The position numbers and the translations under genes were made by a program. Under the pieces are notes generated by a model, which saw only the letters and a list, made by a program, of their open reading frames with translations, was not told the DNA's origin and made no database searches. A stretch of DNA of 64,000 bases from Methanothrix sp. Lineage in GTDB: Archaea > Halobacteriota > Methanosarcinia > Methanotrichales > Methanotrichaceae. Positions 1-64,000 of the stretch are shown here, piece by piece (position 1 is the stretch's first letter; each line of letters begins with the position of its first letter). The stretch spans positions 26,660-90,659 of the forward strand of contig JBAXWY010000008.1 of the NCBI GenBank assembly GCA_037128175.1, given 5' to 3'.

Positions 1-188
1 GCATAGGCGCGATGCTCCGGATAAACGTAAGACGACCCCAGACCATCCACCACCAGGATGATTGCCCCGTCTGGCTCTGCCACGGGCCCCACCTGCACAT
101 CAATGGCCCCCGCGACGGGAAATAGTGATAATAATAGTAATAATTGTAATAATAAAAATGAATGTTGTTTAGGATGGCGCGAGAGCAT
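1..188 (-). CDS. Secreted alkaline-phosphatase/sulfatase-superfamily protein, 5' part only (runs off the window start)
   Basis: Manual translation from ATG at 188: MLSRHPKQHSFLLLQLLLLLSLFPVAGAIDVQVGPVAEPDGAIILVVDGLGSSYVYPEHRAY. It has a signal peptide and an IILVVDGLG metal-binding motif. Not in the ORF track. Confidence 0.65.
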   Translation of the reverse strand, partial: MLSRHPKQHSFLLLQLLLLLSLFPVAGAIDVQVGPVAEPDGAIILVVDGLGSSYVYPEHRAY

Positions 189-212
189 AAAACACGAACT
201 AAAATAAAATCG

Positions 213-386
213 CTCTGTAGGTCCTCTGTGCGCTCTGTGTCTCTGTGGTGGCCGTCCGTTCGCTGTGTTTTGTTGTTGTTCTTTGTGCCTTTGTGCCTTT
301 GTGGTGAAAAGTCGTCGCCCGTTGCAGCTAAAGCACCGATCGCGACCATCAACCAAAAAGACACAACGCTCACAAAGTACGCACAA
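213..386. repeat. Dispersed REP-like repeat locus A (three CTCTGTG/CACAGAG-periodic units)
   Basis: 279-307 is the exact reverse complement of 50746-50774. 213-251 matches the reverse complement of 50879-50919. 351-386 is a decayed inverted unit. Confidence 0.85.
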
Positions 387-435
387 TATTCTCAACAAAA
401 AGAAAAAAGGGCGGATCATCCAAGATCTGCTATCT

Positions 436-1623
436 TCAGAAGTCCGTCATGACCCGGTACTGGTCAATCTCTGTCTGCTTGAGGCCCGTCAGGAACTGCT
501 CGGCCATGTCGCGAATATCCTTGGAACGGGTGATAGCTCTGCCCACTACCAGGATGTTCGCGCCTGCCGCCAGAGCCGCGCCCTCGGTATCCACGCGAAT
601 GCCGCCCGCTACAGCCACCAGCAGCCTTCTTCCATCTTTGGCAAGGGCCTGAATATCACGAATGTTATTCCAGGCGTGCGCGCTCAACTCATTGTCGATG
701 GCCCGGTGCAGCTCGACCACGTCCGGTAAAACTTCGAGCCCCTTCAGGACTGTCAGCGGATCGGGCACATTGAGCATGTCGATGATGGAGTAGATGCCGG
801 TCTTTCTGGCCTCTCGAATGGACAGCTCCAGCGTCTTCTTAGGGGCGAGGCCGGATATGACCACGGCGTCAGCTGTGGAGTCCGCTGCCAGGCGCACCTC
901 CAGGTTACCGGTGTCCAGAGTCTTCAGATCCAGGATGACAAAGGCGCCCGGCCGAATGGCACGAATCTCCTTGACCACACTGATGCCCAGCATCTTGACC
1001 AGGGGCGTACCCACCTCAATGAGAATGTGATCGCTATCAGGTAGGGCCGTTAGCACGCGGCGCACCTCGGCCACATCCACCAGATCGAAGGCCACCTGCA
1101 AGTATGGTGGGTCCCAGAGCCGGGTGACCCGGAAGCCCATGATGGGATGAGTAGAGCGGTCCTTCTCGTAGAGCACCAGATCTACATCCGGGAATCCGGT
1201 CATGGCTCTTTCCAGGGCCAGCTTGGTCGCACCGTAATTGTAGCGATAGATGGCGTCGTAGTCTTTGGCCTGGGGATGAATGAACACGGATACTATTATC
1301 AGCAGCTCTTCAGCCTTGTCCTTGGGAATGATGCCCTCTGCTACCGCATCCGCCACGGCCTTGGCCACGGCCATCTGGGCCGGGCCGAAGATCTGGGCGA
1401 CTTGATCCATATTCTTCACAGTAACTTTGGGTACTATGAGAGTGGACGGCTTGGCCGGCAAATTGGGCCGGATAACACCTAAAAGGGGCGTGTGCCCTGC
1501 CGAAAGCTGCGAAAGCGCGGAGGCAAAAGCCGTGGCTACCGGCCCCTCCTTATCTCCGATGATCAGATCGATATGAGCAATCTCAGGCTCCTTTCCTATA
1601 AGAGCCTCTCCAACTAAAAACAA
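436..1623 (-). CDS. fae-hps: Bifunctional formaldehyde-activating enzyme / 3-hexulose-6-phosphate synthase
   Basis: N-terminal Fae domain (GEALIG...AHIDLIIG...FGPAQ...VFIHP) fused to an HPS domain ([28 protein letters not shown]). Confidence 0.95.
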
Positions 1624-1691
1624 AAAGATTCACCTCGAAATGGAGGTTGAGCAATCTCTCTATTTTAATCCTTTCTCACGAGGCGCGCACA

Positions 1692-2849
1692 CTAGATCAG
1701 TTGCCAGTAGATAAGAGGGGCCAGCGCCAGCAGGGCCAGGCCCGTGGCCAGCCTCATTCCTACTCTATGATCCTTGCGAAAAGCGTCCACCTGCCCCGGG
1801 CTCATGCCTAGAGCAATGGCCCCGCCCAGGATAATGATGGGCAAAATTACTCCCAGGTTGAAGAAAAACAGATAGGTAGCCCCCTCAAAGTAGCTTCTGG
1901 CCGAGAGAAGATCCAGTATCGCGAGGTAGATGGCACCCACACAGGGGGCTTTGACCAGGGAGAAGAGCGCCCCTATGAGGAAGTACGAGCTGAAGCGGCC
2001 CTTGTCAACCCCGGCCTGGAAGTACTTGAGAGCCCAATCCGTACGAAAGAGGGATGGCCGTCCCTGATGGAGCCGCAGCGCATCCCAGACCTGAGAGAGG
2101 CCGGCCAACAGGAGAAAGGCAGTCAGGATATAGCGGAAGGCACTGGCTATCGCTTCTGTCTGGAGCAGTTGCTGCATGCCCAGGCCGAAGAGAAAGTACA
2201 TGGTAAAGATGCCCAAGGAAAAGAACACCACCATCGTAACCATCTCCCGCCTCTTCCCCTTAGAGGAGAGAACGGATGCCGCCAGGAAGACCAGGATGCC
2301 AAGCAAGCAGGGATTGAAGCCCGCCACCAGGCCCGCACCTAAAACGGCAGAAATGGTGTAAAGAGATATCTCCTGCAAATTCAGACCCTGGCCACTGGCT
2401 GCGCTCAGGTTCTGCTTGGTGCTCTCATTGCCGGGCAGGGTGAAAGCAGCCGGAAGATTAGGAGTCTGGTTGGCCAGGGCGCCTTTGATGAGCTTTTCCA
2501 GCAAGGCGTTGTCTCCCTCATAATCCCTATAATTTATGACCTGCACGCCGATTATGATGGCAGGAACATCCTTGGCTCGATACTGCTTGATGATACGGTG
2601 CCCCTCATCGGAATAATAGTAATGCGTGCTGACATTGATGGGCACCTCTTGCTCGATCTTCTCAAGAGTTCTCTCCGCCGCGGCACATTTCGTGCATCCT
2701 GGGGACTTGATGAAGATGACCTCGGCGGCACCCGTGGCATTTTTCCCGGAAGCGGCAACGCTGTTTTGGAATAGCAGAGCTGCGCTTAAGAGCATGACAA
2801 GCACGATGAAGAGAGCAGTGACCGCAATGCGAGGCATGATTGTGCGCAT
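1692..2849 (-). CDS. CcdA/DsbD-type membrane thiol-disulfide protein with an N-terminal exported thioredoxin-like domain
   Basis: Signal peptide, a CTKC motif, then six transmembrane segments carrying the conserved FNPC and KAPC cysteines. Confidence 0.8.
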   Translation of the reverse strand: MRTIMPRIAVTALFIVLVMLLSAALLFQNSVAASGKNATGAAEVIFIKSPGCTKCAAAERTLEKIEQEVPINVSTHYYYSDEGHRIIKQYRAKDVPAIIIGVQVINYRDYEGDNALLEKLIKGALANQTPNLPAAFTLPGNESTKQNLSAASGQGLNLQEISLYTISAVLGAGLVAGFNPCLLGILVFLAASVLSSKGKRREMVTMVVFFSLGIFTMYFLFGLGMQQLLQTEAIASAFRYILTAFLLLAGLSQVWDALRLHQGRPSLFRTDWALKYFQAGVDKGRFSSYFLIGALFSLVKAPCVGAIYLAILDLLSARSYFEGATYLFFFNLGVILPIIILGGAIALGMSPGQVDAFRKDHRVGMRLATGLALLALAPLIYWQLI

Positions 2850-2941
2850 CAGCTACCTAAGGTACACAAGAGGTATAAAATCCCCCTGATCCGGGGGATT
2901 GAGTCCTAAATCCCCCGTCCCATCAAATTCACCCTTTAGAT

Positions 2942-3517
2942 TCACTCTTCGGTGACATAATTAAGGGTCGGCTTATTCTCTTTTGAGGCCTCGCTGGAAG
3001 TGAATGCCACAGAAGCGTCATCTTCTGCTACCATTATTATAGAGTAACCGCACCCATCCACGCAGGTCTGCACCGCCTTCTTGATGATATCAGTCACGTC
3101 CCAGGTGTAGCTTCCCGCTTTATCGATATTCACGGGGGAAGAGTAAACCGTGGCATTGTAATCCTTTTTGTCATACCAGGTCGTTTCTAAAGTCGGTCCC
3201 TGCAAGAAGTAAGCCTTGACATTGCCGGGCTTGTCCACCTTTGTAGCATCAAGGGTCAAGGTCGCGGATGCAATCTGCTCCGGCTTGAAGATTCCCTGTG
3301 CGCCGAACATATTGATAACGCTCAAGTAGACCTGTTTTGTGGGCTCTGCTCCCGCTGATGCGGCCCAGAGTAGATCGTTATCTGTAAAGCTCTGGTTGGC
3401 TTGATCCGCATCCACATAGGTATCGACGTCCATCTCGGCTGTAAAGCTCCCGGCGGCGGCAGTGGCAGCCAGAAGCAGGAATATGCCCATAAGTGCATAC
3501 AAATATCTCAAATTCAT
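2942..3517 (-). CDS. Secreted DNRLRE/CBM96-like domain protein
   Basis: Signal peptide; DTYVD, SATLTL, YTWDVTDII and FTSSEA...PTL motifs typical of DNRLRE domains. Confidence 0.65.
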   Translation of the reverse strand: MNLRYLYALMGIFLLLAATAAAGSFTAEMDVDTYVDADQANQSFTDNDLLWAASAGAEPTKQVYLSVINMFGAQGIFKPEQIASATLTLDATKVDKPGNVKAYFLQGPTLETTWYDKKDYNATVYSSPVNIDKAGSYTWDVTDIIKKAVQTCVDGCGYSIIMVAEDDASVAFTSSEASKENKPTLNYVTEE

Positions 3518-3577
3518 TTCCTCCACTAGAGAGTACCTGTAATCAAACAAATAAAAAGACGTACGTTCATGTGGAAC

Positions 3578-4486
3578 TTATGTAGGCAATATCCGAAACG
3601 TATATTCTCCTTGCAGCGTTACCTTCTTTGCCATTCCTCCAAACCTCGCCCCCAGGATCAGCTCCCCTATCTCCTCCTTCATCACTCTGGCAATGCCGAC
3701 GATGGATGTGGTTGGCCGGGCGTTCACATCCACGACCCTGGGCCGTTCCCCCAACACAAAGTCGATTCCCGCATAGCCGGAGAGGCCCAGCGCCACAGCC
3801 GCCCTTCTCGCTTCAGCCCAAATTTCATCAGCGCGGGGCGTGTTGTAGGGCACCTGGCTTCCCTGGTAGCTCATGCCCTCGCCCCGAAAGTCGATGAGCT
3901 GGCGATTGATGGTGAGCGGCAAAAAGCTCCCATCGCCCACGATGAAGCTGGCGGACAGGTGCAGCCCCTCATGGTAGCGGGTGACGATCTCCCCGAAACC
4001 CGCCCGGGCAAAAGAGGTGACGCGCACGCCCTCTGAGCCACAACCCGTGCGCGGCTTAACCACATAACGGTGGCAGCCCTGCTCCACTGGATCGGGCCTA
4101 TCCACGATCTCAGCCACGGGAACTCCCGCTCGCGCCAGTGCCTGGGTGCAGAGCAGCTTGTCGGCGCATAGCCGCGCCGCGTCGGGACTTGCCCCCAGGT
4201 TCACCGTGTTTTTCTCCAGGATCTCCAGAAGGTGCGGCTGCAGGTCGTCTGGGGCAATCAGGAGCCCGGCATCCGCTTTGCAGTCCAGGACGCCTTCAAA
4301 CTCCTCTTCTCCCTTCATGAGAATGGGCCGGCCCGCCTCTACAACAGGCCCAAATGTGGGATAAAGCACCTCATGCCCGGCCCTCTCGAAGCTGGTCGCC
4401 AGAGTTGCCAGCATGGCTCGCCCCTCCCGCTCGCATGTCCCGCAAAGGCCAAGGGCGGAGGCGTACTCGGCAATAAGAATCTTCAT
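3578..4486 (-). CDS. mfnD: ATP-grasp protein, tyramine--L-glutamate ligase (MfnD)-like, methanofuran biosynthesis
   Basis: MKILIAEY start, LIAPDD, CADKL, VVKPRTGCGS, YAGIDF and VVDVNARPTTS motifs. Confidence 0.7.
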   Translation of the reverse strand: MKILIAEYASALGLCGTCEREGRAMLATLATSFERAGHEVLYPTFGPVVEAGRPILMKGEEEFEGVLDCKADAGLLIAPDDLQPHLLEILEKNTVNLGASPDAARLCADKLLCTQALARAGVPVAEIVDRPDPVEQGCHRYVVKPRTGCGSEGVRVTSFARAGFGEIVTRYHEGLHLSASFIVGDGSFLPLTINRQLIDFRGEGMSYQGSQVPYNTPRADEIWAEARRAAVALGLSGYAGIDFVLGERPRVVDVNARPTTSIVGIARVMKEEIGELILGARFGGMAKKVTLQGEYTFRILPT

Positions 4487-4558
4487 GGATACAATTGCGG
4501 CCCAAACGTACTTAATCCTAGGCTTTATATGCGCGGGTAAAAAAATGCAATTTCACGA

Positions 4559-4966
4559 TCATTTTTCGAGAGATCCGCTTCTCTTGATTAAATAGTACCC
4601 CAAAGACAGCGATATTATGATAGCTGAAAGCCCGAGCAGTCCCATATCATCCGTACCGTCGTTTATCTCCATGATGATGACTTTTCTGGCCATAACGATC
4701 AAGGCCACCAGCAATACACTCAGGACGTTAACCGTCTTATCCCGTTGAAAGGTCTTGAAGGTCTCCAGAAGCTCCACTCCGATGAGCACTAATAGGATGC
4801 TTCCGAAAAAGCTCAATAGCTCGGCAGTCTGCAGGCTTAAAGGAGGGAATATTAGGTATTTGGCCAGGGTGTAGATCACATCTAAAGTGGCCACAAGCGT
4901 TACAATTGCCATTGTCCAAATTAATAATGTAAATATTATATTCTGAAAACGTTCAAGGTATTTCAT
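4559..4966 (-). CDS. Phosphate-starvation-inducible PsiE family membrane protein
   Basis: Four transmembrane segments; LIGVELLET and ALIVMARKVII motifs. Confidence 0.85.
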   Translation of the reverse strand: MKYLERFQNIIFTLLIWTMAIVTLVATLDVIYTLAKYLIFPPLSLQTAELLSFFGSILLVLIGVELLETFKTFQRDKTVNVLSVLLVALIVMARKVIIMEINDGTDDMGLLGLSAIIISLSLGYYLIKRSGSLEK

Positions 4967-5260
4967 AAATCTGAGCCCATCACCTCAATCTCGCTTCACT
5001 CGCTTCACGCACCATGTGGTAAAATGTTAGATGTTAAATATAAAGTTATTTCTTTTTTGGAGGGCCATAATCAAATGCATCGCTCTCGGAGCCCTCGAAA
5101 AAAGCACCGAAGCCAAAGCCGCTTTCGCCAGAGCCATGAGCTGGGCTATGCGAGCCAATACTCGCTTTCGAGTAGTGCGGGTGACCTGTAATCCATCACT
5201 CTTTTTTTGATATGCTTTGAACTGCTGGAGTACTATGTCGGGCTCTCGACCGCCAACTAC

Positions 5261-5280
5261 AAATATTTATAACGATTATA
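5261..5280. promoter_or_regulatory. TATA box, possibly bidirectional, upstream of the structured RNA
   Basis: TTTATAA at 5266-5272 on + (TTATAAAT on -), about 30 nt before the structured GC-rich region starts. Confidence 0.55.
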
Positions 5281-5296
5281 CAAGTAATTAGTCACT

Positions 5297-5750
5297 TCAT
5301 GCCATGATAGGGTGGCGGGCGTGCCGTGGGCTTAACGTATCCGATAATGCTCTGATGACAAGGAAGCTTTTTCCTTGGTACAGGAGATGCATGCCTTCGT
5401 GGCACTGCATTTGGCTACGGGCCTGTGGGGCTGAAACTCCGGCTGGCTGAAAAAGTTGCGCGCTGTAACTGGCGCAGTAATCTGCCGGGAGTCTCACGCT
5501 AATACACGGTCGGGGCATGTTGCGGCACAAGTAGAACGGAGTAGAAGGCGAGAGGGCGAGCATCATGGCCCCATGAGAAAAGGGTTCCGGTAATTCGGAC
5601 GCTGTGTGAGATTCCAGCGCGCTGCCGCCTTCGAGCTGGTTTAATGTCGGGTTTCGGGCAGGTCCAGGCCATCACTTCGGTGAATGGCTCCAGCCTGTTG
5701 GGGCGTTGCGGATCGACGCTGGCCTGCCCAGAGACTTCGGTTATGCTATT
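5297..5750 (+). ncRNA. Putative large (~450 nt) structured non-coding RNA of unknown class
   Basis: No credible ORF; upstream TATA box; many helices with G-U pairs and UUCG loops on the + strand (e.g. 5651-5664/5721-5735, 5668-5688, 5488-5499/5604-5615, 5359-5377); T-rich 3' end. Confidence 0.65.
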
Positions 5751-5760
5751 TTGTAAGTTT

Positions 5761-6606
5761 TTAAACCAATGGCCGGGGCTGCTTCTTCTCGGGCAAAACC
5801 GGCAGAGACATGGTATTTATCAGAAGCGGCTGTTCTACATCCTTGGCTCTCTCCACCAGCAGCTCCTTGCCCCAGCGTGTCAGGCCGAAGAGCGGCACGG
5901 CGGTTCCCACCTGCACCAGAGGCTTTACCTGCTCACGAATGTGCTTTGAGGCGCAGGCGGTAACAATATCGGCTACAGCCAAAAGCCTCGCCGCATCTTC
6001 TCTGCTTAGGGCGGTGAGATGAACACCCACAATCATTATCCGAACTCTCGTCGTCTTCTCCAGCTCTCGCAGCTTTTCCGCAGATGCTGCATCGGCTACC
6101 GTGACGGCAAATTTCTTGTACCCGGCCGCTGCCGCATAGGCCGCCCCTTCTATCTGGTCTATCTTGCCGTCCTGGGGGGAGAGCACATGCCCATCCCTGG
6201 CCCGGATGCCTTCGATTACCTCTGGTATGGGATCGGTCTTAACAAGTCCAGATATGTAGCCGCCCATGCCCTGAACCAGATCGGCATTGGCTGTTATCAC
6301 GCTGCCCGCTCCATCGCAAACGGTAACTGCTGCGTCGATAATTCCTGTCTTTATGCCGGTCATCATGGACTCGGAGGCCCCAAAGCCCACGAAGATGCCC
6401 ATCTGCAGCTTGCGCCGCGCCGAGAACATACCGTGATTTTTTATTCTAAACTCCATATTTGCAGCCGCCGATTCAGCAGTCACTTTTTTTATGCCCCTGA
6501 TCTTGTCGAAGAGCGGACACCACTCAATCAAGGGCTCGCTCGCATCCAGAACCTTTTCGCCTTCCACTTTGACGCGAGATTTGCCTAATAGCTCCATTAT
6601 GTGCAT
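5761..6606 (-). CDS. Methanogenesis marker 8 protein (DUF2099)
   Basis: HIMELLGK, WCPLF, FVGFGASE, VCDGAG, QGMGGYISGLV and TACASK motifs. Confidence 0.9.
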   Translation of the reverse strand: MHIMELLGKSRVKVEGEKVLDASEPLIEWCPLFDKIRGIKKVTAESAAANMEFRIKNHGMFSARRKLQMGIFVGFGASESMMTGIKTGIIDAAVTVCDGAGSVITANADLVQGMGGYISGLVKTDPIPEVIEGIRARDGHVLSPQDGKIDQIEGAAYAAAAGYKKFAVTVADAASAEKLRELEKTTRVRIMIVGVHLTALSREDAARLLAVADIVTACASKHIREQVKPLVQVGTAVPLFGLTRWGKELLVERAKDVEQPLLINTMSLPVLPEKKQPRPLV

Positions 6607-6774
6607 TTAGTCCACCAAAGAAATGTAAAAGCTACTCTCACTTCAGCCTTGCGGGCAAAAATTCATACATATAAAAAAATAATTAATAAGATACGCAGGT
6701 TTTTCACCTCAATGGAATTATTTTCGACGAAACTTATATATATGTTATCACTCTTTATGCGCCTGGTGACCGCT

Positions 6775-7152
6775 TTGAATACATCAACCGCCTCAGACCT
6801 GAAAGTAGAGCGCGATGAATTTGCATCCATACTCATGAAGGTAGGCCTGAAAAGGAACGTGGCCAAAGTTTTGACCTATCTGGCAGGGATGGCAGAGGCA
6901 ACATCTCGCGAGATAGAGATTGGATCGGATCTTCGCCAACCGGAAGTGAGCATTGCCATGCGGGAGATTCGAAAACTGGACTGGATTGCAGAGAGGGACG
7001 AGAAAAATCCAGGAAAGGGACGACCATATCGCATTTACAAGTTAAATAGAAGCCTTCCTGAAATTGTCGATTACCTGGAGAATGAGAAGTCAAAGGAATC
7101 CGAGAAGATGATGAGGCAGATTGAAAAGCTCAAATCCTTGAGGGCCAATTGA
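6775..7152 (+). CDS. Winged-helix transcriptional regulator
   Basis: SREIEIGSDLRQPEVSIAM helix-turn-helix and GKGRPYRIYKL wing. TTG start chosen after a GGTGA RBS; TATA at about 6734. Confidence 0.85.
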   Translation: MNTSTASDLKVERDEFASILMKVGLKRNVAKVLTYLAGMAEATSREIEIGSDLRQPEVSIAMREIRKLDWIAERDEKNPGKGRPYRIYKLNRSLPEIVDYLENEKSKESEKMMRQIEKLKSLRAN

Positions 7153-7234
7153 ACCGCACAACATTTTCTTTTCTATATGCCAAAAACTATATACTGATTG
7201 ATCACTAGAATAAGGCAGAACAAAAGTAGAGGGG

Positions 7235-8353
7235 ATGGAGATTAAGTACATCATCGACGAAGCCCTGGGCAGATCTGAGGCCGAGAGCAGGATCAAGCCT
7301 TCCAGCATGATCCAGAGCGATGAAGAGCTGGTTATGGTTTTAGAAGAGCTGACCACGGTTATCCGAGTTATAGGATGCGGTGGAGGCGGCTCGAATACTA
7401 TCGACCGTCTGGCAGAGTGCGGCATCCAGGGTGCGGAGCTGTTTGCCATCAATACCGATGCCCAGCATCTTTTGCACATCAATGCCGACCGACGTTTCCT
7501 TATTGGCAGGCGCACCACACGCGGCCTGGGGGCAGGAAGCCTGCCCGCCATCGGAGAGGAGGCAGCCCAGGAGGATATCGATGAGATTAAAGCCTCCGTG
7601 GAAGGAGCAGATATGGTCTTCGTTACCTGTGGACTTGGCGGTGGCACGGGCACAGGGGCCTCTCCCGTAGTAGCGGAAGCCGCACGCGAGGCAGGGGCTC
7701 TCACCATTGCCATCGTCACTATCCCCTTCAGTGCAGAAGGCTCCATCAGAATGCAGAATGCCGAAGCCGGCCTGAAAAGACTGCGAGAGGTTTCGGACAC
7801 AGTAATTGTGGTGCCCAATGACCGGCTCTTAGATGTGGTCCCCAACCTCCCCTTGCAGGCCGCGTTCAAAGTCGCCGATGAGGTGCTGATGCGCTCCGTC
7901 AAGGGCATCACTGAGCTGATCACCCGGCCCGGGCTAATCAATCTGGACTTTGCCGATGTCAGAACTGTCATGACCAACGGCGGCGTGGCCATGATCGGCA
8001 TGGGCGAGGCAGAAGGCGAGGAGAAGGCACGCGACTCCGTCATGAAGGCTCTAAGAAGCCCTCTTCTGGATGTGGATGTATCGGGCGCGACCTCGGCCCT
8101 GGTAAACGTGGTGGGTGGCCCGGACATGACTATCACCGATGCCGAAACGGTGGTAGATGAGGTCTACCAGAAGATCAATCCCGATGCTCGCATAATCTGG
8201 GGCGCGCAGATAGACCCGAACCTGGAGCATACTCTGCGAACCATGCTTGTGGTCACAGGTGTATCGTCCCCGCAAATACTGGGAAAGGACACAAACCGGC
8301 GTGTTACATCCAGGCATGGCATAGACTTTCTACCTCGCCGGGCACGCTACTGA
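7235..8353 (+). CDS. ftsZ: Cell division protein FtsZ (FtsZ1-like)
   Basis: [23 protein letters not shown] and a C-terminal GIDF motif. Confidence 0.97.
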
Positions 8354-8361
8354 GAGCGGAT

Positions 8362-8670
8362 GTGATAGTAATTCTGACCGAGAAGGTGAGCGGTGAGCTT
8401 GAGATGCTGCAACGGCACCTGGTCATCCTCAAGCAAGTGGTGGAGAACGAGCCCATAGGTATCCTCAAACTGGCAGAGGAGACAAAGATACCCAGCCACA
8501 AGGTACGTTATTCCCTGCGGGTTTTAGAACAGGAAGGATTAATCAAGGCTTCTGCTCCGGGAGCGGTGACCACGGAGGAAACCCAATCTTTTCTAAAAGA
8601 GCTGGATGGCATGATTGAGAATCTGGCCAAGCGGACAGAGGATCTGTTAAAGGTCAAGATCGCGAGGTAA
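8362..8670 (+). CDS. Small winged-helix protein
   Basis: EPIGILKLA...HKVRYSLRVLEQEGLI pattern; tightly linked to ftsZ. Confidence 0.8.
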   Translation: MIVILTEKVSGELEMLQRHLVILKQVVENEPIGILKLAEETKIPSHKVRYSLRVLEQEGLIKASAPGAVTTEETQSFLKELDGMIENLAKRTEDLLKVKIAR

Positions 8671-9951
8671 ATGCGTTATTCTCGAATTGCACAGGCCTTG
8701 CAAGAGATCTCCCTGGCCCCGCGTAGCCTTAAAGTCAATCTGGCGGCGGGTCTTCTCTCTGAAATCGAGCCTACGCCAAAGATGCTCTGTCCAGTCGTGC
8801 GGTTGCTTTTAGGAGAATTGTGGCCACCCTGGGAAGGGAGGGATATGGGCATAGGCCCGGAGGCCCTCATGGCGGCATTGGCAGAGGTATCTGACCACGA
8901 TCTACCTTCCCTGCGAGAGAGATATATTGATATGGGAATGGTGGCCGAGGCGGCGCTGGGGCAGAAAGGGCAGCATTCCCTTTTTCCGGGTCCTCTCGAA
9001 GCCATATCTGTTTATGAAAAGCTTCGGCACATCTCTGCCATGCACGGCAAGGAATCGGAGCAGCGCAAGAATGCTTTGCTTAGAGGCCTATTTTTGGAAG
9101 CCACGCCCCTGGAAGGAAAGTACATTGCACGCACGGCTCTACGAAACATGCAGGTTGGCATCGGGCATAAGACCATGATTGCCGCACTCTCTTCCTCACT
9201 GCACTGCGACCAGGAGAATATTCGCCATGCTTATGGCATCATGCCGGATCTGGGCAGCATTGCCGCGATGGCCCAAAGCCAGAAGCTGGGAAGTATAGTA
9301 ATTCAGCCCAGGGTTCCAATCCGATTCATGGCCATTCGCACCGGCAAGATCGTGATTCCCGGTGCCTTTCTGCCCAAGTATCCTGGCTTGAGGGTGCAGG
9401 TCCATAAAATAAAAAATGAAGTTCTGATCTTCACATCACAATTGCGAAATATCACCGTTGTTCTGAACGACATACCTCGGCTACTTGGGAAAATAGAATC
9501 GGATTTTGTTGCAGATGCCGACCTTATAGGCTTTCATGATAAGGATAAAGGGATTTGCAGCCAGGCAGAAATGCTAAGGTACATCAATCGCCGTCGCCTC
9601 TCTCGAAAAAGCAACATTCATCCAGCTCTCTTGGCCTATGACCTCATCGCCCTGCAAGGAGAGGACATTTGCAGTATGCCTTATCAGGATCGACGAAAGA
9701 GGCTTTTATCAATACTTGGCGAGCCCAAAGCCATGCCCTTTCCGGGAATATCTCCGGCCTATGAAGAAGTCCTTATGGATAAAGGCGCAGTAGATGAATT
9801 TCGGAGCAAGGCAGAGATTGCCGGGGCCAGGGCATTGCTAGGGCGAGATCTTCAGGCCGCCTATCGCCTCGGCATAGTTGCCGAGCAGGATTTCATCATC
9901 AGAGAGGATGCGGATGATCTGGATCGGCTGGAGAAGATCTGCCGCGCATGA
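8671..9951 (+). CDS. ATP-dependent DNA ligase-like protein (DNA-binding domain plus degenerate adenylation domain, no OB domain)
   Basis: N-terminal ligase DBD (ATPLEGKYIAR...GIG); motif I reads PKYPGLRVQVH; motifs III, IV and V are degenerate; the protein ends before the OB fold. Confidence 0.8.
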   Translation: MRYSRIAQALQEISLAPRSLKVNLAAGLLSEIEPTPKMLCPVVRLLLGELWPPWEGRDMGIGPEALMAALAEVSDHDLPSLRERYIDMGMVAEAALGQKGQHSLFPGPLEAISVYEKLRHISAMHGKESEQRKNALLRGLFLEATPLEGKYIARTALRNMQVGIGHKTMIAALSSSLHCDQENIRHAYGIMPDLGSIAAMAQSQKLGSIVIQPRVPIRFMAIRTGKIVIPGAFLPKYPGLRVQVHKIKNEVLIFTSQLRNITVVLNDIPRLLGKIESDFVADADLIGFHDKDKGICSQAEMLRYINRRRLSRKSNIHPALLAYDLIALQGEDICSMPYQDRRKRLLSILGEPKAMPFPGISPAYEEVLMDKGAVDEFRSKAEIAGARALLGRDLQAAYRLGIVAEQDFIIREDADDLDRLEKICRA

Positions 9952-10874
9952 TCCTACGACCCTTTGACCCCTGGAAGAGCCCGCTATGCACCTGCCCGGC
10001 CAAGCTGAGTCTGAATCCCTACACAGGATGCCCGCATGGATGCCTTTACTGCTATGCTTCATCCTATATCCCCCGTTTTGCAGAATGCCGCCCCAAGGTC
10101 GATCTCCTAAAACGCCTGGCCAGAGAGTCATCCAAGATCCCGCCCGGCACCATGGTGGCATTGTCCAATAGCTCCGATCCTTATCCTCCCCAGGAAAAGG
10201 AGCTGCGGCTCACGAGGGGATGTTTGCAGATCCTAAAAGAGCAGGGTCTCTGTGTTCAGGTGGTGACCAAGTCGCATCTGGTGGCCCAGGATGCAGATCT
10301 ATTGGCCGAAATGGATGCCTGTGTGGCCATAACCGTCACTACTTTGCAGGACTCAATCTGCCGCAGACTGGAGCCGGGTGCGCCACTGCCGGCAAAGCGC
10401 CTAGATGCCATGGCGAAGCTGGCGAAAAAGGGTGTTGCCGTCTCGGCCAGAATTGATCCCATCATCCCCGGCATCAACGATGAGGAGATCGATGATCTGG
10501 TACTTGCCGTCTCACGAGCCGGAGCCGGGCACATAACCTCATCGACTTTTAAGGCCCGGTCAGGAAGCATGAAGACGATCATCTCCGCCTTTCCCCAAGA
10601 GGGGGCGGCAATAGATGGCCTGTTTAGGTGGGGCGGCAAAGTTGCCGGAAGCTGTTACCTTCCGGCAGGGATAAGAATCGATCTGATGCAGAGGGTAAAA
10701 GAGAATGCCGAGCGAGGGGGCGTGACGTTCTCTACTTGCCGGGAAGGATGGGCAAAAGTTCCGGGAATTAGCTGCGATGGGTCACATTTATTAGACCTAC
10801 TAAAACACAAAAATAATACAGATCGCCAAAATGCCGGGATGGTTTTTGCCGCCGGCTCGCCAGAACAGCCCTGA
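9948..10874 (+). CDS. Radical SAM protein, spore-photoproduct-lyase-like family
   Basis: LNPYTGCPHGCLYCYA (CxxxCxxC), SDPYPP, TKS, LEPGAP and RIDPIIPG motifs; ATGA overlap with the ligase-like gene. Confidence 0.85.
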   Translation: MILRPFDPWKSPLCTCPAKLSLNPYTGCPHGCLYCYASSYIPRFAECRPKVDLLKRLARESSKIPPGTMVALSNSSDPYPPQEKELRLTRGCLQILKEQGLCVQVVTKSHLVAQDADLLAEMDACVAITVTTLQDSICRRLEPGAPLPAKRLDAMAKLAKKGVAVSARIDPIIPGINDEEIDDLVLAVSRAGAGHITSSTFKARSGSMKTIISAFPQEGAAIDGLFRWGGKVAGSCYLPAGIRIDLMQRVKENAERGGVTFSTCREGWAKVPGISCDGSHLLDLLKHKNNTDRQNAGMVFAAGSPEQP

Positions 10875-11044
10875 CGAAGAGAACGAAGGCGTAAATGCGA
10901 TGCCGTCCCTTAATTGTGGTCTTCGTCCATGAAAGTCTATTTATATGAAGAATAACTAGACTTGACGACAATTCTTCTCAAAGGGGAGGATGTTCAAGCT
11001 ACAGTCATAAATGCTATGCGCTAGTGGAATAGGAGGTATTCAGT

Positions 11045-11863
11045 ATGAGGAAAATTTTGGCTATCACTGTGGCCCTCATGATCGCAGCCATCGTTTTAAT
11101 GCCTGCTTTGGGGTACACTAATCAAGCTGCAGGAAATCAGTCTTACACTGCAAAATCAGGAAATCAAGTCGAACACAGCTTCAAAACATTGAATGTTCCC
11201 GCCCATAACCTGACTCCAGATATGGTGGCAAACAAGTATTCTTTCAAGTCCGCCGCAGTTCAGAGTACCAGGATGCCCTACTCGTTCCAGCTGGGAGCTG
11301 CCACACCCTACTCCCTTAAGCTGGTAGGTGTCGAGAATGCTGTTGCACAGGGAATGCAGACCGTGAAGCCTATAGCAAAGCTGGGCAGCATGAATAAGGT
11401 GGATGAAACACAGCCAGTTGCTGCGCCAGTGGTTGAACCTGTAGCTGAGCCCGTTGCAGCGCCAGAGGTTGCGTCCACATTCTCTATTGAGGGAATGGTC
11501 GTAGATAATAATCAAACTGGCTTGGCCGGTTGGACCATAAACCTGACAAAGGATGAAGCAGTTATCAATAGCGTTCCCACAGCCGCGGACGGCAAGTTTG
11601 CCTTCCCAGACCTGGCTGCTGGTGAGTACACCGTCTCCGAGGTCCCCATGGAGGGCTGGAGCGTAATCACCCCGGCAGAGGGCAAGTCTGTATTGAACAT
11701 CACCAATGCCAGCGTGACCGACCTGGTATTCGTCAATCAGCTTGTGCCAGTTGTTGTAGCTGTACCAGAGGCAGTCGTGCCCGTGGTTGCGGAGAACGTG
11801 ACCGCTCTAGCCAATGGCACTACACTCATCAACGCTACTGAAACGATCAATGCCACTGTGTAG
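11045..11863 (+). CDS. Secreted protein with an SdrD-B/Cna-B-type domain and Pro/Val/Ala-rich linkers
   Basis: Signal peptide; GLAGWTINL...TAADGKFAF.DL.AGEYTVSE motif; C-terminal N-x-T sequons; AGGAGGT RBS. Confidence 0.75.
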   Translation: MRKILAITVALMIAAIVLMPALGYTNQAAGNQSYTAKSGNQVEHSFKTLNVPAHNLTPDMVANKYSFKSAAVQSTRMPYSFQLGAATPYSLKLVGVENAVAQGMQTVKPIAKLGSMNKVDETQPVAAPVVEPVAEPVAAPEVASTFSIEGMVVDNNQTGLAGWTINLTKDEAVINSVPTAADGKFAFPDLAAGEYTVSEVPMEGWSVITPAEGKSVLNITNASVTDLVFVNQLVPVVVAVPEAVVPVVAENVTALANGTTLINATETINATV

Positions 11864-11892
11864 GATCGGAAAAAAACAATCTAATAAATCAT

Positions 11893-11930
11893 GACCCTGG
11901 TTCTCCAGGGCCCCTCTTTTCGTTTTTCTT
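11893..11930 (+). terminator. Hairpin plus T-run terminator
   Basis: CCCTGG-ttct-CCAGGG followed by T-rich runs. Confidence 0.45.
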
Positions 11931-12001
11931 TCGCGCCATTCAACCAACAATCTTTCATAGGTTGAAGGATAAGAAGTTAATGATTATTTTGGGGGATATT
12001 T

Positions 12002-12370
12002 GTGAAAACAAGAAAATTATGGATGCTATCTGGCCTCCTTGTATTGATACTGGCAGCACCAGTCTATGCCCAAGGATTTTACGGGTCCGGCCCCTGCGAG
12101 GCGAGAAATGCCATCGAAGCCTACTGCGTGAATCATGGTGGATGTCCTAAAGACGGATATTGCAATTTTCCGGACGGCAGCTTCTGTGAGCTTCGCTCCT
12201 TTTACAACGGAACCTGCCCGGGACGAGAATACTACGAGCAGGCCTTGTGGATGACAGAGGCCTACAACTTCCTTTACAGCGACTGGGGATACAGCCCAAT
12301 GCCCAATATGTACCCTAATAATTACCCCTATTACTATCGGCCAACTTATGCACCGGGATATGGCATGTAG
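12002..12370 (+). CDS. Small secreted DUF333-domain protein with a Tyr/Pro-rich tail
   Basis: Signal peptide; N...YC...GG...GYC.FPDG..CE...FY.G.C pattern. Confidence 0.75.
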   Translation: MKTRKLWMLSGLLVLILAAPVYAQGFYGSGPCEARNAIEAYCVNHGGCPKDGYCNFPDGSFCELRSFYNGTCPGREYYEQALWMTEAYNFLYSDWGYSPMPNMYPNNYPYYYRPTYAPGYGM

Positions 12371-12389
12371 TAATTGTAGGGATGAATTT

Positions 12390-12426
12390 CGCCGGAAAAG
12401 GCAAGATGCCTTTCCGGCCATTTTTG
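12390..12426. terminator. Hairpin between convergent genes
   Basis: GCCGGAAAAGGCA-aga-TGCCTTTCCGGC followed by TTTTT. Confidence 0.55.
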
Positions 12427-12427
12427 A

Positions 12428-13087
12428 TTAAACGAGGATGTCTTGCTTGAATTTTTCGAAGCCGATCTCTTCTATGAACTCGCCCAGACGCTGCTTTTTG
12501 GCGTGGTCCTTGTAGTAGTTGATTATCTTATCGATGAGCGAAAAGACCTCTTCATCGGAAAGATTCTCTGCCAGCATCACTCCCAGTCGAGGCTTGACTC
12601 CGCTGCTTCCTCCTACCAGAAGCCTCCATCCCTTGGACAAACCGATCAAGCCGATATCTTTTACGGCCGGCTCGGCGCAGGAGTTAGCGCATCCGGATAC
12701 GCCAATTTTGAATTTCCAGGGAAGCTGCATACCATGATATAGCTCATCCAGCTTCAATCCTACGCCCACGGAATCCTGCTGGCCGCGTTTGCAGAAGGTG
12801 GTACCGGGGCAGATCTTGATGCTTCGAACGCATAGACCAATGGCTGCCCCTGCCTTCATTCCCAGATCCTTCCAGGCATTATCGATGTCTTTGGGATCAA
12901 TTCCAACGATGGCGATTCTCTGTGCCGAGGTGATCTTGAGAACTTTGGCGTTGTATTTTTCAGCCACATCGGCGATCCTGCGTAGACCAGCCGGGTCTAT
13001 TATGCCGCCTGGGATATGTGGTGCTATGGCATAGGTCTCTTTGTCCCTCTGCACAATTGCGCCCTTTTCCAGAATATCTTTGGACAT
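12428..13087 (-). CDS. Nitrite/sulfite-reductase-like siroheme-[4Fe-4S] protein (small Dsr-like protein)
   Basis: TSAQRI, CPGTTFC, KIGVSGCANSC and DIGLIG motifs. Confidence 0.85.
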   Translation of the reverse strand: MSKDILEKGAIVQRDKETYAIAPHIPGGIIDPAGLRRIADVAEKYNAKVLKITSAQRIAIVGIDPKDIDNAWKDLGMKAGAAIGLCVRSIKICPGTTFCKRGQQDSVGVGLKLDELYHGMQLPWKFKIGVSGCANSCAEPAVKDIGLIGLSKGWRLLVGGSSGVKPRLGVMLAENLSDEEVFSLIDKIINYYKDHAKKQRLGEFIEEIGFEKFKQDILV

Positions 13088-13091
13088 GGTT

Positions 13092-13526
13092 TTAGTTCAC
13101 CAGCCCCATAGCTACGGTTCTTCCCAGCAAGAAGCATTTCTCAATGTCCTCTTTGCTCGGAACCTGGACGGCTGTGGTCCCTGGCTCAATCACCAGCATG
13201 CCGAAAGACTTCATTCGAGCAATGATGGTGGGAACGCCTTCTCCGCTCCATCCGTGCGATCCGAAGGCCACCCCTACTCTTCCCTTTAAATCAAGCTTGG
13301 CAAGCTCCTTCAGGTAAGGGTCCATGGACTTAATAAGCTTGTAGTTGTAAGTTGAGCCGCCTAAAGCTATGGCTGCGGCATTTATTACATCATCGGGCGA
13401 GGCATCATAGGCGTCTTTAATTACCACCTCGATGCCTGGAATGGTTAAGGCACCGTTAGCAATGGCCTCTGCCATCGTTTTGGTCCTTCCCATACCACTG
13501 GCATAAATTATCGCCATCTTAGGCAT
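13092..13526 (-). CDS. Flavodoxin-domain protein
   Basis: YASGMGRTKTMAEAI and AFGSHGWSGE motifs. Confidence 0.88.
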   Translation of the reverse strand: MPKMAIIYASGMGRTKTMAEAIANGALTIPGIEVVIKDAYDASPDDVINAAAIALGGSTYNYKLIKSMDPYLKELAKLDLKGRVGVAFGSHGWSGEGVPTIIARMKSFGMLVIEPGTTAVQVPSKEDIEKCFLLGRTVAMGLVN

Positions 13527-13737
13527 ACGAAATCCTCCATATCAATCAGATTCGCATTTTATAACTAATTTATGGTGCGGTCACAACGCCTGGCAAAAGA
13601 ATCAGATTATTTGCAGAACCAAATCAAAGAAGAATCGAATAAACAAGAGAATATGCGTCACGAGACTTGCTGATGAGGAGCCTATTTTTAAGTTTCGTAT
13701 CGCGACTTAATTCCTCATCAGCATTGCTCTGAAGACA

Positions 13738-14043
13738 TCATGCGTGTGCCTTTGCCTGCGAGGCAGCCCCACTGGGCCTGCTCTTGCGATGCCTTATGAC
13801 ATGACGCGAGCGTCTTCCTGCGACCTCTTCGCTTTTTACCCACTCACCCGTCTCGTCGTCCTTTTCGTACTGCTCTTTCACGGCCGACCAGGCAGCTTCG
13901 TGAGATGCCTTCTCGCGATCTGCTTCCTCAGTACTCTCCAAATCCTCCCAACAGCCATTATAAGCCTTCATGTAAAGGGCCTTGGCGCGGCTGGGTAAAT
14001 TTCGCACGCTTTTGGGCAGCTCGCTTATGCTCTCGAATGTCAT
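13738..14043 (-). CDS. ChaB family protein
   Basis: ELP.SV..LP..A..LY.KAYN and AAWSAVK..YEK...GEWV motifs; AGGAGGTG RBS before the ATG at 14043. Confidence 0.85.
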   Translation of the reverse strand: MTFESISELPKSVRNLPSRAKALYMKAYNGCWEDLESTEEADREKASHEAAWSAVKEQYEKDDETGEWVKSEEVAGRRSRHVIRHRKSRPSGAASQAKAHA

Positions 14044-14120
14044 CAAATACACCTCCTGTCAATGTTTGAGCTTTTTGATAACCAGCTTAATATGAAGATC
14101 CTGGTTAAAAGGTTTTGGGA

Positions 14121-15473
14121 TCAGGAAGGAATGAATATCATCCCTTCCCGGTTCCACAACATTCTTCCATCGTCACCCTTTACGGCCAGTACCTCTGCGC
14201 TCTCAGATTCTCCCAGCTTGTAGACGATCAGGTCTCGCTGTCCTTCTCCAGTCAGGTCCGGGCCGGCCACGGCATAGGCCAGGCAGGAAAAGGATTGCTG
14301 CCAGAGCAACTTTCCATTCGTGCCCTGAAGAACGGCTATATCGCTACTAATTGAACCGTTCTCTGCGTACTTCATGAGATAGACTACCAGCTCATCCCTT
14401 CCGTCGCCGGTCAGATCTATTACTGGCATAGCCAGGGCCGGGCCGGCAAAACTGTGGTTCCAGATCATTTTGTGCTCTTGGCCGTCTCTGGCCTCAAATA
14501 TGGTAGCCGTGATGTTCAGAGGAGTCCCTTCACCAACGCCATCGCTCGTCATCGATCCGTTCAATTTATAAATTGCGGCAATGCTGTCTTGCACAAGGTC
14601 GTTTGTGAGGTTGCCGGCCGGATATTCGATTGCTAGAGCATCGGAAAAGATTCTCTCATCCAGATTTGTGCCATTGGAACCGCTTACCCGGGCAATGCTG
14701 GTGAATATACTATTGTTCATGCTGTCCAAGCCGAATACGTGCACCAGAAACTGTGTGGCGTTGTCTCCGCTGGTATCTTGTACGGGATAGGCAATCGTCA
14801 TGGCCAGCAACTGGGGCCTGCTCCAAATTACAGTGCCGTTGCTGCCGTCAAGGACGGAAACGCTGCTGTAAGGAATGAAGCTCGCTGCAGACAGGATTTC
14901 ATTTATCATGACATCCGTTTGGCCGTCGCCATTGAGGTCTCCTGCCGTTGTGGCAAATACCAGGGAGCCGGGATACTCTTTTTGCCATAATGTGCTGCCG
15001 TTTGCACCGCTAAAAGCCGATATTTCTGAATTAAAGGCCCCCGTGTCGGCATCACTGCTGATGTTCATGACCAGAAGGTCTGTGGCATTGTCCCCGTTGA
15101 GATCTGTTGCGGGAAATGCCATGCTGATAACTTCCGGCTCACTTTGGATCTGGGAATAATCATAATAGTTGTCGGTAAAATCAAGATCTTTAAATGCGAA
15201 TTCTGAAGAATTAAAGTCTGAGCCAAATTCCGATGAATTAAGCTCTGAGGAATTGGGTTCCAAAGAACTTATCTTTAATGGGCTGATTTCTGATGAATTA
15301 AATGCAGTGTAATTAAATACTGTGCGATTCAGTGTTGTTTGGTTACTTAAATTCATTGCCAGAAGATCATCAATTGATTCGGATTTGTTATCCATTGCTG
15401 CCCCCTGGGCCAGCAATAAAGAGCATGCAATCAGATAAAGAGCTATCAATTTTATGTTAAATCCCCCTGTCAT
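14121..15473 (-). CDS. Secreted FG-GAP/beta-propeller repeat protein
   Basis: Signal peptide; repeated DL[NT]GDG..D Ca-binding loops alternating with G.NG..LW PQQ-like motifs. Confidence 0.8.
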   Translation of the reverse strand: MTGGFNIKLIALYLIACSLLLAQGAAMDNKSESIDDLLAMNLSNQTTLNRTVFNYTAFNSSEISPLKISSLEPNSSELNSSEFGSDFNSSEFAFKDLDFTDNYYDYSQIQSEPEVISMAFPATDLNGDNATDLLVMNISSDADTGAFNSEISAFSGANGSTLWQKEYPGSLVFATTAGDLNGDGQTDVMINEILSAASFIPYSSVSVLDGSNGTVIWSRPQLLAMTIAYPVQDTSGDNATQFLVHVFGLDSMNNSIFTSIARVSGSNGTNLDERIFSDALAIEYPAGNLTNDLVQDSIAAIYKLNGSMTSDGVGEGTPLNITATIFEARDGQEHKMIWNHSFAGPALAMPVIDLTGDGRDELVVYLMKYAENGSISSDIAVLQGTNGKLLWQQSFSCLAYAVAGPDLTGEGQRDLIVYKLGESESAEVLAVKGDDGRMLWNREGMIFIPS

Positions 15474-15611
15474 ATTTCATGAGCGAATTGGGATGCATGC
15501 ATATGAACCTTCGCCTCTTTTCAAGAAAAATACACGCAAAAAGTTTAGCTTTGTCATGTTTAAAAAATTAGGTTATAATAAAAGCCACCGGTCAGGACGG
15601 CCCAGATGGAA

Positions 15612-16376
15612 TTATCTTCTCATACTCTCCCTTGTCGCCTTCATTTTTGCCAGGGCAGCCTCCCTATCCAAGGCCATCTTCTCTCTGCCGGTGGCAACAT
15701 CCTCCTTTCCCGTCTTGGCCGGAGTTACCTCATTATCTGTAACCAGACTGGGAGTTGTATCATTCTGGACCGCGGCCACGGCAGGAGCGACGGTTGTATC
15801 AGTGGTATCCGGACAATTGCTTGGTGGGGCCGCGCCCTCATTCACAGCTATGCTCAAATTGCCCAGGAAGGCCGCCATCATATTCGCGCTCATGTTTATA
15901 TCCGTTAATACCAGGGCAACGGTCAGGTTGTTCGGCTGGTAAGCGATGAGGTTCCGATTTCCTATCCGCCCCAAGAGAGCCGGTCCGATCTCCGATTCAT
16001 TATACACGGTCTGGGCCAAGATGGGATCAAAAGCTTCCAGATAAGGCTTCAACTTTGCGGGTTCCAGCTCTTCATAAGGCGCCTGGCAGGGGTAGAGAAG
16101 ATGCAGTTCGACCCTGTTTCCGTCCAGCAGCATTGATGCCGCAACCTCTCTTCCGCCTGTATAATTTGCTTCTGCCATGGTTTCTGGCTCCACAACTACC
16201 TCGGGGGGAAGACAGAAGACAAGTTTGGCATAGCTACCCATCTCCGCACCTGTGCAAACGTCTTTTTCCTGTGCAGCTGCCGCAGAAAACACAGTCATCA
16301 GTCCAAGCGTGATACAGCAAAAAAGCAGCATCTTTCCAAGAGGCACCGATCTATTCTCCAATTTCTTAAATTTCAT
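15612..16376 (-). CDS. Secreted hypothetical protein
   Basis: GAGGTG RBS before MKFKK; hydrophobic signal ending AAAA; Thr/Pro-rich linker and a charged helical tail. Confidence 0.6.
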   Translation of the reverse strand: MKFKKLENRSVPLGKMLLFCCITLGLMTVFSAAAAQEKDVCTGAEMGSYAKLVFCLPPEVVVEPETMAEANYTGGREVAASMLLDGNRVELHLLYPCQAPYEELEPAKLKPYLEAFDPILAQTVYNESEIGPALLGRIGNRNLIAYQPNNLTVALVLTDINMSANMMAAFLGNLSIAVNEGAAPPSNCPDTTDTTVAPAVAAVQNDTTPSLVTDNEVTPAKTGKEDVATGREKMALDREAALAKMKATRESMRR

Positions 16377-16621
16377 CCAATCCACCTCATTGCTAATCTG
16401 TTTTATCTCCCTTACAAATTCTAAATATCTGTTTGCGATTATACCTCTCAAACTATTTAGCCGTTTTCCAGTCGGTTTTCCGGGAAGTCCGATCGTTTAC
16501 TAAACGTCCCCCATTTCTATCCGGCGAAAAGCAGCTACAATATAGAAGCTCCGATATGATAATATACTTGAAATCTGAGTCACGGATGTTGTACAATAAT
16601 GCATGAGTGGAGGAGACAGCA

Positions 16622-17089
16622 ATGAGATCAACTTCAAAAGCCTTCTATTTTGCGGCAGCGTTGATGATTTTAACCATAAGCTCTGCGGCATCGGTTGTTT
16701 TAAACGAAATGGAACTAAATCCCCCAGAAGGCGGGGCGGATTGGGTTGAGATTTACAACCCTGATAACGAGAGCGTGGACATCAGTGGATGGATGGCCGA
16801 GATCACCGATGGAAGCTGGGTAGGAAAGCTCCCGGCCGTGCCCGCGGGAACCATACTGCCGGCCAAGGGCTTTTATGTCTTCAACGGCCAGTCTTCCTGG
16901 AATCATAATGATGGCGGATATGCCACACTCTACAGCGCATCTGGAGAGATAGTGGACAAAACGGCCAACCGACAGGACACCATGAACAACGACTTTACCT
17001 ACGGCAGGCACCCGGATGGTCACGATACAAATACTGACGGCGACTGGGGCCTGGGCTCTGCCACCAAGGGTGAATCAAATATACGCTAA
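16622..17089 (+). CDS. Secreted lamin-tail-domain (LTD) protein
   Basis: VVLNEMELNP...DWVEIYNP...VDISGW and YGRHPDG motifs. Confidence 0.85.
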   Translation: MRSTSKAFYFAAALMILTISSAASVVLNEMELNPPEGGADWVEIYNPDNESVDISGWMAEITDGSWVGKLPAVPAGTILPAKGFYVFNGQSSWNHNDGGYATLYSASGEIVDKTANRQDTMNNDFTYGRHPDGHDTNTDGDWGLGSATKGESNIR

Positions 17090-17110
17090 TATGAAGGGAG
17101 TGAAAAGAAA

Positions 17111-17581
17111 ATGAAGATTAAATCAGGAATCGGCATCAAGGTGCTTTTGGCCTTTTCTGGCCTTATGGCCATCTGCGGCCTAGGCATGTGTGATGTAGTC
17201 ATAAATGAGTTTGAACTAAGCCCGCCCGACAACGGCACCGTATGGGTAGAGCTTTACAATACTGGGGACGCAGTCGTGGATCTGACCGGCTGGATGATCA
17301 ATATCGTAGATAAACCCTGGAAGGGGCCAATTTCCCTGAAGGGCAGCATCGAGCCCAAGGGATTTCTGGCTTTTGACGGTCAGGATACCTGGACTGCTAC
17401 AGGCAACGGAACCGTATTTCTCTATGACGCCTCTGGTGTTGAGGTAGACAAGACACCCCAAAAGAGCGACGACTCGCAAAGCGACTTCACCTACGGCCGC
17501 CTTCCGGACGGCAAGAAGGCCGGCACCAATGCCGACTTTGCCTTCATGATGGCCAGCAAAGGCAGGTCCAACGTCCGGTGA
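17111..17581 (+). CDS. Secreted lamin-tail-domain (LTD) protein, paralogue of the upstream gene
   Basis: VVINEFEL.P...WVELYN...VDLTGW and FTYGRLPDG motifs. Confidence 0.85.
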   Translation: MKIKSGIGIKVLLAFSGLMAICGLGMCDVVINEFELSPPDNGTVWVELYNTGDAVVDLTGWMINIVDKPWKGPISLKGSIEPKGFLAFDGQDTWTATGNGTVFLYDASGVEVDKTPQKSDDSQSDFTYGRLPDGKKAGTNADFAFMMASKGRSNVR

Positions 17582-17664
17582 GCCTTGGCCTGACAAAAGG
17601 GGAATCGACTATTTCCGGCCTCTTTCGCCAATTATCGGCTGAAGATGCCAATGATCATTTTTTT

Positions 17665-18510
17665 TTAATCCATCAGCAAGGTGTAAGCCGTCTCCCTTTT
17701 GAAGTTCTTCGTGTGCTCATTCTTGTTGATGATGCCGCCCAGGCCGTCTCTCTCTGATATGGTGATGGTGTGGGTCTTGTCTCCTCCGATTGTTAAGCTG
17801 GCGATTCCGTCCAGAGACCCATCGCTGTTATCGTTACAGTAAAAGACGCCGTCCACAAAGACATCGTAGCCTTTGGTTCTCTGGGATTTTATGGTAATAA
17901 AAGCGTCACCCATTAATATGGAATTCACGTCCAATGGCGAGAACGACGGCTCACTTTGCCTGGGCAGGACATCCAGAATAAGGGCATTGCCCAGCTCGCT
18001 TCCCTGGGCCAGCAGCATGAAGAGCCTGCCGCTCTCTTCCGGCCTCAGTTTGAGACGATAGTAGCCTTCCAGGAATTTGAAATTCCAGTGCTTGATGGTG
18101 CTATTGGCATAGGATACGAGATAGATATCGCCATTGCCGTCCTGGGGGGTATGGACGACCAGGTCGACATCTTCGCCGGCCGTGACCTGGCTAAACCGGC
18201 TCCAGACTGCACCCTTTCGGATCCACAGCTCTCCGGAAAGTGGCGCGCATGCGGCATTGGAAACGTAATCCGAGTAGTTTAATTGCCGCTCGCCAAGGTT
18301 GATGGACTGGGGCTCATTGCCGCTCAGGTTGAAGTATATGGGATCGGAGAGAGTTGAGGCTCGATTTTCCTGGGGCTCCTCGGTGGCTTTTGTCCAGGGC
18401 TCCTCGCTCCAGCTCGCACTTCCCTCGGGCATTGCAGAGATCGACAGTGCCAATAGCATAAAAATTGTTGAGGCGAAAGCTGTGCCCCAAAAATAGTGGC
18501 GAAGACGCAT
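17665..18510 (-). CDS. Secreted hypothetical protein
   Basis: 281-aa ORF with a signal peptide; starts immediately after the argS stop. Confidence 0.7.
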   Translation of the reverse strand: MRLRHYFWGTAFASTIFMLLALSISAMPEGSASWSEEPWTKATEEPQENRASTLSDPIYFNLSGNEPQSINLGERQLNYSDYVSNAACAPLSGELWIRKGAVWSRFSQVTAGEDVDLVVHTPQDGNGDIYLVSYANSTIKHWNFKFLEGYYRLKLRPEESGRLFMLLAQGSELGNALILDVLPRQSEPSFSPLDVNSILMGDAFITIKSQRTKGYDVFVDGVFYCNDNSDGSLDGIASLTIGGDKTHTITISERDGLGGIINKNEHTKNFKRETAYTLLMD

Positions 18511-20208
18511 TTACATCGTCTCTAATGCGTCAATGCCCAGGGTCTCCAGGGTCGTTCGCAACGCATTTTTGGCAGCTCTTGCCAGGGCCATTCTTGCCTG
18601 CCTCAGCTTCGGCTCGGCATCCAGCACCGGGCTGAAGCGGTAGAAGTGGTTGAAGCTCTCCGCCAGCTCGCGGGCATAAGTGGCCAGTTGATGAGGCTTG
18701 AGCTCACGGGCGGCTTTGTCGATGACCAGATCAAACTCTGCGATCTTCTTGATGAGGGCGATCTCGTTTTCGCCAGTGAGCAGATCGGCCTGGACCGGCG
18801 AGGTCTGGCCCACCTGCCCTTCTTCTCCCTTGCGCAGAATGCTGCAGGCCCGGGCATGTGAGTACTGGATGAAGGGGGCAGAGAGCTTCTCAAAGTCCAG
18901 GGCCTGCTTCCAGTCAAAAGTGGTGGCCTTGTCCGGAGAGACCTTGACCACGTCGTAGCGCACCGCACCTGCCGCCACCTGGGCCGCCACCTGTTTGAGG
19001 AAGGCATCGCTCTCTTCCGGCCGGCGCACCTTAACTTCCTCATAAGCCTGTTTTTCCACCTCATCGAGCAGCTCATCGGCGGAGATGAACTTGCCTTTCC
19101 TGGTGCTCATGGAGCCCGTGGGAAGGGAGACGAACTCAAAAATGACCACCTCAGGTTCGCGAATGCCCAAAAGGCGCAAGGCGGTGCGCAGTTGTCCAGA
19201 GACCAGCTTGTGGTCGGCCCCCAGGATATCCACGGAGCGGTCCGAGTTTTGGGACTTGTAGCGGTGGTAGGCCAGGTCGCGGGTGATGTAAAGCGAGGTT
19301 CCATTCGTCCTCTTGAGGACCATCTTCTTTTCAAAGCCGTACTTTGTTAGGTCGAGCTGAAAAGCGCCCTCCTCGTATTCTGTGAGCCCTGTCTTCTCGA
19401 GCAAGCCCACAATCTCGGCCACATCGCCTTTTCGCACAAACTCCGACTCCCAGTGGTAGCTGTCGTGGCGAATGTTCATGCGGTGCAGGGTGTCTTCGAT
19501 GCCTCCAATGGCGTACTTGATGGCGCTGTGGATCTTGGCAACGGTCTCATCGTCGCCCGCCTCGTAGCGCTGGATAACCTGATCTGCCTCGTCTCGGATC
19601 TCTGGATTGGTTTCCATGAGACGGTTGGCGGCGATGTAGACCTTGGCTATGGCATGGTCGGCCTTGCTGCCATCCAGCTGGAAGTGATCGCAGCCGACGA
19701 CCACCATTGCCTCCTGGCGGCCCATATCGTTGACGTAATACTGGGCATCCACGGTGCAGCCCGCCCGGCGCATGATGCGCACCAGGGTATCGCCGATCAC
19801 TGAATTGCGGATGTGGCCCACGTGCAGCGGCCCATCGGGATTGGCGGAGGTGTGCTCCACAATGACCAACTCCCTCATGCGGCCCGTCCAGGCGTTGTCG
19901 GCCAGGGCCTGGCTCAGGACCGTGTCCAGGAACTTTTGGTTCATGAAGAAGTTGAGATAGGGGCCGGAAAGTTCCACCCGATCGACGTAACTGTAATTCT
20001 GGGTGATGGCCTGGTGGATCTCTTTGGCAATGGCCATCGGGCTTTTTTTCAGCAACGGGGCCAGCCGGAAGGCTACGGACGAGGCCAAATCAGCGTGAGG
20101 GCTCATATCCATGCCCAGATTGTTTACTCCTTCCTCTACCTTGTAGCCGCAGCGATCTAGGGCATCGCGAAGAAGGCCCTCGACCTCGCTCATAAAATCA
20201 AGAAACAT
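18511..20208 (-). CDS. argS: Arginine--tRNA ligase
   Basis: EHTSANPDGPLHVGH (HIGH motif), YYVNDMGRQ, SMSTRKG and IQYSHAR motifs. Confidence 0.97.
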   Translation of the reverse strand: MFLDFMSEVEGLLRDALDRCGYKVEEGVNNLGMDMSPHADLASSVAFRLAPLLKKSPMAIAKEIHQAITQNYSYVDRVELSGPYLNFFMNQKFLDTVLSQALADNAWTGRMRELVIVEHTSANPDGPLHVGHIRNSVIGDTLVRIMRRAGCTVDAQYYVNDMGRQEAMVVVGCDHFQLDGSKADHAIAKVYIAANRLMETNPEIRDEADQVIQRYEAGDDETVAKIHSAIKYAIGGIEDTLHRMNIRHDSYHWESEFVRKGDVAEIVGLLEKTGLTEYEEGAFQLDLTKYGFEKKMVLKRTNGTSLYITRDLAYHRYKSQNSDRSVDILGADHKLVSGQLRTALRLLGIREPEVVIFEFVSLPTGSMSTRKGKFISADELLDEVEKQAYEEVKVRRPEESDAFLKQVAAQVAAGAVRYDVVKVSPDKATTFDWKQALDFEKLSAPFIQYSHARACSILRKGEEGQVGQTSPVQADLLTGENEIALIKKIAEFDLVIDKAARELKPHQLATYARELAESFNHFYRFSPVLDAEPKLRQARMALARAAKNALRTTLETLGIDALETM

Positions 20209-20337
20209 GGGAACACCAATTATGAATAGTATCTTCATCCATCAATTAGATGGGGCGATATAAGCATTACGTCATGTACTGCCTTTTTGGGAAAGTATAA
20301 GATGTCCGGTGACTTACAATAGTGGTGAGGATTTACC

Positions 20338-21564
20338 ATGAAACTCTTTGCAGCTATTCTAATGCTGTTGTTATGCGCCCCAGCCCTTGCCCTCTCTGAT
20401 GAGGCGAGCGCAGTTGAGGCCACCACAGCCATTACCCTGCCTGTAGACTCCGTCACCATCTATCCGGACGGCCTGATGGCAGTGAAACGAACAGGAAGCC
20501 TGGATGTGACCGAGGGCGTGCACAAGTTCGTGATCAATGTTCCTGAAAAAGCCGAGCAAAGCTCAGTGCTCCTTTCCGTCAGCAACGCGACCCAGGAGCG
20601 GGTGGTCTACGATGCCAATCCCGTTTACACTCTGAACATCTCCGCGCCTGGATCGCAGAGCTTTGACCTCTCCTATCTCATGTACAATGCCGCCGCCTGG
20701 AAGCCGGTGTACGACCTGCACCTTCTTCGCGACTCTGTACTGGTGAGGGCCAATGCCGTGCTCAGCAACCAGGGTGGAGAGGATCTCAAGAACGTGCGGC
20801 TCAAGCTGGTAGCAGGTCTGCCTCTGGCCGTGGAGCCTTTCTTTGCCAAAGCCGCGCCCCAGATAAATCAGAGATATGCGGAAGCGCGTCCCATGGCCGA
20901 GCCAGTGGCAGAAGCTATAACCGCATCTGCTTCTGGCGAGCTGGAGACGCTCTACATCTTCGAACTGGAAGGGCGAAAAGACCTGGTTATGGACAAGGAG
21001 ATCGGCTTTCCCCTTTTCGAGGAAGAGTCGCCTCTGGTGAGAATCTACACCTGGGATGCCTCCAATCAAGCAGATGGCCCTGCCAAGGAGGAGATTCGGG
21101 CCAACAACACCCTGACCAATCCCTGGCCAACGGGAAAAGCTCTGCTTTACAGAAATGACGAGTACGTATCCACCATCGAGATGCCCTACACGCCCGCCGG
21201 CACCAATGCCTCCCTTGTGGTGGGTTCATCAGCCGATCTGAAGGTGGAACGCAAGCTCCTGGACTACAATATAACCGAGAATATCAGGGAGATAGGAACA
21301 GGTGCAAGAAATCACACTGTAAAAGAGACCACGAAGACCTGGACCTACTATCTGAAGATCAAGAGCAACCTGGACCGCGTAGCAGCGCTGGAGGTAACCG
21401 ACACCGTCCCCCAGGAGGCAGTGATCCTCTCCGTCACGCCCAAGCCTGCCGAGAGCACAGCCACCAGCCTGAAATGGAAGCTGCAGCTCGCGCCGAGGCA
21501 GAAAGCGGCCATCAATTACACCTACCAGGTGATCACGACGGAGAGCCTGGACAGTGCATATTAA
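20338..21564 (+). CDS. Secreted DUF4140/DUF4139-domain protein
   Basis: Signal peptide; SVTIY.DG...V.R, LSYL...W.P.YDL and N..GED.KNV.L.LV.G motifs. Confidence 0.8.
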   Translation: MKLFAAILMLLLCAPALALSDEASAVEATTAITLPVDSVTIYPDGLMAVKRTGSLDVTEGVHKFVINVPEKAEQSSVLLSVSNATQERVVYDANPVYTLNISAPGSQSFDLSYLMYNAAAWKPVYDLHLLRDSVLVRANAVLSNQGGEDLKNVRLKLVAGLPLAVEPFFAKAAPQINQRYAEARPMAEPVAEAITASASGELETLYIFELEGRKDLVMDKEIGFPLFEEESPLVRIYTWDASNQADGPAKEEIRANNTLTNPWPTGKALLYRNDEYVSTIEMPYTPAGTNASLVVGSSADLKVERKLLDYNITENIREIGTGARNHTVKETTKTWTYYLKIKSNLDRVAALEVTDTVPQEAVILSVTPKPAESTATSLKWKLQLAPRQKAAINYTYQVITTESLDSAY

Positions 21565-21774
21565 TTTCAAAATCTTTTCTTTTTTGTGTCCATTCCCCGG
21601 ATAGCTTCGGACTGATTCTTTCATATCCCGGGCCCAGGCTTTTGTTCCCAGGTACCTGCGTCTTTTCCGTCAACCCTCATGCAGCAAATCGCGAATCACA
21701 TAAATAGGATGATGGATGAGTTCAATTCTATCTTCGATAATCAGCGGATTGTTACCACGGGGGCAGAAACGGAA

Positions 21775-22065
21775 ATGCAACTTACAGGGATAATAAAAAA
21801 ATCTGGAGACTATTATGTGGCTTTATGCATTGAGATCAATGTATCCAGCCAGGGAGAGAGCATAGAAGAGGCGAGGAAAATGCTGCAAGAAGCTTGTGAT
21901 GAGTATCTCTCCTATATGAAAGATGAAGGGCTGGAAGATGAAATAAAATCCGTTCCTATGGACATTCTACGCGAATTTCTCATGGATGACGTCGAGTGCG
22001 TAAGGCCGTCTTCGAGCTGGGTTTATTCAGAAAGTATAACCTTTGAGGTTTGTGCCAGTGTCTAA
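21775..22065 (+). CDS. hicB: HicB family antitoxin
   Basis: YVALC.E..VSSQGESIEEA.KML.EA motif. Confidence 0.85.
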   Translation: MQLTGIIKKSGDYYVALCIEINVSSQGESIEEARKMLQEACDEYLSYMKDEGLEDEIKSVPMDILREFLMDDVECVRPSSSWVYSESITFEVCASV

Positions 22066-22294
22066 GAAAATCCCACCCATGTCGAGCCAGAAACTTGTCA
22101 AGCTTCTCAATCAAGGCAATGCCAGATTCGTCAGGCAGAGCGGAACCAGCCATGCCATCTTTGAGCGAGAGAGTGACGGAAGAATGTACAGAGCACCTGT
22201 GGTAATGGCCAAGAACGATCTCTCTTCTAAATATGTAAGGCTCGTTTTGCGTCAGTTGGGCTTTAAAGATGCAGAAGTAGATGCGCTTATTTGA
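22058..22294 (+). CDS. hicA: HicA family toxin
   Basis: LVKLL..G..FVRQSGTSH motif; overlaps the hicB stop. Confidence 0.8.
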   Translation: MSKKIPPMSSQKLVKLLNQGNARFVRQSGTSHAIFERESDGRMYRAPVVMAKNDLSSKYVRLVLRQLGFKDAEVDALI

Positions 22295-22400
22295 AATAAA
22301 AAAAATAAAATATTACTTTAATAATTGTTGTAGTTATCTACTTCTTTTAGCTCAAAATATTGCTACTTTAGTTCGCGCAAAAAAAAATGATAGGCATCGC

Positions 22401-22874
22401 CTAATCCACCTGCACCCTCTGTGCGTTTACGACCACGAGCTTGGGAAGGTGCACCTCTAATATGCCGTCCTTGAAGCTGGCTTTTACCTGTTCCTGCTTG
22501 ACCTCAATGGGCAGCTTGATCTCTCGCTTGCGGCCCATTGTGCCCATCTCCCGGCGCAGATATTTTCCCTCCCTGGGAGTTGCCTTGGCTTCGACGTAGA
22601 GGCTGTCCTCCGTCACCCGCAGATCGATCTTCTCTTTGCTGGCACCCGGCAGAGCCACCAGGACGATCAGCTCATCTTCCGTCTCGATGAGGTCAATGGG
22701 GGCAAGATCACTGCTCTTGGCCTCGCCAATCTCGTTGATCTCGCTGCTCACATCTCCCAGAATCTTCTTGGCCGCCTGGCTGGCCTGGCTGGACATCCTG
22801 GCAGCCTCGACGGCCGCCCTGCCGATCACACGTTCCAGATCGCTGATCCCTGATGAATCTGATTTCATGCTCAA
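22401..22874 (-). CDS. Small heat-shock protein (Hsp20/alpha-crystallin)
   Basis: PIDLIET...LPG..KE.I and ASFKDGILEVHLPK motifs. Confidence 0.92.
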   Translation of the reverse strand: MSMKSDSSGISDLERVIGRAAVEAARMSSQASQAAKKILGDVSSEINEIGEAKSSDLAPIDLIETEDELIVLVALPGASKEKIDLRVTEDSLYVEAKATPREGKYLRREMGTMGRKREIKLPIEVKQEQVKASFKDGILEVHLPKLVVVNAQRVQVD

Positions 22875-22890
22875 AATAATGTCATTGCCA

Positions 22891-24192
22891 TCATAAAACC
22901 TTTTGCTTTATCTTCGGCTTTCCCAAAAAGCGGCCATAGCCCGGAGAAACCTGGAAATCTCCATCGTAGACTACATTGCCCCTAACTATTGTCATTTGAG
23001 GAAAGATGGCGTCTTTTCCCTGGAAGGGCGTCCACTCCGCCCGGCTGTGCAGCCGATCGGCATTTATTTGCGAGATTGACTTGGGATCGACAATCAAGAG
23101 ATCTGCGTCCTTGCCCGTCTCGATGGAGCCCTTGCCGGCAAGGCCAAAGATGCGAGCCGGCCTAAAAGCCATTGCATCCACCAGCCTCTCCAGGCTGATC
23201 AGGTTTCTTTTCACAGCAAAGAGCATCAGAGGCAACATGGTCTCTACGCCCGGCACACCAGCCGGCGCCTCCCAGATGTCCTCTTCTTTCTCCTCGGGCA
23301 GGTGCGGCGCATGATCTGAGGCCAGAATATCGATCGTGCCGGAGCGCAGGCCCTGCCAGAGAGCGTCGTTGTCCGCCTGGCTTCTCAGGGGCGGATTCAT
23401 CTTCAGGTAAGAGCCCTGTTTTTTGTAGTCCTTGGTGTTGAGCAAGAGATGGTGGGGTGTCACCTCGCTTGTCACCTTTCTTCCGCTCTTCCTGGCCTTT
23501 CTGACCCTTTCCAGCCCCTGAGCCGAGCTGAGGTGGCAAATGTGCAGACGATTCGTCCAGGCCAGGGCCTTCTCGATAGACTCCGCCTCGGCTGCTGCTG
23601 GGCGCGCCTGCGAGTAAACCTCGGGATCATGCCGGCCCAAGAGTGGCGCGGTCTTTTCTTTTATGATCAATCCGTCCTCGGCATGAAGGCTGGCCAACAT
23701 TCCTGCCTGCTCCACTTTGCTCAGGATTTTCTGAAGCGTTTCATCGCTGTGCTCATAGGAAAAAATCTCGCCTATAGATGCCGCCCCGGCTGCCGCCAGC
23801 TCATCGATATTTCCTGGCCCCCCATTAAGGCAAAAGTCCACCAGGGAGCGATGGCGGGCAATATCCAGCTTCTCTGCAAAGGAACGGGCGTCGAGTGTGC
23901 GGGGAATTGTGTTGGGCTGGTCGATTACCGTGGTCACGCCCCCCGCGGCAGCCGCCGCCGAGCCGCTGGCCCAGTCCTCTTTATAATTGGGTCCCGGATC
24001 GCGGAAGTGCACATGAGCATCGACTGCACCGGGCAGAACCAGCATGCCTTTCGCGTCGATTCTCTCCTCGGCCCGGTGCGCTCCGCCAAGAGTTGCTATC
24101 TGTCCATCTTTGATCCAGATGTCTATGCTCATTTGCCCTTTAACCGTGAAAACCCGGCCGTTTTTTACCACCAAATCAAAGTTTATATCCAA
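22891..24192 (-). CDS. pyrC: Dihydroorotase
   Basis: DAHVHFRDPG, DQPNT, KMNPPLR and ASDHAPH motifs. Confidence 0.92.
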   Translation of the reverse strand: MDINFDLVVKNGRVFTVKGQMSIDIWIKDGQIATLGGAHRAEERIDAKGMLVLPGAVDAHVHFRDPGPNYKEDWASGSAAAAAGGVTTVIDQPNTIPRTLDARSFAEKLDIARHRSLVDFCLNGGPGNIDELAAAGAASIGEIFSYEHSDETLQKILSKVEQAGMLASLHAEDGLIIKEKTAPLLGRHDPEVYSQARPAAAEAESIEKALAWTNRLHICHLSSAQGLERVRKARKSGRKVTSEVTPHHLLLNTKDYKKQGSYLKMNPPLRSQADNDALWQGLRSGTIDILASDHAPHLPEEKEEDIWEAPAGVPGVETMLPLMLFAVKRNLISLERLVDAMAFRPARIFGLAGKGSIETGKDADLLIVDPKSISQINADRLHSRAEWTPFQGKDAIFPQMTIVRGNVVYDGDFQVSPGYGRFLGKPKIKQKVL

Positions 24193-24658
24193 ACCTCCGC
24201 AGCAACTTGCGCCTCTCCTCTACCTGGGGCTGTGTCTCCGCGCCACGGGGGGAAAAGCCATCGATGACGCCCATAATTCCCCGACCTTGCTCCGTCTCGG
24301 CCACGACCACCTGCAAGGGATTGGCTGTGGCGCAGAAGATGCCGCAAACCTCCTGCACTGCCTTGACGGCGTTCAAAACGTTGATAGGAAAAGCCCCTTT
24401 CATCAGCACCACAAAGGTATGGCCGCAGGCCAGGGCCAGAGAATTCTGTCTGGCTGCCTCGATGAGGCTTTCGTCATTGCCCTCTGTACGCACCAGGCAG
24501 TCGCCGCTGGCCTCGGAGAAAGCGATCGCGAACTTCGCGGCAGGGATGGTGCCCGCCATGACCTCATAGATATCTTCAGCCGTTTTGATAAAGTGGCTCT
24601 GCCCTAAAATCAGATTCGCTCCCTCAGGAATTTTTATATCTACAGTCTTTAGCTCCAT
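24176..24658 (-). CDS. Adenosine-specific kinase family protein (DUF355)
   Basis: GQSHFIKT.ED, FSEASG, FCATANP and GVIDG motifs. Confidence 0.9.
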   Translation of the reverse strand: MELKTVDIKIPEGANLILGQSHFIKTAEDIYEVMAGTIPAAKFAIAFSEASGDCLVRTEGNDESLIEAARQNSLALACGHTFVVLMKGAFPINVLNAVKAVQEVCGIFCATANPLQVVVAETEQGRGIMGVIDGFSPRGAETQPQVEERRKLLRRFGYKL

Positions 24659-24818
24659 TCATCCATTCCTCGAAGGTGACTAATGTCCTGTGCAGACTTA
24701 TACTTTAGGGAGATGAGAATTTTTAAGATGCAGGTTGAGGGGCAGGATCTAAAAGCATTTTAAAAAATGAGTGAAATGGGGTGCAGCTACGGCCCGTCTC
24801 GCTTGATATAAATGCGCC

Positions 24819-25103
24819 TCATTTATTGCGTAGTCCCTTCTTCGGCCCCACGGATTGCTTTGCCAACTGCTTGCTCTTCTTGGTCATAATTGATGATGTG
24901 ATATAGTACACTACTATGAACAAGATGGCAGAATATATCGCCATGCTGATCGATTCTACGATGTTTAAATTCAGCAAAAAGTAGGAATATGGGATGTATA
25001 CCAACAAAACCATAATACCGGCAATGACGGCCTGTTGCATCAGCGTATACTGCCGAAAGCGCAAAATAAGATCTGCATATTTCAAATTTGGAAAATTCAC
25101 CAC
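24819..25103 (-). CDS. Small two-transmembrane protein
   Basis: 94 aa with two hydrophobic segments and a basic tail; overlaps the upstream gene stop. Confidence 0.7.
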   Translation of the reverse strand: MVNFPNLKYADLILRFRQYTLMQQAVIAGIMVLLVYIPYSYFLLNLNIVESISMAIYSAILFIVVYYITSSIMTKKSKQLAKQSVGPKKGLRNK

Positions 25104-25996
25104 GGATCCTTCACCTCATCGACTTTTAGCATCCCTTTTCTGTTCATATAAAGCCTTGTCCACCAGAGATTGGATAGTGGCGCCAAAACCAGTAGATTCA
25201 CTATGCCAGTGATTGCGGAGATGGATTCCCCTCCTGCCCCTCCGCCCGTAGAAAATGCGCCGCCCATCATCTGCAGGCCCAAAGATAAAGCAGCTACTAC
25301 CAGCCAGAGAATTACCACATCAAACTTGTTATACCGGAAAAAATTTAGGGATGCCAAAACGGCCTGCATGGGCCCTAGATCCTGCACTACCAGGGCATAA
25401 GGCATCGTTGCCAGGATCACCGACAGGACCAGGACATAAAGGATGAACAGGAGCAGGCCTACGGCCAGGAGGCCCATCGCCTGCGAATCCGCTTGCAAAG
25501 ATGTCGCTCCACCAGCCAGGGCCGGCAGAAGAAAGATCAGGCCAACCAGTGTCAGGAGACCCATCAGCAGGGTTGCCAGGAACATATTAAAGAAATACTT
25601 CTTTCCGGCAGACCACATGGCGCCCGTATTTGATTTTCCTTCCTCCAGGGCCTGCCTGGCCATGCCGATGGCCCCGGCCGTGAAGAATGCATTTACCAGA
25701 GACAAGAGCACGACCAGCAACAGGAAGATTACTGCGATCTGCAGGATCTTGTCCATGGCAAGGCCACCCAAAGATCCTTGCATCTGAGCCATCAGCTCTT
25801 GCATATCCTCAACATTTTGCAGCAACAATGTCGCATTCATGCTCTCCATGGGCAGAGCGGTAATAAAGAAGGCTGCCAGGAAGGGCACTAAGATCAGCAT
25901 GGAGACAAAGATGCTGAGCAGGAAGGGAATACATAGGTTTAAGTTGCTCCGCCAGACGCTAAAACCCTTGCCGATCATCTCACCAATTTCTTCCAT
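25097..25996 (-). CDS. Multi-pass membrane protein of unknown function
   Basis: About six transmembrane segments; in an operon with the PUA-domain gene. Confidence 0.75.
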   Translation of the reverse strand: MEEIGEMIGKGFSVWRSNLNLCIPFLLSIFVSMLILVPFLAAFFITALPMESMNATLLLQNVEDMQELMAQMQGSLGGLAMDKILQIAVIFLLLVVLLSLVNAFFTAGAIGMARQALEEGKSNTGAMWSAGKKYFFNMFLATLLMGLLTLVGLIFLLPALAGGATSLQADSQAMGLLAVGLLLFILYVLVLSVILATMPYALVVQDLGPMQAVLASLNFFRYNKFDVVILWLVVAALSLGLQMMGGAFSTGGGAGGESISAITGIVNLLVLAPLSNLWWTRLYMNRKGMLKVDEVKDPW

Positions 25997-25999
25997 TCT

Positions 26000-26482
26000 T
26001 CATTCCACCAGCTCATTCCAGATCGCATCGCCCACGTGGTGCAGCGACTTGACCGCCTTTCCTTCACCCTTCATATCCGTTCCCGCTACCAGGGCCCGGC
26101 CTATGGCCAGAGGCTTTTGATGCCTCTCCTCTACGATTACCACCAGGTCGCCTACAGCTATCTGTGGATCGGCAGAGACTATGCCAGGCTTCATGATGTC
26201 TGCCCCATTCACCACAAAACGTACCGCGCCCGCATCTACTACTACCAGTCTCTTCTTCGGCATAAGTTCAATGGCTCCGAGCACGGTGAAGAAGGGCTGC
26301 TCTTCCACAATCATCATCAAAGGCCGACCATCTACGAAGATGAGATCTACCCCCTCGTCGCTTATCGCCATCTCTAGCGATGATTGGTGCAGGCGAGATG
26401 GGTCGTCCAGTAAGGGCTCTATCTTAGCGATTACCTTCCGAGCGTCGCTCCCCTTGAGGTGATGCCTGGATTTTATCTTCAT
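26000..26482 (-). CDS. PUA-domain RNA-binding protein (DUF1947, MCT-1/Tma20-like)
   Basis: VVVDAGAVRFVVNGADIMKPGI and GKAVKSLHHVGD motifs. Confidence 0.92.
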   Translation of the reverse strand: MKIKSRHHLKGSDARKVIAKIEPLLDDPSRLHQSSLEMAISDEGVDLIFVDGRPLMMIVEEQPFFTVLGAIELMPKKRLVVVDAGAVRFVVNGADIMKPGIVSADPQIAVGDLVVIVEERHQKPLAIGRALVAGTDMKGEGKAVKSLHHVGDAIWNELVE

Positions 26483-26573
26483 GCACAACAGAATATCCCG
26501 ATAGGTTTAAATATGCAACGAGCACGTTTGGATTTTGAAGCCTTTTGCGGTTATCAATGCTGGAGAGAGGTTA

Positions 26574-26792
26574 ATGGGTCAGAGACCGCTTGATATTCTG
26601 AATGAATCACTGAATGGGCCTGTCATAGTTAAGCTAAAGGACGGAAGGGTCTTTCGGGGAGAGCTACAGGGTTATGATATACACATGAACCTAGTGCTCG
26701 AAAAAACTGAAGAAGTGGCAGAAGGGGCGGTCGCACGCAAGATTGGAACTGTGATCGTGCGAGGAGATAACGTAGTATATATTTCACCTTGA
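26574..26792 (+). CDS. Sm-like (Lsm/SmAP1) protein
   Basis: [18 protein letters not shown] and [11 protein letters not shown] motifs; lies upstream of rpl37e. Confidence 0.95.
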
Positions 26793-26802
26793 GGTGTTCT
26801 AG

Positions 26803-26979
26803 ATGACAAAAGGTACTCCTTCTATGGGCAAGCGCCACAAGAGTTCGCATATCCGATGCAGACGCTGTGGCAGCATATCGTTCAACTTCAAGAGAAAAGT
26901 ATGTGTTCACTGCGGCTTTGGTAATTCAGCCAAGCTGCGAATGGGAAGTCACAAGTGGATGAGAAAGGCTGATTACTAG
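26803..26979 (+). CDS. rpl37e: 50S ribosomal protein L37e
   Basis: Manual translation [40 protein letters not shown]... (58 aa, below the ORF-track cutoff); GAGGTG RBS. Confidence 0.96.
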
Positions 26980-26989
26980 GGGTTTAAAG

Positions 26990-28396
<1,407 letters not shown>

Positions 28397-28481
28397 ATCA
28401 GACCGGGCTTAAGGGATCCGCTAAAAAAATCTTTTTAAACCATTAGCTGAAATAAAAAAAATAAAAAATAAAGCAGTTTCT

Positions 28482-29807
28482 CTATGCGGTTTTCTTGACG
28501 GGGGGCTTCAATAGCATGAAGGCCACGACAAGTCCTATTGCAGCCAAGGCAGCTACAACCAGGAAAAACGGCCTATAAGCATCCAGGAATGTAGCGCCGG
28601 CTGCGACCTTAGTAGTGGCTGCGATCTCAGCCGCGATAATGCCTCCGACCACCGCTCCAACACCATAGGCTGTGAAGACCAGTCCGTAGTTCTTGGCGTT
28701 GTCTTTCATTCCAAAGAAGCTTGCTGTAGCTGTTGGCGCTATAGCCAGCCAGGCACCAAGGCAACCCCAGAGTATGGCGAAGCTGACTATGAATGCCGTG
28801 ATAGAGGAATAGCTCGCGTACATCAGCAAGCATGCTGCTATTATGAGCACATACGTAATCATTGCCGCATTCTTGGGAGTTAGCTTATCCGTCAGAGTGC
28901 CAAAGATCGGTCTTCCCAGGCCATTAATAAGGGCGAAGGGAAGGATCAGTTGGAATACAAGAGCCGTCGACTCTGTCGCACTCATGCCTGCATTTGTCAT
29001 TACTTCTTTGCCTACTGGCCCGACTATTCCTATGGCCGTCAGCCCGGCTAGAGCTCCGATGGTATAACATAGCCAGAGACCCTTGAAGGTTCCTGTCTTG
29101 GTCATCTCGCTTCGCATGAAGTCAACCTTCTGGGCGGCTCCGGCCACAGGAGTTGGTGGGGCCCAGCCGGCCGGTTTCCAGCCCGCCGGTGGGAACCTAA
29201 GAAACATAGATGCTACAACCGTAATGATGATGAACGCGATACCATAGACCTGCAGGATGTTCATTATTTGGAGGCCAGCCGATTTCATGAATAGCGTGGC
29301 GTATGAGATCACGGCAGAAGAGAAGCCGAAGCCCAACACCGTAAGTCCCACGGCAAGGCCACGTTTATCAGGGAACCATTGCGCTGATACCGCGATTGGG
29401 ACGCCATAAGCTATGCCTACTCCCAATCCGCCGATAACGCCATACAATGGAATAAGCATTGAAGGCGAAGTAGCATATGAGGCAGCGAGCCACCCCAGGC
29501 CACAGAGTGCTCCGCCAATCATACTTACCTTCTTTGGGCCCATCTTCTGTATGTATGGTCCAGCCAGCGGCATTGTTAAAGCAAACAATGCCAGAAATGT
29601 GATAAAAGGCCAGGTCATATCAAATGCACTTGGGCCTTTTGTGGCCGGGTCTGCTATGGCCATTATGGACTTGAAGTAACCTGATATGTCACCTCTCACT
29701 GCGCCGTAAGCATAAATGGCACCCAGACAAAGCTGAATTATGATGCCTATTACTACCATCATCCATCGCCCACCGGGCGGTTCCTGTGATGCTGAATTTC
29801 CAGCCAT
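28482..29807 (-). CDS. MFS transporter, oxalate:formate antiporter (OFA)-like family, copy 1
   Basis: 12 transmembrane segments; WFPDKRGLAVG, NGLGRP.FG.LTDK and FG.K..AKNYG motifs. Confidence 0.9.
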   Translation of the reverse strand: MAGNSASQEPPGGRWMMVVIGIIIQLCLGAIYAYGAVRGDISGYFKSIMAIADPATKGPSAFDMTWPFITFLALFALTMPLAGPYIQKMGPKKVSMIGGALCGLGWLAASYATSPSMLIPLYGVIGGLGVGIAYGVPIAVSAQWFPDKRGLAVGLTVLGFGFSSAVISYATLFMKSAGLQIMNILQVYGIAFIIITVVASMFLRFPPAGWKPAGWAPPTPVAGAAQKVDFMRSEMTKTGTFKGLWLCYTIGALAGLTAIGIVGPVGKEVMTNAGMSATESTALVFQLILPFALINGLGRPIFGTLTDKLTPKNAAMITYVLIIAACLLMYASYSSITAFIVSFAILWGCLGAWLAIAPTATASFFGMKDNAKNYGLVFTAYGVGAVVGGIIAAEIAATTKVAAGATFLDAYRPFFLVVAALAAIGLVVAFMLLKPPVKKTA

Positions 29808-30240
29808 AAGTTTAACACCTTTCGATGATAACGATTTATTCTCATTCGATACATTCAATAAATATAATATGCAATAAGGATGAAAGTTTCCCTGAGTATA
29901 TTTTTATTAAATCCCTCCTTATCCCCTCCCTCACCCTTGAGATATTATTCAATGGCTTGGACCTAATTTCATCTCCCATATATTTAAATTTGGCGGCAAA
30001 TATAGCGATTATAGATTATAATATTGCACATATCGCAAAAATACCGGGGTCAATTTACATTAGTATTCGATGCACGCCCGGCCAAATCCAAAAAAGCAGC
30101 CTTGATCGAGCGAAATTATCTATCGCGATCGATAATAGTACATAAGTCCCTTTGCAAATCATCGTTAATGGCAATCTCTCTTAAGGTTAATGGCCAATAG
30201 TAGAGGGAGTATGATGCTAGTATGCTAAAAACCAACGGCT
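29800..30240. repeat. Duplicated intergenic/promoter region, copy 1 (homologous to 31590-32030)
   Basis: Shared blocks include CATATATTTAAATTT, ACATATCGCAAAAAT, TCCAAAAAAGCAGCCTTGAT, ATGGCAATCTCT.TTAAGGT and TATGCTAAAA.CCAAC. Confidence 0.85.
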
Positions 30241-30302
30241 AGACAAAAATACAATCACCACACAGGACAATATTAAGCAAAAAAAAAGTTTTATTATTTT
30301 AT

Positions 30303-31595
30303 TTAAGCTTCGCTCGGTGGTTTTACCATTACATAGGCCACGACAATGCCCAACGCTGCCAGTACGGCCACATATGGGAAGACGTTGACATAGCCGCCCA
30401 GCATGTCCTTGGCAGCTCCTGCCATTAAATTCCCAATGATGGCGCCGACACCATATGCGGTGTAGACCAGGCCGTAGTTTCGGGCGTAGTCCTTGGTGCC
30501 GAAGTAGCTCGCGGTTGTAGCCGGTGCGATGGCCAGCCAGCCGCCCAGGCAGAGCCAGAGCAGGGCGAAGGCAACCGTGTACATGGTGATTGATGCCGGA
30601 TTAGTGTACATCAGCAGGGAAGCCGCGATGATGATCACGTAGGACAGAATAGCGGTCCTTGGTGGTGTGAGCTTATCGGTCAGAGTGCCGAATAGCGGCC
30701 TGCCTACGGCATTGCAGAGTGCGAAGATCAAAGTGAGGTCCGTTAGTTTCTGGGTTATGTCAGCTTCTGCAATCATGGCATTTGCTGCTACTTCCAGGCC
30801 AGCAGGCTTGGCAACTCCGATGGCCATCAGTCCGGCCAGTGCACCGATCACATAGCAGATCCATAGGCCATAGAACGCCCTATTCTTTGACATCTCATCT
30901 CTCATGTAATCTGTCTTCTTGCCTCCGGCAGCAGCTACTGGTGGTTTCCAGCCACGGGGGGTCCAGCCAGCGGGAGGGAAGACCAGGAACATGGAGAGGG
31001 CCACGATTATGATCAAAAATGCTATGCCTAAGATGCGCATAGAACCGAAAACTCCGCCGAAGCTGGCAGAGATTATCTCCGACATTTTGCCGGTGATATA
31101 TGCGGAGAATCCGAACCCCAGAAGGGTCAATCCCACGGCCAGGCCGCGCTTGTCAGGGAACCATCTGGCTGCGGTGGTGATGGGACAGTTGTATGCGATG
31201 CCCACGCCAATACCGGCGATAACGCCGTACAGAATCATAAGCATCGTAGGGGATGTGGCTGTGGAACCCAAGATCCAGCCCAGGCCTACGATGACGCCGC
31301 CCAGCATTCCTACTTTTCGCGGCCCATATTTTTCAATGTATTTGCCGACCAATGGCATGGTCAGGGCAAAGAACGCCAGGGATGCGATGTAAGGAAGCGA
31401 CATCTGCATGGCGCTAACGGTTAATCCAAAGCCACCATCGGCGACGGGGGCAGTAAATACCTTTTTCAAAGGAACGCTAATTATACTATAAGCATACACT
31501 GCACCAAGACATAGCTCGATAATTGTTCCAATAATAATCAGCAGCCATCGCCCTGATTCTGGTGGCATGCCCAATATCTTTACATCATCTGCCAT
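30303..31595 (-). CDS. MFS transporter, OFA-like family, copy 2
   Basis: Paralogue of 28482-29807 with the same motifs. Confidence 0.9.
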   Translation of the reverse strand: MADDVKILGMPPESGRWLLIIIGTIIELCLGAVYAYSIISVPLKKVFTAPVADGGFGLTVSAMQMSLPYIASLAFFALTMPLVGKYIEKYGPRKVGMLGGVIVGLGWILGSTATSPTMLMILYGVIAGIGVGIAYNCPITTAARWFPDKRGLAVGLTLLGFGFSAYITGKMSEIISASFGGVFGSMRILGIAFLIIIVALSMFLVFPPAGWTPRGWKPPVAAAGGKKTDYMRDEMSKNRAFYGLWICYVIGALAGLMAIGVAKPAGLEVAANAMIAEADITQKLTDLTLIFALCNAVGRPLFGTLTDKLTPPRTAILSYVIIIAASLLMYTNPASITMYTVAFALLWLCLGGWLAIAPATTASYFGTKDYARNYGLVYTAYGVGAIIGNLMAGAAKDMLGGYVNVFPYVAVLAALGIVVAYVMVKPPSEA

Positions 31596-32012
31596 AAGTT
31601 TTACACCTTTGTATATCTGAGTTTTTTGATCAATACCTAAAATTAATATAATATACTGTCATAACTATAAATGTTAATAATCTTACTTCTATTAATCCCC
31701 CCGTATCCCATTCATCACCTTTAAAGAATTACCCAATGGCTGGGGCCAAATTTTGTCTCACATATATTTAAATTTAGCGGCAATTATAACAATTATAGTG
31801 AATATAGATTATACTCACATACATATCGCAAAAATTCTGTAGTTAATTTACAAATATGTTCGATGCTCATCCTGCCAATCCAAAAAAGCAGCCTTGATTA
31901 AGGGTGATTATCTATCGACCTTCGACAATAGCAAATAGGTCCCTTTGTAAACCATCGTTTATGGCAATCTCTTTTAAGGTGAATGGTTATTGCCAGGGGA
32001 GGTGGTGCTAAT

Positions 32013-32582
32013 ATGCTAAAAGCCAACCCCAAGACATCATGGAACCGCAATGAATGCATGCCAACGGTGGCAGCAACGGCTTACGTGGACGAATCAGCTA
32101 TGGTTATCGGCGATGTTCGCATCGGAGAGGAGGTTTATGTGGGCCCGTGCGTATCCCTGCGGGCGGACGAGGCCAACCCCATCATCATCGGCGATAAGTG
32201 CAACATCCAGGACGGCGTTGTCTTCCACGGCCTGATGGGCAGCTCCATACAACTCGAAAAAAAGATCTCCATCGCCCATGGTGCCGTAATTCACGGGCCC
32301 ATGAAGATCGAGGATGAGAGCTTTGTGGGCTTCAACTCTGTAGTTCATGCCTCAACTCTGGGCAAGAAGTGCTTTGTCGGCCACGCGGCGACGGTCATTG
32401 GTGTGAAGCTTGCCGACGGCAAGTTCGTGCCGCATGGCGCCCTGGTAGATACGCAGGAGAAGGCCGATGCGCTGGGACCCGTTCCTGAGAGCCTCAAGCA
32501 CTTCAATGAGGAAGTGGTCGAGGTTAACCGCGAGTTTGCCAAAAGCTACGGAGTTAGGAAGAAATCCTGTGTAGGCGAGTAA
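32013..32582 (+). CDS. Gamma-class carbonic anhydrase (Cam-like, no signal peptide)
   Basis: Hexapeptide repeats; LRADE, NIQDGVVFH, IAHGAVIHGP and VNREF motifs; GGAGGTG RBS before the ATG at 32013. Confidence 0.88.
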   Translation: MLKANPKTSWNRNECMPTVAATAYVDESAMVIGDVRIGEEVYVGPCVSLRADEANPIIIGDKCNIQDGVVFHGLMGSSIQLEKKISIAHGAVIHGPMKIEDESFVGFNSVVHASTLGKKCFVGHAATVIGVKLADGKFVPHGALVDTQEKADALGPVPESLKHFNEEVVEVNREFAKSYGVRKKSCVGE

Positions 32583-32630
32583 CAACCGAGTAATAATCAA
32601 AAATCTAAATCAATTTTTAATCTCGTTGAC

Positions 32631-32667
32631 CCAAGAAGACCCCATCCTTCTGGGCGTGGTAGTTGAC
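32631..32667 (+). mobile_element. Miniature IS200/IS605 right-end remnant (PATE-like)
   Basis: GAAGACCCCATCCTTCTGGGCGTGGTAGTTGAC resembles IS605-family right ends. TTGAC occurs just upstream (32626-32630) and as the last five bases (32663-32667). Confidence 0.5.
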
Positions 32668-32737
32668 CGGCCCCCTTCGGACAAGAAATATATACATCCC
32701 TCGCTCTAAGCCCCACTCTAGCTTTAGGTGATTGATA

Positions 32738-33766
32738 ATGGCAAAGATCAAAGCTGGCGTCTTAGGTGCCACCGGTGCCGTGGGACAGCGCTTCATTGAA
32801 GGATTGAAGAACCATCCCTGGTTTGAACTGACGAGCCTCGCGGCTTCCGAGAGAAGTGCAGGCAAGAAGTACAAAGACGCTGCCAAGTGGCGCCTGGAGA
32901 GCGAGCTTCCCGATGATATCGCGGAGATGACCGTGGTCAACGTCGATCCGCGAGAAGTCGATGCGGATATTGTATTTTCCGCGCTTCCCTCCGGTGACGC
33001 CATGACCGTTGAGCCGGCCTTCGCGGCGGCAGGCTTTGCGGTAGCCAGCAATACCAGCTCTTATCGTATGGTGGATGATGTGCCTCTGCTCATACCGGAG
33101 TGCAATTACGACCACCTGGATCTCATCAAAGTGCAGCGGGAAAAGCGGGGCTGGGATGGATATCTCACCACCAACCCCAACTGCACCACTGTCATGTTCA
33201 CCCTGCCTCTCAAGCCGCTCATGAAGTTCGGCATCAAGAGCGTGCATGTGGCCTCCATGCAGGCCGTGTCCGGAGCCGGATATGAGGGTGTGCCCTCCAT
33301 GGCCATCCTTGGCAACGTCATTCCCTACATCGGTGGAGAGGAAGAGAAGGTGGAGACTGAGCCGCAGAAGATCCTGGGCCGCTTTGATGGCGAAAAAATC
33401 GTGTATGCGGATTTCTCAGTGAGCGCCAGTTGCCATCGCGTGCCGGTCATGGACGGGCACACGGAAGCTGTCTGGGTGACCATGAGAGACAATCCCACAC
33501 CAGAAGAGGTCAAGAAGGCCATGCAAAACTTCGATGCGGGCCTGGGAGATCTGCCCACCTCGCCCAAAAAAGCGATCATCGTCAAAGATGAGCCCGATCG
33601 ACCTCAGCCCCGGCTCGATCGCGACAGGGGTAACGGCATGTCCGTATCCGTGGGACGGATCAGGTCGGGAATCAGGTTCATCTGCATGGGCCACAACACT
33701 GTACGTGGCGCAGCGGGTGCCAGCATTCTCAATGCCGAATTGCTGGTGAAAAAAGGCCTGCTTTGA
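32738..33766 (+). CDS. asd: Aspartate-semialdehyde dehydrogenase
   Basis: [31 protein letters not shown] and HNTVRGAAG motifs. Confidence 0.97.
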
Positions 33767-34728
33767 TGCTGATTGTTGCTTGGGAGGTGACGGCAGCCTG
33801 CAATCTGTCCTGCGGCTACTGCCGCGCCTCTGCCTCCTTTTTGCCCGATGCGGATGAGCTTTCCACAAAGGAGGCGCTTTCTTTTTTAGACAGCATTGCC
33901 TCCTTAGAGCCCATGCTTATCTTAAGCGGCGGCGAGCCCTTGCTGCGGCCCGATATCTTCCAAATAGCGCGTCACGGGGTAGCTTTGGGCATGCGTGTAT
34001 CTTTGGCCAGCAACGGAACGCTGCTCACACCAAAGGTTGCAGACGAGATTGCGGCTTCCGGCATCTCGCGAGTCAGCATCAGCCTGGACGGCGCAACGCC
34101 TGAGAAGCATGATCTGATTCGCGGCAAGGGTTGCTTTCAAGCGGCCATGCGAGGAATAGACAACCTCTGCGGTAAGGTCGATTTTCAGATCAACAACACC
34201 CTCACCAGCAGAAATGAGTCTGATGTCTCGGCAATCTTCGATCTGGCTCAAAGAGTGGGGGCTCGTGCCCTTCACTTCTTTTTCCTGGTGGCCACGGGCC
34301 GGGGCCGGGAGGCGGATCTCATCTCGCCACAGCGGCAGGAGCAGCTTCTCATCGAGATCGACCGGGAGCGAGAATTTCGTTCCCTGGAGGTGCAGGTCAC
34401 CTGCGCACCCCAGTATGCTCGAATAGCCAGGCCCGGGAAGGGGCGCGCCGGCGGCTGCCTGGCGGGCAAAAGCTTCGTCTTTGTCTCCCGAAAGGGCGAT
34501 GTCTATCCCTGCGGCTATTTTCCTCTGCGGGTCGGGAACATCAGGGAAAAGAATTTTATAGAGATATGGGAGAATGCGACTGAGCTGCGGGCGCTGCGAG
34601 ATAGGGTTCTTAAAGGAAAGTGCGGACGGTGCAGCTATTCCTCCATCTGCGGAGGCTGCCGGGCGCGGGCCTATGCAAAAACGGGTGATTTCCTGGGGCC
34701 GGACCCCGCCTGCCGCCTGGAGGTGTAG
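33766..34728 (+). CDS. ahbD: Radical SAM/SPASM heme b synthase (AhbD-like)
   Basis: WEVT.ACNLSCGYCRA, GCLAG..F.FVS..G.VYPC and CGGCRARA motifs; adjacent to an ahbA-like gene. Confidence 0.75.
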   Translation: MLIVAWEVTAACNLSCGYCRASASFLPDADELSTKEALSFLDSIASLEPMLILSGGEPLLRPDIFQIARHGVALGMRVSLASNGTLLTPKVADEIAASGISRVSISLDGATPEKHDLIRGKGCFQAAMRGIDNLCGKVDFQINNTLTSRNESDVSAIFDLAQRVGARALHFFFLVATGRGREADLISPQRQEQLLIEIDREREFRSLEVQVTCAPQYARIARPGKGRAGGCLAGKSFVFVSRKGDVYPCGYFPLRVGNIREKNFIEIWENATELRALRDRVLKGKCGRCSYSSICGGCRARAYAKTGDFLGPDPACRLEV

Positions 34729-34730
34729 CC

Positions 34731-35180
34731 ATGGATGAGATCGACTTAGAACTGCTTTCTGCCGTGCAAGACGGCTTTCCCATAACGTCTCGACCTTTCC
34801 GGGATTTAGGCCAGGCCCTGGGACTGGATGAAGAAGAGGTAATAACCCGGCTCTCTTGTCTGCAGAAGGAAGGACTGGTGCGCAGGATCGGGCCGGTTCT
34901 TGATCTTCGTAAATTGGGCCGCAGCGGAATTTTGGCGGCTCTAGAAGTATCCTGGGAAGAGGCGGATAGGGCGGCAGAGGTCATTAATGAGTACACTGAG
35001 GTCTCGCACAACTATCTGCGTCCCGATGAGAGCGGCTACAATCTCTGGTTCACGGTGTCGGCCACAGAGGAGCGAATCCAGGAAATATTGCAGGATATCA
35101 AGACTAAGACGGGACGAAAAATGCTGGTTTTGCCTACCCTCAGGATATTTAAGATCGGCGTTAAGTTCGACATAGTTTGA
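34731..35180 (+). CDS. ahbA: Siroheme decarboxylase subunit (AhbA/NirD-like, AsnC fold)
   Basis: QDGFPITSRPF, VRRIGP, VSHNYLR and YNLWFT motifs. Confidence 0.85.
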   Translation: MDEIDLELLSAVQDGFPITSRPFRDLGQALGLDEEEVITRLSCLQKEGLVRRIGPVLDLRKLGRSGILAALEVSWEEADRAAEVINEYTEVSHNYLRPDESGYNLWFTVSATEERIQEILQDIKTKTGRKMLVLPTLRIFKIGVKFDIV

Positions 35181-35249
35181 TAGAAAAATACAGGTCGCAA
35201 ACTCCGGTCTTCCGGCCGGAGTATATAGTTTCAATGCCTATAATCTGCT

Positions 35250-35630
35250 ATGGATGTGCGATCTACACGGCATAGTAAGTATAACCGAAACTATCATCTA
35301 GTTTGGATTCCTAAATATAGGCATCCTGTACTTGCCGGAGAGGTCGCCACTCACCTATCAGACATCTTGCATACAATTGCAGAAAAGAAGGATGTGGAGA
35401 TACTCAGCTTAGAGATTATGCCGGATCATATACATCTCTTTGTGTCTTCGCCGCCGCAGAATGCACCGTCTTTGCTCGTTAATTGGTTCAAGGGTATCAG
35501 TGCAAGGATGTTCAATTACTGGTACAAAGATACTCATCTGAAATGGACTAATTCGTACTACGTCGGTACAGCAGGAACAGTTACGGCTGAGACCATCAAG
35601 CGATATATCGAGGAACAAAAATCAAAATGA
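35250..35630 (+). CDS. tnpA: IS200-family HUH (Y1) transposase
   Basis: YHLVWIPKYR, PDHIHLF (HUH) and YIEEQ catalytic Tyr. Confidence 0.95.
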   Translation: MDVRSTRHSKYNRNYHLVWIPKYRHPVLAGEVATHLSDILHTIAEKKDVEILSLEIMPDHIHLFVSSPPQNAPSLLVNWFKGISARMFNYWYKDTHLKWTNSYYVGTAGTVTAETIKRYIEEQKSK

Positions 35631-36754
35631 AGACTGCCTACAAGTTCAGGATGTATCCTAATAGGCAACAAGTAGCCCAATTGGAGCTAACCCTGGATAC
35701 TTGCAGGTATCTCTATAATCTGGCATTGGCTGACCGGAAGAATGTATATGAAACTGAAGGCATTCGCCAAAGCTACGAAGATCAGGCCGCAAAGCTCACA
35801 GTAGAAAGAAAGAACGGCAATTTCAACAGCATCTATGCTCACTGCCTGCAAGATGTTCTTCGCAGGCTGGATAAGTCTTTCAAAGCGTTCTTCAGAAGGG
35901 TCAAGGTCGGAGAAGAACCCGGTTATCCGAGATTCAAGGGGGAAGGCTGGTACAAGTCTTTCACATACCCTGACTCCGAAACAGGCTACAAGCTTGACGG
36001 ATCAAAGCTGACGCTCTCCAAGATAGGTTCTATCCGAATATTCAAGCATAGGGAAGTTGAAGGCAAGATCAAGACCTGCACCATCAAAAAGGATAATCTA
36101 GGTCACTGGTATGCGATCTTGATATCAGAGGTTGAAGATGTATCTCCGATTGAGCCAAAGACCGCTATTGGTGTAGATGTGGGCTTGAAGAGTCTGGTTG
36201 CTCTTTCCGGCGGTGAGACGGTTGAATATCCACGGTACTACGTCATGGCAGAAAAGAAGCTTGCAGCAGCCCAAAGGAACCTCTCTCGAAAAAAGAAGGG
36301 TTCGGCCAATAGGCGGAAAGCCAAAGCGAAGGTCGCTAAGATCAGTCAAGATGTTCAACACCATAGGGATGAGTTCTTGCATCAATTATCCAAGATGCTC
36401 GTAGATTTAGCCGACCTAATTGTATTTGAGAACCTTAATATTTCCGGTATGCTCAAGAATCACCATCTAGCAAAGCATATTCAAGACCATGCTTGGGGCA
36501 AACTAATTCAGTTCACTCAGAGCAAAGCTGCAAAGGCTGGCAAAGTGGTAGAACTGGTAGATGCGAGATACACTTCGCAGAAATGCTCCCAATGCGGCAT
36601 AATGGTTCCTAAGACGCTGGCAGAACGAGTCCATATTTGCCCTAATTGTGGGCTGGAGATGGACAGAGACATCAATGCCAGCCTGAACATTCGCACCCTC
36701 GGACTGAGGGGAAGAGCCTATCGAGATACGGCAAAAGAATCAGCCGGTCAATGA
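35627..36754 (+). CDS. tnpB: RNA-guided endonuclease TnpB
   Basis: RuvC D-E-D triad (GVDVG, FENL, DRDINA); CSQC...CPNC zinc finger; YTSQ motif. Confidence 0.95.
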   Translation: MKTAYKFRMYPNRQQVAQLELTLDTCRYLYNLALADRKNVYETEGIRQSYEDQAAKLTVERKNGNFNSIYAHCLQDVLRRLDKSFKAFFRRVKVGEEPGYPRFKGEGWYKSFTYPDSETGYKLDGSKLTLSKIGSIRIFKHREVEGKIKTCTIKKDNLGHWYAILISEVEDVSPIEPKTAIGVDVGLKSLVALSGGETVEYPRYYVMAEKKLAAAQRNLSRKKKGSANRRKAKAKVAKISQDVQHHRDEFLHQLSKMLVDLADLIVFENLNISGMLKNHHLAKHIQDHAWGKLIQFTQSKAAKAGKVVELVDARYTSQKCSQCGIMVPKTLAERVHICPNCGLEMDRDINASLNIRTLGLRGRAYRDTAKESAGQ

Positions 36755-36827
36755 AGTAGGAAGCCCTGGTCTTTAGGCCAGGGAGGAAGTCACAATTTGA
36801 TATACCTGGAAGTGCATCGATTAGATT

Positions 36828-37100
36828 ATGGCTAAACTCAAACTGATGGACTTTTATGCGGACTGGTGCGGACCATGCAAGATGCAGGGTCCCATCTTCG
36901 AGGATCTGGCCAAGGATTTCAGCGATAAGGTGGAATTTCAAAAGATCAATGTGGACAAGGAGGGCGACCTGGCTATCGAGAAGGGCATCATGGTTGTGCC
37001 CACCATCATCCTGGAGAAGGACGGCGTGGAAGTACAGAAGTGGATGGGCGTCACGTCCAAAGAAGAGCTGATAAAAGCCATCAACATAGCCCTGAAGTGA
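36828..37100 (+). CDS. trxA: Thioredoxin
   Basis: DFYADWCGPCK and VPT motifs. Confidence 0.93.
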   Translation: MAKLKLMDFYADWCGPCKMQGPIFEDLAKDFSDKVEFQKINVDKEGDLAIEKGIMVVPTIILEKDGVEVQKWMGVTSKEELIKAINIALK

Positions 37101-37127
37101 GATAAAAAGCAAGGAGAGGAAAGAGGA

Positions 37128-38105
37128 GTGGGAGAGACAACGGGCGGGGACGGTTGCCTGGAGGCGGTGCGAAGGATCAACAGCCGAGGAGGTTGTGCGC
37201 CTCATCTCGCCCTGCGCTTCGACTCTCACCTTTTTTCTATAGATACCAGCCGCGCTCTCAAAGCCAGCGTGCAGCCTGATGCCTATCTCATCACTCATGC
37301 CCATAGCGATCACTATGGCAAATCGGCCATGAACTCCCCGCGGGCTATCGCCTCCGTACAGACGGCACGCGCTTTAGAGATTCGTTACGAGCGGGAGTAC
37401 AAAGGCCGCACCTTTGAGGTGGGGAGAAGCATTGTGGTCGATGATGTGAGAGTGGACACGCATACTACCGGTCACACTATCGGCTCGACTGCTTTCTCCT
37501 GGCAGACGGAGACGGGAGAGAGGGTGCTGGTGACTGGGGACGTAAAAGACTACAGTCATCTGCCAAAATGCGATTTTCTGGTCACTGAAGCCAACTATGG
37601 CGATCCCTATGATCCCTCCTGCATCTTTGAGGACGATCTGGCCGGCTTTTTCGAGGCTTTAGAGTTGGGAGCCAGCTTTGGTGCTTATGCTTTTGGCAAA
37701 GCCCAGCGGGCGGTGGGTCTCATGAGGGCCATGGGCTACAAAGATGAGATCGGCATGGATGAGAAGAGCCTGATCCTGACGCGAGAGTTGATGAAAGAAG
37801 CTGCCGGGCCGCTCACAGAGGTAAACGGGGGCATATCCAATGTGGTCACGCCCTGGAATCTGTACCAGGTGCAGAGCCGCAACAAGTATTTCCTCACGGG
37901 AAGAAGGGATACGTCTTATCCCACCATCCAACTCTCCGATCACCTGGACTTTCGCGGCCTGATGAAGATGATCGAACATGTCTCGCCCCGTGAAGTGCTG
38001 GTCTACCATCCCGAGGGAGAACGTGCCAGCCTGCTGGCGCACCATTTACAGGAGTGCGGCTTGGAGACGACGTCGCTCGACCTGATTGAGAAGTTTGTGC
38101 GATAA
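37128..38105 (+). CDS. Metallo-beta-lactamase / beta-CASP-like nuclease
   Basis: THAHSDH, GHTIGS, TGD, TEANYG and LSDHLD motifs. Confidence 0.85.
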   Translation: MGETTGGDGCLEAVRRINSRGGCAPHLALRFDSHLFSIDTSRALKASVQPDAYLITHAHSDHYGKSAMNSPRAIASVQTARALEIRYEREYKGRTFEVGRSIVVDDVRVDTHTTGHTIGSTAFSWQTETGERVLVTGDVKDYSHLPKCDFLVTEANYGDPYDPSCIFEDDLAGFFEALELGASFGAYAFGKAQRAVGLMRAMGYKDEIGMDEKSLILTRELMKEAAGPLTEVNGGISNVVTPWNLYQVQSRNKYFLTGRRDTSYPTIQLSDHLDFRGLMKMIEHVSPREVLVYHPEGERASLLAHHLQECGLETTSLDLIEKFVR

Positions 38106-38144
38106 ATATAATTCTTAAATGATGATATTGTCGGCGCGATATTT

Positions 38145-38369
38145 CTACAACAGATCCAATAGTTCTTCTCTTGTTATGCTTGCCTGTTTCATGATTTCGA
38201 TAAGCAATCCTTTGCCTACCTCTTTTTTGTGGAACGGAATAATAACTGTGATATCTAGATCAGAATGGCAATAGGCATGATGACTACCCCTAATGCGGTC
38301 TAATTCGAACCCTTTCTTTTCCAGGGCTTTGGCAAGCTTCTCTGGAGATAGGACGGGTAATTTAGGCAT
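38145..38369 (-). CDS. hicA: HicA family toxin
   Basis: GFELDRIRGSH and IPFH...GLL..I motifs. Confidence 0.9.
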   Translation of the reverse strand: MPKLPVLSPEKLAKALEKKGFELDRIRGSHHAYCHSDLDITVIIPFHKKEVGKGLLIEIMKQASITREELLDLL

Positions 38370-38595
38370 TGGCTTTTACGGTTATCGTAGTTTCGATCCG
38401 ATCCTCTTCAAGGGGAATCTCTTTGCCTCTGGCGGCAAGGCTTTCAATATACAGCTCGATGGCCTCCTTTGCCATCTCGATGGCCTCCTCAATGCTGTCG
38501 CCGAAGGTCAAGCATCCTGGAAGTGCTGGGACGATCACGGTGTATGTTCCATCTGTCTCCGGCCTGATCTGAATTTTATAACGAAATGTTCTCAT
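38362..38595 (-). CDS. hicB: HicB family antitoxin
   Basis: VPALPGCLTFGDSIEEA...AKEAIELYIE motif. Confidence 0.9.
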   Translation of the reverse strand: MRTFRYKIQIRPETDGTYTVIVPALPGCLTFGDSIEEAIEMAKEAIELYIESLAARGKEIPLEEDRIETTITVKANA

Positions 38596-38744
38596 CCGGA
38601 TTACACAATGCCTTCTGCGGTATTTAATCCTGTGCTGACCCGGAAAGCATATTTAAAGCGAGCATGCATCCAGAGTATCTCTTGAATGATTTCTGCCCCC
38701 ACGTCGATGTCAGAAGGGCCTGGTGAAATTAGGAGGACGCGACA

Positions 38745-39683
38745 TTGGTAGACCTCTTCGGCAAAAAGAAGCTGGACGATCGTATTTTGGAGTTGCAGGC
38801 AGCATTAGCCAAGCTGGAGGACGAAAAGGAGGAACTCCTGCGCACCCTGGAAAAGCGGGACGAGAAGATGCGCAAACTCTCCTCTGCCAACCAGGAGGCC
38901 AATTTAGCCCTCAAAGCCGCCGAGCAAAAGGCCGCCGCCCTCACCACCCCGGCGCTAACTGCGGTGGAGAGGTGTGAAGAGCAAAAGCCTAAGGCAAGAA
39001 AGCTGAGCTTGCGGGAGATGGATCTGCTCATGGAGAGGCTCAAGTCCTGCCGCTCTCCTAAGGATGATCTGCTGGTTGCTTTCTACCCAGGACTCGTTCC
39101 AGAGGACGATGCCCTCCCTTCGCAAATTAAAAAGGCCGCTGCCGCCATCAAGTCTCAGCGGGGCGGAATAATCCTGCATAGTCCCCAGCTATTCACTCTG
39201 CAACTCATTCCACCTCTTCCCATCCAGGAGAGCTATTCTCGGGAAGGCAGCACTTTTGCACTTGATCTCATGAGAGATATGATGGACACGCCCGTGCTGG
39301 TCGTCTCTGCCCATGCAGGAGAGACCTTCCTGGGGGTGGCTCTCGGCCGGGAGGGCTTCGAGGCGGAGGAGATGGTGGAAAGCTCGGTAATGGGCAAGCA
39401 CTCCAAAGGCGGCTGGAGCCAAAAGAGGTTTGAGAGGCTACGTGAGGAGGATATCAAGAGCCACCTTGATATGGTGCAGGAAAAGCTGGCCGAGCTGATG
39501 GGCAAGTATAAAACCATCCTCAAGTATGCCGTGCTTTCCGGCGAAGAGAGCCTCATCCGCCAGATCGCTCCCGCAATCGATTTTCCCGTGGTAGAGAGAA
39601 GGCTGGAGCGCCATGACGATCGAAAGACAAAGGAGCTTTTGGAAGAGGTTTATGGCTTTACCTGCTACAGAATTGAGATGTAA
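38745..39683 (+). CDS. Vms1/VLRF1-like peptidyl-tRNA hydrolase domain protein with an N-terminal coiled coil
   Basis: GKHSKGGWSQKRFERLR motif. Confidence 0.8.
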   Translation: MVDLFGKKKLDDRILELQAALAKLEDEKEELLRTLEKRDEKMRKLSSANQEANLALKAAEQKAAALTTPALTAVERCEEQKPKARKLSLREMDLLMERLKSCRSPKDDLLVAFYPGLVPEDDALPSQIKKAAAAIKSQRGGIILHSPQLFTLQLIPPLPIQESYSREGSTFALDLMRDMMDTPVLVVSAHAGETFLGVALGREGFEAEEMVESSVMGKHSKGGWSQKRFERLREEDIKSHLDMVQEKLAELMGKYKTILKYAVLSGEESLIRQIAPAIDFPVVERRLERHDDRKTKELLEEVYGFTCYRIEM

Positions 39684-39686
39684 AAA

Positions 39687-40526
39687 ATGAGCGCGCCACA
39701 AGAGGACAAAAAAGGACGGGAAGATGCAGAAGAGCTCTCCCGCTCCTGGGACTGGCACGTGCGAAGAAAAGTGGCCTGGAGTGCTGATGTGCCAGAGAAT
39801 ATCCTTGACGTACTGGCCCGGGACAAGGTGCAATGGGTGAGGGAAGCGGTAGCCGGCAATGCAAGCGCATCTGCGCCGGCACTGGCCAGGCTGGCCGAGG
39901 ACAGCTCCGGATACGTGCGGGCAGCGGTGGCATTGAATCGCCGCGCCACATGCGAGATTTTGGAGATGCTGGCAGCAGATGAGATGGTGGACTATGATTG
40001 CACTTTACAGAAGAATCGCTATCTTGTAAAGGAGGCGACGGCAAAGAGCCCGAACATCAATCCATCGACCCTGGCCTTTCTCGCCCGTGACTCTGAGGAG
40101 CATGTTCGAGCCGCGGCTGCATCCAATCCCCTTCTATCCGTGGAATCGATGAACAAGATGGTCAAGGATGTGTTCTGGGAGGTGCGAAACAACATCGCCA
40201 AGAACCCGTCCACCCCTATGGATCTGCTTACCTACCTCTCTGCCGACAGGATCATGGATGTGCGGGCCACGGCGGCGCAAAATCCCCGCACGCCCGCGCA
40301 GGCGCTGGCCGTTCTCGCTACCGACAGGAACTGGGAGGTTAGAGAAGCGCTGGCCTGTAATGAATTGCTGGATGGCAAGATTCTGGATGAGTTGTCCGGC
40401 CATTGGTCCTGGATGGTGCGGGTGGCGGTGGCAGAGAATCCCAATACTCAGGTCGAGACACTGAAACGGTTGGCCGGTGACTCGGATCAGAGCGTGCAGA
40501 AGGCGGCGAGGGGGAGGATGGGTTAG
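39687..40526 (+). CDS. HEAT/leucine-rich-variant (LRV) repeat protein
   Basis: About 24-aa repeats VR.AVA.NP.TP...L..LA.D. Confidence 0.85.
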   Translation: MSAPQEDKKGREDAEELSRSWDWHVRRKVAWSADVPENILDVLARDKVQWVREAVAGNASASAPALARLAEDSSGYVRAAVALNRRATCEILEMLAADEMVDYDCTLQKNRYLVKEATAKSPNINPSTLAFLARDSEEHVRAAAASNPLLSVESMNKMVKDVFWEVRNNIAKNPSTPMDLLTYLSADRIMDVRATAAQNPRTPAQALAVLATDRNWEVREALACNELLDGKILDELSGHWSWMVRVAVAENPNTQVETLKRLAGDSDQSVQKAARGRMG

Positions 40527-40543
40527 ATGGATGCGCTGTTTGA

Positions 40544-41044
40544 CTAAACGTAAATTCTGTCTTTTCCGTCAAATGGTGGTGTAAAGATAGAGATGAGCTG
40601 CAAAGTTTCATTGCCGGTTACTTCTGATCCATGGAGCGTTAATGCCGGTATGTACATCAGATCTCCGGATTTCATCACTAATTCCTTGCCGGATACGTTC
40701 ATGACGGCCTGGCCTTTAATGCAATAGGTTATTTCATCACTGTATTGATGATAGTGCATCTTTAGAATCGAGCCGCTGGGACCCATTACTAAATTGACGC
40801 TGGCATTCTTCCCAGATGCCACTTGAGTTATATTGAGACCGTCCTTCGTGTCCACACTCTTTTGTTGGGCTAGATCAATGAGATTGACCAGAACTAATTG
40901 AAATTCGCTTTGATTGAGGTTTACCTGTTTTTCGATACTCGTTCTTTCTGTCAAATTTGCTGATTGATAGCTTTGTTCTTCTGCCAAGGCTAGGACACAG
41001 GTACATAAGACCGCTAAAGACAGAGCCACAAATATTTTTTTCAT
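40544..41044 (-). CDS. Secreted cupin-domain protein
   Basis: Signal peptide; HYHQYSDE and GDLMYIP...LH motifs. Confidence 0.85.
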   Translation of the reverse strand: MKKIFVALSLAVLCTCVLALAEEQSYQSANLTERTSIEKQVNLNQSEFQLVLVNLIDLAQQKSVDTKDGLNITQVASGKNASVNLVMGPSGSILKMHYHQYSDEITYCIKGQAVMNVSGKELVMKSGDLMYIPALTLHGSEVTGNETLQLISIFTPPFDGKDRIYV

Positions 41045-41105
41045 GCCATACGTTATGTTCTAACTTTATCTATATCTTACGGTTTCCTTGATATGAGACA
41101 ATCGT

Positions 41106-41224
41106 TCATGGATTATGCGGGCGGCAGTGGCGCAAAATCGCAATACACTTGAAACGACTGGCTGAGGAGCCGGACCAGAGCGTGCAGAAGACGGCACAGG
41201 GCAGGATGGGTTAGATGGATGCGC
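41106..41224 (+). pseudogene. Decayed duplicate of the HEAT gene 3' end (direct repeat of 40407-40536)
   Basis: Shares CAGAGCGTGCAGAAG and AGGATGGGTTAGATGGATGCGC with 40407-40536; contains a deletion. Confidence 0.8.
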
Positions 41225-41392
41225 GAGATTAAAAAACCGAGCACATCTTGGGAGTCTGCAAGTTATTCATAGTACAGCATGCGACTTCCTAAAATCTGCT
41301 TAAAGCCACTTTGACCTAACCACCCATTCACCTTCTACAGCAATGCCCCGAGCATATGGCGTAGCCTTCTGCTGAACTTCTGCAGGGAGATT

Positions 41393-41701
41393 TTACTTGG
41401 CTCTTACCCCCTCGACCCAACGTTGTGCCGCCTCCGAACCTTTGCTGCAAAAGTATTCGTTCGTCTGGCCGTACTCTTTCCACACCGGGCACTGCATGCA
41501 TATACATGTGTTCTCTTTCGTGATACAGATGAAACTGCTACCGTGGGCACAAAAAAGGCCCTCTCCTGCCTTTCGGGCGCAGTCATTGTAAGTCGGGCAA
41601 TCAGGGCAAATGCATTCTTCTGTTGCCTTTTTCATACTTTGCATCCTTTCCTCGGGAGAGAGTTTGCCAAAGTTCACTACCATCTCTTCGAATTTCTCCA
41701 T
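41393..41701 (-). CDS. DUF2769 Cys-rich protein
   Basis: CICPDCPTY..C...LFC..G.S..CI...CIC..CPV...YFC..G pattern. Confidence 0.8.
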   Translation of the reverse strand: MEKFEEMVVNFGKLSPEERMQSMKKATEECICPDCPTYNDCARKAGEGLFCAHGSSFICITKENTCICMQCPVWKEYGQTNEYFCSKGSEAAQRWVEGVRAK

Positions 41702-41780
41702 AAGTAGTCCCCTAACAGATAATACAGTTGAACATATTGTTTTAATTAGTAAAAAAAGTTTGCGTAGATTGCCATAACGC

Positions 41781-41818
41781 ATGAACATGCGGGGGTCTCT
41801 TCCCCCGCACGTTAACAT
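41781..41818. repeat. GC-rich palindrome between co-oriented genes
   Basis: AACATGCGGGGG-tctctt-CCCCCGCACGTT. Confidence 0.55.
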
Positions 41819-41820
41819 CA

Positions 41821-43227
41821 CTAGCTGTAGAACGCAGTCTGATTTTTTATGATAATACGCTGATTATTTTGAATTTCTGACTTCGGTGGATATGACTGCA
41901 GTGGATATGGGTATGGTGACCCCTCCCTGGTGGCGTTCAATATAACCGGTGGCCTGGGCATTTGACTGAAGTCAAAGGCGTTAAGCATGTCGTTGGCCTC
42001 GGCATCTCGGGCGGTCATCGGATTGACTCCAAATCTCTCCTCCACAATCCTCAACCAGGAATCGAAGGAATATGTCTGGTGGTCTACATAGTTCTGCTTA
42101 GCATAGGGGCTGATTACCAGACCTGGAACTCTTAGCCCGAACCCGTATTCATCCACCTTCGGTGGAGCTACGTGATCATAAAATCCACCCCAATCATCCC
42201 AGCTTATGAATATGGCAGTGGTGTTCCAATCAGGCCCCTCCATGACTGCATTCACGAGTCCAGTCACATAGGCCATGCCTGCTCTAACACTCGATGGAGG
42301 GTGTTCGCTCACATTCATCTCTGGTACTACCCAGCTGACCTGGGGTAGAGTTCCGTTTTGGGCATCAATATAGAATTGAGAGGTATCTACCAAACGGTTA
42401 CGCTGTTCCGGATTGTTTTGTACCTTTGGGAAGGCCGGCAGGGGATTGAAATCGGAATATTTGTCAGGACTCTGAGTCTGAATCTCATTCGATCCAACCT
42501 CCTCGGGGTCCAATGTGTCAGGTAATCGGCCCGAGGTAACATAATATTTCCAGTTTATCTTGCCGCTGCCCAGAAGTTCCGTGATCTCAGGGAAGTTGTA
42601 TGTAGTGGGCTTGGGCTGGTGGTATCCCGTATAGCCTCCACTCTGGGCTGCCAGCATATAAAGATGGGCAACCAGACTATAAGAGGCCACGGACTCGAAC
42701 ATATGGTCCTGAAGAACGTAAAGCCGAGCATAATTCCAGTAATTGGGAATTTCGTGATAATCGTGATATCCCATAACTTCTCTGGGATCTGTGCCCGGAG
42801 CGCAATTTGAATCGGTCGGATTGCAGACTTGGGTACCTTTCTTGTTTTTGCCTTTGTATGCCTCAGCCAGAAAACCATCCATTAATCCTCCATCGATGTC
42901 CGCCTGGGCGTTAACCCATCCATGAGGTCCACCGCGGTTTATATCGTTGGTATCGTGATAGGGGGCCACACAAGGACCTCCCTTGGGGTTTGTAAGGCAA
43001 ATCCTCTTGGGTATGCCGTCAGCCCCTGGATAAGTGCCGAAGTAGTTGTCAAAAGCCCTGTTCTCTTGCATGATGAAGACGAAATGATCGATCTTCTCTA
43101 AGCCGGATGGGATCGAGGAATCAAATGTTGCGTTTAATGCTACGGCAGTGCCAATATAGATTGTTACTACCAAGAACAATGCCGTAAGAATAGCATGAAC
43201 ATCAAATTTCATTTCGTTCCCCTGCAT
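41821..43227 (-). CDS. Secreted phospholipase C / acid phosphatase (AcpA-type phosphoesterase family)
   Basis: [35 protein letters not shown] and GLRVP..VISP motifs. Confidence 0.9.
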
Positions 43228-43345
43228 AAATTGTAAACGGTTCCTATAGGTTCTGCGTATGTCCTCATTGCTGATCTCTCCTTTGATCAGAATATTAGAC
43301 TAGTAATCATTAATATCTTTTTTGGTGTATAGAATGATCCGCCGT

Positions 43346-44116
43346 TCACAAAGGCACGTTATCCTCTCGAAACTGCCCCTCCAGATGATCCTGTATCTCC
43401 TGCACCGCCTGACGCAGCACTTTTTCGTTGTCATATTCCAGCACCATTCTTTCCAGATCCGTGCGCGGCAGCTCCGATAGCCTTCGGACCTGCGCCGCCA
43501 GTTTCGGCACCGCCCGCAGGATGTTGTCCACGATGCTCACCGTGGCCTTTCGTGCTGTTCGGGAGAGGGGATTGAGATCGATGGCGATGACCTTCTTTCC
43601 CATAGCCGTCAGTGCCTCGCAGCGGTCGCCGTCCTCCAGGGGAATGAGAACCACGTCGGCGTCGTAAATCCCGCCCCTGGTGGCCAGCGCCCGGGCGTGC
43701 TCCAGGCCGGGAACGGAGGCATCGGGATTCTCCCCCAGCACCTCCTTTGCGCCCTTCTCCCGGAGAAGGTCGGCGATCTTCTTCACCCTCTCCTCAGAGC
43801 GGTGGAAGAGGTTGACCTCCAGCGGAATTTGGAGCGCGTTTGCCAGGGCCACCATCTCCTCGGCGACGAGCGCGGCCACGTTGCCGTTGACGCTAAGCGC
43901 AGGACGCTCCGCCAGGAGCAGCAGGGCCGCAGCCGCGATCGTGGCCGCTTCTGCGCAGGGCAGTGTCCTCTCCCCTAAAAGATAGTCGAAGCACTCGCCC
44001 CTGCCCTGGGCAATGAGACCCTGGCTGCTGGTGTAGCCTTTCTTCACTCCGTTGGTCACGCGCTCGCGTGCCACTAAAGACGCATATCGGGGATGGGACT
44101 TTGGAATATCAGTCAA
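43346..44116 (-). CDS. pps: 4-phosphopantoate--beta-alanine ligase
   Basis: IPKSHPRY, GRGECFDYL, SVNGN, LEDGDR and IDLNPLSRT motifs; TTG start after GAGGTG. Confidence 0.92.
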   Translation of the reverse strand: MTDIPKSHPRYASLVARERVTNGVKKGYTSSQGLIAQGRGECFDYLLGERTLPCAEAATIAAAALLLLAERPALSVNGNVAALVAEEMVALANALQIPLEVNLFHRSEERVKKIADLLREKGAKEVLGENPDASVPGLEHARALATRGGIYDADVVLIPLEDGDRCEALTAMGKKVIAIDLNPLSRTARKATVSIVDNILRAVPKLAAQVRRLSELPRTDLERMVLEYDNEKVLRQAVQEIQDHLEGQFREDNVPL

Positions 44117-44975
44117 GATTGGCACCTCGTTGCGAAATGGTAGTAGTATGAACCTCGCCAAAGGTTCGCAGGGCCTCTGCACTGCCGTCACCAAAGGCAA
44201 AGACGGCATCGCCCAGCATGATCATGCCGGCCAATCCGCCCGCCGCCTCAACTGCCTCGATTGCCTGTAGGGCCCAGTCGCTGGCCAGGCCCGACTGCAC
44301 TGTGAAGCGGCGGGAGAGCTGCAGGAGATTTGTGAATGTGGGCCTCTTTAAGAGCTCTTTTAGGGCCGCTTCGCCTGCCGCGTTGACCGCCGTCATCACC
44401 TTTTCGTCGGAGAGAACCTGGCTGGTGGAAAGGGGGCCACGCACCACGTAGCTGATTGGCAATGGGGGAACGGGTATGCGATCGATGCGACCGGTGCCCG
44501 GCGCTCCCGGTTGCAGGCGCACCACCAGGCCGCCTGCATTCTGGGCGATGACGTCTCCTAGACCGGTGCGAAAAGTCACCTCGGCCTCGTGGGCTACGGC
44601 CGCTGCCCTGTTCGCCGTCAGGCCCAGATCAAAATAGGAGTTGAGGGCGTAGGCACAGCCCAATGCCCCCGCGCCGCTAGCCCCAAAGCCCGCTCCCAAG
44701 GGCATGGAGAGCTCCGTCTTCACCCGCACCGGCTCTTTGGCGAGTCTTTCCACCACGTACCTGGAAACGGGAGCCTCGGACACTTTCCCATTGAGATAAA
44801 TTTCTGTATCGTGAATCTCGGGAGCCGATTCAATGGTAGTAGTAGCACCCAGAGAAAGGCACAGGCCGCAACCCACGGAGCCTGCGAGGCGCGGCTCCTC
44901 TCTGCGATGGGCGGCAAAAAAGCCGGTGATGTGAGAGGGCACAAAGGCCCGGGCGGTTTTCGTGATGCCGTTCAT
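44109..44975 (-). CDS. pok: Pantoate kinase (GHMP family)
   Basis: PSHITGFF, PLGAGFGASGA and TGLGDV motifs. Confidence 0.9.
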   Translation of the reverse strand: MNGITKTARAFVPSHITGFFAAHRREEPRLAGSVGCGLCLSLGATTTIESAPEIHDTEIYLNGKVSEAPVSRYVVERLAKEPVRVKTELSMPLGAGFGASGAGALGCAYALNSYFDLGLTANRAAAVAHEAEVTFRTGLGDVIAQNAGGLVVRLQPGAPGTGRIDRIPVPPLPISYVVRGPLSTSQVLSDEKVMTAVNAAGEAALKELLKRPTFTNLLQLSRRFTVQSGLASDWALQAIEAVEAAGGLAGMIMLGDAVFAFGDGSAEALRTFGEVHTTTISQRGANLD

Positions 44976-46168
44976 AAGATCTCCACCAGGGCATCCATGA
45001 TCATTTTTGCAATCAGGCTCTTTTTGCCCTCGGCAATTTTTCGCTGGACCAGGCGGTCTATTATGAGGACCCTATTATCATCCGTGCCCATGCCGCCCCG
45101 AGCGACGTCGTTGGCCACCACCAGGTCCAGCCCTGCACCCTGCATGGACTTTTGCGCCCTGGCAACAAGCTCTTCGTCTGTCACTCCGGTCTCGGCCTTG
45201 AAGCCCACAATCTTTAGATGGGGGTAGGCCCCACGCACCGTTTTTATGATCTTCTGGGTGGGTTTAAGTCGCAGCACCAACTCCTGGCCGGACTTGATCT
45301 TCTCCGCCTGCGGGTCCAGAGTGTAGTCGGCCACCGCCGCGGCGCTGATCAATACGTCGCAACCCTTGGCCACTTCCTCCAGCACAGCGTCCAGCATCTC
45401 CCTGGCGCTCCCGGCGTAGACCTGGCGCACAGGGATGTCCTGGATGAAGCGGTGCACCAGCGTCACCTTTGCCCCGCGCCGGCGCGCCTCCAGGGCCAGG
45501 GCTATGCCGGTCTTGCCAGAGGCACGGTTGGTGAGGATGCGAATGGGATCGACGACCTCAGCGTTGGAGCCGCTGGTGATGACTATCCTCTTGCCGGCCA
45601 GGTCCAATGGCCCCAGCAGCCGCTCCACCTCCCTCACAACCGCCAGGTTGTCCGCGATCTTGGCCTTGCCCTCCTCCAGGCGCGGATCGATCAGAGTCAC
45701 GCCCATGGCCCGCAGCGCCTCCAGATTGCGCAGCACGGCAGGATGGCGGTACATGGCTTCATGCATGGCAGGAACCACCGCGACCGGTTTGCCGCTCCCT
45801 AAAGCCGTGGTGGCAAAGGTGGTTACGGGCGTGTCGTCGATGCCGCAGGCCATCTTGCCGATGGTGTTGGCCGTGGCAGGCGCGATGAGCAGCAGGTCTG
45901 CAAGGCCACCCACGCCGCAAAACTGCACATGCTCCACCCGGCCGGTTATTTCCGTGATCACCGGATGGGTTGTGGCATACTCCAGGGCATAAGGGTGCAG
46001 GATCTGCAACGCGGCGCTGCTCGCTACCGCGTGCACCTCTGCGCCGCGCCGGATCAGATCGCGAATGAGGTCCACGACCCGCACGGCGGCGATGCTACCG
46101 GTTACTCCTACTACGATCGTCTTTCCGCAAAGCGTATCGCTTACTGAGCATGTGATATCGGAGGGCAT
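44972..46168 (-). CDS. coaBC: Bifunctional phosphopantothenoylcysteine decarboxylase/synthetase
   Basis: GVTGSIAA, APATANT, PAMHEAM, NRASGKTG and VGFKAE motifs. Confidence 0.95.
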   Translation of the reverse strand: MPSDITCSVSDTLCGKTIVVGVTGSIAAVRVVDLIRDLIRRGAEVHAVASSAALQILHPYALEYATTHPVITEITGRVEHVQFCGVGGLADLLLIAPATANTIGKMACGIDDTPVTTFATTALGSGKPVAVVPAMHEAMYRHPAVLRNLEALRAMGVTLIDPRLEEGKAKIADNLAVVREVERLLGPLDLAGKRIVITSGSNAEVVDPIRILTNRASGKTGIALALEARRRGAKVTLVHRFIQDIPVRQVYAGSAREMLDAVLEEVAKGCDVLISAAAVADYTLDPQAEKIKSGQELVLRLKPTQKIIKTVRGAYPHLKIVGFKAETGVTDEELVARAQKSMQGAGLDLVVANDVARGGMGTDDNRVLIIDRLVQRKIAEGKKSLIAKMIMDALVEIL

Positions 46169-46300
46169 GATGGTCCTGCAAATCTATGCAGTTACTAAAA
46201 GAAGGCTCTTTCCCTGAAGCCCGCCCGCGGGCCCCGGGCGCGCACGCGGCCCTGGGAAGCACAAACCTTATTTAACAATTCAATCGAGGGACTATGCCGT

Positions 46301-46406
46301 GCCGGGGTGGCCTAGTTGGTTAGGGCGCGAGACTCATAGGGTAATACGATTAACGCGCGCTTCCTGAGGTATCTCGAAGTCGCGGGCTCGAATCCCGCTC
46401 CCGGCA
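46301..46406 (+). tRNA. tRNA-Met(CAT), elongator, with a 32-nt intron at 37/38 (46339-46370)
   Basis: Acceptor stem GCCGGGG/TCCCGGC; anticodon stem CGAGA/TCTCG; anticodon CAT at 46335-46337; BHB-compatible intron; TATA-like TTATTTAA at about 46268. Confidence 0.92.
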
Positions 46407-46589
46407 CCTTCTTACGTTTTTCAATGCTATTTCTTTCGATGCTAAGATAAGGCAGTAGTAATAATCACCTTTCGCGTGTTGTTTGAGTGGAGAAGGATAC
46501 GCCATTAGGCAGAGACTAAATTAATGAAGGCTCGTCGCTATTTCCCGTGTCTAACCTCGGGTTACTGTGGTTTTCCAGTTGTTAGTTCG

Positions 46590-46660
46590 TCTCTGTGCGT
46601 TCTCTGTGAACTTTGTGTCTCTGTGGTGGAAAACGTCGTTAACCGCTGGTTATAACAAAT
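46590..46660. repeat. Dispersed REP-like repeat locus B
   Basis: TCTCTGTGCGTTCTCTGTGAACTTTGTGTCTCTGTGGTGGAA...CTGGTTATAA, nearly identical to 50797-50861. Confidence 0.85.
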
Positions 46661-46679
46661 CTAAGTCTTTTTAAATACC

Positions 46680-47450
46680 TCACGCGGGCAGCGGATCGGA
46701 GCAGACCTTAACCCCAGGTGGGCAAACGCACCTTCCTTTATCGCATACCTTCCAGTAAGGGCATCCGCCGCAGCACTCGGTGATTTTTATGCATCGATCA
46801 TTGCATTCCCGGGTACCTTCCGGACAAATGCATCTCCCGCTGCTGCATATTCTGTCCCCCTGGCAGTCGCTGCATGGGGCAGATACTGTGCACTGACCAT
46901 TGCAGTCCGTGGTACCGCCGGGACAGACGCACTTGCCGCTGCTGCATATCCGTCCATTGGAGCATCCGCCGCAGGAGTCGGTCAGTTCAGGGCATGCACC
47001 GTCGCATTTCTTTCCCCCCTTCTGATTGATGGATTCGTTAACCCCCCGCAAGTCTGCCGGTGCCGCCAAGCCCCTTTGTATCCATCCCGCGAAGACCTTT
47101 CCCTTTGCCGGGCCGTCCGGCCAGTATTGTGAGCGGTTATCTCCGTAGGTGAACCATATCCGGCCACTACCCCACTTTGCATCTTCTGTCCAGGAAATGC
47201 TGGAGTTGTTGAAGAACAACGCTCTGCTGATTAGGGTTCCTTCGTAGCGGACCTCTTTTCCCCAGGAAACCAGCAGAGTGCCGGGCATTGCCCACTGCCC
47301 CGAAGTTTCTTTTACGGTTGTCGCATACAGTCCGTCCCAGCTCATCGTATTATTCATCGCAGTATTATTATCCGCTATAGCACCGCCCAAGGAGGATGCG
47401 ACAAGGGCAAATAATAGTAGTATACAAACTGTAGCCAGCCGTTTTTTCAT
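46680..47450 (-). CDS. Secreted protein with C-terminal Cys-rich repeats
   Basis: Signal peptide; three C..G..C..G.C.CP.G...C-type repeats. Confidence 0.75.
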   Translation of the reverse strand: MKKRLATVCILLLFALVASSLGGAIADNNTAMNNTMSWDGLYATTVKETSGQWAMPGTLLVSWGKEVRYEGTLISRALFFNNSSISWTEDAKWGSGRIWFTYGDNRSQYWPDGPAKGKVFAGWIQRGLAAPADLRGVNESINQKGGKKCDGACPELTDSCGGCSNGRICSSGKCVCPGGTTDCNGQCTVSAPCSDCQGDRICSSGRCICPEGTRECNDRCIKITECCGGCPYWKVCDKGRCVCPPGVKVCSDPLPA

Positions 47451-47612
47451 ATCACACCATTATTTTTATAAGCAGATATATCTTGCGCCGCAATCCTCCC
47501 GGAATTGGATTGCAAAGGATTAAATTCATATGGTTGCGGCAAGATTTATATGCGTATAACACTTGATTAACGATTGTGATGTGTGCCGAATGATCGCAGA
47601 TTTGAGGGTCCA

Positions 47613-47951
47613 ATGCAAATGAAGTCGCCATGTGAGATGATCGTATGGGATATACTGCCCAGCATCAGGGCGGCGATCGCCGAAGAGCTGGTCAAGAGAG
47701 GAATATCCCAAAAGGAGGTATCCAGGATGCTGGGCATCACGCCTCCGGCTGTGTCCCAGTACGTCTCCAAGAAGAGAGGCTACAATATCGAATTCAGGGA
47801 GGACATCCGCCTGTCCATAGGTAAGCTCGCCGACGACCTGATCGAAGAGAGAGTAAAAGGCATTGAACTTGTGCCGAGGATCTGCCAGATCTGCCGAATG
47901 CTACAGGACGACGAGGCGGCTTGCATTTCTACCAAGTGCAAGGGACTGTGA
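47613..47951 (+). CDS. HTH transcriptional regulator (COG2522-like)
   Basis: PCE...LPSIR, SQKEVS.MLGITPPAVSQY..KRG and CQIC motifs. Confidence 0.85.
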   Translation: MQMKSPCEMIVWDILPSIRAAIAEELVKRGISQKEVSRMLGITPPAVSQYVSKKRGYNIEFREDIRLSIGKLADDLIEERVKGIELVPRICQICRMLQDDEAACISTKCKGL

Positions 47952-47952
47952 A

Positions 47953-48750
47953 ATGGATCGGGCCGATAAGCTGGAAGACCTTAAAACAAGAATTGCAAAG
48001 AAGGGAAAGCTTCTGGTGGCCTATTCCGGCGGAGTGGACAGCAGCCTTCTGGCTAAGGTGGCCCACGATGTCTTGGGCGGCAAAGCCCTGGCCGTGATCC
48101 TGGACAGCGAGTCCATGCCCAAAGGTGAGCTTGAAAATGCAAAAAGGCTGGCCGCATCTCTGGGGCTTAATTATCGGGTAGCAGAATTCTCCATTCTGAG
48201 AGAAGAGCCGTTTTTGCATAATCCGGTCACACGCTGCTACATCTGCAAGAAAAAGTCGGCTGCGGTTTTAAAAAGCATCGCGGCGGAGGAAGGCATAAGC
48301 TGCATAGCCGATGGAGTCAACCTCTCCGATTACGGGGACTATCGGCCTGGAATTGCCGCCTGCGATGAAGAAGGAATCTGGCATCCTTTTGTGGATGCGG
48401 CAGTAACCAAGGAGGATATTCGCGCTATGGCGCAAGGCCTGGGCCTGCCCATTTGGAACAAGCCTTCCTCGGCCTGCCTCGCCTCCCGAATACCTTATGG
48501 CGAGCCGATCACACCGGAGAACTTGCGAATGGTGGAAGAGGCGGAGGAATATCTGAAAAGCCTGGGCTTTTTGCAGCTTCGGGTGCGATCCCACGGACGC
48601 GTGGCCCGAATTGAGCTACTAAAGCAGGATATGTCCCGGGCGATGGATTGCCGCGATGAGATCGCCAGGATGCTCAAGACAATCGGATTTGATTATGTCG
48701 CCCTGGATCTGGAGGGCTTTCGCAGCGGAAGCATGAACGAGGTTTTATGA
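47953..48750 (+). CDS. larE: ATP-dependent sulfur transferase LarE
   Basis: AYSGGVDS, RCYICK, DYRPG, SSACLASRIPYG and GFRSGSMN motifs. Confidence 0.9.
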   Translation: MDRADKLEDLKTRIAKKGKLLVAYSGGVDSSLLAKVAHDVLGGKALAVILDSESMPKGELENAKRLAASLGLNYRVAEFSILREEPFLHNPVTRCYICKKKSAAVLKSIAAEEGISCIADGVNLSDYGDYRPGIAACDEEGIWHPFVDAAVTKEDIRAMAQGLGLPIWNKPSSACLASRIPYGEPITPENLRMVEEAEEYLKSLGFLQLRVRSHGRVARIELLKQDMSRAMDCRDEIARMLKTIGFDYVALDLEGFRSGSMNEVL

Positions 48751-48751
48751 T

Positions 48752-49951
48752 ATGGACGTTCAGGAAATAAGAAAGGATTTTCCCATCACTAAGGATGTTA
48801 TCTATTTGGACAGCGCCTCCACCAGCCTGACTCCTGAACCTGTTTTGCAGGCGGTCCTGGATTACTACCATAGCTACAAGGCCAACGTGGGCCGGGGCGT
48901 TTACCGGATGGCTCAGCTTGCCGATCAGCGCTACCGGGGGGCGCACCGCAAGGCTGCAGAATTCGTAGGCGGGGCGGGGCTGGAAGGAACGACGATTTTT
49001 ACCAGGAATACCACCGAGTCCATCAACATCGTCGCTCGCGGCATAAAGTGGAAGAGGGGGGAACGCATCGTCACCACCCTTCTGGAGCACCACTCCAATC
49101 TTTTGCCCTGGATGAGGCTAAAAGAGAAAGGCGTGGAGCTGGAGGTCATCAAGCCGGACAAAACGGGAATGATCGATCCGGCAGACTATGAAAAGGCGAT
49201 AACCGAAGGCACCCGGCTGGTGGCAGTGAGCCAGCTCTCCAATGCTCTGGGAACGGTCCTTCCCGTAAAGGAGATCAGCAAAATCTGCCGGGAGCGGGGC
49301 GCTGCTCTCTTGGTGGATGCTGCCCAGTCCGTGCCCCACATGCCCGTAGACGTGGTGGATATCGATTGCGATTTTCTCTGCTTTTCCGGGCACAAGATGC
49401 TTGCGCCCATGGGAAGCGGCGTTCTCTGGATCAAGAAAGAGGGTGTTGTCGAACCGCTCCTGTTGGGCGGGGGCATGGTGCAGGACGTCGGCAACGATCG
49501 GTATGAGATCAAGAAGGGCTATGAGGGCTATGAAGCCGGCACGCCCGACATCTCGGCCGGCATTGGTCTAGGCGCTGCCGTTGATTATCTCACCCGGGTG
49601 GGCATCGAGGATATTCACCATCACGAGCAAAGGCTGACGGTTAAGCTGCTGGAAGGCCTGCAAGAGATGAAAGGGGTATCGATCTATGGTCCGGGCCCCG
49701 GCTCACGCAGGCGGGCACGAGGCGGCGTGGTCTCCTTTGCGGTTGAAGGCCTCTTGCCCCACGAGGTGGCTCTCATGCTCGACCAGGCGTCGAACATCTG
49801 CGTTCGCTCCGGTCATCACTGCTGCATTCCCTTAATGAAGCATCTGGGGCTGAAATACGGAACCGTGCGTGCCTCGCTTTATCTTTATAACACAGAGGAT
49901 GAAATTGAAAAGCTCCTGGCGACGCTGGAGCAGATTGCCAGGATGGCTTAG
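48752..49951 (+). CDS. sufS: Cysteine desulfurase (SufS group II)
   Basis: YLDSAST, EHHSN, FSGHKML, EAGTP and VRSGHHC motifs. Confidence 0.9.
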   Translation: MDVQEIRKDFPITKDVIYLDSASTSLTPEPVLQAVLDYYHSYKANVGRGVYRMAQLADQRYRGAHRKAAEFVGGAGLEGTTIFTRNTTESINIVARGIKWKRGERIVTTLLEHHSNLLPWMRLKEKGVELEVIKPDKTGMIDPADYEKAITEGTRLVAVSQLSNALGTVLPVKEISKICRERGAALLVDAAQSVPHMPVDVVDIDCDFLCFSGHKMLAPMGSGVLWIKKEGVVEPLLLGGGMVQDVGNDRYEIKKGYEGYEAGTPDISAGIGLGAAVDYLTRVGIEDIHHHEQRLTVKLLEGLQEMKGVSIYGPGPGSRRRARGGVVSFAVEGLLPHEVALMLDQASNICVRSGHHCCIPLMKHLGLKYGTVRASLYLYNTEDEIEKLLATLEQIARMA

Positions 49952-49953
49952 CT

Positions 49954-50712
49954 ATGATCAAAGAATGCAAGTGTCTGCGGCTGGACGGTGAATGTGCAGA
50001 AGATGCGACCTGCCTGGTAGTGGAAGAGGTGCCTCTCTCCATCTTCATCAACGGTCGGCATTTCGTAACTGCCATGATCAGCCCCCGGATGAGAAAGGAG
50101 TTTGTCACAGGCCACCTTTTTTCCGAGAGGATAATTTCCGGACCACAGGAGATCGAGTCTCTGGAGGTCGAGGGCAATGTGGCTCGCGTTCTAGTCGCAA
50201 ATCCCATGCGGGCCATAGTCCCCCGGCGGCCCATTGTGAGCGGCTGCGGTGGGATTGCTTCTTTTCTGGATGAGTCCAAGCTTTCCGAGATTAAGTCGGA
50301 TCTGATAATAGGAAGGAGGCAGGCGCAAGAGGCCATGGGGGCCATCTCGCTCTCCGAGACGCACATAGCCACAGGGGGAGTGCATTCTGTGGGCCTCTTC
50401 ACAGATGGGGAGCCTATCTGCATCATCGAGGACATCGGCCGGCACAATGCCCTGGATAAGGCCATCGGCTGCGCGTTCTTTCAGAAGCAAGACTTCGATT
50501 TCAGCCAAACCTTTGTGGCCTGCACGGGCCGGGTCTCCTCTGATATGGCCTTGAAGTGCTCAGTGGCCGGCATTCCCATCATTGTTTCGCGAGGGGCCAC
50601 TACCAGTCTGGCCGTCTCCATTGCAAAGAGGACGAATCTATGCATCATCGGTTTTCTGCGGGGAAAGAGGCTTTCCGTTTACACCTGCCTGGAGAGATTT
50701 GCGATTGACTGA
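49954..50712 (+). CDS. fdhD: Formate dehydrogenase accessory sulfurtransferase FdhD
   Basis: SGCGG, TGGVH, EDIGRHNALDK and TGRVS motifs. Confidence 0.92.
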   Translation: MIKECKCLRLDGECAEDATCLVVEEVPLSIFINGRHFVTAMISPRMRKEFVTGHLFSERIISGPQEIESLEVEGNVARVLVANPMRAIVPRRPIVSGCGGIASFLDESKLSEIKSDLIIGRRQAQEAMGAISLSETHIATGGVHSVGLFTDGEPICIIEDIGRHNALDKAIGCAFFQKQDFDFSQTFVACTGRVSSDMALKCSVAGIPIIVSRGATTSLAVSIAKRTNLCIIGFLRGKRLSVYTCLERFAID

Positions 50713-50745
50713 AGGCGGCATTCGTGTGGATAGATTCGATGCGCC

Positions 50746-50919
50746 TCACCACAAAGGCACAAAGGCACAAAGAACTACTCTCCTATTTTATAGCGTTCTC
50801 TGTGCGTTCTCTGTGAACTCTGTGTCTCTGTGGTGGAATAGTCGTCAGCCACTGGTTATAATCAAATGGTTACGGACTACCACCACAGAGACACAGAGCG
50901 CACGGAGGACTCACAGAGG
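50746..50919. repeat. Dispersed REP-like repeat locus C (three units, alternating orientation)
   Basis: CACCACAAAGGCACAAAGGCACAAAG, then CTCTGTGCGTTCTCTGTGAACTCTGTGTCTCTGTGGTG, then CACCACAGAGACACAGAGCGCACGGAGG. Confidence 0.88.
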
Positions 50920-50970
50920 ACTCGATTATTCCATTACCAACTCGAAAAGGTTTTTCTTGCGGGTGCGGGC

Positions 50971-51873
50971 ATGATCTGCACCAAATGTAGCAATAGGGCC
51001 ATTGTCTCCCAGCGCTACTCCGGGCAGCACCTCTGCCAGGACCACTTCATCCTGGATTTTGAGAGAAGAGTGGCAGATACGGTGCAGAGAAACGAGATGG
51101 TCAAGGACGGCGAACGCATCGCCGTTGCCGTGAGCGGGGGCAAGGACAGCACCGCTCTGCTCTTTTGCCTGCGGCGGATTTTAGCGAAAAGGGATGTCGA
51201 ACTTGTGGCCGTCACCGTGGACGAGGGCATCGCCGGCTACAGGGATGACACCATAAGGGCGGCGAAGGCCATTGCAAATAAGCTCGGAGTTGAGCAGCAT
51301 ATCGTCTCCTTCCGGGAGGAGTACGGCTACGACCTGGACGAAATGGTGCCGGGAAAAAAGGTCGCGCCCTGCACCTATTGCGGGGTCTTTCGCAAGAACG
51401 CCCTCAACCGCGTGGCAAAACGCCTGGGTGCCGATAAAGTCGCCACCGGCCATAACCAAGACGATGAAGCGCAGACCATTATGATGAACTATCTGAAGGG
51501 CGATTTCGAGAGGTTGATGCGTTTTCGGCCCTGGCGAGCCCAGAAGGGCCTGGTGCCCCGCATCAAGCCCCTGCGAGAGATGCCGGAAAAGGAGATCGCC
51601 CTCTACTGCATGGTAAACGAAGTCTTCACCGAGTCCCGGGAGTGCCCCTATGCCAATCTCTCCCTGCGGGCGGATGTGAGGGACATGTTGAATGGCCTGG
51701 AGAGCCAGTTTCCGGGAACCAAACAATCGACTGTGCAGGGATTTGAAAAGATCGCGGCGAAGGCGCAGGGCAGCTATGCCCAGATGGATCTTGCCGTCTG
51801 CCGGGAGTGCGGCGAGCCCTGCGTCAAGGAGCTGTGCAAGGCCTGTGAGCTGCTGGGAAGACTCATAAGATAG
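50971..51873 (+). CDS. tRNA 2-thiolation protein (TtuA/NcsA, TIGR00269-like)
   Basis: N- and C-terminal zinc fingers; VSGGKDS, CTYCGVFR, GHNQDD and ECPY motifs. Confidence 0.9.
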   Translation: MICTKCSNRAIVSQRYSGQHLCQDHFILDFERRVADTVQRNEMVKDGERIAVAVSGGKDSTALLFCLRRILAKRDVELVAVTVDEGIAGYRDDTIRAAKAIANKLGVEQHIVSFREEYGYDLDEMVPGKKVAPCTYCGVFRKNALNRVAKRLGADKVATGHNQDDEAQTIMMNYLKGDFERLMRFRPWRAQKGLVPRIKPLREMPEKEIALYCMVNEVFTESRECPYANLSLRADVRDMLNGLESQFPGTKQSTVQGFEKIAAKAQGSYAQMDLAVCRECGEPCVKELCKACELLGRLIR

Positions 51874-52004
51874 TTTGGCACCTAAACAGAAGGCTTTTAA
51901 ATCAAGATAGTATAAGCGTCTTCGATTATGCCAAGATGGTTTTCTAGTGAGTAGTAGGTAGTAGGATTTATATAGCTAGATGGGACTATTATTTATAGTA
52001 GTGT

Positions 52005-52070
52005 TGTAAGACCCTCCTGAAAAGGATGATGCCACCCATTGGTGGACGTGACGAAGTATGGAGGGGTTCA
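52005..52070 (-). ncRNA. Candidate DUF3800-associated structured RNA element
   Basis: Directly 3' of the DUF3800 stop: CCCTCC...GGAGGG outer stem enclosing a CCACC-AATG-GGTGG hairpin. Confidence 0.45.
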
Positions 52071-52733
52071 CTACAACTCACTTTTGTCAACTTCAAAATC
52101 CAATCTTGTGGCTATTTTATGCTGGATCTTCTGGTAATAGCGATCATCACCATCCCTATACCTACGATTTATGGCACCTGCAATGAAGTCCACAGCCTGG
52201 ATGCAAGGGCAGGCTTTGGAGTCCACATGGGTCACTTTGATATCTCCCAGAGTGGCAGGCACTACCATCCCGGATCTATCAGCCATGTGAGCATCAAACT
52301 TTGCCCTCTGTATCCCATAAAGGGACTTATCCATGATGACTTCCACCTGACCGGACATGCCATAGTTATTGATGATTTTGTACGTTAGTTGTTTGCAGAC
52401 CTCATTATAGATGAGCTGTGGCTCCACCTCATGCTGAATGTCTGAGTTTCGTAGAAGTGCATAGCCAATATCGTTATTTGTCCTTCCTATGCATTCAAGG
52501 ATTCTCCTCTTGATCGGATCATCAGAGTCATTGAATTTCAGCTCGGAGGTCTTATGATACCTCTTTTTGATCTTCTTCTTCCTGATGTCCTTTATGCATC
52601 TCTTTATGGGGAGGTCTTCTCTGAGGACCAATGCAGCCAGCACAAAATAGGGAACTGATTCTGAGGCATTGGCCATTAAGCCATTAACTATACTGCCAGA
52701 TTCATCAAGATAGACCCGCATTCGTTCACCCAT
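52071..52733 (-). CDS. DUF3800-domain protein (predicted RNase H-like fold)
   Basis: VYLDESG, ELKF, IMDK and DSK..P.IQAVDFIAGAI motifs; AT-rich flanks; TTTATAAA promoter at about 52751-52758 (-). Confidence 0.85.
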   Translation of the reverse strand: MGERMRVYLDESGSIVNGLMANASESVPYFVLAALVLREDLPIKRCIKDIRKKKIKKRYHKTSELKFNDSDDPIKRRILECIGRTNNDIGYALLRNSDIQHEVEPQLIYNEVCKQLTYKIINNYGMSGQVEVIMDKSLYGIQRAKFDAHMADRSGMVVPATLGDIKVTHVDSKACPCIQAVDFIAGAINRRYRDGDDRYYQKIQHKIATRLDFEVDKSEL

Positions 52734-53182
52734 TTTGTTGGATTCTTGTATTTATAAAGTGGCTGGGTATTACGCGCACCTACTATGCTAGACATAGATC
52801 AACTACATTGGATGAGATGGCATCCTCGTGGATTAAAGGAATGCATGGAATTACCGCCCCTTCTCGAAATGAAGAAAATTCCAAGAGGCCCAGAAATTAT
52901 GCACTCACGTAGGAGTTTTTGGAAGCAAATGAAAAATACGGAACAATAAATAGGATCGTAGGGACACCACTCCAGAGCAACACAGAGCAAAAATAAGAGC
53001 CTAAATAATACGATGGCTCCTCGTTTTCAAAATGAAGTGATGGCCCAAAAGGTTTTCTATTTAAGGTAGGAAATACATAAAAGATCTTAAAATATGGTTC
53101 CTGCAATCGTTTTTCTCGCTTGATAGGCGATCTCCTCCGACACCGTCAGGAACCTAGCCTGAGCTACATACCTTCGGCTCCG

Positions 53183-53686
53183 CTAATATACCGTTACCCT
53201 CTTCACGCCCTCGATATCCATAAGCCGGCGCACCAGGTCTCCCGGTATTTTGCCCTCCGTGATGAGGGTGAGCTTGGGGCTTTCCACAAAATAAGGATCG
53301 TCGGAAACGGCCTGTCGGATGGATAGGCCGCTATTGGCCACGGCGCTGGCCACGTTTCCCAATAGGCCGGCCTTGGCGGCATTGACCGGCATAATTTCTA
53401 TCACACCCAGGCCCAGAATGGGCGCCACATCTCCTAAGAAGGTCATGGAGCGCACATTCTTGAAGACCTTCCATAAATTCTCATCCTCGCGAATGGCCTG
53501 GGCCGTGGTGTCCACCACCCGGCGGTCCACGTCCAATTCCCTGGCGATCTGGGCATGAGGAATCTCTATCCGGCCCGATACAACTCGAGATGCGTCATTT
53601 ATCTGAAAGCCCCTCTGCAGGATGAGACGAATGACCTTCTCCTGAGCCGGGAACCTCTTGAACTTGTCTAAAATCTCCTGCCACAT
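53183..53686 (-). CDS. ACT-domain regulator of amino acid metabolism (COG2150-like)
   Basis: MW..I..KF..FPAQ, VDRRVV and IRQAVSDDP motifs. Confidence 0.85.
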   Translation of the reverse strand: MWQEILDKFKRFPAQEKVIRLILQRGFQINDASRVVSGRIEIPHAQIARELDVDRRVVDTTAQAIREDENLWKVFKNVRSMTFLGDVAPILGLGVIEIMPVNAAKAGLLGNVASAVANSGLSIRQAVSDDPYFVESPKLTLITEGKIPGDLVRRLMDIEGVKRVTVY

Positions 53687-53705
53687 GGTGGGTCCTTTCA
53701 GTAAT

Positions 53706-54806
53706 TTAGGCGAACATCTCTCTGGGAGGCTGGCGGTACTCCTTTCTCGCCTTGGGAATGGTCTCTTCCAGATGCCTTTGTGTGATGTTGCACTCCTCCA
53801 TGATCGCATGGTGCAGCGCCGCTTTAAGCACCTTCTCGACCAGATCCCGCCCTGAAAAGCCCTCTGTTTGGCGGGCAATCTCGTTCAAGTTCACGTTCTC
53901 CATCGCGAGAGGCAAGGTGGCGGCATTCTTCTCCAAGAGAAGCAAGCGCTCCTCAAGGCTTGGCAACTTGAACTCGATCTCTTCCTCGAAGCGCGAGCGC
54001 ACCGATGCATCCAGAACCTCGATCTGGTTGGTGGCCGCGATGGTGCAAACCCCCGTTCGATTGGAGATGCCATCCATCTCTGTTAGGAGAGAGTTCACGA
54101 TCTCCGAGACATCTCCTCTTAGATCCTGATACCTTCGGTCGAGAGCAATGGCATCCAGTTCATCGATGAATATGATGCAGGGTGCACTTTCCGCGGCTTT
54201 TTCATAAAGGCTGTGAATCTGCCGGGCCCCCTCGCCCACGAACTCTCCGATCAGGCTGGTGGACTTTACTGCCAGCATTGGCACTCCCGTCTTGGCGGAG
54301 AGCGCTTTAGCGATCATGGTCTTTCCTGTGCCAGATACTCCATAAAATAGAATGTTGCGCGGAGCCCACCGCCCAAATTTCTCCGGATCAGCCAGGAATT
54401 TCTCTACTATCTTGACCTTGCGCTTAGCCGTCTCCTGGCCTATGACATCATCAAAGCTGACATCGTACACTACCTTATTCTTGGGTTCAGCCTTTTGCTC
54501 TACCTTAATGGTGGTCTGTGAGCCCATCACCGAATATCTGGGATAGACTTTGACCACCTGGAAGGCAAAGTCCGGATAAAGCCTGCTATCGAATAGATAG
54601 CTACCGGGGAGCAGTTTCTCTCCGTACCACTGTTCCTGGGCATAAAGCTCGAATAGCTTGGGGTCAGAGACAACAGGATGCTCCTGAAATATGCTCTTCA
54701 GGGGGTAGCCCGCCGGACGCAAGAGCAGAAATCTTGCGCCGATTGCCTTTCGCTTCTCCAGCTTCGCCCCTTGTGCCTTGCTTTGGCTCTTTTGGATAGA
54801 TCGCAC
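53706..54806 (-). CDS. AAA+ ATPase (archaeal COG1223 type)
   Basis: L.PAGYPL N-domain; GVSGTGKT (Walker A); FIDELDAI (Walker B); SRFEEEIEF. Confidence 0.9.
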   Translation of the reverse strand: MRSIQKSQSKAQGAKLEKRKAIGARFLLLRPAGYPLKSIFQEHPVVSDPKLFELYAQEQWYGEKLLPGSYLFDSRLYPDFAFQVVKVYPRYSVMGSQTTIKVEQKAEPKNKVVYDVSFDDVIGQETAKRKVKIVEKFLADPEKFGRWAPRNILFYGVSGTGKTMIAKALSAKTGVPMLAVKSTSLIGEFVGEGARQIHSLYEKAAESAPCIIFIDELDAIALDRRYQDLRGDVSEIVNSLLTEMDGISNRTGVCTIAATNQIEVLDASVRSRFEEEIEFKLPSLEERLLLLEKNAATLPLAMENVNLNEIARQTEGFSGRDLVEKVLKAALHHAIMEECNITQRHLEETIPKARKEYRQPPREMFA

Positions 54807-54925
54807 GAGATAAATCTTGCCGGTATAGATAGTTAAATGTATTGGCCTTTGCCCCAGGGGTCCGACAGTAATTAATATTACCTCTTCCTAGCAGTAGCCA
54901 AAGAATATGCAGTAGGAGGATCTTC

Positions 54926-55027
54926 ATGGCAGGTGGAAATGGGCTGGCAATCGGTTTGATGGTTATAGGTTTCATAGCATTGTTCTTATTGCCTCTCGCC
55001 TTCTTGACTAGCTTGTTCAACGTCTAA
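54926..55027 (+). CDS. 33-aa single-pass membrane microprotein
   Basis: MAGGNGLAIGLMVIGFIALFLLPLAFLTSLFNV*; AGGAGG RBS 6 nt upstream; T-run after the stop. Confidence 0.65.
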   Translation: MAGGNGLAIGLMVIGFIALFLLPLAFLTSLFNV

Positions 55028-55354
55028 AGGCGCAAATCGGCATTTTTTTTAATTTTTCATCTTCGTAGCAGCGCACGGCCCCCATCCTATCGGGTGCAGT
55101 AGTTGGCTTGGCACTGTAGCTTTGGCTATTAATTCGCATTGGTCTGGCCGCGAATTTGCGACCGTTTTCCAATGCAAAAATAAATAGCTAGAGACTGATC
55201 GTCCGGATAAACGGCCATCAGTCTTTCTATCTTGGTTTTCAGTCTCACTTGGACCTATCTTTACGAAAAATCAATAAATCTTTATAGACGTGATCCTTAA
55301 CATAAATGCTGAAAACAAAAGGGCGCTGCCTGGATATGTGTCGTTCGAGGTAGA

Positions 55355-56029
55355 GTGAGAGGAACCATCATTCTGGTATCAATACTCCTGATTCTGTGTC
55401 CCTCAGCCTGCCAGGCCTCTGAGGAAAACGATCTGTGGCTGCTCCTATCCAGCTACGAAGATATCGGCATCACCATGAAGGATTTGGCATTCTTTCTGGC
55501 AACGCATGGGTTTGATGCACAGCCGGCACCGGATCAATCCTCGGTCGTCGTCAAGCTAAAAGTGGGCAAAGAGGTCTATCTCACACCTAACGGTGCATCG
55601 CCAAGACTTGCAGATCTGTGGATGACTCCCCCCACCGCTAAGGCCGGACCAGTACAGGTGATAGCAAACGATGCCATCAGTATCAATGCTACTTACGCCC
55701 TAACCGACAACGCCGAATTTGTCAAGACGATCAGCAGATACGTCATGTTTCCCGTAACGCCTCTGGGAATGTGCTATGACGGTTCTCAAAAACTGGATAG
55801 CACTTACAGGGATTTTGGATATAAAGTGATATTCCTGTATAATCCCAGCGGATTTGACTCCCAGGGCCATATCTGGGTAGCTGTGCAGGACAAAGACCAT
55901 CCCGATGCTTGGCTTGCCGTTGATAGCTATTATGGGGTTATGAAGGATCCCGAGTATTATTCCGCACCCTACAGCTTCACCGAATTTCAATACCTTGATG
56001 CCATCAATCCCCAATGGAAGCTGGTTTAA
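55355..56029 (+). CDS. Secreted hypothetical protein
   Basis: Signal peptide; GMCY...GHIWV...AVD arrangement suggests a Cys-His-Asp triad (inference). Confidence 0.7.
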   Translation: MRGTIILVSILLILCPSACQASEENDLWLLLSSYEDIGITMKDLAFFLATHGFDAQPAPDQSSVVVKLKVGKEVYLTPNGASPRLADLWMTPPTAKAGPVQVIANDAISINATYALTDNAEFVKTISRYVMFPVTPLGMCYDGSQKLDSTYRDFGYKVIFLYNPSGFDSQGHIWVAVQDKDHPDAWLAVDSYYGVMKDPEYYSAPYSFTEFQYLDAINPQWKLV

Positions 56030-56030
56030 T

Positions 56031-57392
56031 ATGATTACGAAAAACAAGGATATGTCCGCCATTGCCCGATATCTCATGGCAACGATCGCTATCCTGATCC
56101 TCTCAGGAACCGGCACCTCTGCCGATCTGATCAATGAGCTGCATGACGGCTCAAACCTCACCGATTCACAGTTGCAGGGCGCGAATCTTGCAGAGACTCA
56201 CCTCAACCGCTCCATTCTGAGCTACTCGCGCCTGTTGGGTGCCAACCTTTCCCAGTCGCAAATGGTCGGAGCGGATTTGTCTTCTGCCGTTGCGATAGGT
56301 GCCGATTTTTCCGGGGCCAAAATGAGTAGAGTCAGTTTGCAGGGTTCCGATATGTCCAGAGCTAACTTCTCCGGTGCCGACCTAACCGGTGCGAATATAA
56401 TAAATGGAAATCTCAGCGGTGCAGATCTCTCCGGCGCGATTCTGCAAGAGGCCAGGATGTCAGGCGCCAATTTGACTCGGGCAAATTTAAGGGGCGCAAT
56501 CATGAATAGCGTCAATCTTACCGATGCCGATCTTACAGGTGCGGATATTAGCCGGTCCTTCCTGTCCGAGTCACGCATGCCTGGTGCGACTCTGGCTGGT
56601 GCTAACCTCGCTAATGCCGATCTTACCGGGGCCAATATGGATTCAGTAGATTTGAATGATGCAGATTTAACCGGTGCTCGGCTATTTTCCGCGAACCTCA
56701 TGAATGCCCGCATGGGGGGCGTATTGCTGAATGGTGCTAATCTAATCGCAGCGCGCTTAAGCTGGGCAGATCTCAAAAAATGCAAAATGTCCTGCAGCCA
56801 GCTTTCTCGGGCAGAGCTCTACAGCACGGATCTTAGTGGTTCCGACCTCGCCGGTTCTGACTTCACCAGGGCTTACATGATGAGATCGAACCTGAGCGGT
56901 GCAAGAATGGATGATGCAGATCTGGCTTATGCTGATTTGACTGAGGCTGATCTCTCATTTGCTTCTCTCAAGGGCGCAAAGATTCCCAACCTCGACCTGA
57001 CAAGAGCCGATCTGTCTTGGGCCGATCTAACAGGAGTTTCGCTGGAGTTCACGGAGTTGGTGGGTACCGACCTGCATGAAGCAAAAATGACACGAGCTAC
57101 AATAAGCCGTCTTGCCATGCGGGATGTGAACTTGAGCAGAGCAGATTTGAGAGATGCCAAAATATCTGTGTCTCTAATGGAGAATGTAAATCTCTCGGGT
57201 GCAGACCTGAGTGGTGCCAGTATGAACACGGTGTATATAACCGACGCCGATCTGAGGGGGGCCAATTTGCAGAAAATAAAATGCGATCTATTTACCCTGC
57301 CGTATCTAGCCGCATCTCGGCTGGATGGGGCATTCATGAGTGAAACTCTTCATTCGCAGTTAAATAGCTCGCGAGTATCACCAGAAACTTGA
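56031..57392 (+). CDS. Secreted pentapeptide-repeat protein
   Basis: Signal peptide followed by about 400 aa of A[DN]L[ST]G-type repeats. Confidence 0.9.
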   Translation: MITKNKDMSAIARYLMATIAILILSGTGTSADLINELHDGSNLTDSQLQGANLAETHLNRSILSYSRLLGANLSQSQMVGADLSSAVAIGADFSGAKMSRVSLQGSDMSRANFSGADLTGANIINGNLSGADLSGAILQEARMSGANLTRANLRGAIMNSVNLTDADLTGADISRSFLSESRMPGATLAGANLANADLTGANMDSVDLNDADLTGARLFSANLMNARMGGVLLNGANLIAARLSWADLKKCKMSCSQLSRAELYSTDLSGSDLAGSDFTRAYMMRSNLSGARMDDADLAYADLTEADLSFASLKGAKIPNLDLTRADLSWADLTGVSLEFTELVGTDLHEAKMTRATISRLAMRDVNLSRADLRDAKISVSLMENVNLSGADLSGASMNTVYITDADLRGANLQKIKCDLFTLPYLAASRLDGAFMSETLHSQLNSSRVSPET

Positions 57393-57429
57393 AATGTCAT
57401 TAAGGAATGGATACTAACATAGGAGATCT

Positions 57430-58602
57430 ATGAAAATTGTTTCTTTGGTGCCGCTTGCCTTGGGCACATTGATGCTCGGCATATTGATGGCAGCATGCTG
57501 CATCGCTGCGGCAGAGCCGGGAGATAGCAGCAAGATGACGGATCGTGTCGATCTGGCCAATTTGGACCTGACCCATATGGACCTCGCCGGCATGCACCTC
57601 AATCAATCGAACCTATCCGGCGCAAATCTCTCCGGTTCGAATCTAAGCGGCACTTTTTTGCGCTCCGCATGGTTTCTAAATTCCCTTCTTCAAGGAACAA
57701 CAATGGTAAAGACTGACTTAACCGGAGCTGTTCTTAGTGGTGCAAATCTTGCCGGAGCGGATCTTTCCCTGGCCGTTTTGGCCTATTCTCAAATGTCCAA
57801 TGCCAATCTTAATAATGCCATCTTGAAGAAGACGGATCTTACCGAGGCCGATCTCTCCGATGCCAATCTCACCGATGCAGATTTAAACGATGCCAGGCTC
57901 TTTCGAACCGACCTCACAGGCGCCACTCTCAAGGGCATCTATCTGATCGGTGCAAACCTGATTGGAGCTCATGTGAGCTGGGCAGACCTCAGTGGAAGCT
58001 ATCTCTCGAAAGGCCAATTTTCTCGATCGGAGCTATACAGTACCAACCTGCATGGCGCCGACCTCTCTGAAGCAGATTTTACCAGAGCATATCTCATGAG
58101 TGCAAACTTAACCGGAGCCAACCTAAAATGGACCAGTCTCTCTTATGCCGATTTGACCGAGGCAAAACTCATGGGGGCGAACCTGAATTCCGCCAAGATG
58201 CCTTATGCCGATCTGACCCGTGCTAACCTCACAGGAGCTGATCTTACCGATGCCGACTTGAACTCGGCAAGGCTTACCGGGGCCGTCCTTTGCAAAGTCA
58301 AGCTCGATCGTGTCAGGTTATCCGAGATGGATCTGAGGGGCGCAGATCTAACAGACTCTTCCCTCAGGGGCTCGAGCCTAGTTCTGGTATATCTGGCCAA
58401 TGCCAAGATGAATAGGGCAGATTTACGAGATGCCACCTTAGATCGGGTGGAGATGACGGGAGCAGATCTTACCGGTGCTAACCTGGAGCGTATTAAATAT
58501 GACCAGTTCACCCTTTATTCGCTTTCTGATGCCAAGTTGGATGGTGCAAAGATGTCCGACAACCTGAAAGCGGATTTGAGTCGCATCAAGGAAGATATAT
58601 GA
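57430..58602 (+). CDS. Secreted pentapeptide-repeat protein (paralogue)
   Basis: Signal peptide plus repeats; shares SWADL...SR.ELYST.L.G.DL...DFTRAY.M with the upstream gene. Confidence 0.9.
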   Translation: MKIVSLVPLALGTLMLGILMAACCIAAAEPGDSSKMTDRVDLANLDLTHMDLAGMHLNQSNLSGANLSGSNLSGTFLRSAWFLNSLLQGTTMVKTDLTGAVLSGANLAGADLSLAVLAYSQMSNANLNNAILKKTDLTEADLSDANLTDADLNDARLFRTDLTGATLKGIYLIGANLIGAHVSWADLSGSYLSKGQFSRSELYSTNLHGADLSEADFTRAYLMSANLTGANLKWTSLSYADLTEAKLMGANLNSAKMPYADLTRANLTGADLTDADLNSARLTGAVLCKVKLDRVRLSEMDLRGADLTDSSLRGSSLVLVYLANAKMNRADLRDATLDRVEMTGADLTGANLERIKYDQFTLYSLSDAKLDGAKMSDNLKADLSRIKEDI

Positions 58603-60638
58603 TAAATAATTTGCAGTCATTTTGCATCTTAGCGGTCTTTATGCTGGCTCTTCCCGCCCAGGCATCGATAATTTCGCTCGGACCCGGCCAGAGCATCCAA
58701 AAGGCAATTGATGCCGCCAACCCTGGTGACATAATCGAGATATCTCCCGGAACCTACAACGAGAGCATCAATATCACCAAGAGCCTGATCTTGCGGGGTA
58801 GTTCTGGGAAAGACAGGCCGATCCTGGTGGCTCGCGATAAAGGCAATACCGTGCGAGTTTTGGCAAACCGCACACGTTTAGAGGATTTAAGCCTGACCGG
58901 TGCCACAGACTGGTCTATGGCTGCCGTCCTGGTAATGTCTCAAGATAATATCATCGCAAACAATACCATGCAAGGCAACGCAATCGGCATTTTTGTGTCT
59001 TCCGGAAATAACACAATCGATTCTAATGAGATAGATGATAACTACCTGGGCGGATTAATTATCTTTTCTGCCGCGGGAAATAAAATCTCGAATAACAGCT
59101 TCTTCGAAAATAATCAGGTAGGCGTTATGGTACTAAATTCGACAGATAATATAATTATTAATAATAACGCCAGCGGAAATATGGGGATAGGCATTAAATT
59201 GTTCCAATCCAGTGGTAACTTCGTAGAAAATAATGTTGTGATTACTAACGACTATGGTATTGTATTATCGGACGCAGATAATAATTTTATACATAACAAC
59301 ACTGCAATTAATAACGACTACGGCATTTATCCTTATTTATCGCGAGGCAATGAGATCTCTAATAACACAGCATTCAAGAATGACTATGCCCTCTATCTTT
59401 GGGATTCTCATGGCAACAAATTCATGGATAATAACCTGGAAAAGAATGATGGAAGCGGAATTACCTTATTTTATTCCCATGAGAATCGCTTCGAGAACAA
59501 CGATGCAGACCTCAACAAACAGTATGGGATCCACCTTATCTCTTCCAATAATAACCTTATCTTAAGAAACTCCTTTTGCAATATCACCGCAGGCAGCGGC
59601 GCATACTTTGAAGAATCATTGCAAAACAACTTCACAGAAAATCGGGTATTTGCGAATTTTGATCAGGGAATACAGATTGTGAATTCGAGTAGAAATATAC
59701 TTGCAAATAACACTATTCATAAAAATCCAAAAGGATTAGTAATCTCCGGCATCAGCGAAGAAAATCTGTTCATCGAGAATGTGGTGAGCGGGGGCAATTT
59801 TGGCATCATGGTTTATGAGGCGAACAACAATACCATTGCAAAGAATGCGTTTCGCAGAAATGCCGTGAGGGGCATAAATCTCAACCTATCCCAACGGAAT
59901 AATCTTGCCGAGAATGAGATCTCTGATTGCCCGGTGGGCATATTCCTGGAGAGCTGCCTGGATAACAATCTCTCCCGCAATCATCTGCATAATAACGCTA
60001 ACGGCATCATGCTCCTTGCATCAAACAACAATCGCCTCAAAGAAAATAATATCCTCCGCTGCAAAACGGGCATAAATCTGGATCAGTCCTCCGATAATCG
60101 CATACAATCCAATGAACTGTCCGAGAATAATGACGGTATCATCATTGTGAAGTCAATACAAAACATTTTGTCGGAAAACATAGTTTCGAGCAAAGATGCG
60201 GGCATCAGTCTGACCAGTTCTATGAGGTGCAATATCACAGGCAACCGTGCCCATAACTGTCGCCAGGGCATAAAAATGGTCGATTGCAGCTACAACGTGT
60301 TGTGCTTCAATAATCTTAGCCGGAACTATGAAGGTCTTTATCTGGATGAGGGAGTGTATCCTCAACAATCCAGCCGCAATGAGATATATCTAAATGCATT
60401 TATAGATAATTCTCGTGATGTTTATTCCTTTATATCCTCTAACTCCTGGAGTTCACCACAAGCGCTTTCCTATCAATTCCTGGGAAAGACCTTCAATAAC
60501 CACCTTGGAAACTACTGGCTCAACACCCAAATGAGGGACGGCAATAGTGACGGCATCAGTGATCTGAAACATAGCATAGGCACTGATCTGGATGAAAATC
60601 CACTGATGCAGCTTCCGGTTCTGTACGAGATAACCTGA
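58599..60638 (+). CDS. Secreted NosD/CASH parallel beta-helix protein
   Basis: SIQ.AID.A.PGD.I....GTY.E, many GI.L..S.NN.I..N repeats and a C-terminal GNYW motif. Confidence 0.9.
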   Translation: MINNLQSFCILAVFMLALPAQASIISLGPGQSIQKAIDAANPGDIIEISPGTYNESINITKSLILRGSSGKDRPILVARDKGNTVRVLANRTRLEDLSLTGATDWSMAAVLVMSQDNIIANNTMQGNAIGIFVSSGNNTIDSNEIDDNYLGGLIIFSAAGNKISNNSFFENNQVGVMVLNSTDNIIINNNASGNMGIGIKLFQSSGNFVENNVVITNDYGIVLSDADNNFIHNNTAINNDYGIYPYLSRGNEISNNTAFKNDYALYLWDSHGNKFMDNNLEKNDGSGITLFYSHENRFENNDADLNKQYGIHLISSNNNLILRNSFCNITAGSGAYFEESLQNNFTENRVFANFDQGIQIVNSSRNILANNTIHKNPKGLVISGISEENLFIENVVSGGNFGIMVYEANNNTIAKNAFRRNAVRGINLNLSQRNNLAENEISDCPVGIFLESCLDNNLSRNHLHNNANGIMLLASNNNRLKENNILRCKTGINLDQSSDNRIQSNELSENNDGIIIVKSIQNILSENIVSSKDAGISLTSSMRCNITGNRAHNCRQGIKMVDCSYNVLCFNNLSRNYEGLYLDEGVYPQQSSRNEIYLNAFIDNSRDVYSFISSNSWSSPQALSYQFLGKTFNNHLGNYWLNTQMRDGNSDGISDLKHSIGTDLDENPLMQLPVLYEIT

Positions 60639-60741
60639 TGCCTTCGCGTTAAGATCTTTTTCCCTATTTAATGTACTTTCAGGAAGAGGGGTTAACTATA
60701 AGACCTCGGCAATGACTTTGAAGTGCGGAGGTATTTGGAGA

Positions 60742-61383
60742 ATGGGATTTAAATGTGTGGTAATAGCTTTGGCCTTTGTGGCATGTCTTTGCATGACTGC
60801 CTTTGCTTTGGGTCCAAAGAACGAGTACGTCGAGCCGGAGTTTCCAGGAGAGGACATGTCCGGCAGCCAAATTTACCAGGAAGTTCGCGAGGGCGTCTAT
60901 GATAACCTGGATGACTCTGCTCTGTCTTTCCAAAATGAGAGCCTATTTACGATCCGGAAAGATACGGGCATGAGCCCTCACGTTCCTGGCAAAGGTGTTA
61001 GGACACCAGTTGTCGTCATCAGAGGATTAGGTGTCGCTCCGGCGGCAGGAAGCTGGGCTTTTACTCTGAACGACGTTGATAAAAGCTATCTCAAGATTGA
61101 CCTTTATCAGACCGCAGATGCTGTGTTTGGATCGGGAGAGCTGGCAGATAATGGAGTCGTCACTGCCGTCACCGCGGGAGGCAGCGTGCTGGGCAATAGG
61201 TTGGCATTGTTTGTGATCCCGGCCGGCAGTCAGAACATGTATCGCTTCAGCCTTACAATTAAGCCGGGCTCCATGGATGGAGAGTATATCTTCACCGCAC
61301 CGGGAATAACCCAGCCGGGTGTGGCCTTCGGCAGCCTGTTGTCCCCGCCTGGCTTTGCAGCTCCTGCGCCTACAAATGCATAA
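60742..61383 (+). CDS. Secreted beta-barrel-like protein, paralogue 1
   Basis: Signal peptide; GSWAFTL...DLYQ...VFGSG...VTAGGS...YRFSL...GEY pattern. Confidence 0.7.
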   Translation: MGFKCVVIALAFVACLCMTAFALGPKNEYVEPEFPGEDMSGSQIYQEVREGVYDNLDDSALSFQNESLFTIRKDTGMSPHVPGKGVRTPVVVIRGLGVAPAAGSWAFTLNDVDKSYLKIDLYQTADAVFGSGELADNGVVTAVTAGGSVLGNRLALFVIPAGSQNMYRFSLTIKPGSMDGEYIFTAPGITQPGVAFGSLLSPPGFAAPAPTNA

Positions 61384-61485
61384 GATCCGGGCAAATTGTC
61401 CGGATTATATTTTTATCACATCATGTCAGCAAAGGATACCATTATTAACATAGCCATCCTAATCGGTTGCAGAGGGTTAGTGGAT

Positions 61486-62073
61486 ATGGCGTTTAAAGCA
61501 ATTCTGATAGTATTATTATTCATCAGCCTGGCTGCTAATGTATCTTCGCAAGGTTACATGGGCACGGTGAGCACCGGCACGGGAATAATACCCGCCCTGA
61601 CGGTGGGCAAGAGTTCGATTTCCGCCTCCCAGGTGGGAGCAATCTCATCACGGGCAAACCTGACTGGAAGCTGGGCTCTTGATCTGTTGGGTACCCAGAC
61701 CAGGCATTTTGACTTGCAGATGTATCAGGAAGACGACCTCATCTTGGGATCCGGCCGCAGTCAGGACCAAAGCGGCCTGGCCGTGACTGCAGCCGGTTCT
61801 GTAGCCGGAGACAGACCAACCATATTCATCTCTCTGATTGATTCGAGCCAGGTATTCCGGCTCAAGCTCTCTGTTTCCGGAGAAGCTCTTGCGGGTGAAT
61901 ATGATTCCCTTTCCCAGACGGAGTCGCACCAGTCGGGAACGGTGACAGGCCGTATAACTTTAACAGCCAAGAAGAGTCCTGCAACAGCTCTTGGCAAAAG
62001 CATCAATCCCAGTGCAACAGCGGGGGCATGGGTGGGAAGGGCCACAGAGAGCAGCAACACCGGAGGGATCTAA
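61486..62073 (+). CDS. Secreted beta-barrel-like protein, paralogue 2
   Basis: Signal peptide; GSWALDL...DLQMYQ...ILGSG...VTAAGS...FRLKL...GEY pattern. Confidence 0.7.
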   Translation: MAFKAILIVLLFISLAANVSSQGYMGTVSTGTGIIPALTVGKSSISASQVGAISSRANLTGSWALDLLGTQTRHFDLQMYQEDDLILGSGRSQDQSGLAVTAAGSVAGDRPTIFISLIDSSQVFRLKLSVSGEALAGEYDSLSQTESHQSGTVTGRITLTAKKSPATALGKSINPSATAGAWVGRATESSNTGGI

Positions 62074-62083
62074 GACGAGAGGC

Positions 62084-62575
62084 ATGATTGCATTACTGAT
62101 AATAATGCTCGCTGTCGGCTCTCCGGCAGCGGCTAAGTGTTGTTCATTGGGTGGGGGCGCATCCTACAACTTTCTGGGGGACTCGGCCGTGGACATCAGT
62201 ATGGATGACTACAATGAGTTCGTCCGCGAGACGGTTCCGACAAACGTTGTGGCAGTTCCTGATGTTAAAAAAGCGGCAACAAGCCGGATCAGCCTGAATC
62301 TGTTAAATAATAGCCGCATTAATCTTCTTCTCACTCAGGCAGAAGGACGCATTTTTGGCCAGGGGAATGTAACCCAGGGAAATGTTACCAGGCCGGTAGA
62401 GGCTGAAGGAAAGCTTCAAGCCAACAAACTGTCCCTTGATGTAATTGCCTTCGAGGGAGATGTCTACAAATTTAGCCTAGCAGCGGAAGGCAGCACCGTT
62501 CTGGGAGACTACAGCTTAACGACGCCTGATGGAGAGCGACGGAACGCAACTGCGGAAGGAAAGTGGGAGATTTGA
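62084..62575 (+). CDS. Secreted beta-barrel-like protein, paralogue 3
   Basis: Signal peptide; L.LTQ...IFGQG...V.AEG...YKFSL...GDY pattern. Confidence 0.65.
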   Translation: MIALLIIMLAVGSPAAAKCCSLGGGASYNFLGDSAVDISMDDYNEFVRETVPTNVVAVPDVKKAATSRISLNLLNNSRINLLLTQAEGRIFGQGNVTQGNVTRPVEAEGKLQANKLSLDVIAFEGDVYKFSLAAEGSTVLGDYSLTTPDGERRNATAEGKWEI

Positions 62576-62608
62576 GTGACTGCGGCGCAGTCTGCCCCAG
62601 TCTCTTAT

Positions 62609-63958
62609 TCATTGCATTTCGCCAGTCTTCGCTCCCGGGGAAAATCTCTTCATGAGGCGCTTCATATTCATCTTGCCAGCTCCACCTCTCATGCCCTTGA
62701 TTGCCTTTTGCATGGCCTGATGGGATTTAAGAAGCTCACGAACCACATCAGGAGTGGCTCCGCTGCCCCGTGATATGCGCTTGATACGCGAGGCGGTTAT
62801 TACCTTTGGATCCTCCAGCTCGGCGGCCGTCATGGAGTCCATGACCACCCGGTACTTGTCCAGGCGATCTTTGGTCATCTGGTACTCTTTGTCGGAAAGA
62901 TCCAGTCCCAGGCCGCCCATGGGCAGCATCTGCATGATCTGTTTTAAGGGCCCCAGCTTGTTCATGGCCTCCATCTGCTGGTACATGTCTTTCAGGGTGA
63001 ACTTGCCCCGCATGAGCGAATCAACGTCCACCTGGGCATCGGTCTGCACCTCCTGGGCCCTCTCGATGAGCGTCTTGATGTCGCCCATGCCCAGCATACG
63101 GGAGATGAAGCGGTCTGCCTCGAACTTCTCCAGGTCGGCCGGCGTCTCGCCCATGCCAATGAAGGCCACACCGGTTTTGGTCTCCGCCACGGCCGAGAGA
63201 GCTCCGCCACCCTTGGCTGTGCCGTCTAACTTGGTGATGATTACGCCCGTGATCTGGATGGCTTCGTTGAAGGCGCGTGCCTGCTCGGAAGCCTGCTGGC
63301 CCAAAGCGGCGTCCATCACCAGCAATTTTTGCTCGGCATTGACCACGACGTGGATGTCCATCATCTCCTGGATCAGATCGCCCTCCAGGGCGTGCCGTCC
63401 CGCGGTATCGACGATGCGAATATCGTATTTCTTGGCAGCCTCCAGGCCCGCTTTCGCCACCGCCGCGGCATCGGGATTGCCCCGCTCTCCGTAAAAGAAG
63501 ACGCCCTGCTTTTCACAGAGCGCTTTTAGCTGGTCATAGGCTCCGGCACGAAAGGTGTCGGCGCAGATGACGGCTGTGCGCAGCCCCTTTCGTTGAAAGA
63601 AGGTGGCAAGCTTCGCCGCTGTGGTGGTCTTTCCCGAGCCCTGCAGGCCAACTAGCATGATGTTCTGCTTTTTCAGGGGAATGTCACAGCCGCGGCCTAC
63701 CAGGTTGATCAGTTCCTGATAGACGATGTTGATGACGTGCTCTCGTGGGTTCATGCCCGCGGCCGGCTTTTCATTGAGCGCCCGCTCTTTGATGGTGTTG
63801 GAGAGCAGCATCACCAGCTTTACATTCACATCAGCCTGCAGTAGTGCTCGCTGAATCTCCCGCACGGCATCGTCTACTAAAGCCTTGTCTATCTTATTCG
63901 CCGACGCAATCTTCTTTAGAGCGTTACGCAGCGACCCACCTAAGTTTTCCAGGACCAT
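62609..63958 (-). CDS. srp54: Signal recognition particle protein Srp54
   Basis: [24 protein letters not shown] motifs and a Met-rich M domain. Confidence 0.97.
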
Positions 63959-64000
63959 AATGCTTCCGTGAGATGAGGGCTGGCAAACCATATAAAAATG

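What the first reader, a model, noticed from the sequence alone, without database searches (positions are those of the whole stretch)
5297..5750. Unrecognised ~450-nt highly structured non-coding RNA with its own promoter
Seen: the 790-bp gap between psiE and marker 8 has no credible ORF but has a TATA box (5266-5272) and then dense + strand pairing. Local helices: 5359-5365/5371-5377; 5387-5395/5401-5410 (UUCG-containing loop); 5439-5443/5484-5488 enclosing 5456-5461/5472-5477; hairpins 5563-5576 and 5586-5599; 5614-5618/5635-5639. A 12-bp long-range helix joins 5488-5499 to 5604-5615. A 3' multi-way junction is closed by 14 bp (5651-5664/5721-5735) and carries a cUUCGg hairpin (5668-5688). 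Two crossing pairings suggest pseudoknots: 5311-5318 with 5622-5629, and 5321-5328 with 5521-5528. T-loop-like (CTGAAA twice, CTGTAA) and AGTAGAA (twice) motifs occur. G-U pairs favour the + strand. It lacks RNase P, SRP, rRNA and tRNA signatures. Inference: a large ornate ncRNA, possibly a new archaeal class, and the best candidate for an undescribed system in this window.
Basis: partly seen in the sequence, partly recalled or inferred. Interest (0 to 1): 0.85.

Follow-up and report, generated by a model that had tools for sequence, protein, structure and literature searches.

The report
New abundant structured RNA of Methanothrix
This is a gene for a roughly 460-base folded RNA that matches no catalogued RNA family, is kept in several copies by Methanothrix-family methane-producing archaea and is plentiful in environmental RNA samples, but its function is still unknown.

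Summary
The flagged region is real. Window ~5246-5762 (+) is a promoter plus a gene for a ~460-nt structured non-coding RNA.

- **Copies and spread:** It is one of 8 paralogous copies in this genome. My covariance model finds it in 51 of 74 other genomes of the same family, 1-12 matches each. It finds none in 76 genomes of four other families of the class, nor in 146 further genomes of the phylum. Public records name the carriers Methanothrix or Methanotrichaceae.
- **Shared anatomy:** Copies share a ~40-bp palindromic promoter block, a T-rich tail, no conserved reading frame, and three folded domains.
- **Covariation:** Helices are kept by compensatory changes. In three alignments 85-92% of cells pair, against 30-45% in slid controls, and double changes exceed all 500 shuffles.
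- **Strand:** G·U outnumber A·C 841:193, which favours the + strand.
- **Expression:** RNA contigs identical to this copy occur in 4 of 4 metatranscriptomes laid. In three of them depth is 12-2900 times that of the neighbouring gene.
- **Known families:** No Rfam family matches. RNase P and SRP RNAs lie elsewhere in the genome.
Most of its local helices hold. Its 12-bp long-range helix and two pseudoknots are not conserved, and it missed the domain-closing helix P1.

Function is untested. I favour a trans-acting, protein-binding RNA. A back-joined RNA contig hints at circularisation, but this is unproven.

The parts
5246..5286 (+). Conserved promoter block. It is BRE/TATA-like and contains the inverted repeat TATYTATA-N7-TATAGATA in most copies.
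   Evidence: Near-identical in copies from this genome and from other genera (alignments). A regex for its core hits 6 places in the own genome, and all 6 are copies of this RNA gene. C6 and C31 carry variants.
5287..5752 (+). Inferred primary transcript of the structured RNA, about 460 nt. The 5' end is inferred and the 3' end is approximate.
   Evidence: RNA contigs cover 5310-5723 and are absent from 4900-5268. The back-joined contigs begin at the base equivalent to 5287. G·U against A·C is 841:193. The tail is T-rich.
5291..5526 (+). Domain 1, closed by helix P1 (arms 5291-5303 and 5514-5526). Inner helices:
- P2 5316-5323/5505-5512
- P3 5328-5332/5420-5424
- P4 5341-5344/5411-5414
- P5 5350-5353/5383-5386
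- P7 5425-5430/5492-5497
- P8 5440-5445/5482-5487
   Evidence: the count of structure pairs on A4 (38 copies): 87.3% of cells paired against 37-45% when slid. 35 of 58 pairs show double changes against 22.2±2.4 in shuffles (0/500). P1 has double changes at 10 of 13 pairs. In the window copy P1 pairs at only 10 of 13 positions.
5359..5377 (+). Variable hairpin on top of P5. It is short in this copy, about 90 nt in most copies and absent from some.
   Evidence: Alignments.
5387..5410 (+). Hairpin P6 with loop UUCGU.
   Evidence: All five counted pairs show double changes, and 88.6-89% of cells pair.
5457..5479 (+). Hairpin P9 (stem GCGCU/GGCGC, loop GUAACU). It is the best conserved hairpin of domain 1.
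   Evidence: 97.4% of cells paired, and 5 of 8 pairs show double changes.
5530..5640 (+). Domain 2, a multi-helix junction:
- P11 5555-5562/5623-5629
- three hairpins: 5568-5585, 5586-5599 and 5600-5619
- a closing helix near 5541-5549/5635-5640, which is weak in this copy (3 of 7 pairs)
   Evidence: A2 (51 copies including other genera): 85.1% of cells paired against 34-45% when slid. 23 of 31 pairs show double changes against 12.4±2.0 in shuffles (0/500). Window coordinates.
5646..5739 (+). Domain 3. A roughly 20-bp rod (5646-5667/5719-5739) is topped by a four-way junction with three hairpins: 5668-5688 (UUCG loop), 5689-5703 and 5704-5718.
   Evidence: A1 (51 copies): 92.2% of cells paired against 30-45% when slid. 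19 of 42 pairs show double changes against 7.6±1.7 in shuffles (0/500). This part is the core of covariance model R1.
5749..5762 (+). Two T runs (TTTT and TTTTT), probably the archaeal oligo-T terminator. They abut the stop codon of the convergent marker-8 gene (5761-6606, - strand).
   Evidence: Sequence. 39 of 48 copies have a run of at least 4 T within 90 nt after the last hairpin, against 16 of 48 with a run of at least 4 A. The tail is 40% T.
4528..5750 (.). Context: a 1.23-kb segment (psiE plus the RNA gene) that is present here and in the closest relative only.
   Evidence: Of the 30 marker-8 loci fetched (one being the own genome), only the own genome and G012 hold it. In G011 the flanks, window 4526 and 5758, lie 6 bp apart. 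No terminal repeats were found.

Best explanation
Window ~5246-5762 (+) is a free-standing gene for a new, three-domain, ~460-nt structured non-coding RNA. It belongs to a multicopy family confined to Methanothrix and related genera.

**Shown**
- It has multiple paralogues that share a promoter block.
- Its helices are conserved and covary.
- It has no coding capacity.
- The strand asymmetry of G·U pairs and of the T-rich tail points to the + strand.
- The RNA is present in environmental transcriptomes at far greater contig depth than the neighbouring gene.

**Inferred**
- Transcription starts about 5287, from the palindromic BRE/TATA block. The palindrome would let one dimeric regulator control all copies.
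- Transcription ends at the oligo-T runs after 5749.
- The RNA folds into domain 1 (closed by helix P1), domain 2 and domain 3.

**Proposed mechanism (about 0.2 for this part)**
- It acts in trans as a stable folded RNA that binds protein, as a ribonucleoprotein scaffold or a sequestering RNA, and not as an antisense guide. What is conserved is helices, junctions and A-rich or GUAA-type loops, including two hairpins with the same GCGCU/GGCGC stem. The sequence differences between paralogues lie mainly in helices and in one expandable hairpin.
- 28 of 37 copies are followed by a gene for an anti-Shine-Dalgarno small RNA, so a role connected with translation control is my first guess.
For: **Family**
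- 5 BLAST matches in the own genome, plus more divergent nhmmer matches and a copy at a contig end found by its promoter. Counting promoters gives 8 copies.
- BLAST matches in 24 of 24 genomes of the genus.
- Model R1 matches 51 of 74 other genomes of the family. These cover 11 genera; four genera were negative, one of them in 0 of 7 genomes that are 91-99% complete. It matches 0 of 76 genomes in other families of the class.
- Phylum sample: 0 of 150 other genomes.
- Named public records with the 20-mer: 35 of 45 are Methanothrix, Methanotrichaceae or Methanosaeta MAGs. R1 confirms no full match in the 10 bacterial records.

**Structure**
- Covariation counts are (figures in the parts list).
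- The MFE fold of the commoner paralogue recovers P1, the domain-2 hairpins and the domain-3 junction on its own, at z -2.66.

**Strand**
- 841 G·U against 193 A·C cells, and a T-rich tail.

**Non-coding**
-.

**Free-standing**
- 10 neighbouring proteins of 6 own copies belong to unrelated families.
- DUF1699 is the only recurrent neighbour, in 10 of 33 loci. It has 8 paralogues in this genome, and 6 of them are not next to the RNA.

**Expression**
- 24 RNA runs from 14 studies hold 0.19-0.36 of the words of window 5100-5900.
- Contigs with no mismatch across copy-specific sequence:
  - X1 5507-5593, depth 3481
  - X2 5503-5578, depth 8544
  - X3 5459-5561, depth 5000, and 5532-5611, depth 3116
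  - X4 5445-5611, depth 79
- Contigs over the marker-8 gene have depth 28 (X1), 2-3 (X2) and 407 (X3), with none in X4.

**Not a known family**
-.

**Small-RNA neighbour**
- 28 of 37 copies.
Against: - The window copy alone does not fold better than shuffles (z -1.27).
- Its P1 is degenerate (10 of 13 pairs) and its domain-2 closing helix is weak (3 of 7 pairs). It lacks the small-RNA neighbour and sits in a recent 1.23-kb indel. It may therefore be an atypical or decaying paralogue, although it is expressed.
- The runs laid are assembled contigs. They give no strand, no ends and no reliable level, and DNA carry-over cannot be excluded. One X3 contig (5582-6073) runs on into the marker-8 gene.
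- The sequences are close kin. The tool itself warns that shuffles overstate significance for related sequences.
- I derived the structures from these same sequences and placed some helices by hand on MAFFT alignments.
- The automatic RNAalifold run on A1 proposed a different long-range pairing for two segments.
- No protein partner, target or phenotype is known. The functional part is conjecture.
- No special complementarity to the neighbouring small RNA was found.
Confidence: 0.85

Rival explanations
1. The 5' domain (about 5287-5528) is released and circularised, as happens to archaeal rRNA precursors, introns and some C/D RNAs. The circle is the functional species. This reading is compatible with the best explanation.
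For: - Two RNA contigs from two studies join the end of P1's 3' arm (…GCGGCAC or …GCGGCACA) directly to the 5' start (GUUUGCCGC…), at depths 658 and 112 (table 5c).
- The specific joined motif is absent from the own genome and from all fetched loci (0 hits).
- P1 brings these two points together.
Against: - Contigs identical to the window copy run straight through 5528, at depth 3481 and 8544. Linear domain 1-domain 2 RNA therefore dominates, at least for this copy.
- I found no canonical bulge-helix-bulge motif by eye, and the MFE fold shows no helix outside P1.
- A reverse transcriptase that runs off the 5' end and switches to the adjacent 3' strand, or to another molecule, would give the same joint.
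- Only two joints were listed.
Confidence: 0.15
2. It is a repeated DNA element (MITE-like or a recombination hotspot) or a duplicated promoter and untranslated region. The RNA itself has no function.
For: - It is multicopy and sits in variable genomic contexts.
- The window copy lies in a lineage-specific 1.23-kb indel.
- Some copies are in tandem.
Against: - Compensatory changes preserve helices on one strand. Selection on DNA alone does not explain that.
- There are no terminal inverted or direct repeats of 12 nt or more in window 4450-5850, and no target duplication is evident at the indel borders.
- The indel also carries psiE.
- No transposase, TnpB or IscB is among 10 neighbours.
- One paralogue keeps synteny with DUF1699 in 10 of 33 loci.
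Confidence: 0.05
3. It is a cis-acting leader or riboswitch-like element that controls the downstream gene or the downstream small RNA.
For: 28 of 37 copies are followed within about 150 nt by the small-RNA unit.
Against: - A T-rich terminator-like tail separates the two units, and the small RNA has its own promoter block.
- The window copy faces a convergent gene, and other copies have unrelated downstream genes.
- At 460 nt with three domains it is far larger than known leaders.
Confidence: 0.05
4. It is a highly diverged paralogue of a known RNA (RNase P, SRP, intron, ribozyme, C/D or H/ACA RNA), or a decayed protein gene.
For: - UGAUGA motifs occur at 5343-5358 in one subfamily.
- An ACA follows P1 in many copies.
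Against: - Rfam cmscan at E up to 10 over window 5000-5900 gives only two chance hits. At E up to 1 on 9 other copies it gives only three chance hits.
- Genuine RNase P and SRP RNAs score 220.9 and 187.7 bits elsewhere in the genome.
- ARAGORN finds nothing.
- The UGAUGA motif is missing from the second subfamily. The ACA is replaced by GCA, UCA, ACU or CAA in several copies.
- Coding is excluded.
Confidence: 0.03

Closest known systems
Large 'ornate' orphan ncRNAs of bacteria and phages (OLE, GOLLD, ROOL, raiA). The names are recalled; the Rfam models were searched.
   Same: - Several hundred nucleotides long.
- Many covarying helices and multi-way junctions.
- No coding capacity.
- Lineage-restricted.
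- Function not deducible from sequence.
   Different: - No match to any of their Rfam models.
- Archaeal.
- Multicopy, with up to 12 model matches per genome.
- Each copy has its own strongly conserved promoter block.
- Whether it multimerises or binds membrane proteins, as some of those RNAs do, is untested.
IMES and similar RNAs first noticed for extreme abundance in metatranscriptomes (recalled; not read here)
   Same: Found as an unannotated structured RNA whose contigs far exceed neighbouring genes in environmental RNA data.
   Different: - Here the host lineage is known and the genomic copies are in hand.
- Abundance rests on contig depths in four runs and was not compared with rRNA or RNase P RNA.
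Sibling (multicopy) small-RNA families. One example is the ~65-nt anti-Shine-Dalgarno sRNAs of Methanothrix (earlier finding e1-2640597), for which that finding names M. mazei sRNA41 as closest known.
   Same: - Multicopy.
- Each copy is self-promoted.
- Family-restricted.
- The two gene kinds are neighbours in 28 of 37 cases.
   Different: - Seven times longer, with three folded domains.
- Conservation lies in structure, not in an exposed seed.
- No better-than-shuffled pairing with the neighbouring sRNA.
Archaeal circular RNAs made at bulge-helix-bulge motifs (rRNA precursors, introns, some C/D RNAs; permuted SRP RNA of Thermoproteus). All recalled.
   Same: A long terminal helix (P1) juxtaposes the ends of a domain, and RNA contigs with a back-joint exist.
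   Different: - No canonical bulge-helix-bulge motif was seen.
- Linear read-through contigs dominate for this copy.
- Circularity was not tested.
Protein-sequestering or scaffold RNAs (6S, CsrB, Y RNA). A functional analogy only.
   Same: Abundant, stable, trans-acting and structure-dependent. Repeated similar hairpins could be protein sites.
   Different: - No sequence or structural homology.
- No partner protein is known.
- No such RNA has been described in archaea, to my knowledge (recalled).

Membership tests
Archaeal RNase P RNA (RF00373) | Covariance-model score above the gathering threshold (84 bits), with the conserved P4 core. | tested here: not met
   No hit in window 5000-5900 even at E up to 10. 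The genuine gene is at G000:C37:17303-17606, 220.9 bits.
Archaeal SRP RNA (RF01857) | Covariance-model score above 96.5 bits. | tested here: not met
   No hit in the region. The genuine gene is at G000:C82:2856-3170, 187.7 bits.
tRNA, tmRNA or tRNA-like element | A cloverleaf recognised by ARAGORN or Rfam tRNA. | tested here: not met
   ARAGORN finds 0 genes in 5200-5800. Rfam tRNA hits only 46301-46406. Domain 3 is a four-way junction, but its closing rod is about 20 bp.
Known self-cleaving ribozymes and group I/II introns (Rfam) | A match to the family model. | tested here: not met
   cmscan of all 4227 families gives nothing at E up to 10 apart from the L20 leader (E 1.6) and mir-1842 (E 4.5). 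Nine other copies give only three chance hits. The CUGAUGA at 5352-5358 is not followed by the GAAA of a hammerhead core (sequence).
Transposon-linked guide RNAs (IscB omega RNA/HEARO, TnpB reRNA, IS110 bridge RNA) | Lies beside, or overlaps, the nuclease or recombinase gene. For HEARO, a match to the Rfam model. | tested here: not met
   10 flanking proteins of 6 own copies are DUF11, DUF1699, Dabb, U32 peptidase, hydrolase, GH94, HSP20, a class II aminoacyl-tRNA-synthetase-like protein, and a radical-SAM/MoaA-like protein. There is no Rfam hit.
Box C/D sRNA | Conserved C (RUGAUGA) and D (CUGA) boxes near the ends forming a K-turn, about 50-70 nt long, with a guide complementary to rRNA or tRNA. 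| tested here: not met
   UGAUGA motifs are present in one subfamily only and missing in the other (alignment). The size is about 460 nt. Guide complementarity was not tested.
Box H/ACA sRNA | An ACA immediately 3' of a hairpin that has a pseudouridylation pocket and a K-turn or K-loop. | tested here: not met
   The triplet after P1 is ACA in most copies but GCA, UCA, ACU or CAA in others. P1 encloses about 220 nt and not a simple pocket hairpin.
BHB-processed circular archaeal RNA | A helix, 3-nt bulge, 4-bp helix, 3-nt bulge, helix at the cut sites, with RNase-R-resistant back-joined RNA. | tested here: inconclusive
   Back-joined contigs occur in 2 of 4 runs, and the specific joint is absent from the DNA in hand. 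I saw only a 2-3-nt bulge plus a possible 4-5-bp helix on one side, and no outer helix. RNase R is not testable here.
MITE or other non-autonomous transposon | Terminal inverted repeats and target-site duplication, with precise empty sites. | tested here: not met
   No terminal inverted or direct repeat of 12 nt or more in 4450-5850. The empty site in G011 removes psiE as well, and no duplication is evident. Duplications of a few bases cannot be excluded.
Large ornate ncRNAs (OLE, GOLLD, ROOL, raiA) as homologous families | A match to the family covariance model. | tested here: not met
   The resemblance is one of kind only: a large, multi-junction orphan RNA.

The most novel reading that the evidence does not exclude
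The large RNA and the anti-Shine-Dalgarno small RNA encoded beside it form a two-RNA translation-control module peculiar to mesophilic Methanotrichaceae. The large RNA would work as a ribosome- or protein-binding particle. Its 5' domain would be released as a stable circle, or serve as a rolling template, through the P1-juxtaposed ends. That would make it a new class of abundant archaeal ribonucleoprotein RNA in a widespread group of acetate-consuming methanogens (recalled).
Probability: 0.12. Interest if true: 0.9.

Novelty: categorically new. Interest (0 to 1): 0.8.

Why it matters
Methanothrix is a widespread acetate-consuming methanogen in wetlands, rice fields, sediments and digesters (established knowledge, recalled). 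A lineage-specific, multicopy RNA with an intricate conserved fold is unlikely to be idle when its contigs outnumber a neighbouring housekeeping gene by one to three orders of magnitude in field transcriptomes.

- **For RNA biology:** It adds a large structured RNA class from Archaea, where few are known beyond RNase P, SRP and guide RNAs (recalled).
- **For archaeal gene regulation:** It offers a very strongly conserved palindromic promoter shared by all copies. It also shows a physical link to anti-ribosome-binding-site small RNAs.
- **For metatranscriptomics:** The covariance model gives a way to recognise reads that are at present unassigned.
- **Testability:** It is directly testable in cultured Methanothrix soehngenii.

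Tried and rejected
**Known families and coding**
- Rfam at gathering and at permissive thresholds gave nothing for this copy or for 9 others.
- ARAGORN found nothing.
- A coding reading is rejected.

**Mobile element, plasmid or virus origin**
- No terminal repeats.
- No match in 72,556 plasmids by blastn.
- A 20-mer scan of IMG/VR gave 2 contigs that model R1 does not confirm.
- The 'phages' collection and metagenome contigs were not searched.

**Conserved protein neighbour**
- Own-genome neighbours are unrelated.
- Clustering of stop-to-stop frames from 33 loci gave only frames inside the RNA itself, plus DUF1699.
- DUF1699 has 6 other paralogues in this genome that are not next to the RNA, and the family also occurs in Methanosarcina acetivorans.

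**Pairing with the neighbouring anti-SD sRNA**
- In the 14 of 17 modules printed, cognate duplex energies were no better than shuffled controls.

**RNA contig depth as evidence of processing**
- I first read the fall in summed RNA-contig depth after 5637 as processing, then rejected that reading.
- The summed depth tracks how similar the window copy is to its paralogues. 7 of 50 copies are at least 90% identical in 5380-5520 and 0 of 50 elsewhere.
- Contigs specific to this copy differ only 4-7 fold between domains 1-2 and domain 3.
- The lack of RNA cover over 4900-5268 is likewise only weak evidence for the 5' border.

**P1 by RNAduplex**
- A test with regex anchors was noisy: cognate mean -27.6 against non-cognate mean -24.8 kcal/mol. 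It was replaced by column counts.

**Alternative structure from RNAalifold**
- On A1 the tool paired CAGCGC with GCGCUG over a long range, and none of those six pairs showed a double change.
- The two local hairpins show double changes (2 of 5 and 5 of 5 pairs), so I kept them. One copy (L043) fits the long-range alternative better.

**Motifs checked by eye only**
- K-turn, C/D, H/ACA and hammerhead motifs are not conserved across the subfamilies.

**Technical dead ends**
- MAFFT Q-INS-i was not usable.
- One search was an alignment made with wrongly guessed coordinates and was discarded.

**Earlier findings of this scan**
- Look-ups by place and by sequence returned nothing.

**Literature**
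- Six full-text searches were run:
  - Methanothrix + non-coding RNA
  - Methanosaeta + ncRNA
  - Methanosaeta + circular RNA
  - Methanotrichaceae or structured RNA
  - Methanothrix + sRNA
  - Methanosaeta + RNA motif
- I saw the listings only. None describes this RNA.
- I read passages of PMC13153191. It concerns a bacterial group I intron RNA seen in Methanothrix cells and is unrelated.
Full report
**What is at the coordinates.**
- The stretch between psiE (4559-4966, - strand) and the methanogenesis marker-8 gene (5761-6606, - strand) has only short unconserved frames.
- From 5300 to 5800 G+C is 0.565-0.575 with positive GC skew. The DNA upstream is 0.36-0.475 G+C.
- On this sequence alone folding is unremarkable. 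The + strand gives -183.8 kcal/mol at z -1.27, with 11 of 100 shuffles as good. The - strand gives z -1.42.
- 'Dense pairing' in one sequence is therefore not more than chance. The case rests on comparison.

**A multicopy family.**
- BLAST of window 5230-5770 finds 5 places in the own genome.
- nhmmer adds two diverged copies. A promoter scan adds one more at a contig end. That makes 8 promoter-bearing copies: C8 (this one), C28, C55, C6, C33, C4, C31 and C42. Three of them (C55, C33, C42) are cut by contig ends.
- All 24 genomes of the same genus in a first sample have matches. None of 16 genomes from other genera of the class do.
- I built covariance model R1 (152 positions, 42 pairs) from the last 150 nt of 51 copies. 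It finds:
  - 1-12 matches in 51 of 74 other genomes of the family;
  - 32 of 34 genomes in the genus;
  - ten further positive genera;
  - four negative genera, including one with 0 of 7 genomes that are 91-99% complete;
  - 0 of 76 genomes in four other families of the class;
  - 0 of 150 other genomes sampled across the phylum.
- Public records holding a conserved 20-mer are named Methanothrix, Methanotrichaceae or Methanosaeta in 35 of 45 cases. In the other ten records (bacterial) and in two viral contigs, R1 finds no full match, so those are chance 20-mers.

**Gene anatomy.**
- *Promoter:* All copies share a block of about 40 bp upstream (window 5246-5286). In most copies it reads …AACTACAAATATCTATAACGATTATATAGATAG and contains the inverted repeat TATCTATA-N7-TATAGATA. 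In the own genome its core occurs only at copies of this gene, 6 of 6 regex hits.
- *Tail:* After the last helix the + strand turns T-rich. 39 of 48 copies have a run of at least 4 T within 90 nt, against 16 of 48 with a run of at least 4 A, and the tail is 40% T. Here the runs are at 5749-5752 and 5758-5762.
- *Coding:* There is no conserved frame. Each frame holds 4-7 stops per copy, and 13% of 3897 indels are multiples of three.
- *Strand:* In the helices below, G·U cells outnumber A·C cells 841 to 193. With promoter and tail, this points to the + strand.

**Fold.** RNAalifold on 51 copies, refined on three alignments, gives three domains.
- *Domain 1* (5287-5529) is closed by P1 (5291-5303/5514-5526). 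It holds P2-P9, including an expandable hairpin (5359-5377) that is about 90 nt in most copies.
  - On 38 copies from several genera, 87.3% of cells pair, against 37-45% when partners are slid.
  - 35 of 58 pairs show changes on both sides, against 22.2±2.4 in shuffles (0 of 500 reach it).
  - P1 has such changes at 10 of 13 pairs. One example is GCCGCUUCAUGCC/GGCAUGAAGCGGC against GCCGCGUUCUGC/GCGGGACGCGGC.
- *Domain 2* (5530-5640) is a junction with three hairpins. 85.1% of cells pair against 34-45% slid, and 23 of 31 pairs show double changes against 12.4±2.0.
- *Domain 3* (5646-5739) is a rod of about 20 bp under a four-way junction. 92.2% of cells pair against 30-45% slid, and 19 of 42 pairs show double changes against 7.6±1.7.
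- The commoner paralogue (C28) folds to the same P1, domain-2 hairpins and domain-3 junction unaided, at z -2.66 with 0 of 100 shuffles as good.
- *Caveats:*
  - The sequences are kin.
  - I derived the structures from these same sequences.
  - Some helices were placed by hand.
  - The automatic fold of A1 preferred another pairing for two segments.
  - The window copy has a degenerate P1 (10 of 13 pairs) and a weak domain-2 closing helix.

Most of its local helices coincide with covarying ones. Five proposed elements are formed in this copy, but across 51 copies they either break when bases vary or compete with covarying helices:
- the 12-bp long-range helix;
- both pseudoknots;
- 5614-5618/5635-5639;
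- the 5563-5576 hairpin.

**Expression.**
- 24 metatranscriptome runs from 14 studies hold 0.19-0.36 of the sampled words of window 5100-5900.
- I laid four of them, all assembled contigs, on 4900-6100. There is no cover before 5269 and heavy cover from 5310.
- The summed depth is inflated by relatives and cannot rank parts of the gene. Only 5380-5520 is at least 90% identical to other copies, and only to 7 of 50. I therefore withdraw my first reading that the fall after 5637 marks processing.
- What can be said:
  - Contigs with no mismatch across the copy-specific segment 5521-5560 exist in all four runs, at depths 3481, 8544, 5000/3116 and 79.
  - Those contigs run unbroken from domain 1 into domain 2.
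  - Domain 3 is covered at depths 506 and 2341.
  - Contigs over the marker-8 gene have depths 28, 2-3 and 407, and none in the fourth run.
- Contigs show neither strand nor ends. One X3 contig continues from 5582 into the marker-8 gene.

**A back-joint.** Two contigs from two studies join …GCGGCAC(A) directly to GUUUGCCGC…, at depths 658 and 112. That is the base of P1's 3' arm joined to the RNA's first bases.
- The specific joint is absent from the own genome and from all loci held.
- It places the 5' end at the G equivalent to window 5287.
- It fits three readings: a circular 5' domain, end-to-end template switching, or a switch across the base of P1.
- I found no canonical bulge-helix-bulge motif, and linear contigs dominate. 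I give circularisation about 0.15.

**Context and history.**
- Neighbours of the own copies are unrelated genes.
- The only recurrent protein neighbour is DUF1699, in 10 of 33 loci. It has six further paralogues in this genome that are not next to the RNA.
- The window copy sits in a 1.23-kb segment (about 4528-5750, psiE plus the RNA gene). Among the 30 marker-8 loci fetched, one of them the own genome, only the own genome and its closest relative hold this segment. In G011 the flanks are 6 bp apart. No terminal repeats were found.
- Copies are thus partly syntenic and partly reshuffled, as in an ordinary multigene family. I see no transposon hallmarks.
- In 28 of 37 copies with enough downstream sequence, a second self-promoted unit follows about 150 nt later. 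It is a hairpin with CCUCC motifs. This is the anti-Shine-Dalgarno small RNA of earlier finding e1-2640597.
- The window copy lacks that unit. I found no special pairing between the two RNAs.

**What it is not.**
- No Rfam family matches.
- RNase P and SRP RNAs are elsewhere in the genome.
- There is no tRNA-like call and no plasmid match.
- Six literature searches found no description of this RNA (listings seen). PMC13153191 is unrelated (passages read).

**Verdict.** This is a genuine, expressed, structurally constrained RNA gene family without known relatives. How it works is open. I commit to a trans-acting, protein-binding structural RNA under common promoter control, possibly tied to translation control through its small-RNA neighbour. 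I rate that mechanism at about 0.2, against 0.85 for the identification itself.

Noticed in passing
L025:~4000-4190 (- strand), and downstream of many other copies: A second conserved unit follows the large RNA by about 150 nt in 28 of 37 copies. It has a BRE/TATA-like block (…GCGAAAGCCTTTTATCTCGGCAATTGACG…) and then a hairpin GGCAAAAGUCGA…CCCUCCUACA…GACUUUUGCC with a UCCCUCC tail. It matches the anti-Shine-Dalgarno sRNA of earlier finding e1-2640597. The window copy lacks it.
   Followed up: partly
window 51999-52073 (+): Rfam DUF3800-X RNA match, 69.3 bits against a gathering score of 38.2.
   Followed up: no
window 46301-46406 (+): The Rfam tRNA match spans 106 nt for a 71-position model, so this is probably an intron-bearing tRNA gene.
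   Followed up: no
window 6617: Synteny with relatives breaks here as well. Several genomes (L105, L107, L109, L112) hold about 690 bp more between the marker-8 gene and the next gene.
   Followed up: no
G000:C28:13847-14236 and C55:567-956, plus six other places: DUF1699 (PF08004) has 8 paralogues in this genome. Two end about 50 nt upstream of large-RNA promoters, and this arrangement recurs in 10 of 33 loci from several genomes.
   Followed up: partly
L025:~3890-3960 (- strand) and L031 just after the RNA: A GGAGG ribosome-binding site is followed by a short frame (MGLDDW…, about 17 codons), some 250 nt downstream of the C28 copy. A similar stretch follows the RNA directly in another genome.
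   Followed up: no
window 5582-6073: One RNA contig of run X3 (493 nt, depth 407, 14 mismatches) runs from domain 2 through the T-rich tail into the convergent marker-8 gene. This could be read-through, an antisense 3' UTR or DNA carry-over.
   Followed up: no
G000:C28:15050-15176 and C60:7339-7452: Weak matches to model R1 (26.2 and 23.6 bits), possibly decayed fragments of further copies.
   Followed up: no
window 5321-5328 versus 5521-5528: In the subfamily that has it, GUGCCGUG can pair with P1's 3' arm in place of the 5' arm (83% of cells). This may be an alternative conformation. There is no covariation to support it.
   Followed up: partly
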